Assembly: GCA_030390025.1 (NCBI GenBank)
Contig: CM059432.1
Coordinates: 24,616,001 to 24,680,000, forward strand
Direction: 5' to 3'
DNA length: 64,000 bases
Origin: Squalus acanthias
Lineage: Eukaryota
The position numbers and the translations under genes are program-made. Positions 1 through 64,000 of the stretch are shown piece by piece; position 1 is the first letter of the stretch; the number at the start of each line of letters is the position of its first letter. Under the pieces are notes generated by a model, which had not been told where the DNA came from, searched no databases, and saw only the letters and a list, made by a program, of their open reading frames with translations.

Positions 1-250
1 GACCACGCCACGGCCCGTCACGGAGGTCGGCCAAAAAAATTAAAATGGCGGCGTGGGTCGCGGCCACACCTCCCCTTTAACTACTGCCCCGTGAGTGGAG
101 GTCGGCCCGGTTCGTGACCCGCGAGGCTGGCGCTAACACCGCCCATGGCACCATCGCGGGGCTGTACGTGATATGTGCCATTACTTACTCTACGCCATAA
201 TTTCCTCGGACTTTTGGACCGTTCTGCCAGTACCCTCGCCGAGGGTAATA
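1..250. mobile_element. CpG-rich fragment, probably the distal part of a Harbinger-type element cut by the window edge
   Basis: Carries GGCGCTAAC and CCCCTTTAA motifs shared with the Harbinger elements at 24141-27298 and 35195-36087. No TIR pair is visible. Confidence 0.4.
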
Positions 251-2841
251 ATTTAAGGTAATTCTAATAGCTGCATTCCCAATTAAAATTAATAGTGTTT
301 GTGATTTCCATTGATTAACGCCAGTGTTCATGCTGCTGCCAGTTTGCCTGAAAAATAATGGTGCTGGTAACCTGGCAACAGCATAATTTATTGCTCCAAG
401 TTTGGTTGTTAAGACCTTTAAATATGTTTTCCAGTTGGCCTGAGCTTGTTTGCTTAGCTCCTGGTGACTTCAATGGAAATGGAAATGGGGAGAGATGTAA
501 ATCGGGTTGCTGATTCACTGTCACCCGTTTTATACTATCGCACAAAGTCAAAATTTACCCCAAAGTGCGTGATTTATTTCAAAGCATTCATTCGAGACAA
601 GCACTATATAATTCTATGATGAAACCCTTATCAATCTAAGATTTAAATAACCAGGCAATGCAGTTTATCAAGCACTGAAGTGTTTTGCAACTACCACGTC
701 ATTTGATACTTCGCACAAATAATTAGTTTGCAACCAAAGCAATCAGCGATGCATTGAAATTTCATTATCATCCTCAAATGTTCCTTCAAAACTCTCTGAA
801 CAATAAGAGGTATAACATTTCAAACTCAATGGTTAATGCAAGGAGCCTGGGGATCTTTTAACGACAATTAAAATATCTGCAGTAATGAGGCATGAGGGAG
901 TGTTCCCAACCTCGATGGTGCCTAGAAGAGTTAGCTCTACAGCCTGTCCCCAAGCTCTTGGCGATGGGAGGATCCACGGAGGTGGCCAACAAATGGCAGA
1001 TGAGTGCAGATGGAGCTCGACAGCCGAAAGGTTCACCATCTCTGAGGCCTGCAGCTACCCTAATTTTCCTATCCCTGCCATCAGTGCTGGGCCCTGCCAG
1101 GAGTCAAGCATGCACCACAGCATTGAAATGACCTGAGACAGGAAATCCGGGTGATCCTGGGGCTGAATAGGCACAGGCAGCACATGTTGGGTACCCTACT
1201 CCTGTTTAATGCCTGGCCAGAGATGGACCTTATAGTTGCTGTCCATCACACTATACTCTCTGACCACTGTTCTGTCACACTTAGTTATAGTCAAAAACCC
1301 TACATTTCTGCTGATTGGCTCATGTTCAAATATGTCCCAACTCAATTCAAATTTCTTTCACCTCATTAGCACATATGCTGATTTTAGTTCCTGAATTTAA
1401 ATATAGAACAGATATAACAAAGTGCTGCAAGCTATTTCTAAATGCAGAAACATTTTAAGCAATTAGCAAAGTCATGAAAAAGCTGCAAATTCCTTTAACC
1501 ACTCACTGAATAATTTACAGTTTCTTCCTCCTGGACTCCTTCACTTGGGTCTCATCCACTCATCATCTAAAGTCATTGTCTCCTCCATACCTGAGCTTTC
1601 TCGTTCACCCCACTTCCCCTCGATTCTTACAGCTTCCCACCTGATCTCCCACCTGAACCTTTTGCTCTCTCAACCCACACCTGATCTTATTTCTTATTTT
1701 ATTGCTCTATAAAGAGACTTCCTCTGATCTGCAGTCCCCTATGCTCCTTCTAAAAGCCACCTTCGTTCAAAACCTGCACTGCTCGCACTGCTCACTTCCT
1801 CATATACTCATTCTTTCTGCTGAACCTCAAGTTCTACTATCCTCCTACCAGATTGCCCTAAGTGTTCCAGTTGGGCCCTGCTCCTTCTTTGCTCCATCAA
1901 CAAGTCATTCCCACTTAGGCCTTGCTCCATCCCCTCTCCAACCTATGAATATTCCGCACTTTATATTAAGCTCACAGGACGAGTGTTCCAGTCCTAACGC
2001 CCACTTCTGGGCTTCTTAATCAATGCAGCACCACTTCTGCTCCCGGCTACCTTGATCGCTCCATTTAACAATGACTGTGCACCCAGCTTCCTCCAAGTCT
2101 GCTATGATACTACACGCCAGCCTGCCTTGCTCTCCCTCCCAACATTAGACCCAGAATTTGCAGTTCTCTCCCTTCCAACCACTTCTAAGGATTTCACGGG
2201 TCGCTCTCTTCAACAGTAGTCCCAGGCCCTGGACTTTACTGCTTATTCCCAGACCTACACCAACTATTCTGGCTCTGCCTCAGTCAGGATGCTCTGCTCC
2301 CACCAATCCTATCCACTGTCAAAAAAAAAGCACAGAGAAATTCCACTCAAGTCATCATTTACATTTCTGTTGGTTAAATTTGGTACTCAGTATGTGGACT
2401 CTGCTTTAGCAGTAATTGTGCCCTGAGATGGCTTGCCTGTTCCTTTCAATGACCTTACTTCCAAGACCCCACCAAAAGCCCAGGGCTACTTCCTCCAAGA
2501 ATTGCCTTTTCCCATCTGAACAGCCCAGGCCTGCCTGTTCCCCAAAACACCAGGCCTGCTGTAAAAAGGAGGTCACACAAATCCTCCAATCTATCCTCAA
2601 TACAATGTGAATGAGTGCCACAAGGTGGACATGTAGTGACCATTTATTTTGTGTGACTCTCGCCCACAACGGACCAGGGCTTGTACTGGCAGCATGACAG
2701 GTTCAGCAGACAAAATACATGCTGGTGAGTGAGCAGAGGCAAGAGGACGTCACTGGAGAATACATTTTAATGGGTAAAAGATCATGGGAGGCATGTGCAT
2801 GAATTCCCAATATGTACTCCTGATGGATAAGCCATTGCGCT

Positions 2842-3086
2842 GGGTTGCCAACCCTCCAGGATTGTCCTAGAATCTCCAGAAATTAAAGATTAATCTCCTG
2901 GTCACTGTTGCAAGGAATCAGGGAGAAAATCATATGGGCATTAAAAAAGTGGGTTTGTTTTCATTTTCTTTGAACACTTTAGTTTATTAGTTGTAAAAAT
3001 CTTGGAGATGGGGAAAAAAAGCTGTTTTACTGGGTGGGGCGCCTCGAGGCGGACAGCAATACGTTCAACAAAAGTTGGCATTCCTA
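2842..3086. mobile_element. Short non-autonomous TIR element (GGGTTGCCAAC-type end), superfamily unassigned
   Basis: Begins GGGTTGCCAACC and ends with a degenerate inverse GTTGGCATTCC. The same terminus (GTTGGCAACCC) occurs near 42500. Confidence 0.45.
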
Positions 3087-3139
3087 GCGTTGGGAAGATC
3101 CTTTCAAAAAATTATCCTCTGATGTATATGAAACAACTA

Positions 3140-3272
3140 GACCAGCCATATAAATACAGTGGCTGTAAGAGCAGTTCAGAGGCTGGGTATTCTGTGGCAA
3201 GTGTCTCACCTCCTGACTCCCCAAAGCCTTTCCACCATCTACAAGGCACAAGTCAGGCATGTGATGGAATAC
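3140..3272 (+). mobile_element. LINE RT C-terminal fragment, same family as 17390-18245
   Basis: Colinear with about 17970-18080 (cctgactccccaaagcct...gtgatggaatac). Confidence 0.7.
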
Positions 3273-3855
3273 AGGGCAAGCAACTGCAAAGCTCCCTAAT
3301 CAATTAGATTGAAGGATTGCAAAATTAACCGCGCAAGGACTGAGAAGGAAATGTAAATGCGTGAATTCAATGTCAAAGCAGTTACAGAAAGAAAAATAAA
3401 GAGGGAAAGAAATATTGGATTAAGAGAGAGAGAAAAAAGAGAGACAGGAAAAGTTAAAACTTTTTTTACTTTTTTACGATCTCCAACAACAATTAAAACC
3501 TGACGGAATGAGATTCTGCACTCGTAATGGTTAATTATCCATGCCAGAGAGGTTGTTTGGCAGTATTTAACACTTATCACATCGTTAAAAGGGTACTTAA
3601 ACTGAAATGGAAAGAATTAGCTTTTTGTGGCGAGTTTAGTTTGTACCTACTGTGCAACTACAGCAACTTCACGGCATTCAATGGTGAGCCAGTGTGAGAT
3701 GCCGTTTTTGAGAAGTTAACAGCGGAGCGGCGCAACTCAGCCAGCAACTTTTGGATATTTGAGTTTAACAACGCATTTGCCTCTCGCCTGAAGTTGCTGC
3801 ACCATTTGTGCATAAATAATGATGAGCACCATTTTGTCAACAAATTATGGCTCAT
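3273..3855. mobile_element. Probable MITE remnant
   Basis: AT-rich core and a terminus AAATTATGGCTC resembling the inverse TIRs of other MITEs here. Left TIR not found. Confidence 0.35.
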
Positions 3856-5269
3856 TGTGAACCGGGATGGGGAGAGGAAGGGCTGGATTGGTTCGTAATA
3901 TGAACATGAGAGAAGTTGATTCAACCCTGAATGCTAAAGTTTTTACTATTTACTCATGAGCTACATCGGCTGGTTAAAGACAACTACACCCTTAGCAGCA
4001 GAATAATACATGGTGCACATACATGATACAGCGCTCCTGTTTTTGTAAACCAGCATATCATCTGAGTTGCCATGGGCAATGCCAGGAGAGACGCATCAGT
4101 ATTTATAAAAAAAATATCGTTTGACATATTTTTAACAGAGTGCTACTTTTTTTAACCACGAACAAGAGGTCTGCCAGCTTTCATTGGCTGTGGAGGTTTC
4201 TCTTGATGATGTCATGAGAGCGGCTTATCAATGAGGTGATGCGGGCTGGGGAGATAAATTTACCATTTTTTTGGAGCGGGGAAAATCAACCAATATTTTC
4301 ATAAGTCTGAGATAGATCTCCCAGTTCCTGCACCTAGATTTACTCGATTACGTGGGTGCCGTGAATACGGGAAAATTGGGTGGGGAGGAGCGCTCATGTG
4401 ATGTGCCATCATTTTACATTAACGGACAGAAAATCCGCAGGCTTCTTCACAGCTGTGCACTCTTCCCCACCGAGTTTCCTGTGATCACTGCAGTACACCC
4501 AGGAAGAACCGGAAAAAACTGCCCGAAGAATTTTGACCAGAAAGTCTTCCCCTAGACATTCCTTCCCCCCTTTCAGCTATTTAATTTCCTCTCTGTGCTA
4601 TCTTTGCCACAATGGTTCAATGAGTGCTCTATTTCAATTAAACCCCCTAAGTGACTGCTGTCCACCGAATCTCGGATGGATAAACAGGAAAGGTTGTGGC
4701 AATCTTCAAATGGAGGATCACCCTGGACAAACAGAACTGGCAACGGTGAGAAAAAGACAAAGATATGGGAGAAAAAAACCACTCATTTAAATGAGTTGGG
4801 TCAGTCTCAATCCTTTTTCCAGAAAGCGTGGAATTATATTGTAAACCATGAAATTACAGCTCAAGTAACCCGAATTTCAGCACTAACTGTTACCATATGA
4901 CTCACTCGCTTGCGGAAATGAGCTGGTCATGTTGCTACATTGCAGAAAGAGCTGTCAATTTTACCTCTATCTCTTTGGCCAATTATACTCGGCAATTTGT
5001 GTCAATGCAAAGTGGGTTTGCTTTTGCATCAATGCAAGCTGTAAGGTAAGACACAGCTGTGGAGTTACACCCAGCACACTTAGATGCCAGAGAGGTAAAT
5101 TCCCCAAACTAGGGTGGGGGGAGTGGGGGGGGGGGGTGAAGGGGTGGTGATGGGGGCGGTGGTCTCCTGCTGATTCACCGTAACTTAGGTGGAAGGGCTG
5201 CAGAAAGACCAGGAAAAGAGCGTTTATGTCGTCTTTACGGGGTTTCCGCATCTTGAAAAAAATGTTGTG

Positions 5270-5610
5270 TCTTCATAGAGAGCTTTATCGCATCTCTCAG
5301 AAACATCTTAAACACTTCACATTCAATGAATCGCTTTGATATTTTGTGACTGTTCTAATGTAGATGAATGTGGCAGCCATTTTGCACATGGCAAGCTTCC
5401 ACAAACAGCAATAAGAATGTTGGCCACAATATCGAGAACTTCCTCCTCTTCACTTGGTGCCATGAGATCTTTAATGTCACCTGAATGACCAAAACAGGTC
5501 TTAATGTCTCATCCAAAGCACCAATGACTGTCCTGGAATGTCAGTCTACTTTATTCTCCCAAAGTCTTGATTGGGCCGTGAAACCACAACTTTCTGACTT
5601 GGAGATAAAA
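5270..5610 (-). mobile_element. Degenerate Deu-domain SINE
   Basis: Reverse-complement similarity to 11274-11920 (cttccacaaacagcaat; gccatgagatcttta). Confidence 0.6.
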
Positions 5611-6759
5611 GGCCAATTAGAGGGGGAAAAAAATCAGGAAAATTCCTCTCTGACCCCCTTAGGTGATTGAAAACTAGTCCAGGAGCCCACTGATTTACGT
5701 TATCAGGTACCTACCTCTTGTACGAGGAGTTCTCCGCCCCTGTTAGGAAATGGGACCAGCTCTCGCTTGAAGGAATTCAACGGATCACTGTTCACCGCAA
5801 GAGCTGGAAACCTATTCCACAAGTCGACTATTTGAGGAGCTCTATCATGGGTCACTTCTATCAGGAGAGGCAAAGGGAGGAGAGGAGATAATTGAAACAT
5901 ATATATATTTTCTGCTTTGTGAAATTTGTTTTGTTTCCTTATTTATTTTCTATTGAAAACCTTTTACACTGCCAGTTTCAGATTTCTGCGTTTGTGTATT
6001 GGTAAATCCAGCTCAAAGACTTGCATCATTAACATACAATCTTTTATAGGTTACGACCCCTGCAATCTGATTGTTGTTCTCACGGATGGTTGTACAAGTC
6101 AAGTGAACACTATAGGGTACATGTTATCCATGCATGCTCCTGGTATGGAGTCTCACCCGAGCACATAAAAGAAAATTCTGGGAGCACTTCCCATGATTGT
6201 CCATCTGTGATAATGAATGCCTGGAAAATCATGCCTGAGATTTCCTGATCTGCACTCCCAGTGGAAAAGGCTTCATGCTTGGAGAATATATTCATAACAT
6301 TTAATCCAATGGTACAAAACTACATTTTTTATGACTTGGGCATTCACAGAGCAATATCCACCCACAAGTTTTAAACATGCACACAGGAAGACAAGAAGAA
6401 GCTCTTGCATCTTTCAGATTGAGCTCGCTCCTTTAAAGTTTTAGTCATAAACCATGCAGGTGAATCTTGAGCATTTAATATTCATTATTATCTGAACAAT
6501 GAGATTAGATTTAACTCACTCACAGAGATCTGTTATTATTTGTAATGTATATCTACCAGGCTGAATTTTGATTAGCAGCCTGCTTATCTGACATTGTGGG
6601 TTTTGGATAGGACTCGATGGTGAAAGGTTGGAGCACAGCACAGGCAGTCAGTTCACACAGGCTGCCAGCAAATACTGGTGAGATGAAAGGAAAAAAAATG
6701 GAGGAAATAAAAAATGGAAAATGTTGCCAAAGCACAAGAGGTCAGTCAGTATTTGAAAG

Positions 6760-6845
6760 GAAAAACAGAGTTTACCATTTCTGCCGATGAGAAATCCCAC
6801 CTGAAATGTTAATCTGTCAGATGTTGCCTGTTTAGCATTTCCCAT
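6760..6845. mobile_element. Degenerate Penelope-like terminal repeat fragment
   Basis: ccGATGA...cacctGAAAtgttaatc resembles the hammerhead-bearing terminus at 31839-31875. Confidence 0.4.
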
Positions 6846-7269
6846 TTTAGCTCCTATGGATGCCAGTTTTTATGCTCAGCTATTTGTTGTACTAACAACC
6901 CAGCTCAGCGAGGATTTAAGAAACAGGAAGCCAAGCCAATTTAACAGCACAATAGTTTTATCAACAAAGTAAAGGCTGTAATTAAGCTTTTGTAAGACCT
7001 CAGTTGGCAGAAATGTTACTCACTGCCTTGAATTTAAGTTGTATTCATTTCCGTAGCAGTATTTCGGAGGTGGTTACTTGCTATATATATGACAGCCGGC
7101 ATCACAATCTAATAATTGACACCAGTACCTACTTTTAGAGAAGTGCGATTACTGACAATCTGAAAATAGAAACTGAAATGCATAGCAAACAATTAACAGC
7201 TGAAAAAGAAAGATGTGATAGGGTTCTGGTAGGGCCATTGAAAGAAACCTCGAAGTCTTAGTAGATTCA

Positions 7270-8110
7270 ACCTGAACGTGTCCAACCCATGTAGAGCAGC
7301 AATTAACAAAGGCAATAAAATGTTAAACTATGTCGTCAAAACAGTAGAATACAAGTCATAGGAAGTCATAATCAAACTTCACAGTGCTCCAGTCAGACCA
7401 CACCTTGAGTATTGTGTCCAGTTCGGATCGCTGAGACACGGGGAAGACATTCAAGCACAGCGTAGGGAAAAGCCCTGAGGAGCATAGGAGCATTAGAAAC
7501 AGGAGTAGGCCATTCAGCCCCCTCAGGCCTGCTCCGCCATTCAATTAGATCATTGCTGATCTGCACCTCAACTCCATTTTTCTGCCTTTGCTCCATACCC
7601 CTTACCTAACAAAAATCTATTGATCTCAGTCTTGAAAGCATCCTATCATCCACTGCCTTTCAGGGGAGAAAGTTCCAAATGTCTACTACCCTTTGTGTGA
7701 AAAAGTATTTCCTAATTTTGCTCATGAATGGCCTAGCTCTAATTTTAAGAGTATGAGGCTGATTACTAGAGTGAATGAGAAACTTGAGCTTTTATGGCCT
7801 TAAAAGGAGACACCTGAGAGGTGATTTTATTGATCTATACAAGATAGTGAAAGTAATGGGAAAGGTAAATCCAGAATATTACTTTAAATTAAATTGCAAG
7901 TATAGGACAAGGGGACACTAGTTCAAACTAGTAAAAGGCAAATTTAGGAACGATATCAGGAAGTTCTTCATGCAAACAGTGATCAATACATAAAATGGAC
8001 TCCTGGATATAGTGGAGGTGAAAAACCTGGAATCATTTAAGAAACAATTGGATGTTGCAAATGGGGAATTTTGGGTCTTTCTGGACAGATGGGCTGAAAG
8101 TCCTTCCTCT
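7270..8110. mobile_element. Nested CR1 LINE fragments (old + strand copy interrupted by a - strand 3' end at about 7480-7755)
   Basis: RPHLEYCVQF-like RT tail on +. CR1 3' UTR (ggagtaggccattcagccc...gcctgctccgccattcaat) on -. Confidence 0.8.
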
Positions 8111-8171
8111 TATAATTATATCAATGTGACTAGCTCGGGATCGGGATCTGATGATGTCATTGAGCCCCACC

Positions 8172-8628
8172 TGCAATTTTAACTCTAGCCTGAGTTGGGA
8201 AGCCACTCCAGCTTTCCCACCAGGTGAAGACTGTGAAAAGGGAACTTGGGACCATAAGAGGCATTTAAGGTAAGCTTTTTCACTTTCCCTGTGGGGCCAG
8301 CAGGAGCAGGTGTGTTCTTCCTCCCCTCCCACAAGACCCTCCCAAAATTGCCCCCTCGTGACTTACCTTATTGCCGGCGAGCCTTTCATTGGTGCTTCCC
8401 AGCAGCCTCCTGCTCTGCAAACTTACACTCCCACCTGCCGGCCAGTGCCATTTCCAGGCAGTGAGCTGACTGGTGGCATGCAGACGAGGCCCGGGCATTA
8501 AAAGCACCCAGTCCTCATGCTGCCAACCTCATACACATTTGGCACTCGGTCCACCCCCTCACCCCCCCCCCCTCCCCCCCCCACCCCCCCACCGTCTGGC
8601 CGAATCCCGCTCCGAGTTAAAATTTGTG
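8172..8628. mobile_element. MITE-like element
   Basis: Inverted termini ATTTTAACTC ... GAGTTAAAAT and internal opposed splice-donor motifs. TSD not resolved. Confidence 0.5.
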
Positions 8629-8909
8629 CTATTGTCTCATATAACACATAAGGAATGATTTGGTTCCACATAGCTACGGGTACCATTTATCCTTTCATCT
8701 CTGGCATCTGGGCTTAAATCTCCTACAAAGTAATGGGTCTGATAGCTAAAATGGTTCAAGTGAATGGGTTTGGCCAGTTTCAATCCTGCTCATAGAGAGC
8801 ATGACTACAGAGCGTAAACTATCCAACATCAACTAGCATTAAATTTAATCAGCGAGGCCACAAGAATGACTGGTATGTGAAATGACTGGGTGACAGTACA
8901 GGGCATCTT

Positions 8910-9200
8910 CTAAAGTTTCTAATTCTGGCCTTTTGAACTTCCCCGAATTTAATCGCTCCACCAGTGGTGGCCGTGCCTTCAGCTGCCAAGGCTCTAAGCT
9001 CTGGAGTTCCCTCCCTAATCCTCTCCGCCTCTCTACCTCTCTTTCCTCCTTTAAGACACTTCTTAAAACCTACCTCTTTAACCAAGCTTTTGGTCATCTG
9101 CCCTAATATCTTCTTATGTGGCTCGGTGTCAAATTTAGTTTTATAACGCTCCTGTGAAGCGCCTTGGGATGTTTTACTATGTTGTTGTTGTTGTTGTTGC
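8910..9200 (+). mobile_element. L2 LINE 3' end with (GTT)n tail
   Basis: GRAFS..P.LW.SLP-type C-terminus, then tgtgaagcgccttgggatg and a GTT microsatellite. Confidence 0.75.
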
Positions 9201-10049
9201 TTGTCATCAAGACATATTTTGGGGTAAAGTTGAGGTTAGCTTTGCTGCTCATCTAACCTATACCATAACGGAGCAAGGAGTGCTTGATACAGATACTGGG
9301 TGACAAATCCTTTCAGCAGCATTAACATCTCTCACTTTGATAAGAATTCAATTCAGCAAGAATGAATGATGAATAAAAAAGCAAAATATCAAAGCCAAGG
9401 TGTATCTCTCTGATAATCGTATTTTGTTATCTCTGGCTAGAGTCCAAACATCAGCCTTTTAACTTCCAAGACCTAGTGAATCCCAAATAGAGTTATGTCA
9501 AAAAAGCATTATCTTCTGTGCCATTGCTCACGGTGCATTGTTCTGCAGCTAAGATGCAGCTGTGTGTGATCTGCTGTGTCCCATTAAAGCAATAAGATCT
9601 AAATGATGTGTCTTCTGATGGTGAATTAGAGGTCAGAATAAACCAGCAGGAAATAACTGTCTTTCTTTCTCTCGTTTAATACTTTCTTTAAAAGTGTGAT
9701 ACAGAAATTTGCATATGTGAAGTGTGTTGGATATGTTTCAACACTTTTATATAGTTAAATGAATGGTGGATGGTTGATTAGTTAGATAAATAGATGGATC
9801 AATAGATGGATAGATTGATAGATGGATAACAAAACAAACAAATAATAGGGGAGATTTTCAATTGCTAATTGACCCATTCACATTGTAAAATGGGTAGGTA
9901 GGCGAACAATTTTAAAAAGAAAATCCTAGCACCCACTGGCCCTCGAACGCCCACCTGAATGGACTTTCGAGTGGGCCTTGAAATGGGTGGTCAGTGCAGG
10001 TTGTAGGGCCCTGACGCAATATTGAGGTACCAATGGGCAGAGCATATCT

Positions 10050-10420
10050 CGCCTTAATATCTCATCATGAGGACACAACACATTCAAGCACAAGAGGCAA
10101 TGCAGAAAGAGCCACAAGGCTGATCCCCAGTGTCAAAGGTCTGAGTAATGAGAAAAGACTGGAGAAATTAAATTGCAAGAGTAGAATGAAGGGACATAGG
10201 TTCAAAATAATAAACGGTAAATTTCGGGCTGATGGTCGAGAAGTTCTTCACCTAGAGAGTGATCAAGGTATGGAATACACTCCCAGGAAGAGTAACAGAG
10301 GCAAAATCCATGGAATTTTTTTAAGAAACAATTGGATGCTGAAGCAGGAGTAAGGTAAGATGTCACTGGATGAAAAAATTAAGATGAGGTGAATGGCCTT
10401 CCTCATTCATAAATATCTTG
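10050..10420 (+). mobile_element. Degenerate CR1 3' fragment
   Basis: RATRLIPSVKGLSNEKRLEKL...GHRFKI in ORF 10033-10353. Confidence 0.75.
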
Positions 10421-11273
10421 TGATCTCAGCTGAGGAAGTATCAGAGATCACAATTGCCTTCACTGCTCCTAGAGTGGAGAGGCGGGGGGGGGGGTGGGGG
10501 TGGGGGGGTGGGGGCGGGGGGAAATTGATCATAATTCCTGTTCCTGATTGTGACTTGATGATGTCCAACTGCTGGAAAATGCACGTATTTGAATGTCAGT
10601 TGAGGACAGGATCATGCTTGACTGTAATGCCCTCCATGGTAGAATTGCCTGATGACGTAGAATGGCTACTTGAGCGAGGTACCTCATGACTCAATACCTC
10701 CACGATAGCAGAAAATTTAGAAGAGGGAGTGAATAAAGCAAATGGTCAGAATAGGTATATAGGTACAAATATCTAATGATATAAGAGTTAAATTATCCTT
10801 TTTCCCATCTTCCTGTACCATTATGGTAGATTTCCCGACATTTTGGAGTCTGTAACTAGCACATTTGTGCAAAACTCTCTTGCAGAAAGGCTTTTGAATT
10901 TTCATGTGGGTGAGTGCACTGTTGGTAGTACCTAAAAAATGTACATTTCCTTTGAGGATTCTTTATTCTGGCTCTACAAAGAGGAATTCATCTGTTCTTA
11001 TCAGATGGAGACACAATAGCAAGTCAGCGTTCTGAATTCATTAGCAGTAATGTGAGAAGTTGATCTATATGAAAATGAAAAATATACAGGGGGCAGTACC
11101 TGGAAGATGGTGTAATTTGCCCGTTATTGTTTTCTTGTTTCTTGAGAAAGTTTTCTTAAGACTGAAATTCAGGTCACTGGTGCAAGATTTATCTTTTTCT
11201 TTATGAATTGAAGAAAAACTGAAGGCTGCAATTGACATTATTCCCTCCCTTGATAACAGAGCAATCAACATTA

Positions 11274-11920
11274 GTGACAGCCTTGGCTCAGTGGTAGCAC
11301 TCTCGCCTCTGCTTCAGAAGGTTCTGAGTTTAAGCCCCACGCCAGAGACTTCAGCAAATAATCTAGACTGACACTCTGTGCAATACTGAGGGAGTGCTGC
11401 GCTGTTGGAGGTGCCGTCTTTTAGATGAGATATTAAACCGAGGACCCGTCTGCCCTCTCAGGCGGACGATAAAGATCCCATGGCATTATTTGAAGAAGAG
11501 CAGAAGAGTTCTCCTGGTGTCCTGGCTGAGAGAGATAGATTTTTGGACTCATGGGGAATCAAGGGATATGGAAGATCGGGTGGGAAAGTGGAGTTGAGGT
11601 CGAAGATCAGCCATGATCTTATTGAATGGTGGAGCAGGCTCGAGGGGCCGTATGGCCTACTCCTGCTCCTAATTCATATGTTCTTAAGTTCTCTTATGTT
11701 CTTATGTCCTGTCCAACATTTATCTCTCAACCATCACCTAAAATAGATGGTGTGGTCACTTACTTCATTGCTGTTTGTGGAATCTTGCTGTGCGCAAATT
11801 AAATGCTGTGTTTCCTACATTACAACAGTGACTACACTTCAAAAGTACTTCATTGGCTGTAAAGCACTTTGGGACATCTTGAGGTTGTGAAAGGCGCTAC
11901 ATGAATGCAAGTCTTTCTTT
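11274..11920 (+). mobile_element. tRNA-derived Deu-domain SINE (SacSINE1/AmnSINE1-like), interrupted by a CR1 3' end at about 11527-11705
   Basis: A-box TGGCTCAGTGG and B-box-like head, Deu-type core, L2-type tail (gtgaaaggcgcta...tgcaagtctttcttt). The CR1 insert is flanked by TGTCCTG repeats. Confidence 0.8.
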
Positions 11921-12120
11921 AGGCAAATTCTTGTTTTGTTTAATTTGTTCTCAGGATGTGGGCGATGCTGGAAAAGCTAAATTTGTTGCCCATCCTCAGT
12001 TGTCTTGAGAAGGTGGTGGTGGTGGGCCTTCTCCTTGAACCACTGCAGTTCTTGTGATGATGGTGCTCCCACAATGGTGTTAGGTATAGTAACCCAGCAA
12101 TGATGAAGAAATGACAAATA

Positions 12121-12787
12121 AGCCTAGAGTTTCCGTTAGTTTGCGCTAGTTTTATCAGCGCAATCTGGGTGAAATTGGCCGAGCCAGCACAAAAGATAGC
12201 AGAAACTCAAGCATAAGTCCAGCATAAATTGAGTTTCCGCGATCTTTAATGCTGGTTTAAAAATCATTTCGCCCGAAGTTGACAAATGTGGCGATGTCCC
12301 CAGATCTAAATAATGAGGATGGCGAATTTCTGCTGATTGCACCTGTTTGAGGCAGTTCAAGGGGGGTCTTCAAATTGACCTTGTTTTCTTAGGCGCAAAG
12401 GAGGCACATTTTAAAAGTTTTTCAAAATAAAAAAATTACTAAGAAACTGACTAGTCTGCACCAATGAAACTAGCAAATGGTTCCATATAGTTTTTTAATG
12501 TAATTTTCAGTGATTTAAAATCAGGTTATTCACAGGTGGAGGACTGGACACTCTTGTTAAAAATGTTTACTTTTTGTGATAAACCCATTTTCAGCTACAC
12601 CAGGCTACCACTCTTAAATACATCAATCAATATTTTTTAATGCGAAGAAAAAATTAAGAAACAGTTACTTTCTATTACGCTGCCCGATTACACTGGTTCA
12701 TGGAAGATTATGCAAATGAATTTTAGCGGAAACTTGAACTGTAACCTAATCAGCGCAATTTGCGCTCAAAGCAGAAACTCTACCCCT
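12121..12787. mobile_element. Harbinger-type MITE inserted in a LINE 3' end (about 11935-12930, - strand)
   Basis: TIR core TAGAGTTTC / GAAACTCTA, TSD ATA at 12118-12120 and 12788-12790. The flanks rejoin as one repeat. Confidence 0.75.
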
Positions 12788-14014
12788 ATATGTCCAAGTC
12801 AGTTGGCGTGTGACTTGGATGAGAACTTGGAGGTGATGGTGTCCCTGTGACTTTGCTGCTTTGAACTTTTCGGTGGTAGAGGCCACAGAGCAGGGAAGTG
12901 CTGTTGAAGTAACCTTGGTGAGTTATCTTTGGAGCTTCATGTCCCATGCACGCCCCCTTTCTAAGAAACAGTATATTTGCAGAGAACACGAGGACATTAT
13001 TTGTATGGTTAATACAATGTAATGCTTAAGACCTGTCATCTGCCCCCAACCCTTTGACCAAAAAAGACTTTCCCCAAAACACTGCAAAGGCTCTTCTCAT
13101 GTACTCTCAACTAAGGGTGTTATTGCGCAAAAGTTATGTTTTATTTCTTAGTTATAAGCACAAGGTCATCCTGCTGATCTAGTTAATTTTAATTTAGTTA
13201 TTTTCCAGTGCTGAAATATTAATTCATTTTATAGGGGCGTTGGTTTCATAATTTAATAGGTCGATTTCTTTAAACAGGATAGAAAATAAACTTGGTCGTT
13301 ACTGCATATAGTGAAAATGACCCATATGCAACATCTTCCTCACAAATGGATGCATTCATAAGAACATAAGAAATAGCAACAGGAGTAGGCCATTCGGCTC
13401 TTCGAGCCTGCTCCGCCATTCAATGAGATCATGGCTGATCTTCTGCCTCAACTCCATTCACCAGCCCTATCGCCATATCCCTTGATGCCCTTACTAGTCA
13501 GAAATCTATCGACTTCTGTTTTGAATATACCACATAATGCCTCCACAGCCCTCTGGGGTAGAGAATTCCAAAGATTCACCACCCTCTGTGTGAAGAAATT
13601 TCTTCTCATCTCAGTCCTGAATGGCCTACCCTTTATCCTGAGGCTGTGGCCCCTGGTTCTAGACTCCCCAGCCAAAGGAAACATTCTCCCAGCATCCACC
13701 CTATCAAGCCCTGTAATAATTTTGTATGCTTCAATGAGATCCCCTCTCATTCTTCTGAATTCAAGAGAATACAGGCCTAGTTTACTCAATCTCTTCTCAT
13801 ACGACAGTCCCTCCATCCCAGGAATCAATCTCGTGAACCTTTGTTGCACTCCCTCTATGGCAAGTATATCCTTCCTTTGTTAAGGAGACCAAAATTGTAC
13901 ACAGTACTCCAGGTGTGGTCTCACCAAGGCCCTATATAATTGGAGTAAGACTTCTTTACTCCTGTACTCAAATCCTCTTGTAATGAAGGCCAGCATACCA
14001 TTTTCCTTCCTAAT

Positions 14015-14758
14015 GGCCCAGAAATTGATCTCGCTCTGTTCCCGCGGGGGTAAGCCTTTCCCGCGATGTCTCACCTCGCTTATGCTTTTTCTGATCCAGC
14101 TCGCACGAAATTGATGTTCCAGACATCAGCTGTGCTGGGCTTGCGTATCCCAGCGGCGTAGTTAATTCGTGCGAGCTGTGGGATCACGTGACTCAGTTAG
14201 AGCCAATGGCAGCACACCATCTTCCATTCATAAGTCTCACAGCATGGCTGAGAGACTTATGAATCTTACACCCCCCCAAAATAACAGCTAAACCTCAATT
14301 AAATTTAAAAAAAAACCCATCACATTAATAAAATAAGTATAGTTAATTAAATTAACCATTTTAAATAAAAAATTAAATTTTTGAAAAAATTTAAAATCTT
14401 TTAAAAAGTTATAAAAATAAACTTACCTGTCTTTAAAGTCTATAAAAAAGATATACCTGTAAAAAAAAATTCAAAAAAATACTTAATTCACTACTTACCT
14501 TCTTAAAAGCGGGTCTTACTCCTCCTTTTTACATTTCCAAAATCTTCAGTACTTACCTGCGCGTCCAAAGCATGAAGTGCACAGCGTGCACGCAGCCTGT
14601 AGCGCGCACGCGATGCACCCAGGCCCCGCCCCCTTTTCGGAAGAGCAATTGCCGGTTTTCAGCGCATGCGCAGGGCATGCAGAAAACCGGCAATTGGAGT
14701 GGGAATACGCGAGAGTATGCAGTGCGTACTCTCGCGCACCGAGATCAATTTTCGGCCC
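14015..14758 (+). mobile_element. 744-bp PIF/Harbinger-type MITE, copy A
   Basis: 18-bp imperfect TIRs GGCCCAGAAATTGATCTC / GAGATCAATTTTCGGCCC, TSD AAT at 14012-14014 and 14759-14761. Confidence 0.9.
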
Positions 14759-14792
14759 AATGGCTTGCTGCAACTGCACATTCACTTTCAAT

Positions 14793-15536
14793 GGGCCGAA
14801 AATTGATCTCGGTGCGCGAGAGTACGCACTGCATACTCTCGCGTATTCCCACTCCAATTGCCGGTTTTCTGCATGCCCTGCGCATGCGCTGAAAACCGGC
14901 AATTGCTCTTCCGAAAAGGGGGCGGGGCCTGGGTGCATCGCGTGCGCGCTACAGGCTGCGTGCACGCTGTGCACTTCATGCTTTGGACGCGCAGGTAAGT
15001 ACTGAAGATTTTGGAAATGTAAAAAGGAGGAGTAAGACCCGCTTTTAAGAAGGTAAGTAGTGAATTAAGTATTTTTTTGAATTTTTTTTTACAGGTATAT
15101 CTTTTTTATAGACTTTAAAGACAGGTAAGTTTATTTTTATAACTTTTTAAAAGATTTTAAATTTTTTCAAAAATTTAATTTTTTATTTAAAATGGTTAAT
15201 TTAATTAACTATACTTATTTTATTAATGTGATGGGTTTTTTTTAAAATTTAATTGAGGTTTAGCTGTTATTTTGGGGGGGTGTAAGATTCATAAGTCTCT
15301 CAGCCATGCTGTGAGACTTATGAATGGAAGATGGTGTGCTGCCATTGGCTCTAACTGAGTCACGTGATCCCACAGCTCGCACGAATTAACTACGCCGCTG
15401 GGATACGCAAGCCCAGCACAGCTGATGTCTGGAACATCAATTTCGTGCGAGCTGGATCAGAAAAAGCATAAGCGAGGTGAGACATCGCGGGAAAGGCTTA
15501 CCCCCGCGGGAACAGAGCGAGATCAATTTCTGGGCC
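14793..15536 (-). mobile_element. 744-bp PIF/Harbinger-type MITE, copy B (inverted relative to A)
   Basis: Reverse complement of copy A, with its own TSD AAT at 14790-14792 and 15537-15539. Confidence 0.9.
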
Positions 15537-16473
15537 AATGACTCATGTACAAGGACACCCAGGTCCCTTTGAGCATCTGCATTCCCCAATCTTTCCCCAT
15601 TTAGGAAATACTCTGCCTCTCTGTTTTTTCTACCAAAGTGGATACCTTCACATTTATCCACATTATAATCCATCTGCCATGTTCTCGCCCACTCACTGAG
15701 CCTGTCGAGATCCCCCTGAAGCCTCTTCACATCCTCTTCACAACTGACACTGCCACCTAGCTTTGTATCATCAGCAAATTTGGAAATGTTACATTTAGTC
15801 CCCTCATCCAAATCATTGATATAGATCGTGAATAGCTGGGACCCAAGCACCGATCCTTGCAGTACCCCACTAGTCACAGCATGCCATTCTGAAAAAAGAC
15901 CCGTTTATCCCTACTCTTTGTTTTCTGTCTGTTAACCAATTCTCAATCCATGCTAGTATATTACCCCCAATTCCATGTGCCCTAATTTTGTTCACCAACC
16001 TCTTGTGTGGGACCTTATCAAAGGCCTTCTGAAAATCCAAATACACCACATCTACCGGTTCCCTTTTGTCTACTCCACTAGTTACATCCTCAAAGAACTC
16101 CAATAGGTTTGTCAAACAGGATTTCCCTTTCAAAAATCCATGTTGACTCTGTCCAATCTTATTATTAGTTTCTAAGTGCCAAGTTATTGCATCCTTTATA
16201 ATAGATTCCAGCATTTTCCCAACTACTGATGTGAGGCGAAGAGGTTTGTAGTTCCCCGTTTTCTCTTTCCCTTCTTTCTTAAGTAGCGGGGTTACATTTG
16301 TTATCCTCCAATCTGCAGGAACCGTTCCAGAATCTATAGAATTTTGGAAGATGACAACCAAATTCTCTATCAGTCAGCTCCCCACAGGGAACAGTTACTA
16401 AAACTGCACCAATAAAAAATTCCATCAAGTTCTGTTATTGGATATTATTATTGCAGAATTCTTTTCTGCAATA

Positions 16474-16541
16474 AGTTTTATATGGATAAAGTTTACACAA
16501 TTGTAGAACCACAATTGTGTAAACTTTATCCATATAAAACT
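16474..16541. repeat. Perfect inverted repeat, 31-bp arms, 6-nt loop
   Basis: AGTTTTATATGGATAAAGTTTACACAATTGT-agaacc-ACAATTGTGTAAACTTTATCCATATAAAACT. Confidence 0.95.
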
Positions 16542-17389
16542 ACAGCCATAAAAAAAACTTAAAGCAGTGATGAGAGGTTTTTAATTCACCTTTGCGGCCT
16601 TCCCCCATAACTTTACTTCCCTTACCTCCTGAAGATAGCAACTCACCCTGGGCTACTGTTCTATAGGCGCCACCGGTCCTCCCTCTGTCCAACTGACTAT
16701 GTTTTACATTTCATGGCGGCTAGTAGCTTGCGTGATATTTTCTCATATTCAAAGAGATAAAGCAAGAAAAATGCTTGGAATTACCAGCGATGTCCATCAT
16801 ACATGTGTGAGATCACCATTTTGAGGTGAGAAGTCACAATGTCAAACGTGAGATGCCCTTTAAAAGCAGGACAGTTAACAGAACGGCATGATAAATTTGA
16901 CTGAGCAGAAATATGAAAACAGAAATTGAGATTCCTTTCGGGAATGTCATGCTCATGAAGATGAGCAATGTTCCTCCTGAGATATGGGATATGGAACATT
17001 TTCTCAGTATCAGCATCAACTTCTCCCTGGTCAGTTTAAATGCAGAATAAAGCTCTCCTACTCTGCCCAAAAAAGTCTCCTACCTCACACAGCAGCAGTA
17101 CAACGTTTTTCCATCACTTACATGAGCCATCCTTGTGGTGCATCTATATATGACTAATTTAGTGCCAGTTATCATTAAATTAGGAGCAGTTTCATATTGT
17201 GGGATTATCTATTTTTTAAATTTGTTTATGGGATGTGGGCGTCGCTGGCAAAGCCAGAATTTATTGCCCATCCCATATATATTAGGAACCACGTTATGAA
17301 TGTTTAATCTCAATTCATACAGGACACTGAATGATCATCGACTCTTAGTTTGGGTTTCACCAGGACCACTTGGCTCCGAACCTCATAAA

Positions 17390-18245
17390 AGTCTTGTTCC
17401 AAACATGGACACAAACGCTGAATTCAAGTGGTAAGGTGAGAGTGACGGCCCTTGATATCAAGACAGCATTCGACTGAGTGTGGCACCAAGGAGCCCTAGT
17501 AAAATCTAAATCAATGAGAATCAGGGTATAATTCTTCAGTGGCTGGAGTTATATACGGCATGAAGGATGATGGTTGTGGTTGTTGGACTCCAATTATCTC
17601 AACCCGGGGACATAATTGAAGGAGTTCCTCAGAGCAGCTGTCTAGACCTAATTATCTTCAGCTGCGTCATTAATGACCTTTCCTCCATCATAAGGTCAGA
17701 AATAGGGCTGTTCACTGATATTTGCAGTGTTCAGCTCCATTCACATTTCCTCAGATAATGAATTAGTCCATGCCCTCAGGCATTAAGACCTGGACAGCAT
17801 CCAGGCTGGGCTGATAAGTGGAAATAACATTTGTGCCACGCAAGTGCCAGGCAATGACCATCTTCAACAAAAGAGAGACTAACCACTTCCCCCTGGCATT
17901 CAGTGGCATTACCATTGCCGAGTCCCCCACCATCAATTTTCTAGGGGTAATCATTGACCAGATTGGACCAGCCACATAAATTCAGTAGCTACTACAGCAG
18001 GTCAGAGGCTGGGTACCCAACTCCTGACTCCCCCAAGCCTCTTCACCATACATGGCATAAGTGAGAAGTGTGATGGAATACTCTCCACTTGCCTGGATGA
18101 TGCAGCTGCAACAACACTCAAGAAGCCTGATACCATCCATGACAAACCAGTCTTTGAATGGCATGGCATTTACTAGCTTAACCATCCACCCCCTCCACCA
18201 TCAGCATACCGTGGCTGCAGTGTGTACTATCTAAAGGATGCAAAG
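17390..18245 (+). mobile_element. Degenerate non-LTR retrotransposon RT region (CR1/L2 group, a family distinct from the main CR1)
   Basis: ALDIKTAFD*VWH, GVPQSSCLDLIIFSCVINDL, FTDI motifs, with many stops and frameshifts. Confidence 0.8.
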
Positions 18246-18249
18246 TCAA

Positions 18250-18690
18250 TGGGTTTTGTCCTCATTTAAATTAGATCAGCGAGCAGATGTAAATTTTGGC
18301 CGCTGGGCCGGCAGTGGTCCTATGCTTGGTCCTGGGAGGGGGAATGCTGGGGCCATTTGAGAGGGAGGGGACAATCATTAGGGAGGGAGGGCGCGATCAA
18401 GAGGGAGGGAGGCGATTGGGAGGGGGCCGAGCAGGGATAGGTAACAGTCTTCAGGACTGCTGTGGAGCCTGGAAAAGCACTGCTGCTCCTCCCGGACCCG
18501 CATTCAGGTAAGTATCTGTTAAGAAACTTACCTTTTTGGTGACAGCCTCCAGCGTAACCTCTGGCTAGGCCGCATGCAGACTCTGTTATCCTGAATGCAG
18601 CAAGCTCATCGTCGGCTGCGGTTCTATAACGAGCGTGCGATCCACTCTGCCGATATATCATCCAAGCAGTGAACGTGAAAGTCACCCCTT
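18250..18690. mobile_element. MITE-like remnant
   Basis: GC-rich body resembling 43585-44177 and 51591-51945, opposed donor motifs, terminus GAAAGTCACCCC. Confidence 0.45.
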
Positions 18691-19384
18691 ACTATGATTG
18701 TACAATAGCGACCAATAATAATTTCTACTCACATATTTGAAAATAATGTAGTCAGCTTTCAGCTGATAGGATTCCACATTACATAATATACTGTTACATG
18801 ACTCACTACACCTTAACATCATTAGGCTCATAATTCTGATGCAAAGCAAATGTATGTCTTTAAGAGTGTGCGTGTTTAAAATGACGGAACATTAACAGAA
18901 GGATCAGTGAAACAAAATAACCAAATTGCTTCAGGCAGCCAGGCATAATCCCTAGTAAAAGCTCTTCAGTCCTATTTACAACAAATGAGCATCAGGAGAT
19001 CAAAATGATACGAGAGTGAGCTGTTAGAAGTGTCATTTAAGAGACAGCTTCGTGCCATTAATGGTGTAAGTGTAGAGCCTGCATTAAGTGGGCAACTGAA
19101 GTGCAAAAGACATTTTAAAAAGCAAAATTACAGCTGTGTACCAAACAATATAAGAGGCGATTTTTTTGCGTTTGTGTTTCAGGTGGGGAGTTGCACACAA
19201 TGGTGGCATGTGACTTTCTGGCCATCAACGCGCGCTGCCGACCGGCTAGACTTCCCCTCCACCTCATCGCTGGAAGTGCAAAATCGGTAAAACGGGTTGT
19301 ACTGTATCACAATCACAATAATTCATTTGCTTTATGTTGGACTAAGAGATATGTTACCATATTACCATACCCTGCTTTACTACA

Positions 19385-19512
19385 CAAGTATTTCCACAAA
19401 CTCCGTTCCCTAGCAACCGACTGCCATCTCTTTCCCTGGCCATTATCTGAGGTTGAATCAGCATCTTTGCAACCTTGGTGTCCTGCTTCACCCTGAGTTG
19501 AGCTTCTGACCA
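19385..19512 (+). mobile_element. L2 LINE internal fragment
   Basis: HKLRSLATD...NLGVLLHPELSF-type RT thumb remnant across a frameshift. Confidence 0.55.
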
Positions 19513-19936
19513 GAGAGGTATGTCAGAGCCTGTGAAAATGGATGAACACATCTTGGCATGTATGCCCAGTGGGGTTGGAGTTTGGCCTTTACCACCTGGG
19601 CATTAACAGTCATCGGGGTGGAATGCAAAAAGATAACTCTGTCTGGGAATGATTACATGTTAGTAATGGAACTTACCTGATCTTCCTTCCACTGAAATTC
19701 ATGGCAGGAAATTCCGGAAGATTCTGTAAAGTGCCTGGGATCCACTCCACCGGATTTTCCCTTCTACGCTTCGCCCAGGCAAAGCTTAACAAAATGTCTG
19801 TAATGACAAAAATCTACTTCATCGACACTTGTTCACACTTGCTTTCTTTCTTTCATGCAATTGAAAGCATAATATACTTTGAAGCTATCGAGGAACCATC
19901 TGACATTATGCTTGGTCTGATATTCACATATTCTAT

Positions 19937-20600
19937 TGATGCCAAAGCTGGGTGAGGAGGATGCAAGGAGGCTTCAAGGGGAAATAGACAGGCTAAGTGA
20001 GTGGGCAAGAACATGGCAAATGGAATATAATGTGGAGAAATGTGAAGTTATCCATTTTAGTAGGAAAAATAGAAAAGCAGAGTATCTTTTAAATGGTGAG
20101 AGATTGGGAAATGTTGGTGTTCAGAGGGACCTGGGTGTCCTTGTACAAGAATCACTGAAAGTTAACATGCAGGTACAGCAAGCAATTAAGAAAGAAATTT
20201 GTATGTTGGCCTTTATTACAAGATAATTTGAGTATAAGAGTAAAGACATCTTACTGCAATTATATAGGACCCTGGTGAGACCACACCTGGAGTATTGTGT
20301 ACAGTTTTGGACTCCTTAGCTAAGGAAGGATAAACTTGCCATAGAGGGAGTGCAACTAAGGTTCACCAGACTGGTTCCTGGGATGGGGGGATTGTCCTAG
20401 GAGGAGAGCTTGAGTAGACTAGGCCAATATTCTCTAGAGTTTAGAAGAATGAGAGGTGATCTTATTGAAACATACAACATTCTTACAGGGCTTGACAGGG
20501 TAGATGCAGGGAGGATGTTTCCCCTGGCTGGGGAGTCTAGAACCAGGGGTCACTGTCTCAGAATAAGGGGTCGGCCATTTAGGACTGAGATGAGGAGAAA
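19937..20600 (+). mobile_element. CR1 LINE fragment
   Basis: RLQGEIDRLSEWARTWQMEYNVEKC...RRMRGDLIETY...RGRPFRTEMRR. Confidence 0.95.
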
Positions 20601-21306
20601 GCAAAGTACTTTCACCTCTGTCTGCAGATGATAGTGTGTGGCTACCAGTGGATGGACTCAGAGTAAATGATGTAGTGCCTAATCTGCCTTGCATCGCTCC
20701 GTAGGGTCTTTTCTTCCTCTTCAAGTAAGATGGGTGGAATTCCCATCGAAATACCTATTAATCCCATTAGCAGTGCTGGGGGGAAGCAACTAGCACAACA
20801 GCTTTTGTCGGCCTAAGTGCCTGCAGGAAAAATAAAGAAAAATGAGAAGAAATGGTAAAGAAATAACGTGCAGGACCAACAAGCCCGCAAATGAATATTC
20901 AAATGAAGTGCTCGCCTGTTTAAAGCGGGCACTTTCACCACCACTGGTCCTGTCCACCAGAAATATGTCTGTGTCCAAACTGGGCAGAGTCCAGAGGACA
21001 CAGCATACGACTGAAGTGGGGTAAATCGAAAATGAATCTGAGAAAACAATTTTTCAGTGAGTGAGTGGTCAATCTATGGAGCAGGTTACCTAGGGGCTGG
21101 TGGAAGCAGTTAGTAGTGATTCATTCAAATGCAAATTAGATATATTTCTTTCAGAAAATAACATTTTGGGATACACTATATGAGTCATTTGGGACATGAC
21201 ATGTGCTAAGTGTAGCATGCTTGGGAGAAACAGGTGACTTTGGACGTATGGTACCCAAAGTTCTCCACCACTTGGGTTTTTCTTGCATCACATCAACAAC
21301 TTCAAT

Positions 21307-22043
21307 GGCCCGTATTTTCCGATCGGAGGCTTCCTGCGTGCGGAGGCCTCCGATCTGGAAAAAATCTACAGACTTACCTGAGGGCTCCCAAGGTGCATAT
21401 GCTTCCGTTCCTGGGCTTCTCCAAACTCGAAATCCCAGAGGCGCATACGATTCACAAGCATCCCTGGGATCACGTGGGCCATGGGGAGCCAATAGGAGAA
21501 GGGAATCTCCCTTCATACACTTGACAGATAGACCTGTCAAATATATGAATGGAGATCACTGAAAAACACTGTAAAACATTAAATACATTTTTTAAATCAC
21601 ATTTTTAAAATGAGTTCAAATTACAATAAATTAAATATTATAAACAAAAATTTTATTTTTTGAAAAAAATAATTAAAGTTTTTTACGGGGTTAAAAATAA
21701 ACTTACCTTTTCTAAAGTATTTTTAAATGATAAATGAGTGTAAATTTTTTTTTTTTACTTTTTTCAACTCTTATGCTGGTAAAAGCAGGCTTTACACCTG
21801 GTTTTACCAGGCATAAGATTTCTAAGGGTTTTCTGCGGGCAGAGGTTCTCCAGAAAGTGGAACTACCTGCCCACAGAGGCACTTCTCCAGGGCAGGCGTC
21901 CGATCTATCAAGAGCATTCTTGACAGATCGGAAATACCAGTATTCAGCGCAAGCGCTTGGCATGCCTGAAACCGGCATTTCCGATGTCCCTACGGGTGTG
22001 TACACAGAGCATACACACCCGTAGGCATCGGAATACACGGCCC
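21307..22043. mobile_element. 737-bp Harbinger-type MITE related to the 744-bp family
   Basis: TIRs GGCCCGTATTTTCCGAT / ATCGGAATACACGGCCC, flanks AAT / ATT. Shares GGGATCACGTG..GAGCCAAT and AAAAATAAACTTACCT with 14015-14758. Confidence 0.8.
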
Positions 22044-22439
22044 ATTATCATTGTATCTTGTGAGTATCAGGATTGTAGAAGGCAAACCAAATGGACCTTG
22101 GTCTCTTTCTGTCTAGTATTTCCTGTGTTCATATGCTCCTGATGGGCCAGGTCTTACCCCTATGTTTTGTTCACACCTGCCCAAAAGCTACTAGAAGACC
22201 TTGGCTCTTAACTGTAAACTCATAGGATTTGTAATGTGATCACATCCCCAGAAAAGTCCCCTGCTCATTCTTGGGAACGTTGGGAATGTCACATTTGATT
22301 ATAAGTGATCATCAGGATGTCCCACGTGGAAATCTGTCATCAGATGTTGAAAGCTGAGGGATTGGGTTAGATTCTTTGATCACTCAACCGTGGGGAAATC
22401 AGGACGCATAATTTACTTCACAGTAAAAAAAAAAATTAA

Positions 22440-22710
22440 TTATTAATGGTCTGCTTTGCGTTTAGAGCTGTTAGTAAAAAGCACTTGATGCAGCGTTCAG
22501 TTTTGGGCACTGCACCTCAGGGGGGATACATTAGCCTTGGAGGGGGTGCAGCGCAGATTCACCAGAATGAGACTGAACTTAGAAGTTTGAATTATGAGTA
22601 CAGATTGCATAAACTTGGCTTGTATTCTCTTGAGTGTACAAGATTGAGGGCTTATCTGATCAAGGTGTTTAAAATGTTAAAAGGATTCGATAGGGTAGAT
22701 ACAGAGATAC
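22440..22710 (+). mobile_element. Degenerate CR1 fragment
   Basis: LNYEYRLHKLGLYSLECTRLRAYLIKVFKMLKGFDRVD. Confidence 0.85.
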
Positions 22711-24641
22711 TCCCCCCCCCCACCCCCAGCAATTACCTGCGGGCCACTGCTGGCGAGACGGGCGGCTCGAAATTGGAACCAACAGAAGAGCAAGATGCCT
22801 GTGGAGGCGCGACAGGTGTTGGCAGCTTGCCCACATTTTTTTTGATGAGTTCCAAGGCCCAATTCGGAGCGGCTTTATGCGTCCTGGTTCGGGCGCACGT
22901 TGTAACTGCATCAGTACCTTGGAGCTCGAAACCGGGCGTCGACGAATTTTTACTCCACATGGTCGACTTACTCAATAAACCGTCAGGCAAGCTGCATCAG
23001 ATAACTTTTTGCAACACAAGAATTTTTAGTAGTCGGCTTTTTGGCTGAACAAGCCGATGCCTTTTCAATCGAAATAAACCTTTCTGCCACCTCAGGCAGT
23101 GATATTGTGTGGTAGAGGGAAAACAAAGACGTTTAACCCGAATAATCTAGCGCGAAACAACAGGGAGTGAAAAATGCTTATTCATTTTAGAACACAGCTC
23201 AAAGCTCAGTGCAAAATCCTCCTGTCTCTGTGCAGTTTTGACTCCTTTGAACCAGTTCACAGGAATTTTCACAAATATACAAGAACACAATTTTTTTAAA
23301 AAAGCAAAATCCACCATAAAAAAATTCCAAAGCCAAACATTCAATATTTAGACAAACTCAACTCATTAATTAGCAATCGCACTTTCCCACAAGGTGGCTG
23401 ATGTGGGAAATGGGAAACATATCACGCTGGTTCAGTAGGGGATGCTCTTCTGAAGTTTGAAGTGAGACACATTATTGGTGCAAAATAGAAGGAGCTCTAC
23501 TCTGGCCCCAACCATGCTGTACTTGATCTGGGAGTGCTTGATGCTGACATTGAGTGCCTGAACTGTTCCAGTTCCCAGCAATGAAATTCTTACTTTTTTA
23601 AACTGTATGTTAGTTAAAAAAAATGTAAAGAGATCCAATACTTTGCATTAATAAGTATGCATGAAATTCAAATGAAATAGCAAACCTCAAACACCAGTAA
23701 TTTGAAACAAAATAGCAGCCAGTCTTTCACTAATATTAACGAGCATGCAGATGTACTTAATGATTTGTGTTGCACAATGCTGTTATGCTGTGAGTTTTAT
23801 TTTGCTTTTTATTAAGTGTCAACTTTGCTCAGTTGATAGTACTCTTATCTCTGAACCTAGAAGTTGGTGGGTTCAAACTCCATTCTATAATTTAGCCACA
23901 TAACCTAGGTTGACAACAGGTGCAGCACTGAGAGAACGCTGTATTGCTGGGACACTGTTGTATGCAAATAACAACAATGACTGCAATTTATTGTATATCA
24001 AGTGCTTTAAAACATTATGAGGAACATAATAAGGGGCTATATAATGCCATTTCTTTCTTATTGTTGTGATTTTTCCTTTCAGGATTTCAGACTTCTGGGC
24101 CACCTTACTTTTCCATCAGGAGCCATTAGAAAACATTCCCAGGGGAAAAAATTTGTCCCCTTACTGCCTCCTGTTAGTGCCAGCAGATGGCGCTAACAGG
24201 GCACGAGAGCAGTATCGCCGGCGCGAGGCGAATCCCGCGCCGCATGCCAAATCCCGACCCCACCCCCCGTAGCGCCAACAGCAAGAGGTATCACCGGGAA
24301 TCTGAACGTCAGATGGATCGTGACGTCAGTGAGTGTACAACGCTCACTGGCCGCCCAATCTACAAAATTGATTCTCGCCATTTACCTTAGTGCCTGGAGT
24401 AAACACCGACAGGGAGAGCTGGTGTGAAGCACCAGGAAGCTAGCTCCAGGGATGTTATTTAAAGGGATCATCAGTAATCACTTGCAGCTGTCAGGTTAAT
24501 GCAATTTCAGTGGTTTCTTCACATACTGTAACAGTTTCATTCAGTAATTTCAAGGTTCTTTTGTATCAGGAGTCTTGTGGCAACTAAAAAGTAGCTACAT
24601 TTATTCTTCAAAGAATCAAACTGCTACACTTGGTAACATTA

Positions 24642-24915
24642 ATGGGGGCTGTACTGGCATGCCACCTCACCCTCCAGGATCTACAGTGAAGGGAGCGTAG
24701 GCAGCGAGAAGGACAGGAACATGTGCACAGAGAAATGAGGAGGGACATCAGGGCTCTCACCAGGAGGCCTTACCTTCCGAGGGTATTCCGAGAACACTTC
24801 TCCTACCTTCAATTAAGCGAGGAGCAGTATATTAGGCAACTCCGCCTCACCAAGGAGGTGGTCACAGAACTCTGCCATCTCCTCCAAACAGACCTCCAGC
24901 CTCACACCAGGATGA
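24642..24915 (+). pseudogene. Harbinger transposase N-terminus (HARBI1-like), catalytic DDE region deleted
   Basis: RPYLPRVFREHFSYLQLSEEQYIRQLRLTKEVVTELCHLLQTDLQP matches the N-terminal helical region of HARBI1-like transposases. Homology stops abruptly, and AATAAA follows at 25031. Confidence 0.8.
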
Positions 24916-25080
24916 CTAAAAGCCCAGATCCACTTTGCTCACCACATCCCCATCATTCCATCCCTCTTGCAGGCTGTATCACGCCGCAAAGCTGAAATGA
25001 CAGACACCACAAAAGAATGGTAAGTGAATTAATAAATTTATCAAAAATCAGTGATCACATTTTTACACCAAAGGTATTAA

Positions 25081-26944
25081 CTATTCACCCTTGTGCAATC
25101 CCTTAGTGCCTGTCCTTACAGTGCCTTTGCCTACTCTAGTACTCGTATGAAGTGTTGGCCCAGTGGTTGCAGCAGGGCTGGTGGAAGGTTGCTTAGTGTC
25201 CTTGCGGGAGACTTCAGATGGCCTTGCAGGACACCCTGGACCAGCTCTGGACCAGGAAGGCCTGGTTGTAGACTGCACCACCTCAGCATGGGTGGCAGTA
25301 GTCTGGGCTGGCTGGATGACAGGCAGCGACAAGGGCAGTGGCGGAGTGCCAGTGGTGAGAGCAGGAATGCTGTCATCCTGAGAGAGGACAGCAGGTTCCT
25401 GCTCCACTGACCCGATGCCACTCCCCCGGGGCAGCACCTCAGCATCCCTAGCAATCTGTTGGAGCACAGATTTCTGGCCTGCTGCGACACTGTGAAAGCC
25501 CCAGTCGACGGTGGTAGACCCAGCCACGATGGAAGCAGTCAGAGCTTGCGTGGCATCTAGCTGAGACTGCATGAGAGCAGTCTGAGATTGGATGCCATCA
25601 AGCATAGACTCCATTACAGCATTAAGACATTGTGTCGCTTCCGCAATGGAAGCTGTCAGATCGCCCATTACATGCCCAGGTCTGGGTCACCACAGTCTCT
25701 CTGGGAGTCTACCATCCTTTGCAGACTGAAAATGATGGGCTCCATGTTGTGCGCAGGTCCTTGTGCAATGTTGGAGGTGGACTCCTCCATGCTCCTTACC
25801 ATTGCCAGGAGGCTCTCGGGCACCTTTGCTATTGCACCTATCATTTCCATGTGCATGCCCATCACCCTGCTTCTAAAGGCCTCCCCATCGAGGTCCTCAT
25901 CTGAGTCCTGTGCAGCAGAACTCGCGCACAAACTCGCCCTCCAAGGAGCTGTCCCCAGAGCTACCCTTTCCCCCTGGCCTTGCTGCAGCCCACTTGTCCC
26001 CGGTGCCTCACCCTGTGCAGATCCAACTACTATACTAGCCTCCAAAGGACGCATACTGCCAGTATCTGAGCTGGTGCCTGCGGGTGAGAGATGCAGTGAC
26101 GCGGTGTGTTATTCCTCCTCCTCTTCTCCCACCTCACTCTCTATGGTGCCCTCAGGGACAGGCTGCTCAGGTGCTTGCTGATTATCTGAAATCATAAAGG
26201 CACAAGAGTCGGGTTCAGGTGAGGGGAGGGGGCAGGAAAGGAGAAATGCATGCATATACAGCATGATTAGCTGGGAAGTGCGAAAGGCATGTGGGGTGAG
26301 GGAGAAGTGGGATGTGAGAAGAACGAGTCAACGTCACCAGTGGCCGCGGCGCCCACCACCTGGTGCCCAATGATTTGCAGCACTCGATTCTCTGGTACAG
26401 ACAGTGGTTGGGTGTCGGCTTGTCCCACGCCTGTGCACTCCTGCTCCCTCCTGTTGTGCGCCACCTTGGCCTGCAAGAGAAAGGAAAGTATGTGAGTGAG
26501 TGAGTGTGGAGCAATGTATTTGGGTGATGTGCCTGCCATAGTTGAATAGCTGTCATTGTGTGCAAGGTGTGAGATGTGGGTGTGAGAGTTGATAAGTAGA
26601 GATTGTTGGTGGGTGTGTGCTGGGGGTTTGGTGCTTTGGGTAGTGTGTGAAGCTTGTGGTACAGATGGTCGTATGTAGCATTTGTTGAAGCATTCACTAA
26701 CCCTGACCACTCGAGTGAGGTCATTAAACTTCTTCCTGTACTGTGTGTGGGTCCTGGGGACCACAGTGCTGCCCGAGACGTGCTGCGCTACATCCCTCCA
26801 CATGGTGCAGAAGACTTGTGGTGAGGGCCTCCTGCCACTTGCCGGGTAGAACACTGCCCTCCGTCTCTCCACAGCGAAAACCAATGCCTCCAATGCTTCA
26901 TCAGAGAATCTGCGGTCTCTCTCCCTGGGGTGTGGACCTGCCAT
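25081..26944 (-). pseudogene. Harbinger Myb/SANT-like DNA-binding protein gene (NAIF1/MSANTD-like), spliced and disrupted
   Basis: Exon 1 26944-26702 (RFSDEALEALV...WRDVAQHVS....RTHTQYRKKFNDL). GT-AG intron 26701-26471. Exon 2 from 26470 (AKVAHNRREQECTGVG). Exon 3 from 26185 has a premature TAA near 26110 and a frameshift near 25668. Confidence 0.85.
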
Positions 26945-27589
26945 GAGCACACCTGGTTCAGTCCTCTGAGTCCTTCTCCTTGTTCTGCTTTTGCTTGCTG
27001 AGGCAACTGCACAACCAGCAGTGCTGAGAATGAGCTGCTGCAGCATCAATGAACCTCCCCTTTAAGTAGTGAAAAAAGCCTTTGGCAATGATGAGTTGCG
27101 ATTAGACTGCACCCGAAATTGGTCAAGCCTTTAAGGGTAACGCCAATGAGCTTGGGTTTTAAGACTTGATTTAAAATTATTTTATTGAGCAGTGAGGATG
27201 AATTTTGCGTGCAGTCTGAAGCATTTGCTCCTGGTGCTTATTCTCCAACTTTTCTACTGACACCGCCCATTCCTTGGCTATAACAAATTTTTAGCCCCCC
27301 GTGTCCTTTGTACTCTCCCCAACTACATGAAGAATCTTTTGTCCTATAAAATGTTGAATGGATAGTTGTTGATAAAGAGCAGACCTCCATTTTTGAACAG
27401 GTATGTGTACAATGTCAGGCAGAAATATCAACTAACAGGTATGAAGTGTAAAATTGATACAGTTTTGCACGGATCATAACAAATAGCAGGAAAGATTAAT
27501 TTAATTAGACAGGCTTGTTGTTTTATTTGCCCCAGTATTTTTAATTCCTATCTTTAGCTTTCTTGATACTAAACACCCATTCCAAGGTA

Positions 27590-28050
27590 TGGTATGGTAA
27601 TGCAGCTATTATTTTACTGAACTAGTAATCTAGTGCCCTGGACAAATAAAGCAGAGAAAGTAAGTTCAAATTCTACCAGGGCAGTTTGCGAATTTGAATT
27701 CAGTTTTTAAAAATCTGGAAATAAAAAGCTGGTATTCATAAAAATGACTACAGAGTTGTCAGATTGTCGTAGAAAGGCAATTGGTTCACTAATGTCCTTT
27801 AGGGTAGGAAACCTGCCGTCCTTATCCAGTCTGGCCTATATGTGACTCCAGTCCCACACCAACACGGTTAACTCTTAACTGACTTCTGAAGTGGCCGTGC
27901 CAGCCATTCGGTGGTATCAAACCATTACAGCATTGTGGGAGTTCTTTCACCACATGGACTGCAGCAGTTTAAGACGAAGGACCACCACTGCCTTCTCAGG
28001 GAAACAAGGGTTGGGCAGTAAATGCTGGCCTTGCCAGTGACGCCCACAAT
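27590..28050 (+). mobile_element. tRNA-like SINE with a LINE-derived tail
   Basis: B-box-like GTTCAAATTC. Tail gggcagtaaatgctggccttgccagtgacgcccaca is shared (inverse) with about 17230-17275 and 11950-12050. Confidence 0.65.
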
Positions 28051-28426
28051 TTTTTAAATAAAAAGTAAGATTTCATGCAGCTAAGATGTTCCTAAATGTC
28101 TGCCTAGTTCTGCTCTCGAACTGAATGTGAGGGAGAGCTCACCAAGAAGGCAACCCGTTCATCTCATGTTCCTTCTTTTCCTATGGGGAACGTAGCGAGG
28201 TTCTGGTGGAAACCAGCAAATTTTCTATGACAAACCCAGCACAATGTAGCCATTGGTGCAACAAAACTTAAAATCTACATGTCTTTTCCATTTGACTGGC
28301 CTTCGAGGTTGGTATTAAGCCAATCAGATCAAAGATATTCCATCTTCAAAATGGATGGGTGGCAGTAGGGAGGCAGGCGAGTGAAAGATTTTAAACTTAA
28401 AAAGGGTTTAGAATAGACAGGAACAG

Positions 28427-29164
28427 TGGCCTAGAAATTTGATTGTGCCTGAATAAAGCCGGTGGCATGACCACGGGAAATTGGTCTGTCGGCCTCATTT
28501 GTTTCCGATCAATGAGCAGCGGGCAGCGGGCAGCGGGCAGCAGTCGCGTCCCCAGAGACGGCTCGCCGGTCTCGGGAAGCACGAAGATGGGCCAGCTCAG
28601 ACGCCGACCAAGGTGGTAAACAGAGTCTGGGCAGGGGTGGGGCAATCGTGAGGCGGGGAGCAGTGGCCAGCAGTGGCTGGAGAGTTTAATGTGAGGCCGA
28701 TCAAGCTCCCTTTATCGGATACAATAGCAAAAGACTGCGGATGCTGGAAATCTGAAGGGTCCTCGACCCGAAATGTTGACTCTGTTTCTCTTTCCTCGAT
28801 GCTGCCTGACCTGCTGAGTGTTTCCAACATTTACTGTTGTTATTCCCTTTATCGGACGTTGGTTTGGCCCCCAAACGCGTGCGAATACTGACCACAGCAT
28901 GTATGGCACATGCAGCAGTCAATCACTAAAGAATTTTGTAAAGGCGGCGTGAAATAGGCATCGGACCCCTATTTGCATTTGTAAAGTAATAACACCCGTT
29001 GCTGGCGTGAGCCCTGGATGCATACATAAGGAACCTTTACCAATATGGCGTGCAGCACACTTCCGGCGCAGAATCTGCGCGTGCACACCGCCTGCCATAT
29101 TGGGCACTTAGATGCCCATTTTGCGCCTGTAAAATGGGCGTGGCAGCAACAAATTTCAAGGCCC
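28427..29164. mobile_element. Harbinger-type MITE containing a retroposed insert
   Basis: TIRs GGCCTAGAAATTTG / CAAATTTCAAGGCCC. TSD not matching. Confidence 0.7.
28720..28843. mobile_element. 124-bp Penelope-derived insertion with internal inversion
   Basis: 13-bp TSD TCCCTTTATCGGA (28707-28719, 28844-28856). The two halves match opposite strands of 31741-31875. Confidence 0.8.
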
Positions 29165-30166
29165 ATGTTTATTAGTTTGAAAAAGAGCAACTTAAAAAAG
29201 GGAGCGAATAAGACAGGGGGAAAACAAAGGGCGGGGGGCGGGGGAATAAGGACAACAGGATGAGCACATGTTTTGTTCTGAGATAAAATTATGTTTCAGG
29301 TGTTTAATATTAGTATTTGTTCCAGTGTCACAGTACATGAGCTGAACACTAGGAGACAGGTATTTTCCTATGCCAGCTGCAGTGTAAGGGTTAATGTAAT
29401 GCAGTGAGGTACACTGTCTATCTCACTCTGTGGATCCTGTTCACTTCTGCCTCTCTCACACAAATACATTCCCTGTCCTGCAGTTTACCAGCATTTCATC
29501 TTTTCCTGACCACCTTTGTATATTCAGTTAAATTCACATACAATAGGAATTTACTTGTATAGGGAAGCAAAGATATAAATGCCCATGGCCCTGAACCTCC
29601 TACCTATCTGATCAGAGGGATATTTAGTAGCAAGTGGCGCGTGTGTAAGCTTTAAAAAGCAGAAAGCATTAAATATAGAAATCGTTTGATGAATGATGGC
29701 ATAATTCAACTAAGGTTAGATAAAATAGTGATGTAGCAACAGAAACAGGAGAGAAGGATATTTGCAATACTCAACGCGGGCGAGATGGAATCAACCATTA
29801 ATGGAATAATCTAATTCTGTACACCACTGCACTCAGTTACTGATGGCATCAAACTGCACTTCCATGTTGTACTTTTCTGACAATTCTAGCACACACATAA
29901 TCCATTAGAATGTCTGTGAAGCTGGATAGATCAAGGGGAGCAGGGAATACAGAAATCTGACCCGATAACTGTAATCCGTACTCACCCGAGCTCAGGTGAT
30001 CTCTTATTTATTTCTCAAACATTACAACTGTGGGTCTAATATTGAACAATAAAAATGCTTTTGCACATAGTTCCTATCCTATTTAATATTATAGGACAGC
30101 ATTTTAGGATTATTTTGTGAATTGATTGCACTTTAAATAAATGTTCCTAAACTCTCCCTTTGTTAA

Positions 30167-31560
30167 GAACATAAGAATATAAGAAATAGGAGCAGGAGTA
30201 GGCCATACATAGGAACATAGGAACAGGAGTAGGCCATTCAGCCCCTCGAGCCTGGTCCACCATTCAATGAGATCACGGCTGATTTGCGACCTAACTCCAT
30301 ATACCCGCCATTGGCCTATATCCCTTAATACCATTGGTTAACAGAAAGCTATCAATCTCCAATTTATAATTAACAATTGATCTAGCATCAATTGCCGTTT
30401 GCGGAAGAGAGTTCCAAACTTCTACCACCCTTTGTGTGTAGAAGTGTTCCCTAATTTCACTCCTGAAAGGTCTGCCTCTAATTTTTAGACCATGCCCCCT
30501 AGTTCTAGAATCCCCAACCAATGGAAATAGTTTCTCTCTATCTACCCTATCTGTTCCCCTTAATATCTTGAAAACTTTGATCAGATCACCCCTTAACCTT
30601 CTAAATTCTAGGGAATACAACCCTAATTTGTATAATAAACATATGGGCCCTCGAGCCTGCTGCACCATTCAATATCATGGCTGAACTTTTATACCATTTC
30701 CATTTTCCCGCCCTATCCCCATATCCCTTGATTGCCTCAGTACCCCAAAATCTATCGATCTCAGTCTTGAATATACTCATCGACTTAGCATCCCCAGCCC
30801 TCTAGGGTAGAGAATTCCAAAGATTCAAAACCCTCTGAGAGAAGAAATTTCTCCTCATCTGTCTTAAATGGCCAACCCTTTATCCTGAGACTATGACCCC
30901 TGGTTCTAGACTCTCCAGCCAGGGGAAACATCCCCTCAGCATCTACCCTGTCAAGTCCTCTAAGAATGTTATACATTTCAACGAGATCACCTCTCATTTC
31001 TAAACACCAGTGAATATTGGCCCATTCTACTCAATGTCTCCTCATAGAACAGCCCACTCATCCCAGGAATCAATCTAGTGAACCTTGGTTGCACCCCTCT
31101 AAGGCAAGTATATCCTTCCTTAGGTAAGGAGACCAAAACTGTGTACAGTACTCCAGGTGTGGTCTCACTAAAGCCCTATATAATTGCAGCAAGACTTCCT
31201 TATTCTTATACTCCAACCCCCTTACAATAAAGGCTAACATACCATTTGGCTTCCCAATTGCTTGCTGTACCAGCATGTTAACTTTCTGTGATTCGTGTAC
31301 AAGGACACCCAAATCCCTCTGAATCCCAACATTTGCTATTCTTGCACCTTTTTAAAAAATATTCTGTTTTTCCATTCTTCCTACCAAAGTGGATAATTTC
31401 ACACTTCCCCACATTATACTCCATCTGCCACCTTCTTGCCCAATCACTTAACCGGCCTATATCCCTTTGCAGCCTCTGCATCCTCGTCACAGCTTACTTT
31501 CCCACCTAGCTTTGTATCATCAGCAAACGTGGATACATTACACTCGGCCCTCTCATCTAA
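30167..31560 (-). mobile_element. CR1 LINE fragment with a second CR1 3' end nested at about 30206-30636
   Basis: FADDTK, RPHLEYCTQFWSP, two separate RGDLI...WNSLP tails and two tandem 3' tails. Confidence 0.92.
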
Positions 31561-31740
31561 GCCACGAGTAGTTTTTGAGAAATGTATGTTTATGGTGCAC
31601 TCTTCTAATGGTGTCATGGGTTGAATCTGATTCTGTTGCCATTAAATGTTCAAATGATGACATCATTTATTAGAGCCGTTCAAATGAAAATAGGGGCCCA
31701 ATATACGTATCAATGTCATGTCAAGATTTTAAACCCAGGA

Positions 31741-32205
31741 CACAATAGCAAAATACTGCGGATGCTGGAAAACTGAAATAACAACAGAAAGCGCTGGAAA
31801 AACTCAGCAGGCCAGGCAACATCCGTGGAGAGAAACAGAGTTAATGTTTCAGGTCGAAGACCCTTCGTCAGAACTGAGAAAAAAGCAGGAAATTAAACAG
31901 ATAAAAAAGCAAGTTTGGAGGCTGGGGCAGGGAATAAAAGAACAAAAGGGAAGGTCTGTGAGAAGTAAAGAGACGTTAAGAGATACACAAGGCGAGACGA
32001 GATGGTAATAGGACAGGTTAAGAAACAAAAGATGGCTCAGAAGTGTGAAATGCGCTGGCAGGATGAAAGACAGCTGCCATGTGGGAGAGAGAGAAAAAAA
32101 AAGGAAAAAGGCACAAACCAAAAGGAGGGATAAAAATGGTAGGGGCCGAGGTTATGATCTGAAATTGTTGAACTCGATATTGAGTCCGGAAGGCTGTAAA
32201 GTGCA
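31741..32205 (-). mobile_element. 3' end of a Penelope-like element (GIY-YIG C-terminus, 3' UTR, terminal repeat)
   Basis: The minus strand encodes TLQPSGLNIEFNNFRS*, the typical TL.P.GLN end of Penelope ORFs, followed by a terminus with a hammerhead core. Confidence 0.8.
31839..31875 (-). ncRNA. Minimal type I hammerhead ribozyme motif (slightly degenerate)
   Basis: AGUU-CUGACGA-agGGUC uuc GACCu-GAAA-CA-U-U-AACU: both conserved core boxes, stem II, stem I (AGUU/AACU). Stem III is CA rather than palindromic CG. Confidence 0.65.
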
Positions 32206-33246
32206 GGAACCTGTCAGCTGTTGGATTTCATATTTAACATGTGCCTCAATAGCTCAGTGGTCCTGAGCCATAAAGACAAGAAAGATCCCATGTTCAGTGT
32301 CTGCTATTTTGCTCAATTAATTGCCTCAGCCAGGGCAGTGGTGGGATGGTACAATTGGCCTCATTCACCGTGAGCTGGGAAAGCAAAAGTTAGCAAAAGT
32401 TTCTACTCTTGGTCACTGACTAGTGACAACAGTGTGTGTATGTGCGCCTCAACATTGGCTGAGGCTATGATCAGACTTAGCTGTGATGCCTTTCACAGTC
32501 AAACAACTCATAATGCTCACATACATCCAGCTTACATGGCCGAGATACCAGAGGGCTGTTTGCACCCATGGAACCATCCCGTAGCATGACTCGTTGCTTT
32601 TAGGAGGTGAGGAAAGAAAATAAGGGGAGAGGATAAAAATATATCCTGGTCTGTAGTGCTGCAAAGATGAATGTCTGTCACCATTACCATGTTATTGATA
32701 GATCAGTAACAGTGAGAGGGAAAGGCTTCCCATGAAATATTAATCAGTCCATCAGAGGAAGGAGCAGCCAATCTGGTGTGTATAAAAAGAGATGATTGGA
32801 AAGTGGCAAGAGACCAGCTTTAGGTATAATAGCCCTGATGTTGCAAGGCTGTGGAGGTGATGTAGAGACTTGTTGCTGAAATCACATTTTGTGGCAAAGA
32901 AACTGGCCCGAGTTCAGCAGTATGAAAATGACATGAATTGGCCCTACACCAGATTTCATATTTTTCCCAGACCCAGAGCACAACTCCCTCATATAAAATG
33001 GGCATATAGATAATGTATTGGCCTGGTCTACAGAAATAAGCTGCTTAAAGCTGACTATGACTCTGAAAAGTTGCTTTAAAATTTGTAGTGATTTTTGAGT
33101 GAATATTGCTTTCTGGATTTTCCTCAGTGCACTCATTTCCGTTGTGGTGGAGGGCTGAAGTTTTATAACGGGAAAACTTTTATTTGGCAATGGTTTTCCT
33201 ACAGTACTTTTAACTTGCACGCTTGCACTTTAATTTGTAGAAAGAA

Positions 33247-35040
33247 AGTTGTTTAAAAAGGGAGAAAGGGATAGATCGAATAATTACAGGCCAGTCAGCC
33301 TAGCCTCGGTGGAGGGCAAATTATTAGAAAAAATTCTGAGGGACAGTATTAATTGTCATTTAGAAAGGTGTGGATTAATCAAGGACAGTCAGCATGGAAT
33401 TTTTAAGGGAAGGTCGTGTCTGACTGATTTGATTGAATTTTTTGAGGAGGATCAATGAGGGTAGCGTATTTGATGTAGTCTACATGGATTTTAGCAAGGC
33501 TTTTGACAAGGTCCCACATGGCAGACTGGCCAGAAATGTAAAAGCCCATGGGATCCAAGGGAAAATTGCTACTTGGATCCAAAATTGGCTCAGTGGCAGG
33601 AAGCAAAGGGTAATGGTCGACGGGTGATTTTGTGACTGGAAGGTTGTTTCCAGTGTAGTTCCGCAGGGCTCAGTACTTGGTCCCATGCTTTTTGTGGTAA
33701 AAATCAATCATTTAGATGTCAATGTAGAGGGCATGATTAAGAAGTTTGCAGAAGATACAGAAATTGGCCGTGTGGTTGACAGTGAAGAAGAAAGCTGTAG
33801 ACTGGAGGATTACACAAATTAGGGTTGTATTCCCTAGAATTTAAAAGGCTAAGGGGTGATCTGATCGAAGTTTTCAGGAAATTAAGGGGAACAGATAGGG
33901 TAGATAGAGAGAAACTATTTCTGCTGGTTGGGGATTCTAGGGGGCATAGTCTAAAAATTAGAGCCAGATCTTTCAGGAGTGAAATTAGGAAACACGTCTA
34001 CACACAAAGGGTGGTAGAAGTTTGGAACTCTCTTCTGCAAACAGCAATTGATGCTAGATCAATTGTTAATTTTAAATCAGAGATTGATAGCTTTTTCTTA
34101 ACCAAAGGTATTAAGGGATATGGGCCAAAGTTAGGTCGCAGATCAGCCATGATCTCATCGAATGGCGGAATAGGCTCGAGGGGCTGAATGGCCTACTCCT
34201 GTTCCTGTGTTCCTATGTTCCAATGGACTGGTCAGGTGGGCAGAAACGTGGCAAATGGAATTAAATCCAGAGAAGTGTGAAGTAATGCATTTGGGGAGGG
34301 CTAACAAGGCAAGGGAATACACAATAAATGATAGGATACTGACAAGTGTAGAGGAATGGAGTACATGTCCACAGAACCCAGAAGGTAGCAGGACAGGTAG
34401 ATAAGGTGGTTAAGAAGGCATACGGGATACTTTCCTTTATTAGCCGAGGCATAGAATATAAGAGCAGGAAGGTTATGCTAGAACTGTGTAAAACACTAGT
34501 TAGGCCACAGCTATAGTACTGCGTACAGTTCTGGTCACCGCATTACAGGAAAGACGTGATTGCACTAGAGAGGGTACAGAGGAGATTTACAAGGATGTTG
34601 CCAGGACTGGAGAATTTTAGCTATGAGGAAAGATTGGATAGGTTGGGGTTGTTTTCTTTGGAACAGAGGAGGCTGAGGCGAGACTTAATTGAGGTGTATA
34701 ACATTATGAGGGGCCTAGATAGAGTGGATAGGAAGGACCTATTTCCCTTAGCAGAGAGGTCAATAACCAGGGGACATAGATTTAAAGTAATTGGTAGAAG
34801 GATTAGGGGGAGTTGAGGAGAACATTTTTCACCCAAATGCTGGTGGGAGTCTAGAACTCACTGCCTGAAAGGGTGGCAGAGGCAGAAACCCTAATCACAT
34901 TTAAGAAGTACTTGGCTCTGCACTTGAAGTGCTGTAACCTGCAAGGCTATGGACCAAGAACTGGAAAGTAGAATTAGGCTGGATAGCTCTTTTTCGGCCG
35001 ACACAGACACGATGGGCCGATTGGCCTCCTTCTGTGCTGT
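33247..35040 (+). mobile_element. CR1 LINE (RT to 3' tail) with a nested CR1 3' end at about 33805-34220
   Basis: NYRPVSLASV, YMDFSKAFDKVPH, PQGSVLGP, ALERVQRRFTRMLPG, and a TTCTATGA tail. Confidence 0.93.
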
Positions 35041-35194
35041 AAATTTCTATGATTCTATGATAAAGAAAGAGAATGAAATTGAATGGGCCACAGTAGTGTG
35101 TACAGATTTGGGCACCCCATATTAGAAAGGACAGTGAAGCCATAGAGATCATACATTGTGATTCATCAGGATGATCCCTGGGGTAAGAAACTAT

Positions 35195-36087
35195 GGGGGA
35201 AAAATTCAGTTGGTTGCGCCTCCCGTTAGCGCCTTAAGAGGGCGCTAATGGGGCGCAAAGCATCTAGCGCCCAGGCGCGGCGAAGTTTGCGCCACTCGCG
35301 AAATTAACTAGACATTTTGCGGTGGCGCTAAACACTACCGCCACGATCTCCTGCGCCGGCAGATCATGACGTCACTCGAGTGTGCAACGCCGCGGTATCG
35401 CCCCGGAGCGGATATTGAGTGGCGCCCCCTGCCTTACCGCCTGACGCTAGCAACGACAGGTTGAGGGGAGCGTTCTGCAGTCATGAAGGGAAAGGGGGAG
35501 CGCTATTTAAAGGTGACCGCTTCCTGCCTTTTATTGTTGGTGCCATTTTTGAACTACGCATTCTGAGAGAGAGAGGGAGAGACTTCTGGAGAGATTCAAC
35601 GTTGTGTGAAGGAGTTTTGGGTACTGAGCAGCACCTTGCAGGTTCATTTTGATTTGCCTTTCCTTGTATCGATTTAGCAGAGACTGTGGGGGCTGCACTC
35701 TGAGCTCTTTGCCTGGTACTCTCCATTGTTCTTTCCAGCACATTTGATCTGCAGGTCTCTCCAGGCTGAGATTCAAAGCTGCAATGAGCAGGATGTGGAT
35801 GGAAAGCAAGATTAACCATCCCCTTTAAGAACTGGCCCGTGCCATTGTGCGTGTGTTCCATTGCTGACTGACATTACATGAGCTTCGCCAGCGCTCTGAG
35901 GTAGCGCCTCGCTCCTCGGCCTTTGTGCCTTAAGACAGGTGTGAAGCGCCTGATATAGCGCTGCAATCACCTCCAGGGGCGATAAAAGTCAAGTTTGCAG
36001 TCGGTGGCGATAATTAGCGACAGGCGCTAATCTTTGCGCCCGGCCGATTATTGCGCCCCAAATGGGGCGATACTGAATTTCTCCCCC
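35195..36087 (+). mobile_element. 893-bp Harbinger MITE, copy 1
   Basis: 16-bp TIRs GGGGGAAAAATTCAGT / ACTGAATTTCTCCCCC, TSD TAT. Inserted in a CR1 fragment (about 35085-37500). Confidence 0.92.
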
Positions 36088-36214
36088 TATAGTTCTTAGG
36101 AGAGACTTGAGATACTGAAACTATTTCTACTGGAACAGAGAAGGGTAAGACTGAATTTCATAGAGTTTTTTATTATTATGAATAGTTTTGATAGAGAGAA
36201 TAGGGAAACATTAT

Positions 36215-37465
36215 GAGCTAGAAATTCGAGTACGTTGGAAACCTGCCGGTAATGGCGCCGGCCACGGCTAACGGCCGGCCGCCTACTGAGAGAGCGCAGG
36301 CAGTACTGGTATTTTGATGCTGCCTGCTAATTAACATCAGCGGTGCGTTGATTTTCCGGTGTAACGCGCTCTTTCCAGCGCTAAGCTCAGCAGGACGCCG
36401 AAGGTTGCGTCTGTCTCCCGCTTGCAGTGAAGGAGAACGGGGAAGAAAGGAACGAACCTGTCGGCCATGTACGGAACAGTTGCCGTACTAGCTACAAAAA
36501 TATTACCTGCCATCTGATCTTTGTTGATTTTTTAATAGTTCATGAAATGTATGCATCTGCGTTCTCTGTAACACTAATCGTTCCTCAGTGTTTACTTTTG
36601 AAAGTTTTTAAGTGTGCAGTAATTGTGCCAGCTTTTAGTGGGTCTTGCATACTCGACACAAAATAATTATTTGATAAATAATTGGTTATGGAATTTTGAA
36701 TAAATTAATTATAATTCCTTAAAATTTTAAGCAGTTGAGTCCAGATTTGCTAGGGGTTTCTGGCGACACTATCATAAAGATAAAAGAGATCTTATCAGAG
36801 ATGATCTTCAAACATTTCAATGGAGTTCTAGCCAATCTGATGCTCTTTAGGAATTTTTTTTATTTGCTGGGAATCCACCGAGGGATTTGTAGTTTTTTGC
36901 AGGTGTTCAGTTCTGAACTAAAAGCTTGTTCCACAAGGTTTCACCCATTGATTTACTGACCCACAAACACTGTAGGGCTCACGGAAAGCCGCCAGAAATT
37001 GCAACCACTCTCCCGCCCCCCCGCCCCGCCCCGCCAAGCCCCCTCCCGCCGCACCCCACACTGATGCGTAAAAAGTGGAAGTATAAAAGAAGAACCTTGG
37101 CAAAGGAGGCGTCCATCTGAGCTGTTTTCCACTTGTCAGCCTCCATCCTCGTTTACAATCTGCCAAGTCCTGCCAGACTCCTTATGACCATTAATGCTGC
37201 TGAAGTGCTTCTAACGGCTGTACGCACGGGCAACACTAGGAGCGGCGATATCCACACTGGATGAGCGGGCTTCAACTCGGTGTTGCACGCCGATTGACGT
37301 CACGCTCCGACTCATTACAGTACTTTCAGTGAGCACAGGCAATGGCAGCGCGGCCGACCTGCCAGAAATGGCGGCCGCTGGCAGCAGGTGATAGTCTGGC
37401 GGCCGCCATTTTTCCCCCCGAATCGACCGGTAACGGCTGGCGCTAAACCCGCTAATTTTTAGCCC
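36215..37465. mobile_element. 1.25-kb Harbinger-type non-autonomous element
   Basis: TIRs GAGCTAGAAATT / AATTTTTAGCCC, flanks TAT / TGT, GC-rich arms and AT-rich core. The CR1 flanks rejoin. Confidence 0.8.
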
Positions 37466-39654
37466 TGTGTCCTTTGGCTGGGCAGACAGTAACTATGGAA
37501 CAGGATGTGTAACAGTAGCAGGAGATGAGGGAAGATTGACCTGGCAGGCACTAATGGTTCCAGTGATTTCCATGACCACTATTATTTTTTGATCAATTAA
37601 ACATGCTTATTTACTATAGACTGAACGATAAGGTTAATCCATACTGCTGCTCCTCTTCACTTCTTAAGGGACCTCATCTGATGCTGCCTCCTCAAACTCA
37701 GTAACGAAATGTGCCAGCGGTTGGACCTGGTGGAATGTGTGACACAACATGCTATGACGTGGCTAGGTCGTGGATGCCACGAGGTCAAAGCACCTAATCT
37801 TGGGAAGATCTTATAGGAGCAGAAAAAGATGTTACAATAGGTTCAGGTTGGAAAGCCTTCGAACAAAAGTAAGATGTCAGTATATTACGGACTATGGTAC
37901 TGTTCTGCAATGTATGCCTCAGTGTTACTGAGTGACACAGTAAGTGACGGTAGCAAACGATTAATGAAAGCATGTTTTGTGTCATGACGCCTCTACCCAT
38001 ACTGTTACATATATGGGCCACTCACCCATGTTGGGGGCAGTTCTAACACAACCACCACAAGACAACAGCTAACTCAGCACAAAGCAGGCTTCAAACATTT
38101 TTTTGAAACGAAATTTCAGACAAATACATTTCGCAAAATTGATGATTATTTGATAATTTATGCAGATAAGCAGAAACAGTCTATTAAAATATCAGCGAGA
38201 GTCTTCATAACCTCATTTAACTTCACAGCAAGAAACACTGCAGTGATAGTCATGGTGATGTGTACAGGTAATTGAATTATTTGCCAACAGATCACAAGGA
38301 GAACCTTTCACTCTTAGATGCAGGTTTTGCACTCTAGTAGTTTCCTGTGCTTTAACAGTAATTAAGAACTATGTACCTTATTATTAGAAAGTGGAATGAG
38401 CTTGTCTCCTACCTGGAGCAGTGGCCTGTGGTGTTTATATGTGGAAGGTGACATTATGCCATCCCTGGATGAGCAGGCTTTTCAGTTAAGAGGGCACTGG
38501 GTGACAAAGTGGGTTAGACACTAACCTTTCACTACATTTATAGTCGCACTCACAAGGGCTTCTGGATGGCTAGTATAGGAAATATAAGAATGTCACTCTG
38601 GTGCAGTGGGGGATACTTCCTGAGTTTGGGGCTGAGGCACATTGATGGGGCAGGGTAGCAGGAGTGTTAGTCCACATATAACGTTAGTTTTTTTATTGAA
38701 AAACCAAAGTGAAAGGCCATGTTGATGGCGCAGGACACCACTAGTGTTGAAAACAATAGATGACAAGTTAAATCAGGAATTAATGGCTGAAACATTGAGC
38801 AGATCTCCTCTGGGGTTTCTGAATTGAATCATGCCCTCCGGTAACATAACTTCAGAAAGAGATTTAAGGAGTACCTGGATATATGCATCCTGTTTGCAGG
38901 CTATCAGCAGGATGGTCTGGTTCTTTGTTGGTGCTGCCTTATTAGGCAGAATTCCCGTGCAGCCACCTGATCCTTCTTTTCTTTCTCCAACACGTATATC
39001 AAATATAATGGAATCTCTACTGGGAGCCGCATTTTGCAGCCTTCACAGATTTTTTGCTAAATGCTCCAGATGGAGAGGCCTCTCTGAGGAGAACTTGGAT
39101 TTAAGCTGAAGTCCTCAAGGGGGACAGGGCAAAAGAAAGTTTCCAAAAATATACAGCTAAACCAAAGCCAGAAAAGTTTTCTGAACAAAAAGCTCCTGTA
39201 GTACGTGCTTAAGACGTTACCAGTGCCTTCATCACCTGGTAAGCAAGCCTATTTTGTATAAACGCTTTTTAGAAGCACAGAGTTAAAGGTAGTAATTATG
39301 GAATTTAGGATGGGTGACGTCATCGCGTTCTAAATCTGTCATTTGCATGCTCACACAGTTTAGCAAAAAGCACTTCTATGGCGTCCTCCCCGACCACAGG
39401 AATTTTATAGAGTATAGTATGAGTGGTTGTAGGTGTAGGAAGGAAGAAAGACTTGGAATTGATCAGTGACCATTCAAAAAAGGTTCAAGTGCAGTGTCAG
39501 GAGGCTACAGGCAAAGTGAACAGGGTCCTGGGCTGTATTGTCTGGATGATTCAACACAAAACTAGGGCCGTGATATAAAGGGTTATCTAAGATTTGCTGA
39601 CACTCATTTGGAGCACGGCATACAATTTTAGACCCCCACCTCAAGCAGTAGAAT

Positions 39655-41213
39655 AAAGAACATAAGAACATAAGAAATAGGAGCAGGAATAGGCCACTTG
39701 GCCCCTCGAGCCTGCTCTGCCATTCAATAAGATCATGACTGATCTTGGGCTCAAAGCCACTTCCCTGCCCGCTCCCCATAACCCTTCACTCCCTTATCTT
39801 GCAAAAATCTGTCTATCTCCACCTTAAATGTATTTAATGACCCAGCCTCCACGGCTCTCTGGGGCAGAGAATTCCACAGATTTACGACCCTCTGAGAGAA
39901 GAAATTCCTCCTCATCTCAGTTCTAAAACTATGCCCCCGAGTTCTAGATTTCCCCACGAGGGGAAACATCCTCTCTGCATCTACCTTTTCGAGCCCCCTC
40001 AGTATCTTATATGTTTCAACAAGATCACCTCTCATTCTTCTAAATTCCAATGAGTATAGGCCCAACCTGCTCAACCTTTCTTCATAAGTCAACTCCCTCA
40101 TCTCTGGAATTAACCTAGTGAATCGTCTCTGAACTGCCTCCAGTGCAAGTATATCCTTACTTAAATAAGGAGACCAAAACTGTACGCAGTACTCAAGGTA
40201 TGGTCTCATCAATACCCTGTACAGTTGTAGCAGACTTCCCTGCTTTTATACTCCAACCCCCTTGCAATAAAAGCCAACATTCCATTTGCCTTTTTGATTA
40301 CTTGCTGTACCTGCATGCTAACTTTTTTGTGTTTCGTGCACAAAGACCCCCAGGTCCCTCTGGACTGTAGCATTTTGTAATCTCTCTCCATTTAAATAAT
40401 CATTTGCTTTTTTATTTTTCCTGCCAAAGTGGATAACCTCGCACTTTCCCACATTATACTCCATTTGCCAAATGTTTGCCCACTCACTTAGCCTGTCTAT
40501 ATCCCTTTGCAGATTCTTTGAGTCCTCTGCACAACTTGCTTTCCCACCCATCTTTGTATCATCCACAAACTTGGCTACATTACACTCAGTCCCTTCATCC
40601 AAGTCATTAATGTAGAATGTAAATAGTTGAAGCCCCAGCACCGGTCCCTGTGGCACCCCACTAGTTACCGTTTGCCAACCGGAAAATGACCCATTTATCC
40701 CGACACTTTGCTTTCTGTTAGTTAGCTATTTCTCTATCCATGCTAATATATTACCCCCAACTCCGTGAGCTCTTATCTTATGCAGTAACCTTTTATGTGG
40801 CACCTTATCGAATGCCTTCTGGAAATCCAAATACACCACATCCACTGGCTCACCTTTGTCCACCCTGCTCCAGCAAATTTGTTAAACATGATTTCCCTTT
40901 CAGAAAACCATGCTGACTCTGCTTGACTGCATTATGATTTTCCAAATGCCCTGCTACTGCTTCCTTAATGAAGGACTCCAGCATTTTCCTAACGACAGAT
41001 GTTAGGCTAACTGGTCTATAGTTTCCTGCTTTCTGTCTTCCTCCATTCTTAAATAGGGGTGCTACATTTGCAGTTTTCCAATCCGTTGGGACCTCTCCAG
41101 ATTCCAGGGAATTTTGGTATATTGCAACCAATGCATCCACGGTCTCTGCAGCCACTTCTTTTAAGACCCTGGGATGCAGGCCATCTGGTCCAGGGGACTT
41201 GTTGTCTTTAGTT
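39655..41213 (-). mobile_element. 5'-truncated CR1 LINE
   Basis: KSPGPDGLHPRVLKE, NYRPVSLTSVV, KFVDDTK, LEYCVQFWSP, 3' tail. Confidence 0.95.
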
Positions 41214-42200
41214 CCCAGTCTTCCTCTCTCCTGGAGCCCCCGTTCCCCAGTCTTTCTATCTCCCCAGCCCCCATTCCCCAATCTCCCTCTCTCCCCATCC
41301 CCGTTCCCAAATCTCCCTCTCTCCCCCGAGCCCTCATCCCCCCCTCTCTCCCCCGAGCCCTCATCCCCCCCTCTCTCCCCCGAGCCCTCATCCCCCCTCT
41401 CACCCCCGAGCTCTCATGTGGCTCTAGAGCAGGTACAGAGCAGAGTAACAGAGGTGATCCCAGTCGAAGTGCATTGAGCTATGGAAATTGAATTAATGGC
41501 CCAGAATTTACTGGAAACCTGCACCAAGAACAACGGTGCAAGTATGACGTAATGCTGATTTTCAGTGGAAAAGATTGGGGAAATTCGAGCACGTGACTTA
41601 CGCCTATTTTTGCCCTTTGTCTGAGTTTCCTTGATCTTTTCCGCCGATTCAGCGAAACTTCGCCGAAATCATCCACTGCTCATTAACATAGCTCCACCCC
41701 ACACACATTTCCTGCATTCAGAACAGGCGTAAATTTGTGCCTGTGGAATGGGGGCTTGGGAGATGGAGAGGGAGACAGTGGAATGGGGGCTCGGAGAGAT
41801 AGAGGGACTGGGGAATGAGAGCTCGGGTGAGAGAGGGGTGATGAGGGCTCGGGGGAGAGAGGGGTGATGAGGGCTCGGGGGAGAGAGGGAGACTGGGGGA
41901 TGGAGGCTGCAGGAGAGAGGGAGACTGGGAATGGGGGCTCAGGGGAGAGAGGGAGATGGAGAATGGGGGCTCAAAGGAGAGATTCAGACTGGGGAATGGT
42001 GGCAGGGGGGGTGAGATGCAGAATGGGAGCTCCTGGGGAGAGATGGAGAGAATGGTTTCCCTTTCTTCCCGCCCTCATGATTTGCTTGGGAGAAATAGTG
42101 AGACTGGGGGATGGGGGTTCGGGGAGAGAGGGAGACTGGGGAACGTGGATGGGGAGATAGGGAGACTGGGGAATGGGGGCTCCGGGAGAGAAGGAGACTA
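41213..42200. repeat. Opposed pyrimidine-rich (41213-41415) and purine-rich (41745-42200) minisatellite arrays
   Basis: About 27-bp unit CCCCGAGCCCTCATCCCCCCCTCTCTC on the left and its approximate complement GAGAGAGGGGTGATGAGGGCTCGGG on the right. Confidence 0.85.
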
Positions 42201-42224
42201 GGAATGTGGGCTTGTGGGGAAAGA

Positions 42225-42388
42225 TAAAAGAAAGACTTGCATTTATGTAGCGCCTTTTAGGACCACCGGACGTCTCAAAGCGCTTTACAGCCAATGAAGT
42301 ACCTTTGGAATGTAGTCACTGTTGTAATGTGGGAAACGCGGCAGCCAATTTGCGCACAGCAAGGTCCCACAAACAGCAATGTGATAAT
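42225..42388 (-). mobile_element. Deu-SINE 3' tail
   Basis: Inverse of about 11765-11920. Similar tails at about 50385-50495 and 55335-55446. Confidence 0.8.
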
Positions 42389-42829
42389 GGAGAGAATGGT
42401 TTCTCCTTTTTCCCACCCTCGTGATCTGACATCACATGGTCAGATGCCATGCGGTCAGAACATCACGTGATCAGGAATGCCTTCAACCAGAGTTGGCAAC
42501 CCGAGTTGACAGATAAGACCTAATATGTAATTTATATGCTGGTCCAGATCTGGTATTATGAAGAGAATTAGCCAAGTGTTGTACCTTTCATTAATTTTTT
42601 GAAATCAGGAGATATAAGTCAAAAGTTCTGTAAACAATTGAAATCTGCTGTATTGATTTTCTGTTTCTGTCTACTTTTTAGCTTTAACAATCCTGATTTG
42701 TAGTTTATAGATTAAGTGACACACACTTCAGTTTGTAAGGAGCAAGTGCCCACTTATGGGAATGGTCTGTGGCACTGAGCGCATGATAAATAGCTGGTGA
42801 AGTCCCTAAAAACATAATACAGGACATAA

Positions 42830-43450
42830 CACATTTCAGAAGCTCCTGTGTGGAAAATGGAGTCATCAAAATAGATGTCATAGAGAAACTAAGAGAAAGG
42901 AATGGATTTTTTGCAGGAAGGAGGGTGCAAGAAACATAATGCATTTGTCGTGAGAGTTGGCTGTTTGTGTTAGATATTTGTATGAAATCCATTTCCAGAG
43001 ATGAAGAGAGAAAAGTCGAGAAAGAGCAGGCGGAGGTGGATATGCATAGGTAGGGGATGGGTGTACATGGAATGAATAGTCAATGAACTGCTCCAGATCA
43101 GAATGAGAGCAGGATATAGGACCAACTCAACCTTCAGTGCAATAGAGGAAATGATCAGGGCATGGGTCTAAGTATGATTGGAATAAACATTGATCCACAT
43201 TTACTACAAAAGGTAGAGCATAACTGGGTCCCATGGCAACATCTTTGAATTGAAAAAAATGTGTAGAGTTAAAAGTGAAGCTGCTGAGGGTAAGAACAAA
43301 TTCACTAAGTAGAGGAGAGTGGTGGGGCTGGAGATAGAGGGGCTGGACTTCCATAGTGAAAAGATGATCGGGGCTGGAGAACCTGAAATTGGCCAAGTGG
43401 GCAAGAGCATCAGAGCCCTGGATATGCCTGGGTAGAAGCTGGGCAAGGGG
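42830..43450 (-). mobile_element. Degenerate Penelope-like RT region
   Basis: FTFNSTHFFQFKDVAMGPSYALPFV..VDQCLFQSY resembles the Penelope RT motif (Q.KGVAMG...GPSYA.LF). Confidence 0.7.
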
Positions 43451-43584
43451 AGAGTGAATGGGAGATAGCAAGGGGAGAGCTACCCAAAGTGCATGAATGT
43501 GGAGGTATCCACACTTATTCGAAGAGATCGTCTGTACCACTAGAGACCGTATACATTTCCAAGCCCAAGAGGAAATACTGATCA

Positions 43585-44177
43585 CGGAAGTTGTTTAGGG
43601 CAGTTTTCAGGGGCCAAATGGGCGCAGGAAATGATCCTTGCACCTGAAGACAGAGGCACAAGGATCACGAGAACTTAGCCCTCAACCCTCACCTAAATAA
43701 TCACAGTGAACTTGTGGCGGCTCCAGAGGCAGCTCACCCAACTGCAGGATCAAATTTTGAGCCGCCTGCCTCACCGGTAGCGGCTCTCAGGTAGGCCCCA
43801 GGGAGGGAGAACAGCGGGTGGGGCCGATCGCAACTGTCAGTAGTCATCAGGAGTGCTGTGTAGCCTAGGAGAAACACTCCTGTAATTCCTGGCTCCATCT
43901 GAGTTTTAAAAAAATGATTAAACTTAACTTTTCGGTAGCAACCATTGGCTGGACCGTTTAAAAAAAACCTGAGGGGAGCTGCCCCAAAGCCTGCTCCAAT
44001 TTCCCAGAGGGGTCCTAAAACAGGCCCCTCATTAGCTTATGCAGGGGGCCTAACTCCTATTTTAGTTGGCTATCCTGGATGCCTGAAAATGGCCTGACCC
44101 AGTTTAGGATCGGAATTTATTCAGGCGTCCTTGGGTGTAGGACATTGGTGCTTGAAATTGGTCCAATTTCTATCCCA
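43585..44177. mobile_element. MITE-like element
   Basis: Right terminus CCAATTTCTATCCC and a body similar to 18250-18690. Left TIR degenerate. Confidence 0.5.
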
Positions 44178-44616
44178 CTGTGTGTATTGATACATGCATA
44201 TGGTCAGTGACTGTGTAAGGGGAGATGTTACATATAAATTAACTTAGAAATAATTTTCAAATTGGAAAGAGGTATAAAAATAAATGGAATTGTTAAAATC
44301 TTTTTTGATGAAGTAAGTGGGAGGCAGCGTATTCAGATTACAGAGTTATCTTGTTATTACACTTGTTGAGAGGCCACAGACAGTATAGGGGCTGCCTCCT
44401 TCAGACAGCAGGGTTTAGGAATTAAGAGCTGACAAGCGTGGGAAGCAGAATATCTCTGTGTTATTAAAACTCATTCCTTCATTGTTTCATATGTCTGAAT
44501 GTCATTAAAAGAAGCCACAGCACCTCAGGGACAATGAAAATCCAGTCTTAATTCTTCAAACATATATATCCTGGAAGGGCCAGTATCACCTTGTTCCTTG
44601 TCCTGGGGTTTAAACA

Positions 44617-45290
44617 TAAATAAGAACATAAGAAATAGGAGCAGGAGGAGGCCATTTGGCCCCTCGAGCCTGCTCCGCCATTCAATAAGATCATGGTTGA
44701 TCTGATCTTGGCCTCAAGTCCACTTTCCTGCCCGCTCCCCATAACCCTTGACTCCCCTATAGCTCAAATATCTGTCTATCTCCACCTTGAATATATTCAA
44801 TGGCTCCGCCTCCACAGCTCTCTGGGGTAGAGAAGTCCAAAGATTCACGACCCTCTGAGAGAAGAAATTCCTCCTCATCTCCGTTTTAAATGGGCGACCC
44901 CTTATTCTGAAACTATGCCCCCTAGTTCTAGATACCCCCACGAGGGAAAACATCCTCCCTGAATCTACCCTGTCAAGCCCCCTCAGAATCCTATATGCTC
45001 AATAAGATCACCTCTCATTCTTTTAAATTCCAATGAGTTTTGGTCCAACCTGCTCAACCTTTCTCCATAAGACAACCCCTTCATCTCAGCAATTAACCTA
45101 GTGAACCTTCTCTGAACTGCCTCCAATGCAAGTATATCCCTCCTTAAATAAGGAGGCCAAAACTGCACGCAGTACTCCAGGTGTGGTCTCACCAATGCCC
45201 TGTACAGTTGTAGCAAGACTTCCCTACTTTTATACTCCATCCCCCTTGCAATAAAGGCCAACATTCCATTTGCCTTCCTAATTACTTGCT
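44617..45290 (-). mobile_element. CR1 LINE 3' fragment
   Basis: KANGMLAFIARG...RPHLEYCVQFW...RVVNLWTSLP, 3' tail. Confidence 0.95.
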
Positions 45291-45482
45291 GGTGGGACCT
45301 GGTAAAATATTTATGAAGTAGGACTCTTCTCCACTCAGCAGAGGATCTCTGTGTCTGAGCCATGTACACAGGAATTGCTAGACGAAAAAAGACCAAGGTC
45401 CACCTTGTTCGCCTTCGACCAGCCTGGTAGTCGCATGTTACAATGTTAATGGAGTTGTTGACTAATCATAGCAATCAAGTCA

Positions 45483-45690
45483 GCTGTGTCTCCGTGGGTA
45501 GCACTCTCGCCTCTGAGTCAGAAGCTTGTGGGCTCTAGTCCCACTCCAGAGATTTGAGCACAACATTTAGGTTGATGCTTCAGCATTTCTGTGCATTACT
45601 GAGGGAGTGGGATCCATTTTTCGGATGAGATGTTAAACCAAGGCCCTGTCTGCTCTCTCAGGTGAATGTAAAAGATTCCAGAGTCCAGAG
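45483..45690 (+). mobile_element. Deu-SINE 5' half
   Basis: Colinear with 11280-11480. Other partial copies at about 23825-23960, 49340-49455, 51020-51385 (-) and 60257-60465. Confidence 0.75.
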
Positions 45691-45857
45691 CTACAACCTG
45701 AGCATTATTAGGTGCTGAATCTTCTAGACTGTAGTATCTTTAGAAAGAAGAAGGAATTTGGGTAAGAAGAGGGAGTAGCAATATTGATAAAAAGACACAA
45801 TTACCACAGTAGAAAGAAGGGACTTCAATAAGGGTGATTGGGCAATGGAAACACATT

Positions 45858-46699
45858 GGGCTGGATTTTCACTGACCCGTGGAGTCGGGTTTGGAGGCGT
45901 GTGGGGGGTTAAAGTTGCAGATTCGGGGGTCCCGACCCCATCCCGCCCCCAACCCGCCTCCATGCCAGTTTCGCTGGCGGCGGGTACCCGACCTGTGCTG
46001 AGACCCGACTCCCCGAGGCGGGAAGGGATTAGTGACAATTAACTGCCTGTTAACAGGTAGTTAACAGGCAGTTTTTTGGATAATCCCTATTTTGACAGGT
46101 GAAATGTGGGCTTCCCAACAGGTGGCAACCACGCCAAGTTATCGGGGTGGACCGTGGGTCTGCAGGGGTTGGAGGGGTCGATATGTCCGGTGGGCAGGTG
46201 AGTGATGGGTGCATGTGTGCAGAGATAAGTGTGTAAGGTAAGTGCTAAGTGTGGAAAAAAGTTTTACTTACCTTAACTTCCTCCTGCAGGTGTCAGCCCT
46301 TCAGTTCTCGGGAGTCAGAAATCTCACCGGCACAGAAAGCAGAAAAGCCGTGGTGCTGTCAAAAACTGCAGCCTTCTGTTTTCTGTGGTGGAATGATTTC
46401 TAACTCAGCCTGAGAGGAAGGACTGAAGTTAGAAATCATATTGTCAGTGTTTGACAGCTTCACAGAGCTGTCAAACGCTGATATTTCATCTGTCAAAAGC
46501 TCGACAGATGAAATGTCAATCTGTGACGTCACCTGTTGCCGGGTGGCCCTTAATTGGCCTGCTGAGCCCACTGGGTGGGCTCAACAAGGTCAATCAAGGG
46601 AAAATACAGTGGGTTGGCCACATCTCGTTGGAGGCGGGTTCACAAGCCAGAATGTGTGATTCCCGACACCAACCCGACCCCAGCTTCAAAATCCAGTAC
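45858..46699. mobile_element. 842-bp Harbinger-type MITE
   Basis: TIRs GGGCTGGATTTT / AAAATCCAGTAC, flanks ATT / AAT, subterminal ACCCGAC motifs. Inserted in an old CR1 endonuclease region. Confidence 0.75.
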
Positions 46700-48555
46700 A
46701 ATGGGTGGAATTAGGGTGAAATTAGCCTTGCAAAGGATGCAAGACTCTGTTGTGAGTTGTCTACAGACATTCTGATAGTAGTGATGTAATGGGGGATGTA
46801 TAAATATGGAAATCAGGGAAGTATGCAGAAATAATAATGTGGTTATAATGAGAGATTTTAATTTTCACGTAGACTGGGAGAGGCAGAACAGCTCAAGTAG
46901 TAAAAGCAATGCATTTCTAAAATGTATTTGGAGCAGATTTCTAGAATATGTTTTAGAATTGACAAGAGACAGGCCATACTGGATTTAATGATGATTAATG
47001 AACCAGAATTGCATAGGATATCAAAGCTAACAGTGAAAGTTTTAAAAAATATATTAAGAGAAAGAGAGTGGTAAAAGAGAAGGACCATTAAAGATAGATA
47101 CAGACAAGACTATAATGAATAATAAGAAAATGACAGGCTTCAATGTGGATTCTAAGGGAATCTTGGGATTATGGGGATCAGGCGACAAATTGGAGTTGAG
47201 GTCGAAGATCAGCCGTAATCGTACTGAATGGCGGAGCAGGCTCGAGGGGCCGTATGGCCTGCACCTGCTCCTATTTCTTATCTTACGTTCTAATGCTTTG
47301 CATCTGTTTTCACAGTAGAGGAAGAGGACAAAATACCAGTGGTGCAAAGGAACCTAAAAATGAATCAAGAAGAGGATCTTAGTGGATTCATTATAAGTAA
47401 AAAAAATTGGTAATGGAGAAAAATCTGCGGGACCTAATGACCAAAGTTCTCTACATTCAGGAATGTGGTTTTGGATTGGAAAATTGCAAATGTCACTCCA
47501 TTATTTAAGAAGGGAGGGAGGAAGAAACCAGGTAACTATAGACTAGTTTGCAGACGGCAAAATGTTAGGAGGCATAGTAAGCTTTATAGATGGGAACAAG
47601 AAGTGGTAAAGGAATGTAGACAGACTAAGTGAGTGGGCAAAACTATGTCAGATGGAGTTAAATGTGGGGAAATGTGAAGTCATCCACTTTGGATCTAAAT
47701 ATTTTCTTAAGGTGAGAGACTAGGGCCTGTGGAGGAGCAAAGGGATTTAGATGACCAGGTACACAAATTACTAAAAGCTAGTGCACAGGTACAAGAAGTA
47801 CTTAAAAAAGCTAATGACATGTTAACCTTTATCTCAAGGGGACCGAAATACAAAGGGAAGGAAGTTATGCTCCAATTGTACAGAGACTTGGTCAGATCAC
47901 ATCTGGAGTACTGTGTTCTATTTTGGGCATCAAACCTCAGGAAGGATATATTGGCCTTGGAGGGGGTACAGCACGGAATGAATGGTGGAACATGCACAAA
48001 GGGCTGAATGCCCTACTTCTGTTTTTATGTTCCTCTCGGTGTTCACAGCACATGAAGCCCTAACCATTAGGAGCACTCTGAAAACATGTAGAAGCATAGA
48101 TGTTTACAGTGAAGAAGGAGACCATCCATCCCATCCTGACTGTGCTCTTTCTTCAATAGAACAATCCAAAACTAATCCCACTGTCCTGGTCTCTCCCCAT
48201 AGCTCCATGTTTTTCCTCTGCTTCAAGTATTTATCTAAATTTCCCTTAATAATCTCTGCCTCAAACAATTCCTGTGGCAAAGCACGCCACGCTCAAACAA
48301 ACCTCTATGTAAAAATACTGTTCCTAATGTCTCTCGTGACTCTCATGGTGGCATTTTTAAATTGATGACTCCTTGTCACTGACCCTTAAAGTATGAGGAA
48401 ATAGTCCTTCCCAATTCAAAAACCCTTCATAATTTTAAAAAACCTCTATTAAATCTCCTCTTAGCCTTTTCTGCTCCTTTGGAAGTAATCCCTATTACAC
48501 AAACCTCTTCTAATAACTATAGTTTCCCATCCCTGGTATCATCCTGGTGAATCTG
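46700..48555. mobile_element. Old fragmented CR1 (+) with a nested 3' end (about 47140-47295) and an adjacent - strand CR1 3' end (about 48080-48555)
   Basis: VVIMRDFNFHVDW (APE), QRDLDDQVH...RSHLEYCVLFW. Confidence 0.8.
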
Positions 48556-51500
48556 GGCAACAATGGAAAGGAAAATCAAGTAGGGTGTATAATGGGCGGC
48601 CTATCCGATATCGGCCGTTTGACACTCCTGCTGAAGTTGAAAGTTCCACCACTTTACTCTTGTTCCTAAAATGCTTTTTTATGACTTTATCTAATTATAC
48701 GCACATTTTTAGGGAATTATGTATTTGAATTCCTAGATCTGTCTGTTCAGCCACACCCTTCAGTGTCCTTCCACTGAGTGAATACACCCCAGAGACGGAC
48801 TGGCTCCCTTGAAAGGGCACAGGATTCTTCATAATTCTCACAGAAAAAAGGGGACAACGATAATACAGCGCTATGGAACCATTTATGTCATTAAGCTGAA
48901 AATTGCCCGATTTCTCATGTGAAAATTTTCCCTGATACTCTCATTCATGTAAGTTAGCTTAATGTGAGGTCAACCACTTGCACTTAATGCTCAGGCAGTG
49001 CCCAATGTCCAGCAATCTCAGCACTGCTGAGCAAGAACTACATTATCTGTCCTTGTCCTGCATACTTGCTGCCACTGTGAAATGTCAAAAAGCAAAACAC
49101 ATTTTGCTTTGTATATTTCCAGTGTTCCATTAAGGACTAACACAATGGTTAAAATACATTTGTGGTGCTGGTTTGCTAAACAATAAATAAATTCAGTTTG
49201 TTAAGTGTTACATGCTTCATTATTCATTATTCATAACTAATTTACATAATCAGGCACCACATTAAAACATGTACTTAGTCAAGTACAAAAGACCTTCAAT
49301 GAAGTAGTACTAGAAATGTTGAAAGGAAGTCTATTTAACCTGGTTCAGTGCTAGTGCTCTTACCTCTGAATTAGAAGGTTGTGAGTTTGAGCCCCATTTC
49401 AAAGACTTGAGTGTATAATCTAGGCTGATGCTTCAGTGTAGTGCTGAGGATGGTAGCAATAATGGGGTGACAAAAATTGTGAAAGGAAAATCAAGTGGGG
49501 AATATAAAACAAACATTAACATTTCTGTGAACAAGACAAATCCAATCACATTGTTCAAAGGTTTAAAATCCTAACTCAATCCTTTGTTTGATTTTCAAAC
49601 TCGTAATGCTCCCCTCTATTTTCAATGAACTCTTCTGCTGATGATGTCATGCTCCAACCATTACCTCTAACCATTAGCTATTCAGCCTCTGACATCATTC
49701 AGTGGAACAGTTTATATAAGAAGAAGGGATCATCAAGATCTGAGGAGTGAGTTGAAAGGATTTTACATGCTGGGTTTTATTATTCATTAGTTGTCAGAAT
49801 TTAAAGACAGGGCTGTTGGTGAGAAATGTATTTGAGTGAGATATTTCTCTTCCTTTCCTTTCTCCACTCCCACCAACGCCCCCCCACCCCCCCCCCCCCC
49901 CCCCCCCACCCCCGCCACCTTGCACAAGCTCAACTCCCCCAGCACACAACAGTGAATAGCAGCCAAAATAACAACAGAAAATGCTGGAAATGTTTTATGC
50001 ATTGAGAAACGATACAGCAGTGTCAATGATTGGCATAGTTGTCTCTAAATGGAGTGATACAAGATAAATTCATATCAACATTTCATGGTAGACAGCAGAG
50101 AAATAGACGTGAAATACACATTTACATTGTGACAAGTTGATGGGAAATTGACAAATCCACAGCAAGGATAGTTTCCTTGACTAATGACTTGCAGGAGCAT
50201 ACAGCAGGCCACTATGTTTGAAAGCTTGCTTTACGGGAAACCCAGTTACAGATAATTTGCTATTTTCTCCAGCACATTCTGATATTATGTTGCACAGCTA
50301 TACTGATGTGTCTCTTGATTTTATTGAATGGAGTGCTTAACTGTTACTTCAAATGGGAGTTGTATCACAGAGAAAAGCAAGTAAAAGAAAGAATGTGCGG
50401 TTATATAGCGCCTTTCACCACCTCAGGACGTCCCAAACCACTTTACAGCCAATTAAATACTTTTGAAGTGTAGTCACCATTGCAATGCAGGGAAAGTGCC
50501 AAGAAGGGGTTATTAGGCAGTTTTATGTTGGATTTCAGATGGTTATCAATCTGATTTTTTTGTAGTGTATGAAGGAAGCTTTAGACATCATGTTATTAGG
50601 GTGGATTATACCTCAAATGAAGTTTCGTCATGGTAGGTTCCAAACTCATGTAAAGGAGTCGCCAAGGTAGGCTTAGACAGATGAGAAGTTTGCCAGGGTT
50701 ATATGAGACCTTGTGTGAAGGAGTCACTTAGCTGGTCTCAGATTTTATGACGGCATTATGATGGTGAGTTTAGCACTGGAATGAAGGAGGTGCCATGTTA
50801 TTCATTCCTCGTGGAAAGGTCATCATTTGCACACTTTGACCTCTGTTAAGTCGTAATCAGAATGGGTTTAGACCTCAAATGAAGGGCTGGATCTAGACCA
50901 TGTGTGAAATGTTCAGCAGGATGAACTTGAATCTTATATGAAGGGGCCATTCAGGTAGGCATGGACCGTAAACAAAAAAAGAAAGGAGAAAACTTACAGT
51001 TTGGTAGCACTTCTTCGGGGTGTGAAGTGCAGTCACAGTTGTTATGTAGGCAAATACAATGAAAAATTTATGCAAGATCCCACAAACAGCAAAATTAAAC
51101 TAGCTGAACTGTTTTTGGTTACTTCGGTTAAGATAAGAATGTCAGTCAGCTCACTGAGAACTCCCAGCTCTTCATTCAATGGTCCCATGGGCTCTTTTAT
51201 GTCGACCCAAATAGGCAACCAGGGCATCAGTGTAAGGTCTCATCAGAACAACTGCACCTTTGACAATTCAGCACTCCCTGATTACTGCACTGAAGTGTCA
51301 GCCTAGATCTTATAGTCAGGCCTAAGCCCAAAAGCTTTGGCTTCTGAAGCAACAATACTACAACTGAATCAAGCTGATACTGAACAAAGCAATAGAATAG
51401 GATCTATGCAATGGGTTTTCCCATGCACGATATAGTCATCAGGAAGGTATGAAAACATTTCCTTATAACCCTATTTCATGCTTCTAAAACCAATAAATTA

Positions 51501-51590
51501 GTGTAACAATCTAGAGTCTGTGAATAAATAACTATATTTTACAGTAAAACCTGTGCTTTCTATCTCCTAGGTGGGTTAATATAGCATTTT

Positions 51591-51945
51591 GGGGTGGAAA
51601 TTGGTCCTCATTGTGCCCTTTTTCTGAGTGCCAGAAGAAGCCCAGCAAGCTAACATTTAGTAAGTTTTTAATGGTTTCCTTATGGGCAACTGCTCCTTCA
51701 GGCCCGATAAGGAATTCTTGGGCCTCTTCTACCCTGGGCTTCTCCCCTTCCCCCGATTGCGATCGCCTGCCAACTCCCCTCTTAACAGTAACCTTAATGC
51801 CAGGGACCGTTCCCGCAGATCGCGGCGGTGGCCTCATGCTCCCGCCCGCCGGCCTCCTCATCATTCCCATCGGGATCAGGCAGGATACTCTTCTTCTTCC
51901 CCATGTCGCACTCACACCTCAAGTTAAAACTAGGACTTTAAAATC
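51591..51945. mobile_element. MITE-like element
   Basis: Starts GGGGTGGAAATTGG. GC-rich body resembles the inverse of about 18330-18540. Confidence 0.5.
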
Positions 51946-51954
51946 CATAATTTG

Positions 51955-53370
51955 AGATCAACTGAGGGAGCATTAGGAATAATCAGAGCCATACAGTTAT
52001 TAAAGGCATGTTGTGTTTGTCAAATTTAATAGTGACTGATTGGATGGATAAAGGGAATACAGTAGATGTGGTGTATTTGGATTTTCAGAAGGTATTTGAT
52101 AAAGTGTCTCACAAAAGGCTTACAAAAATTCATATGGTATAAGATGAAATATAGCACCATGAATAGAATATTAGTTAACATACAGAAAACCAAGAGTTGG
52201 GGTTAGTGGATGCTGCTCGTATTGGAGAAGGGATGTGTTCACTTTTGTTCTCCATATATAGATGGAGTATGACACCAAGATACGATGCTGATGCATGCTA
52301 GGTTTGCTAACAGTGAGGACTGTAACATACTTCATTAGGATACAAACAGGTTAGTGGACTGGGAGACAGATGGGAGATTCAATTTAGTGTATATATGTAA
52401 GGTAATGCATTTTGGAACAAGGAATGGAAATATAATTTCTTGTAAGACTTTGATGGGTGTGGAGGAGCAAAGAGATCTATGGATTTATTTCTCTGTAAGT
52501 ATGAGTGAATGTAGAGAAATGGCAATAGCAGTTTGGGTTTTATAAACAGGGATACAGAGTTCAAATACAAAGAGGTTATGACGAACACAATTTTTTTTTT
52601 AAACTGTAGATGCTGGAGATTTGAAACAAATACAGAAAATGCTGCAAGCATCCAGGCATCATCTGTGGAGAAAACATAAATGTTAATGTTTCAGGTATGG
52701 ACTCTTCGTCAGCAGAGCTTTGTTTGACGAAGGCTCCACATCTCAAACATTCACTTGCCTGTTCTCACCACAGATAGTGACTGACCTGCTGTGTGTTTCC
52801 AGCATTTTCTATATTTGTTTGAGGTTATGATAAAGTTGTAGAAGGTAATGGTTAACCCACAGTTAGAGTATTGTATGCAATTTTGGATACCCCATTATAG
52901 AAAGGACATTTAAGCCATAAAGATTTATCGGGTTGATCATGAGGATGATACTAGGAATGTGATACGAGGAGAATTGAACGACTGCGACTATTTCCATTAG
53001 AGCAGACTGGCTAAGAGGAGTAATTAATAAAGGTTTTTAAAATTATTATGGATGTTGATAGGTTGAATAGGGAAAGACTATTTCCTCTGGTTGGGGAGTT
53101 AGTGACAAGAGGGCATCAATTAAAAATTGTCAGGAATGAGGAGAGAGATTAGGATAAATTTTGTTATGCAGAGAGTTGTTAGTACCTGGAATGCTTTACC
53201 ACAAGGAATAGTTGAGACCATTTCATCTTTTGACATTCTAAGCAGAGGGAATATGCTGCTGGGAGGCAGCAGGGCAGTGGGATTAGTTTTAGATTTTTCT
53301 AGCAACGAATTCCCCAGACATGATGGACCAAATGGCCTCCTTCTGTACTGTAAACCTTTATGTTTCTATT
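51955..53370 (+). mobile_element. Old CR1 LINE (RT to 3' end)
   Basis: VDVVYLDFQKVFDKVSH, CKVMHFG, LEYCMQFW, QRVVSTWNALP. Confidence 0.85.
52582..52820. mobile_element. Fold-back Penelope-derived insertion (two inverted terminal repeats)
   Basis: 10-bp TSD GAGGTTATGA (52572-52581, 52821-52830). The arms match both strands of 31750-31875. Confidence 0.75.
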
Positions 53371-55089
53371 TGCTATCCTTTGGTCACTTGGTATTACATC
53401 ACCACTCTAAGGTTCTTCAATGGCCTCGCTGTTTCTTCTTTCGCCTAATTGCTGCAAATATATTCGCACAAATGCTTGACATTTCTTTGTCATTTCTTTT
53501 GCTTGTCAAAAAAAGGAAATCGTTACAGGGAGGGAATACTCTGGGCTGCACCGGGGGAATCAAAATCATAGCAGGCACATCTCTTTATCAAACTGAGGGC
53601 AGTGGTCTGCAAATGCATTTGGTGCAGAGACTTTGGACTTCGATTTCTATAGCATCCAGGTACCTGGCACATCAAGAAACTCTCCTGCCTACAGCTCTGA
53701 AGGCAGACACCCATCAAGTATATGATAAGAACTCTATGAAGCTTGGGCTGACAACTGCTAAAAGACATTACCTGAAGGCTGGATATGAGACAATGAGCTC
53801 ATATATCACTGCCTATCATGATCGGGTTTCAGAGGAACAAGCAGTTGTTGCTGAAGCTCCAGCTCCAAGTGCTGGAATTACCATTCAGTGGGCTACAGTA
53901 TTTGTCTAGCCTGTGGTTAGGACAATAGTGGCAATGCACTCACACATTTAATGGTGCTTTCTGATGTTCAGTCGGAGATTCTGGTACCTGCTATCCACCG
54001 GCAAGGACCAGCGAGGACTGGATTGGATGACTTGCGTGTAATGTTCCATACCCATCCACTCCATTTCCCCACGCCGCACCACCCCCCACCACTTTCCATG
54101 GTTAAATGGAAATACACTTGAAAGGGCTATGAGGAAAGAGCAGGGGAGTGAGACTAATTGGATAGCTCTTTCAAAGAGCCGGCACAGGCACGACGTGCTG
54201 AATGGCCAATTTCTGTTCTGTATGATTCCATGAAATGGTTGTCGACACTTGCTCTCAAGGCTTACACACGAAGAATGCCCATTTGATTGAAATTCCAGAT
54301 GGTTGCAGGTGCCTGGGAAACTGTAGCCAGCGTGAGACTGCCTTCAGCAGAAAAGGGGAGAAAAACTAGGGAAAAATGGATGTGTGCAACCCATAATTTC
54401 TTTTCTCTGCGGGGGTGGGGGAAACAATGCAGTAAGCTGTCAGGGGTACAGACTGTGCGTCTTACACTCTGCAGGCTTCTTTGGATGCTCAGAAAACATT
54501 GATGCGCCCTTCATTTTAATTAGCTGTATAGAATGCAGTAGCTCACATTTTCCACAAGTTGTCAGCAGATGCTGGAAGAGAGAGCGAGAGAGAAATGAAG
54601 TATAATGAAAAGAAGTGTGACATTTACCTCTCCCTGATGCTGCAGCTTTTCGTGCCTTTACCTGCAGGGAAATGTTTGTTTGATGAGTGCGTGTGGCTTT
54701 CGACTGTCCATGTGGTTGACACGCCACAATGTTAAAAAGTGCAGATGTAAACAGTAAGTAGGGCTTGATTATTGAGTAAGTGCCAAAAGGAGAAAAGAAA
54801 AAGGAAATAGCCGGAACTGTTGATTAATGATTGCAATTGTGAATTATTGAAAATGATGATCAACACTGATTTGGAAAATACTGATTTGGATTAATTTGGC
54901 AAATTCATGAATTGGTCCATTTATTTCCTTTATCTTTCAATAAATTTAATAAATGACAGTATGCATACAGAGAAGGTAAAGAATTCGCTCTCAGTGGATG
55001 CAATGTGATTTTACTTAATCCCACTGTTAATATCTTATTGACAAAATGGATACATAATAAAGTGCATTTTGTTGCTACTTATGGACTCA

Positions 55090-55122
55090 AATAGACAGAC
55101 AGATAGACAGACAGATAGATAG
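55090..55122. repeat. (AGAC/AGAT)n microsatellite
   Basis: Direct inspection. A similar GATA/GATG tract lies at about 9780-9830. Confidence 0.85.
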
Positions 55123-56498
55123 AGTTTTCTGAGTCCAATGCAGCTTGGTGCAATAGTATCTGCAACTGATCCCTGGCAGTGTAGCAGTGAATCCCTGTGG
55201 TCAGTGCTTATATTTCCCAGCACTGTTCTGATGGGATGCATCCATATTCCCCCATCATCCTGGATTTTTCCTTTATTTTGTATTGAGAAGCAGGGCTCAC
55301 CATGCAGGACATCACCAGCATCAAAAAGTATGAAAGAAAGAAAGACTTGCATTTATATAGCGCCTTTCACGACCACCGGACGTCTCAAAGCGCTTTACAG
55401 TCAATGAAGTACTTTTCAAAGTGGTGTCACTGTTGTAATGTGGGAAAGAGAAGACAAGGTAAATCAAGAAGTAATGACATCTAGATTGAAGAAACAACAG
55501 AAGACTAAGAGGTCCTTACAGTTTTGAGGCCCTTGGGAAGGATGAGTTAGAGGGACAGATTATATGATAAGACTTGCATCCTGTGCATTAGAAAATTGTG
55601 AGCGCATTATCCATTTTCCAAAATCTGCCCATTGATTTCAACACATAGCAATGTAGGGAGCAGAGAGAATGAGTCGGACAGCCCATTTGTAGTTTAGACG
55701 GAATGAAAGAGAAAAGTCTAGAGCAGCACTGATCTCAATAGTATCAGTAAAATAGGAAGAGACAAGAAAGCTTGTGACACAGAGAGAGAGAGAAATTGGA
55801 GGTTGTAGATGAAACAGTGATCAACTTACACAGGCAGCAGTGAACTGGTGCTATATTCTCCTATTTAGATCCGTGAATTTTGGCGATAAGAGAATAGTTT
55901 GTGATGATAACTGTAGTTATTCAGTTCAAATGGACACCCTATTACATTTGCCTGCCTCAAAAAAGAGTACATATTTTGCAATGCCTCCTAATTTGCAAAC
56001 CAACATTGTTCACAGTTAAAATATGTTTAATGGGGGCTTATTCATGAAACAGCGACCGACTCATAATTTCTTACTATACATGAGACAAAATACCGACTGG
56101 GCTCATCTCTGGTGTCCCATGGTGGATTAGCTTGCTTGCAGTCACTGTTGAGGCTCACATATGAAAAATTAACACTTGGGTGAGATACTGTGGGTGAAAT
56201 TGGATAACCCCCAAAAATGAGCGTGAGGATTGTGGTACGCGATTAACCCGTGCCCATTCATTGCAATGCAGGCAGCACATTAAATTTATGCTGCCTGCCA
56301 TTTTAAATCATTGCTGCATGCAGCCAGCATTCCCCACACTGTTCATTGGCTGCACGCATCAGCAGGGGGCCCAATATTGTGAGTGGCTTGCACTACTTAA
56401 AGGCAGCCTGCACCCCTTAAAGGTGCATTATGGCTGCAAGAAGTAGCAGGAATTTTTGAAAGTGAATCTGGCTTGTGAAATTTGAGGAATGGTTGAAC

Positions 56499-56726
56499 AT
56501 GCGAGCGAGCATACACCAAGGTATTCTGAAATGCACTTGAGGTCTTAGTGCAAGACATGGAGAGAAGGAGAGACATCCTGTATCCGCAGGGGGCAGGAGG
56601 CACTCTAGACATATGCTCAGGAGGCAGTGGGAAGAAATAACAGCAGAGGTCACTGCCAGCAGTGTAGTTTCAAGAATATGGATGCAGTGCAGGAAGAAGT
56701 TTAGCAATCTGACACGAGTTGTCAAG
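56499..56726 (+). pseudogene. Harbinger Myb/SANT exon 1 remnant
   Basis: ALEVLVQDMERRRDILYPQG / RRQWEEITAEVTASSVVSRIWMQCRKKFSNLTRVVK across frameshifts. Donor is mutated to TTGAGT. Confidence 0.8.
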
Positions 56727-56849
56727 TTGAGTGAGCACAATCTTCCAATAGGATATCCTACCAACTGCACCACTAGCCTCATCCACTGCTCAATTCACTA
56801 CACCCCCATCAACCAACTACCAACAGCTCGCACACACTGGCAGCTATTC

Positions 56850-57005
56850 AACCTTGACAGCCACAGGCAATGCTGTCCTTGCCCTGCTGAAAGGCTGCAG
56901 TTGTGACTGCAGAAGTTGGCAGATATCAGTCACAACCTCTTTTGTGAAGTGAAGCATTAGTCCTCACTGAAGTTGAGGTAAGAGAATTGCTCCCTGAAGA
57001 TATGG
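56850..57005 (-). pseudogene. Harbinger transposase N-terminal remnant
   Basis: IFREQFSYLNFSED* / LHFTKEVVTDICQLLQSQLQPFSRARTALPVAVKV, homologous to 24770-24910. Confidence 0.8.
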
Positions 57006-57923
57006 TCAGTTCAAATTATGAATATCCTGCAGAATGCCCATCTCCCCCTCATCCTCTTCTAGCAGTTTGTCCTGTTCTGTGTGGCCTCTTTTCATTCTCC
57101 CAGTTATGTTCAATTCCCAGAGGAAGGCCTGCCAGGCTACTCATGTCTGGAAACAACTTGTTTCAGCACAAGATTTTAAATGACAAAAAAAACTACCTCA
57201 AGACTAGCCAGACTACTCCCTGTAGAGTATTACAACTTTAGCCAACTATAGGAATGCTTCCAAAACACAATTGCACCAGCAGCCAGAAGGAATAATCCTG
57301 TAAGTACTTCATGATCCTTTTAAATAGCACCCTTCATTCCATTTAACATCGTGTTCAGCTGTGTGAGGTTAAGACAGGGCATTGGCTGGAGTGTGGAGTT
57401 TGAAAATGGAGCGCTGGCGGTAAGGTGGTAACCTGCGCAATTCCCGTTGGTAGTGTGCGCGCGCATCTCGGAACTCATTTTCTATCCTAATGTGGTCTCG
57501 TAGCGCCTAAAAAAACAGCACTACATGGCCCAATTTAGCCCCCACTGTATGGTAGCCAACACCTGTTGAACTGTGGGAGTCAATTGATTCAGGAATGAGG
57601 GTGAGAATATTGGACAATAAAAGAAATAAAGGTACAAAAAGTTAGACCCCAATTTTGGGCAAACATCAACCTTGGGAAAATTAAAATTGACTCCACACTT
57701 TATGCTGTCTGATACTCATAACTCGAACTGACTATAACAAAAATGGATAAGTCAATGATACGGTATCTTAGTCATTCACAATTATAAAATAACTGGTGCA
57801 GTCTTATTTTCAAATAGATTCATCCTTTTCCTCAGTGAGAAATCTAGGTGAAAGGTTCCGACACATAATGCAGGACAGCACCAAAATGAGCTAGATCAGG
57901 AAGGAAAGCAAATAGTTCTCCAG

Positions 57924-58818
57924 GGGGGAAAAATTCAGTTGGTTGTGCCTCCCGTTAGCGCCTTAAGAGGGCGCTAATGGGGCGCAAAGCATCTAGCGCC
58001 CGGGCACGGCGATGTTTGTGCCGCTCGCGAAATTAACTAGACATTTTGCGGCGGCGCTAAACACTACCACCACGATCTCCTGCGCCGGCAGATCGTGACG
58101 TCAGTCGAGTGCGCAACGCCCCGGTATCGCCCCGGAGCGGATATTGAGTGGCGCCCCCTGCCTTACCGCCTGCCACTAGCAACGACAGGTTGAGGGGAGC
58201 GTTTTGCAGTCAGGAAGGGACTGGGGGAGCGCTATTTAAAGGCGACCGCTTCCTGCCTTTTATTGTTGGTGACATTTTTGAACCACGCATTCTGAGAGAG
58301 AGAGAGAGAGAGACTTCTGGAGAGATTCAACGCTGTGTGAAGGAGTTTTGGGTACAGAGCAACACTTTGCAGGTTCATTTTGATTTGCCCTTCCTTGTAT
58401 CGATTTGGAAGAGACTGTGGGGGCGGCACTCTGAGCTCTTTCCCTGGTACTCTCCATTGTTCTTTCCAGCAGATTTGATGTGCAGGGCTCTCCAGGCCGA
58501 GATTCAAGGCTGCAATGAGCAGGATGTGGATGGAAAGCAAGATCAACCCTCCCCTTTAAGAACTGGCCCGCGCCATTGTGTGTGTGTTCCATTGCTGACT
58601 GACATCACATGAGCTTCGCCAGCGCTCTGAGGTAGCGCCTCGCTCCTCGGCCTTTGCGCCTTAAGACAGGTGTGAAGCGCCTGATTTAGCGCCCCAATCA
58701 CCTCCAGGGGTGATAAAAGCCAAGTTTGCAGTCAGAGGCGATAATTAGCGCCAGGCGCTAATCTTTGTGCCCGGCCGATAATTGCCCCCCAAATGGGGCA
58801 ATACTGAATTTCTCCCCC
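57924..58818 (+). mobile_element. 895-bp Harbinger MITE, copy 2 of the 35195 family
   Basis: Same 16-bp TIRs, TSD CAG (57921-57923, 58819-58821), colinear with 35195-36087. Confidence 0.92.
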
Positions 58819-59059
58819 CAGGTGTCCTAACCACCATTCTTCTCTCAAGCAAAGATGGATTATCTGGTCATTCAGTTAATTAGTGTTTGCCAAATGGCTA
58901 CCACAATGTCAGTTACTGGACATACAAACATTCAAGAATGACAGACAGGAAAAGACCAACTGGTCCATCCAGCCTGTCCCATGTACTGCAATGCAAAGTC
59001 ATTTATTCTCTGTGAAGTAATTTGGGACAAAGTGCTGGGACATGACAGGATACATCTGA

Positions 59060-60250
59060 GATCCTGAGGGAAATCAGGGAAGAAAAAGCAGTGGCCCTAG
59101 AAATGATATTTCAAGGTTTTATTGAGAGTGAATGTGTGCCTGAGGACTGGAGAGTGGACAATATAATACTCATTTTCAAAAAAGGAGAAAGCTATCCCAA
59201 GTAATTACAAACCAGTTAGTTTAACATCTGTGGTAACATTTTAGAATTTATAATTAAAAAGGAAATTACTAAATATCTAGATTTTATGGCAAGAGGTATA
59301 AAATATAACAGTCAAGATATAATGGTGAATCTAAATTAAATCTTAGTAAAAATTTGGGTCTAGACAGAGTAGATAGAGAGAAACTGTTCCCATTGGCGGA
59401 AGGGTTGAGAACCAGAGGACACAGATTTAAGGTGATTGGCAAAAGAACCAAAGGCGACATGAGGGAAAACTTTTTTACGCAGCGAGTGGTTAGGATCTGG
59501 AATGCACTGCCTGAAAGGGTAGTGGAGGCAGACTCAATCGTGGCTTTCAAAAGGGAATTGGATAAGTACCTGAAGGAAAAAAAATTGCAGGGCTATGGGG
59601 AAAGGACGGGGGAGTGGGACTAGCTGAAGTGTTCTTGCAGAGAGCCGGCACGGGCTTGATGGGCCGAAGGGCTTCCTTCTTTGCTGTAACAATTCTATAA
59701 TTCTATGATTCTAAAATGACAGTTGGAGTACCGTGCGGTTTTGGGCTCCAGACTATAGGAAGATGTTGAGGCAATAGAGAGAGTACAGCACAGATTCACT
59801 AGGATGCTACATGGTATGAGGAAATACAAAGACAAAGAATCATTGGGAAAAATAACACTGTTTTCATTCGAACCAAGGAGATTAAGGAGTGATTTGATTG
59901 AGGTGTTTAAAATTAGGAAGGGATGGGACAGAGTGGATAGAAACAGATTGTTTCCAATGATTGAGGGGTTTAGAATTAAGAGGGTATAGATATATGATTA
60001 AATATATGAGATTTAGGACAAAGCAGAGGGTTGTGAAGCTGTGGAGTGCACTTGCAGAGTTGGTGATTAAAGCAGAAGCCATGTCAGCATTTAAGAATAG
60101 GTTAGATAGATGGTTGAAAGAATGGAGAATAAAGGTATATAAGAACAGGGCAGACACATGGGATTAGGCCCAGTATTTGTGTGGCGGATAAACACCCACA
60201 CGGACTAGTTGAGCTAAATAGCTTGCTTCCAGGTTATAATTTCGATGTAA
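59060..60250 (+). mobile_element. Old CR1 fragments with a younger CR1 3' end nested at about 59355-59712
   Basis: GLDRVDREKLFPL..RTRGH..FFTQRVVRIWNALP, and RRLRSDLIEVFKI. Confidence 0.88.
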
Positions 60251-60564
60251 CTGTAAGGTGTCAGACTTGGCTCAGTGGTAGCACACTCATCTCTGAGTCA
60301 GGTGGTCATGGGTTCCAGCCCCACTTCAGAACCTTGAGCACATAATCGAGGCTGACACTTCAGTGCAGTACTGAGTGACTGCTGCACTGTCGGAGATGCC
60401 GTCTTTCAGATGAGACATTAAACCTGCTCTCTCAGGTGGACATAACAAATCCTATGGCACTGTTCAAAAAAACATAGAAACATAGAAGATAGGAGCAGGA
60501 GTAGGCCATTCGGCCCCTCGAGCCTGTTCCGCCATTTAATGAGATCATGGCTGATCATCCAAAT

Positions 60565-63400
60565 TCAGTACCCTGTCCCTGCTTTCTCCCCATATCCCTT
60601 GATCTCTTTAGTCTTAAGAAATATATCTAACTCCTTCTTGAATATATTTAATGAATTGGCCTCAACTGCCTTCTGTGGTAGAGAATTCCACAGGTTCACC
60701 ACTCTCTGGGTGAAGAAATTCCTCCTCATCTCAGTCCTAAATGGCTTACCCCTTATCCTTAGACTGTGACTCCTGGTTCTGGACTCCCCCGCCATCGGGA
60801 ACATCCTTCCTGCATCTAGTCTGTCTAGTCCTGTTAGAATTTTATAAGTTTCAATGAGATCCCCTCTCATTCTTCTAAACTCTAGCGAATATAAGCCTAA
60901 TCGACCCAATCTCTCTTCATACGTCATTCCTGCCATCCCAGGTATCAGTCTGGTGAATCTTTGCTGAACTCCCTCCATGGCAAGAACATCCTTCCTCAGA
61001 TAAGGCGACCAAAACTGCACACAATACTCAAGGTGTGGTCTCACCAAGGCCCTGTACAACTGCAGCAAGACATCCTTGCTCCTGTACTCGAATCCTCTCG
61101 CTATGAAGGCCAACATACCATTTGCCTTCTTAACCGTCTGCTGCACCTGCATGCTTACCTTCATCAACTGGTGCACAAGGACACCCAGGTCTCGCTGCAC
61201 TTCCCTTTTCCCAATCTATTGCCGTTCAGATAATAATCTGTCTTCCTGTTTTTGCCACCAAAGTGGATAACCGCGCATTTATCCATATTATACTGCATCT
61301 GCCATGCATCTGCCCAATCACCCAACCTGTCCAAATCATACTGGAGTTTTTCTGCATCCTCCTCACAGCACACACACACACCCAGCTTTGTGTCATCTGC
61401 AAACTTGGAGATATTACATCTAGTTCCCTCGTCTAGATCATTGATATATATTGTGAATAGCTGGGGTCCTAGCACCGATCCCTGCAGTACCCTACTAGTC
61501 ACTGCCTGCCACTTGGAAAAAGACCCGTTTATTCCAACTCTTTGCTTCCTGTCTGCCAACCAGTTCTCTATCCAAGTCAGTACCTTACCCCCAATCCCAT
61601 GTGCTTTAACTTTGCATGCTAATCTCTTATGCGGGACCTTATTGAAAGCCTTCTGAAAGTCCAAATACACCACATCCACTAGTTCTCCCTTATCAATTCT
61701 ACCAGTTACATCCTCAAAAAATTCCAGTAGATTAGTCAAGCATGATTTACCTTTTGTAAATCCATGTTGACTTTGTCCGATCCTGTCACTGTTTTCCAAG
61801 TGCTCTGCTATTACATCTTTTATTATGGACTCTAGCATTTTCCCCACTACCGATGTCAGGCTTACCAGTCTATAATTCCCCATTTTCTCTCTAACACCTT
61901 TTTTCAAAAGTGGGGTTACATTAGCTACCCTCCAATCCATGGGAACTGTTCCAGAGTCTATAGAATTTTGGAAGATGACTAGCAATGCATCTACTATTTC
62001 TAGGGCCACTTCCTTAAGTACCCTAGGATGTAGATTATCAGGCCCTGGGGATTTATCGGCCTTCAATCCCGTCAATTTCCCGAACACCATTTCCCTACAA
62101 ATACTGATTTCATTCAGTTCCTCCCTCTCATTAGACCCTATGTTCCCCGACATCTCTGGGAGGTTATTTGTGCCCTCCTTTGTGAAGACAGAACCAAAGT
62201 ATGTATTTAATTGGTTTCTCATTTCTTTGTTCCCCATTATAAATCCCCCTGATTCTGACTTTGCCAATCTTTTTCTCTTCTCATATCTATAGAAGCTTTT
62301 ACAGTTAGTTTTTATGTTCCCTGCAAACTCACTCTCATATTTTATTTCCCCCCTCTTAATTAATCCCTTTGTCCTCCTTTGCTGAATCCTAAACTGCTCC
62401 CAATCCTCAGGTTTGCTGCTTTTTCTGGCCAATTTATATCTCCTCTCCTTGGATCTTATGCTATCCCTAATTTCCCTTGTTAGCCACGGTTGAGTCACCT
62501 TTTTTGTTTTATTTTTATTCCAAACAGGGACGAACAAATTCTGTAATTCATCCATGCAATCTTTACATGTTTGCCATTGCCTATCCACCGTCAACCCTTT
62601 AAGTAACATTCCCCAATCCATCCTAGCCAACTTGCACCTCATACCATCGTCGTTTCCTTTATTTAAATTCAGGACCCTAGTCTCTGAGTCAACTACTTCA
62701 CTCTCCATCTTAATGAAGAATTCTATCATATTATGATTTCTCCTCCCCAAGGGGCCTCGCACAATAAGTTTGCTAATTAATCCTTTCTCATTACATAATA
62801 CCCAGTCTAAGATGGCCTGATCTCTAGTTGGTTCCTCGACATATTGGTCCAGGAAACCATCCCGTATACACTCTAGGAATTCCTCCTCCACAGTATTGTT
62901 ACTAATTTGGTTAGCCCAATCTATATGTAGATTAAAGTCACCCATGATAACTGCAGTGCCCTTATTGCACGCGTCTCTAATTTCCCATTTAATGCCATCC
63001 CTAACCTCAGCATTACTGTTTGGGGGTCTGTATACAACTCCCACTAACGTTTTCTGCCCCTTGGCATTTCTCAGCTCTACCCATACAGATTCCACATCAT
63101 CAGAGCTAATATCCTTCCTTACTATTGTGTTAATCTCCTCTTTAACCAGCAATGCTACCCCACCTCCTTTTCCTTTTTGCCTGTCCTTCCTGAATATTGA
63201 ATACCCCTGGATGTTGAATTCCCAGCCTTGGTCACCCTGGAGCCATGTCTCCGTAAACCCAATTATATCATATCCGTTTACATATATTTGCGCAGCTAAT
63301 TCATCCACCTTATTACGAATGCTCCTCGCATTAAGACAAAAAGCCTTCAGGCTTGTTTTTTTAACACTCTTAGTCCTTTTCGAATTATTATTTACTGTAA
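60565..63400 (-). pseudogene. CR1 ORF2, AP endonuclease plus reverse transcriptase, one frameshift near 61200 (start approximate)
   Basis: LNARSI, TETW, GVVYRPP, MGDFN, LDWVL (APE). YLDFQKAF, QGSVLGP, FADD (RT). The SDH motif reads RNH. Confidence 0.93.
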
Positions 63401-63526
63401 CCCTGTTTGATTTACACCCTTGATTTCTCTGCCTTCCACTTTTGCTTTTCTCCTTCCTGTCTTTTGTTTCTATCCTTGATTCCCTTTTCTCTGTCTCCCT
63501 GCACAGGTTTTCAACCCCCTGCCATT

Positions 63527-64000
63527 TTAGTTTAAACCCTCCCCAACAGCACCAGCAAACACTCCCCCTAGGACATCGGTCCCGGTCCTGCCCAGGTGCA
63601 AACCGTCCAGTTTGTACTGGTCCCACCTCCCCCAGAACCGGTTCCAATGTCCCAGGAATTTGAATCCCTCCCCCTTGCACCATTCCACTAGCCACGTATT
63701 CACCTGAAATATCTTTCTATTTCTACTCTGACTAGCACGTGGCACTGGTAGCAATCCTGAGATTACTACCTTTGAGGTCCTATTTTTTAATTTACCTCCT
63801 AACTCCCTATATTCAGCTTTTAGGACCTCATCCTGTTTTTTACCTATATTGTTGGTACCTATATGCACCACGACAACTGGCTGTTCACCCTCCCCCCTCC
63901 AGAATGCCCTGCAGCTGCCCCGAGACATCCTAGACCCTTGCACCAGGGAGGCAACATACCATCCTGGAGTCTCGTTTGCGGCCACAGAAACGCCTATCTA
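63527..64000 (-). pseudogene. CR1 ORF1 C-terminal SGNH/GDSL esterase domain, frameshifted, partial
   Basis: VVVVHIGTNNI (block III), VVISGLLPVP, DGLHL (block V). Confidence 0.88.

What the first reader, a model, noticed from the sequence alone, without database searches (positions are those of the whole stretch)
14012..15539. Twin inverted MITE insertions create a 1.5-kb near-perfect palindrome
Seen: two 744-bp elements (14015-14758, 14793-15536) are reverse complements. In the parts I compared by eye I saw one difference, in an A/T run near 14305/15245. They are separated by only 34 bp of host CR1, and each has its own AAT TSD. Removing both restores a continuous CR1 (...ttcctAATggcttgctgcaactgcacattcactttcAATgactcatg...). 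Both targets read AATGRCT. Known: 3-bp TSDs with short G-rich TIRs typify PIF/Harbinger, and long short-spacer palindromes are unstable and rare in vertebrate genomes. Inference: a very recent local hop by a possibly still-active Harbinger family, or homogenisation between the arms. The pair could also move as one composite element via its identical outer TIRs, and would give about 740 bp of dsRNA if transcribed.
Basis: partly seen in the sequence, partly recalled or inferred. Interest (0 to 1): 0.8.

Follow-up and report, generated by a model that had tools for sequence, protein, structure and literature searches.

The report
Twin Harbinger-type MITEs form palindrome
In this assembly, two nearly identical copies of a small non-coding jumping element sit 34 bases apart in opposite directions inside a retrotransposon of a likely shark or ray genome; the second copy likely hopped in next to the first, a known accident of young transposon families rather than a new kind of element.

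Summary
Confirmed in the assembly. Two 744-bp TIR elements (14015-14758, 14793-15536) are reverse complements with 1 mismatch. Each has its own AAT duplication, and removing both restores a collinear CR1. The 28-bp core spacer keeps host orientation, which excludes a fold-back artefact and a plain inversion-type aberrant transposition. No record spans the locus, so a haplotype mosaic stays open. Public contigs show a high-copy family in two organisms, absent from a third. The 316 bp tested carry no private change from the family majority, so arm identity needs no gene conversion. One mismatch dates to about 10^6 generations at a shark mutation rate (95% range 2x10^4 to 5x10^6), so current activity is not shown. 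AAT is not the canonical Harbinger TWA; it fits the ANT class. Best reading: double insertion, the second a local hop (0.5). Rivals: independent donors (0.27), sister-chromatid hybrid insertion plus flip (0.1), artefact (0.08), conversion (0.05). Composite movement and dsRNA are untested potentials. The scan noted other close or twin Harbinger pairs in this genome (unchecked), none for this sequence. Inverted dimers are known for P elements.

The parts
13357..14011 (-). Host CR1 LINE, 3' part
   Evidence: 79.7% to the long CR1 at 60.4-64 kb; 3-4 near-fixed differences from the family majority in 615 bp
14012..14014 (+). TSD 1, outer copy (AAT)
   Evidence: empty CR1 paralogs appear as loose ends at 14017 in 12 and 23 contigs of X1 and X3
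14015..14758 (+). Left MITE, 744 bp, non-coding, imperfect TIRs of about 19 bp (16 of 20 match)
   Evidence: the 3 long open frames scanned have no Pfam match above cut-off
14185..14207 (+). E-box and CCAAT motifs in the CpG-rich 5' part; likely remnant of an inward promoter (inferred)
   Evidence: motif scan with recalled consensus motifs, CpG O/E 0.83 against 0.40 for the window
14226..14264 (.). Internal hairpin 1 (mirror copy 15287-15325)
   Evidence: self-BLAST, DNA fold z = -9.85 for the whole element
14307..14307 (.). Only mismatch between the arms (partner position 15244)
14421..14558 (-). Three AGGTAAGT splice-donor-like motifs, all on the element's minus strand (14421-14428, 14493-14500, 14551-14558)
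   Evidence: use as donors not tested
14624..14736 (.). GC box, NRF1-like palindrome and hairpins 2 and 3 in the CpG-rich 3' part; likely remnant of the second promoter (inferred)
   Evidence: CpG O/E 1.13
14759..14761 (+). TSD 1, inner copy (AAT)
14762..14789 (-). 28-bp CR1 spacer in native orientation
   Evidence: forward scores 24-34 against 12-16 reversed in 4 of 4 paralogs tested
14790..14792 (+). TSD 2, inner copy (AAT); the close CR1 paralogs read AGT here, so this target is likely private to this copy
   Evidence: loose-end consensus of X1 and X3; 0 of 5 window paralogs have AAT here
14793..15536 (-). Right MITE, 744 bp, inverted, 3' ends of the two copies facing
15537..15539 (+). TSD 2, outer copy (AAT)
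15540..16361 (-). Host CR1 LINE, reverse-transcriptase part, 5'-truncated
   Evidence: RVT_1 matches E 1.8e-9 and 1.3e-16; 77.6% to the long CR1

Best explanation
Two copies of one high-copy, non-coding Harbinger-type (PHIS) MITE sit at two AAT targets 31 bp apart in a CR1, each with its own 3-bp duplication, and the second copy likely arrived by a local hop from the copy at this same locus. Shown: the two duplications, the unflipped spacer, the near-consensus state of the left copy's 5' part, and the family's abundance in organisms A and B. Inferred: a trans-acting transposase excised the element from one sister chromatid after replication and inserted it, by chance inverted, at the nearest good AWT site beside the copy on the other chromatid (or ahead of the fork), leaving both copies on one DNA molecule. 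The palindrome is a by-product. Its 34-bp loop would block cruciform extrusion and lower, but not remove, lagging-strand hairpin risk, which may be why it persists.
For: Four AAT triplets, all in + orientation although the copies are opposite, so they belong to the target and not to the element. The host CR1 is collinear across both junctions (4 of 5 paralogs gapless) and the spacer is unflipped (4 of 4). Under uniform independent insertion the expected genome-wide number of inverted pairs within 40 bp is about 0.0004-0.06 for 300-3000 copies in 3-5 Gb. A rough lower bracket from summed contig depth is 250-2700 copies (the tool warns this is no copy number). No other copy of the family lies in the other 62.5 kb. 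Both arms carry the same base at 14163, where the family is split 50-68%. [quoted passage not shown] P-element dimers form quickly during bursts, head-to-head in 8 of 85 strains (PMC5932611, passages).
Against: The family is young and abundant, so any two young copies may be this alike: the left copy shows no private change in 316 bp. At 10^4 copies chance gives 0.4-0.7 such pairs per genome, and more when summed over many families. mPing, the best-studied Harbinger MITE, transposes to unlinked sites (PMC7814626, passages), and its tightly linked pairs are ascribed to rising copy number (PMC7584900, passages). No read or contig spanning the pair was seen, and no genome-wide pair count could be made.
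Confidence: 0.5

Rival explanations
1. Two independent insertions from unrelated donors during one burst, drawn to two preferred YY-AWT-RR sites that happen to lie 31 bp apart.
For: The copy is at the family majority, so identity is expected. YYAWTRR occurs every 330 bp or so, a 19% chance of another within 35 bp. Harbinger3_DR has a strong palindromic target preference (PMC3016246). mPing goes to unlinked sites.
Against: Needs about 10^4 near-identical copies for an expectation near 0.5; at 300-3000 copies it is 0.0004-0.06.
Confidence: 0.27
2. One sister-chromatid aberrant transposition (hybrid element insertion) into a site 31 bp away made inverted twins around a flipped spacer; recombination between the arms later flipped the spacer back.
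For: That route gives identical, inverted copies with the same ends facing inward (PMC2775673, passages, plus my own working of the geometry), as seen here. All four triplets are AAT, so a re-flipped product looks the same as two insertions. An unchecked scan note (e1-8041953) reports flipped-middle Harbinger twins in this genome.
Against: The spacer is in host orientation, so a second event is required.
Confidence: 0.1
3. Assembly product: a mosaic of two haplotypes, one with the left and one with the right insertion, or a consensus error at a hairpin.
For: No spanning record was seen. The single mismatch lies at a homopolymer boundary and could be an error.
Against: A fold-back would mirror the flank; here the right flank continues the CR1 and each copy has a separate correct TSD. 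A mosaic would still need two insertions 31 bp apart.
Confidence: 0.08
4. Two older, diverged insertions made alike by gene conversion between the arms.
For: Close inverted repeats can pair; 234 nt around the centre fold at -149 kcal/mol as DNA.
Against: Conversion would spread private mutations to both arms, but none is seen in the 316 bp tested, while the host CR1 has 3-4 in 615 bp.
Confidence: 0.05

Closest known systems
TE dimers by double insertion, including inverted P-element and Rover tandems (McGurk and Barbash 2018, PMC5932611; passages read)
   Same: Two copies of one family side by side, formed in bursts, with target duplication kept; inverted forms rarer than direct ones.
   Different: There the copies usually share one target site; here two targets lie 31 bp apart, each duplicated, in a vertebrate Harbinger-type MITE.
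Tightly linked mPing pairs in rice (Chen et al. 2020, PMC7584900; passages read)
   Same: Same superfamily; linked copies excise more often, and outer ends likely moved one 8.1-kb megatransposon.
   Different: Those pairs are 1.9-9.6 kb apart, and mPing makes TWA duplications (recalled); no such movement is shown here.
Pangu (Repbase Harbinger2) group of PHIS (Han et al. 2015, PMC4482050, results part 1 read; equivalence from PMC12730594, passages)
   Same: ANT duplication; TIR of 11-40 bp starting with GG.
   Different: Defined by transposase phylogeny and a non-Myb second ORF, neither testable on a non-coding element; no vertebrate in that paper's species list.
Galileo twin copies at inversion breakpoints and hybrid element insertion (PMC2775673; passages read)
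   Same: Inverted, near-identical copies flanking a host segment.
   Different: There the segment is inverted and the TSDs are exchanged; here the segment is collinear.
Closely spaced inverted Alu pairs (Cook et al. 2011, PMC3215922; passages read)
   Same: Near-palindromes of two mobile elements; strongly depleted at spacers of 24 bp or less, yet head-to-head pairs are common at 24-36 bp.
   Different: Retrotransposons of about 300 bp at 65-85% identity, formed by target-primed reverse transcription; the arms here are 744 bp at 99.9%.

Membership tests
MITE (non-autonomous TIR element) | Short, TIRs, TSD, no transposase ORF | tested here: met
MITE (non-autonomous TIR element) | High copy number | tested here: met
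   Summed contig depth over the 5' part is 0.14-0.42 of that of the flanking CR1 in 3 of 4 runs and 0 in the fourth; inferred from related organisms' runs, not counted in this genome
Canonical PIF/Harbinger (PMC4482050) | TWA target duplication | tested here: not met
   AAT at 2 of 2 insertions
Canonical PIF/Harbinger (PMC4482050) | TIR under 60 bp starting with A or G | tested here: met
   about 19 bp, starts GG
Canonical PIF/Harbinger (PMC4482050) | Autonomous partner with DDE transposase and Myb/SANT ORF and matching ends | not testable with these tools
   No genome held; the Myb-bearing relic at 24.1-27.3 kb has different TIRs
Pangu / Harbinger2 | ANT duplication confirmed by paralogous empty sites | tested here: met
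   only 2 sites, both AAT
Pangu / Harbinger2 | Transposase clade and non-Myb second ORF of the partner | not testable with these tools
   Element is non-coding; an unchecked note (e1-9149845) reports a two-gene Harbinger with an AAT target in this genome, so ANT alone does not place it
NuwaI (Harbinger3_DR type) | CWG duplication | tested here: not met
   AAT
ISL2EU | 2-bp AT duplication in A|AT|T | tested here: not met
   Opposite copies both carry AAT on both sides and the empty sites read AATG; no shifted boundary fits both copies
Same-site double-insertion dimer (PMC5932611) | One target site shared at the junction | tested here: not met
   28 bp of host DNA between two separate targets
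Hybrid-element-insertion inversion | Flipped middle with exchanged TSDs | tested here: not met
   a re-flipped product cannot be told apart
Composite transposon that has moved | Inner DNA foreign to the site, one TSD around the whole unit | tested here: not met
   The spacer is native and collinear; the outer AATs come from two targets

The most novel reading that the evidence does not exclude
Shark Harbinger-type transposases preferentially capture a target about three helical turns from a resident element end, or join sister-chromatid ends, and so routinely build kilobase near-perfect palindromes that sharks tolerate for 10^4-10^6 generations. Such twins would be a countable class of spacer-flipping, jointly mobilisable units.
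Probability: 0.2. Interest if true: 0.6.

Novelty: new member of a known kind. Interest (0 to 1): 0.3.

Why it matters
As one locus it is an ordinary by-product of a transposon burst. Its value is as a test case. Counting such pairs would show whether a vertebrate Harbinger-type family hops locally, which mPing does not, and how long a 744-bp, 99.9% inverted repeat with a 34-bp loop survives in a slowly mutating vertebrate. That loop lies between the 12-bp spacer that stalls eukaryotic forks and the 52-bp spacer that does not (PMC7999016, passages).

Tried and rejected
No whole genome is held, so no genome-wide copy or pair count was possible. Run search: I first read the 0.23-0.34 word shares of organisms B-F as near-identical MITEs in many species, a hint of horizontal transfer. 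No RNA holder was listed, which is no evidence on expression. Locus genotyping failed: 32 of 138,217 pieces, 15 of 54 joints and 24 of 1,090 loose ends were shown, and none identifies this locus. The centre, the right arm and the right junction were not covered by any lay. Two shown joints place AAT or TAAT before this TIR at other CR1 positions, with only 20-21 letters on the short side; too weak to use. Exact 24-base TIR scan of metagenome contigs: 0 matches. Host exons: 138 of the 193 candidate ORFs of 75 aa or more, and the 150 nearest of 384 unmasked ORFs of 40-80 aa, gave only CR1 and Myb/SANT domains plus three weak below-cut-off hits; short exons or a long intron could be missed. Homologue search with the Myb ORF: none at E 0.001. 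Global alignment of element ends to the MITEs at 21307 and 28428 gave 53-61% against 53-55% for shuffles, so kinship rests on local BLAST pieces for 21307 only. Scan look-ups by sequence, near place, relatives and words found nothing for this arrangement. Literature: searches returned no listed paper on twin inverted Harbinger MITEs in sharks, judged from titles and abstract starts; supplements were not read, and subscription papers and Repbase are not held.

Full report
Observation. The finding is in the sequence as described. The arms 14015-14758 and 14793-15536 are each 744 bp and differ at one base, 14307/15244. They form the longest inverted repeat of the window. AAT flanks both sides of both copies on the + strand. 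Because the copies are opposite in orientation, the triplets must belong to the target. The modelled empty site aligns across both junctions with 5 CR1 paralogs of the window, 4 of them without a gap. The 28-bp core spacer scores 24-34 forward and 12-16 reversed against 4 of 4 paralogs tested. The TIR motif occurs 4 times against 0.07 expected.

Setting. The host is a 5'-truncated CR1 on the minus strand, 13357-16361. For the long CR1 ORF2 at 61.5-63.2 kb, the closest named relatives are from a sawshark (75%), a stingray (71%), a skate (66%) and a manta ray (51%), ahead of turtles, birds and frogs. An elasmobranch genome is therefore likely; the species was not sought. Harbinger elements were reported absent from sharks in PMC4482050 (passage) and from elephant shark in PMC9179366 (passages), but they are listed in the whale shark and grey reef shark assemblies (one passage each), so their presence is not new. 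No host exon was detected near the pair; this is a weak negative.

The element. It is non-coding with imperfect TIRs of about 19 bp starting GG. Both ends are CpG-rich (O/E 0.83 and 1.13 against 0.40 for the window) around an AT-rich middle. It holds three internal hairpins. A scan with recalled consensus motifs finds CCAAT and E-box motifs near the 5' end, a GC box and an NRF1-like palindrome near the 3' end, three AGGTAAGT motifs only on the minus strand, and AATAAA three times on the plus strand and never on the minus. I infer, as did an earlier scan note (e1-9149781), that it keeps the two inward-facing control regions of a convergent two-gene parent. A relic at 24.1-27.3 kb has a Myb/SANT ORF on the minus strand (E 2.3e-4, just under cut-off) and, by my recall only, a transposase-like start on the plus strand (no Pfam support). 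Its TIRs differ, so it is not the partner. AAT is not the TWA of canonical PIF/Harbinger nor the CWG of NuwaI. It fits the ANT of Pangu/Harbinger2, but that group is defined by proteins this element lacks. I file it as a PHIS (Harbinger-type) MITE of open subgroup.

Family age and size. Of 24 runs listed I laid 4 on 13400-14330. The 5' 316 bp of the element are covered in every bin in X1 and X3 (organism A) and X6 (organism B), at 0.14-0.42 of the CR1's summed depth. In X9 (organism D) the median depth is zero although the CR1 is abundant. Within those 316 bp only one place shows another letter at 10% or more: 14163, split 50-68%. The CR1 flank shows three places at 90% or more and one at about 74% in 615 bp. 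So the left copy equals the family majority where tested, with the caveat that only contigs 93% alike were counted. A rough lower bracket is 250-2700 copies; the tool warns that summed depth is no copy number, and A may not be the window's species. At 7e-10 per base per generation (PMC10587355, passages; another species) one mismatch gives about 9.6x10^5 generations (95% range 2.4x10^4 to 5.3x10^6); if it is an error, 0 to 3.5x10^6. The shared majority sequence in A and B also argues against a burst confined to one species. Present activity is not shown.

Targets. Site 1 (CT-AAT-GG) is shared with a CR1 subfamily and is empty in many paralogs (loose ends at 14017 in 12 and 23 contigs). Site 2 (TC-AAT-GA) reads AGT in those paralogs and is AAT in 0 of 5 window paralogs, so it is likely private to this copy and older than the insertion, since both duplicates read AAT. 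Both sites fit a palindromic YY-AWT-RR, which recurs about every 330 bp.

Mechanism. Two duplications on a collinear host need two integrations, or one aberrant event plus a flip. Under uniform independent insertion the expected number of inverted pairs within 40 bp is 0.0004-0.06 for 300-3000 copies and 0.4-0.7 for 10^4. This favours a local process modestly, not decisively. Local hopping is general among cut-and-paste elements and P-element dimers arise fast in bursts, but mPing goes to unlinked sites. Hybrid element insertion gives the same twin geometry with a flipped middle; a later flip would erase its mark. My odds: local hop 0.5, independent donors 0.27, hybrid insertion plus flip 0.1, artefact 0.08, conversion 0.05. 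Unchecked notes from this genome describe twin copies at a SINE hot spot, twins around a flipped 158-bp piece, and two insertions 8 bp apart near a MITE end. They are leads, not support.

Composite movement: the outer TIRs are identical (20 of 20) and linked mPings likely moved an 8.1-kb unit, so it is possible; but the pair did not arrive that way, since the spacer is native. dsRNA: the centre folds strongly, yet no transcript or host gene was found. The donor-bearing strands point outward from the centre and would not fold back. Inward transcripts from the outer ends meet AATAAA hexamers before the centre (inferred). Instability: long identical arms raise the risk, and spacers lower it; 12 bp stalled eukaryotic forks and 52 bp did not. 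Inverted Alu pairs are strongly depleted at 24 bp or less, but head-to-head pairs are common at 24-36 bp.

Verdict. A real and tidy case, in this assembly, of double insertion by a young, abundant Harbinger-type MITE. It is a new member of a known kind; interest 0.3. The bolder reading, a family-wide bias to land about 30 bp from a resident end and build long-lived palindromes, has probability about 0.2 and is directly testable with the genome and its long reads.

Noticed in passing
window 21307-22043: An older 737-bp MITE with similar ends and layout (74% over 140 bp and 80% over 44 bp to the twin), flanked by AAT on the left and ATT on the right: a centre-mismatched duplication like those in notes e1-9301492 and e1-9314684.
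   Followed up: partly
window 35195-36087 and 57924-58818: Two copies of another TIR family (about 894 bp, 94% identical, TIR starting with five G) with different 3-bp duplications, TAT and CAG.
   Followed up: partly
window 24142-27299: Internally deleted two-gene Harbinger-like relic: Myb/SANT ORF on the minus strand (26270-27061) and a short transposase-like start on the plus strand near 24640-24910 (likeness recalled, no Pfam support).
   Followed up: partly
window 56541-56903: Second Myb/SANT fragment (PF13873, E 4.8e-6).
   Followed up: no
window 28428-29164: 736-bp TIR element with GGCC-type ends and no clean duplication (AGT against ATG).
   Followed up: no
window 60446-64000: Long CR1 on the minus strand with an 850-aa endonuclease/RT frame and a GDSL esterase ORF1 fragment.
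   Followed up: partly
window 13400-14014, runs X1, X3, X6, X9: The host CR1 is itself close to a very abundant subfamily shared by organisms A, B and D (3-4 near-fixed differences in 615 bp), whereas the MITE is present in A and B but not D.
   Followed up: partly
window 30311-30636 and 33809-34128: Two CR1 3' fragments 93% complementary in inverted orientation about 3.2-3.4 kb apart.
   Followed up: no
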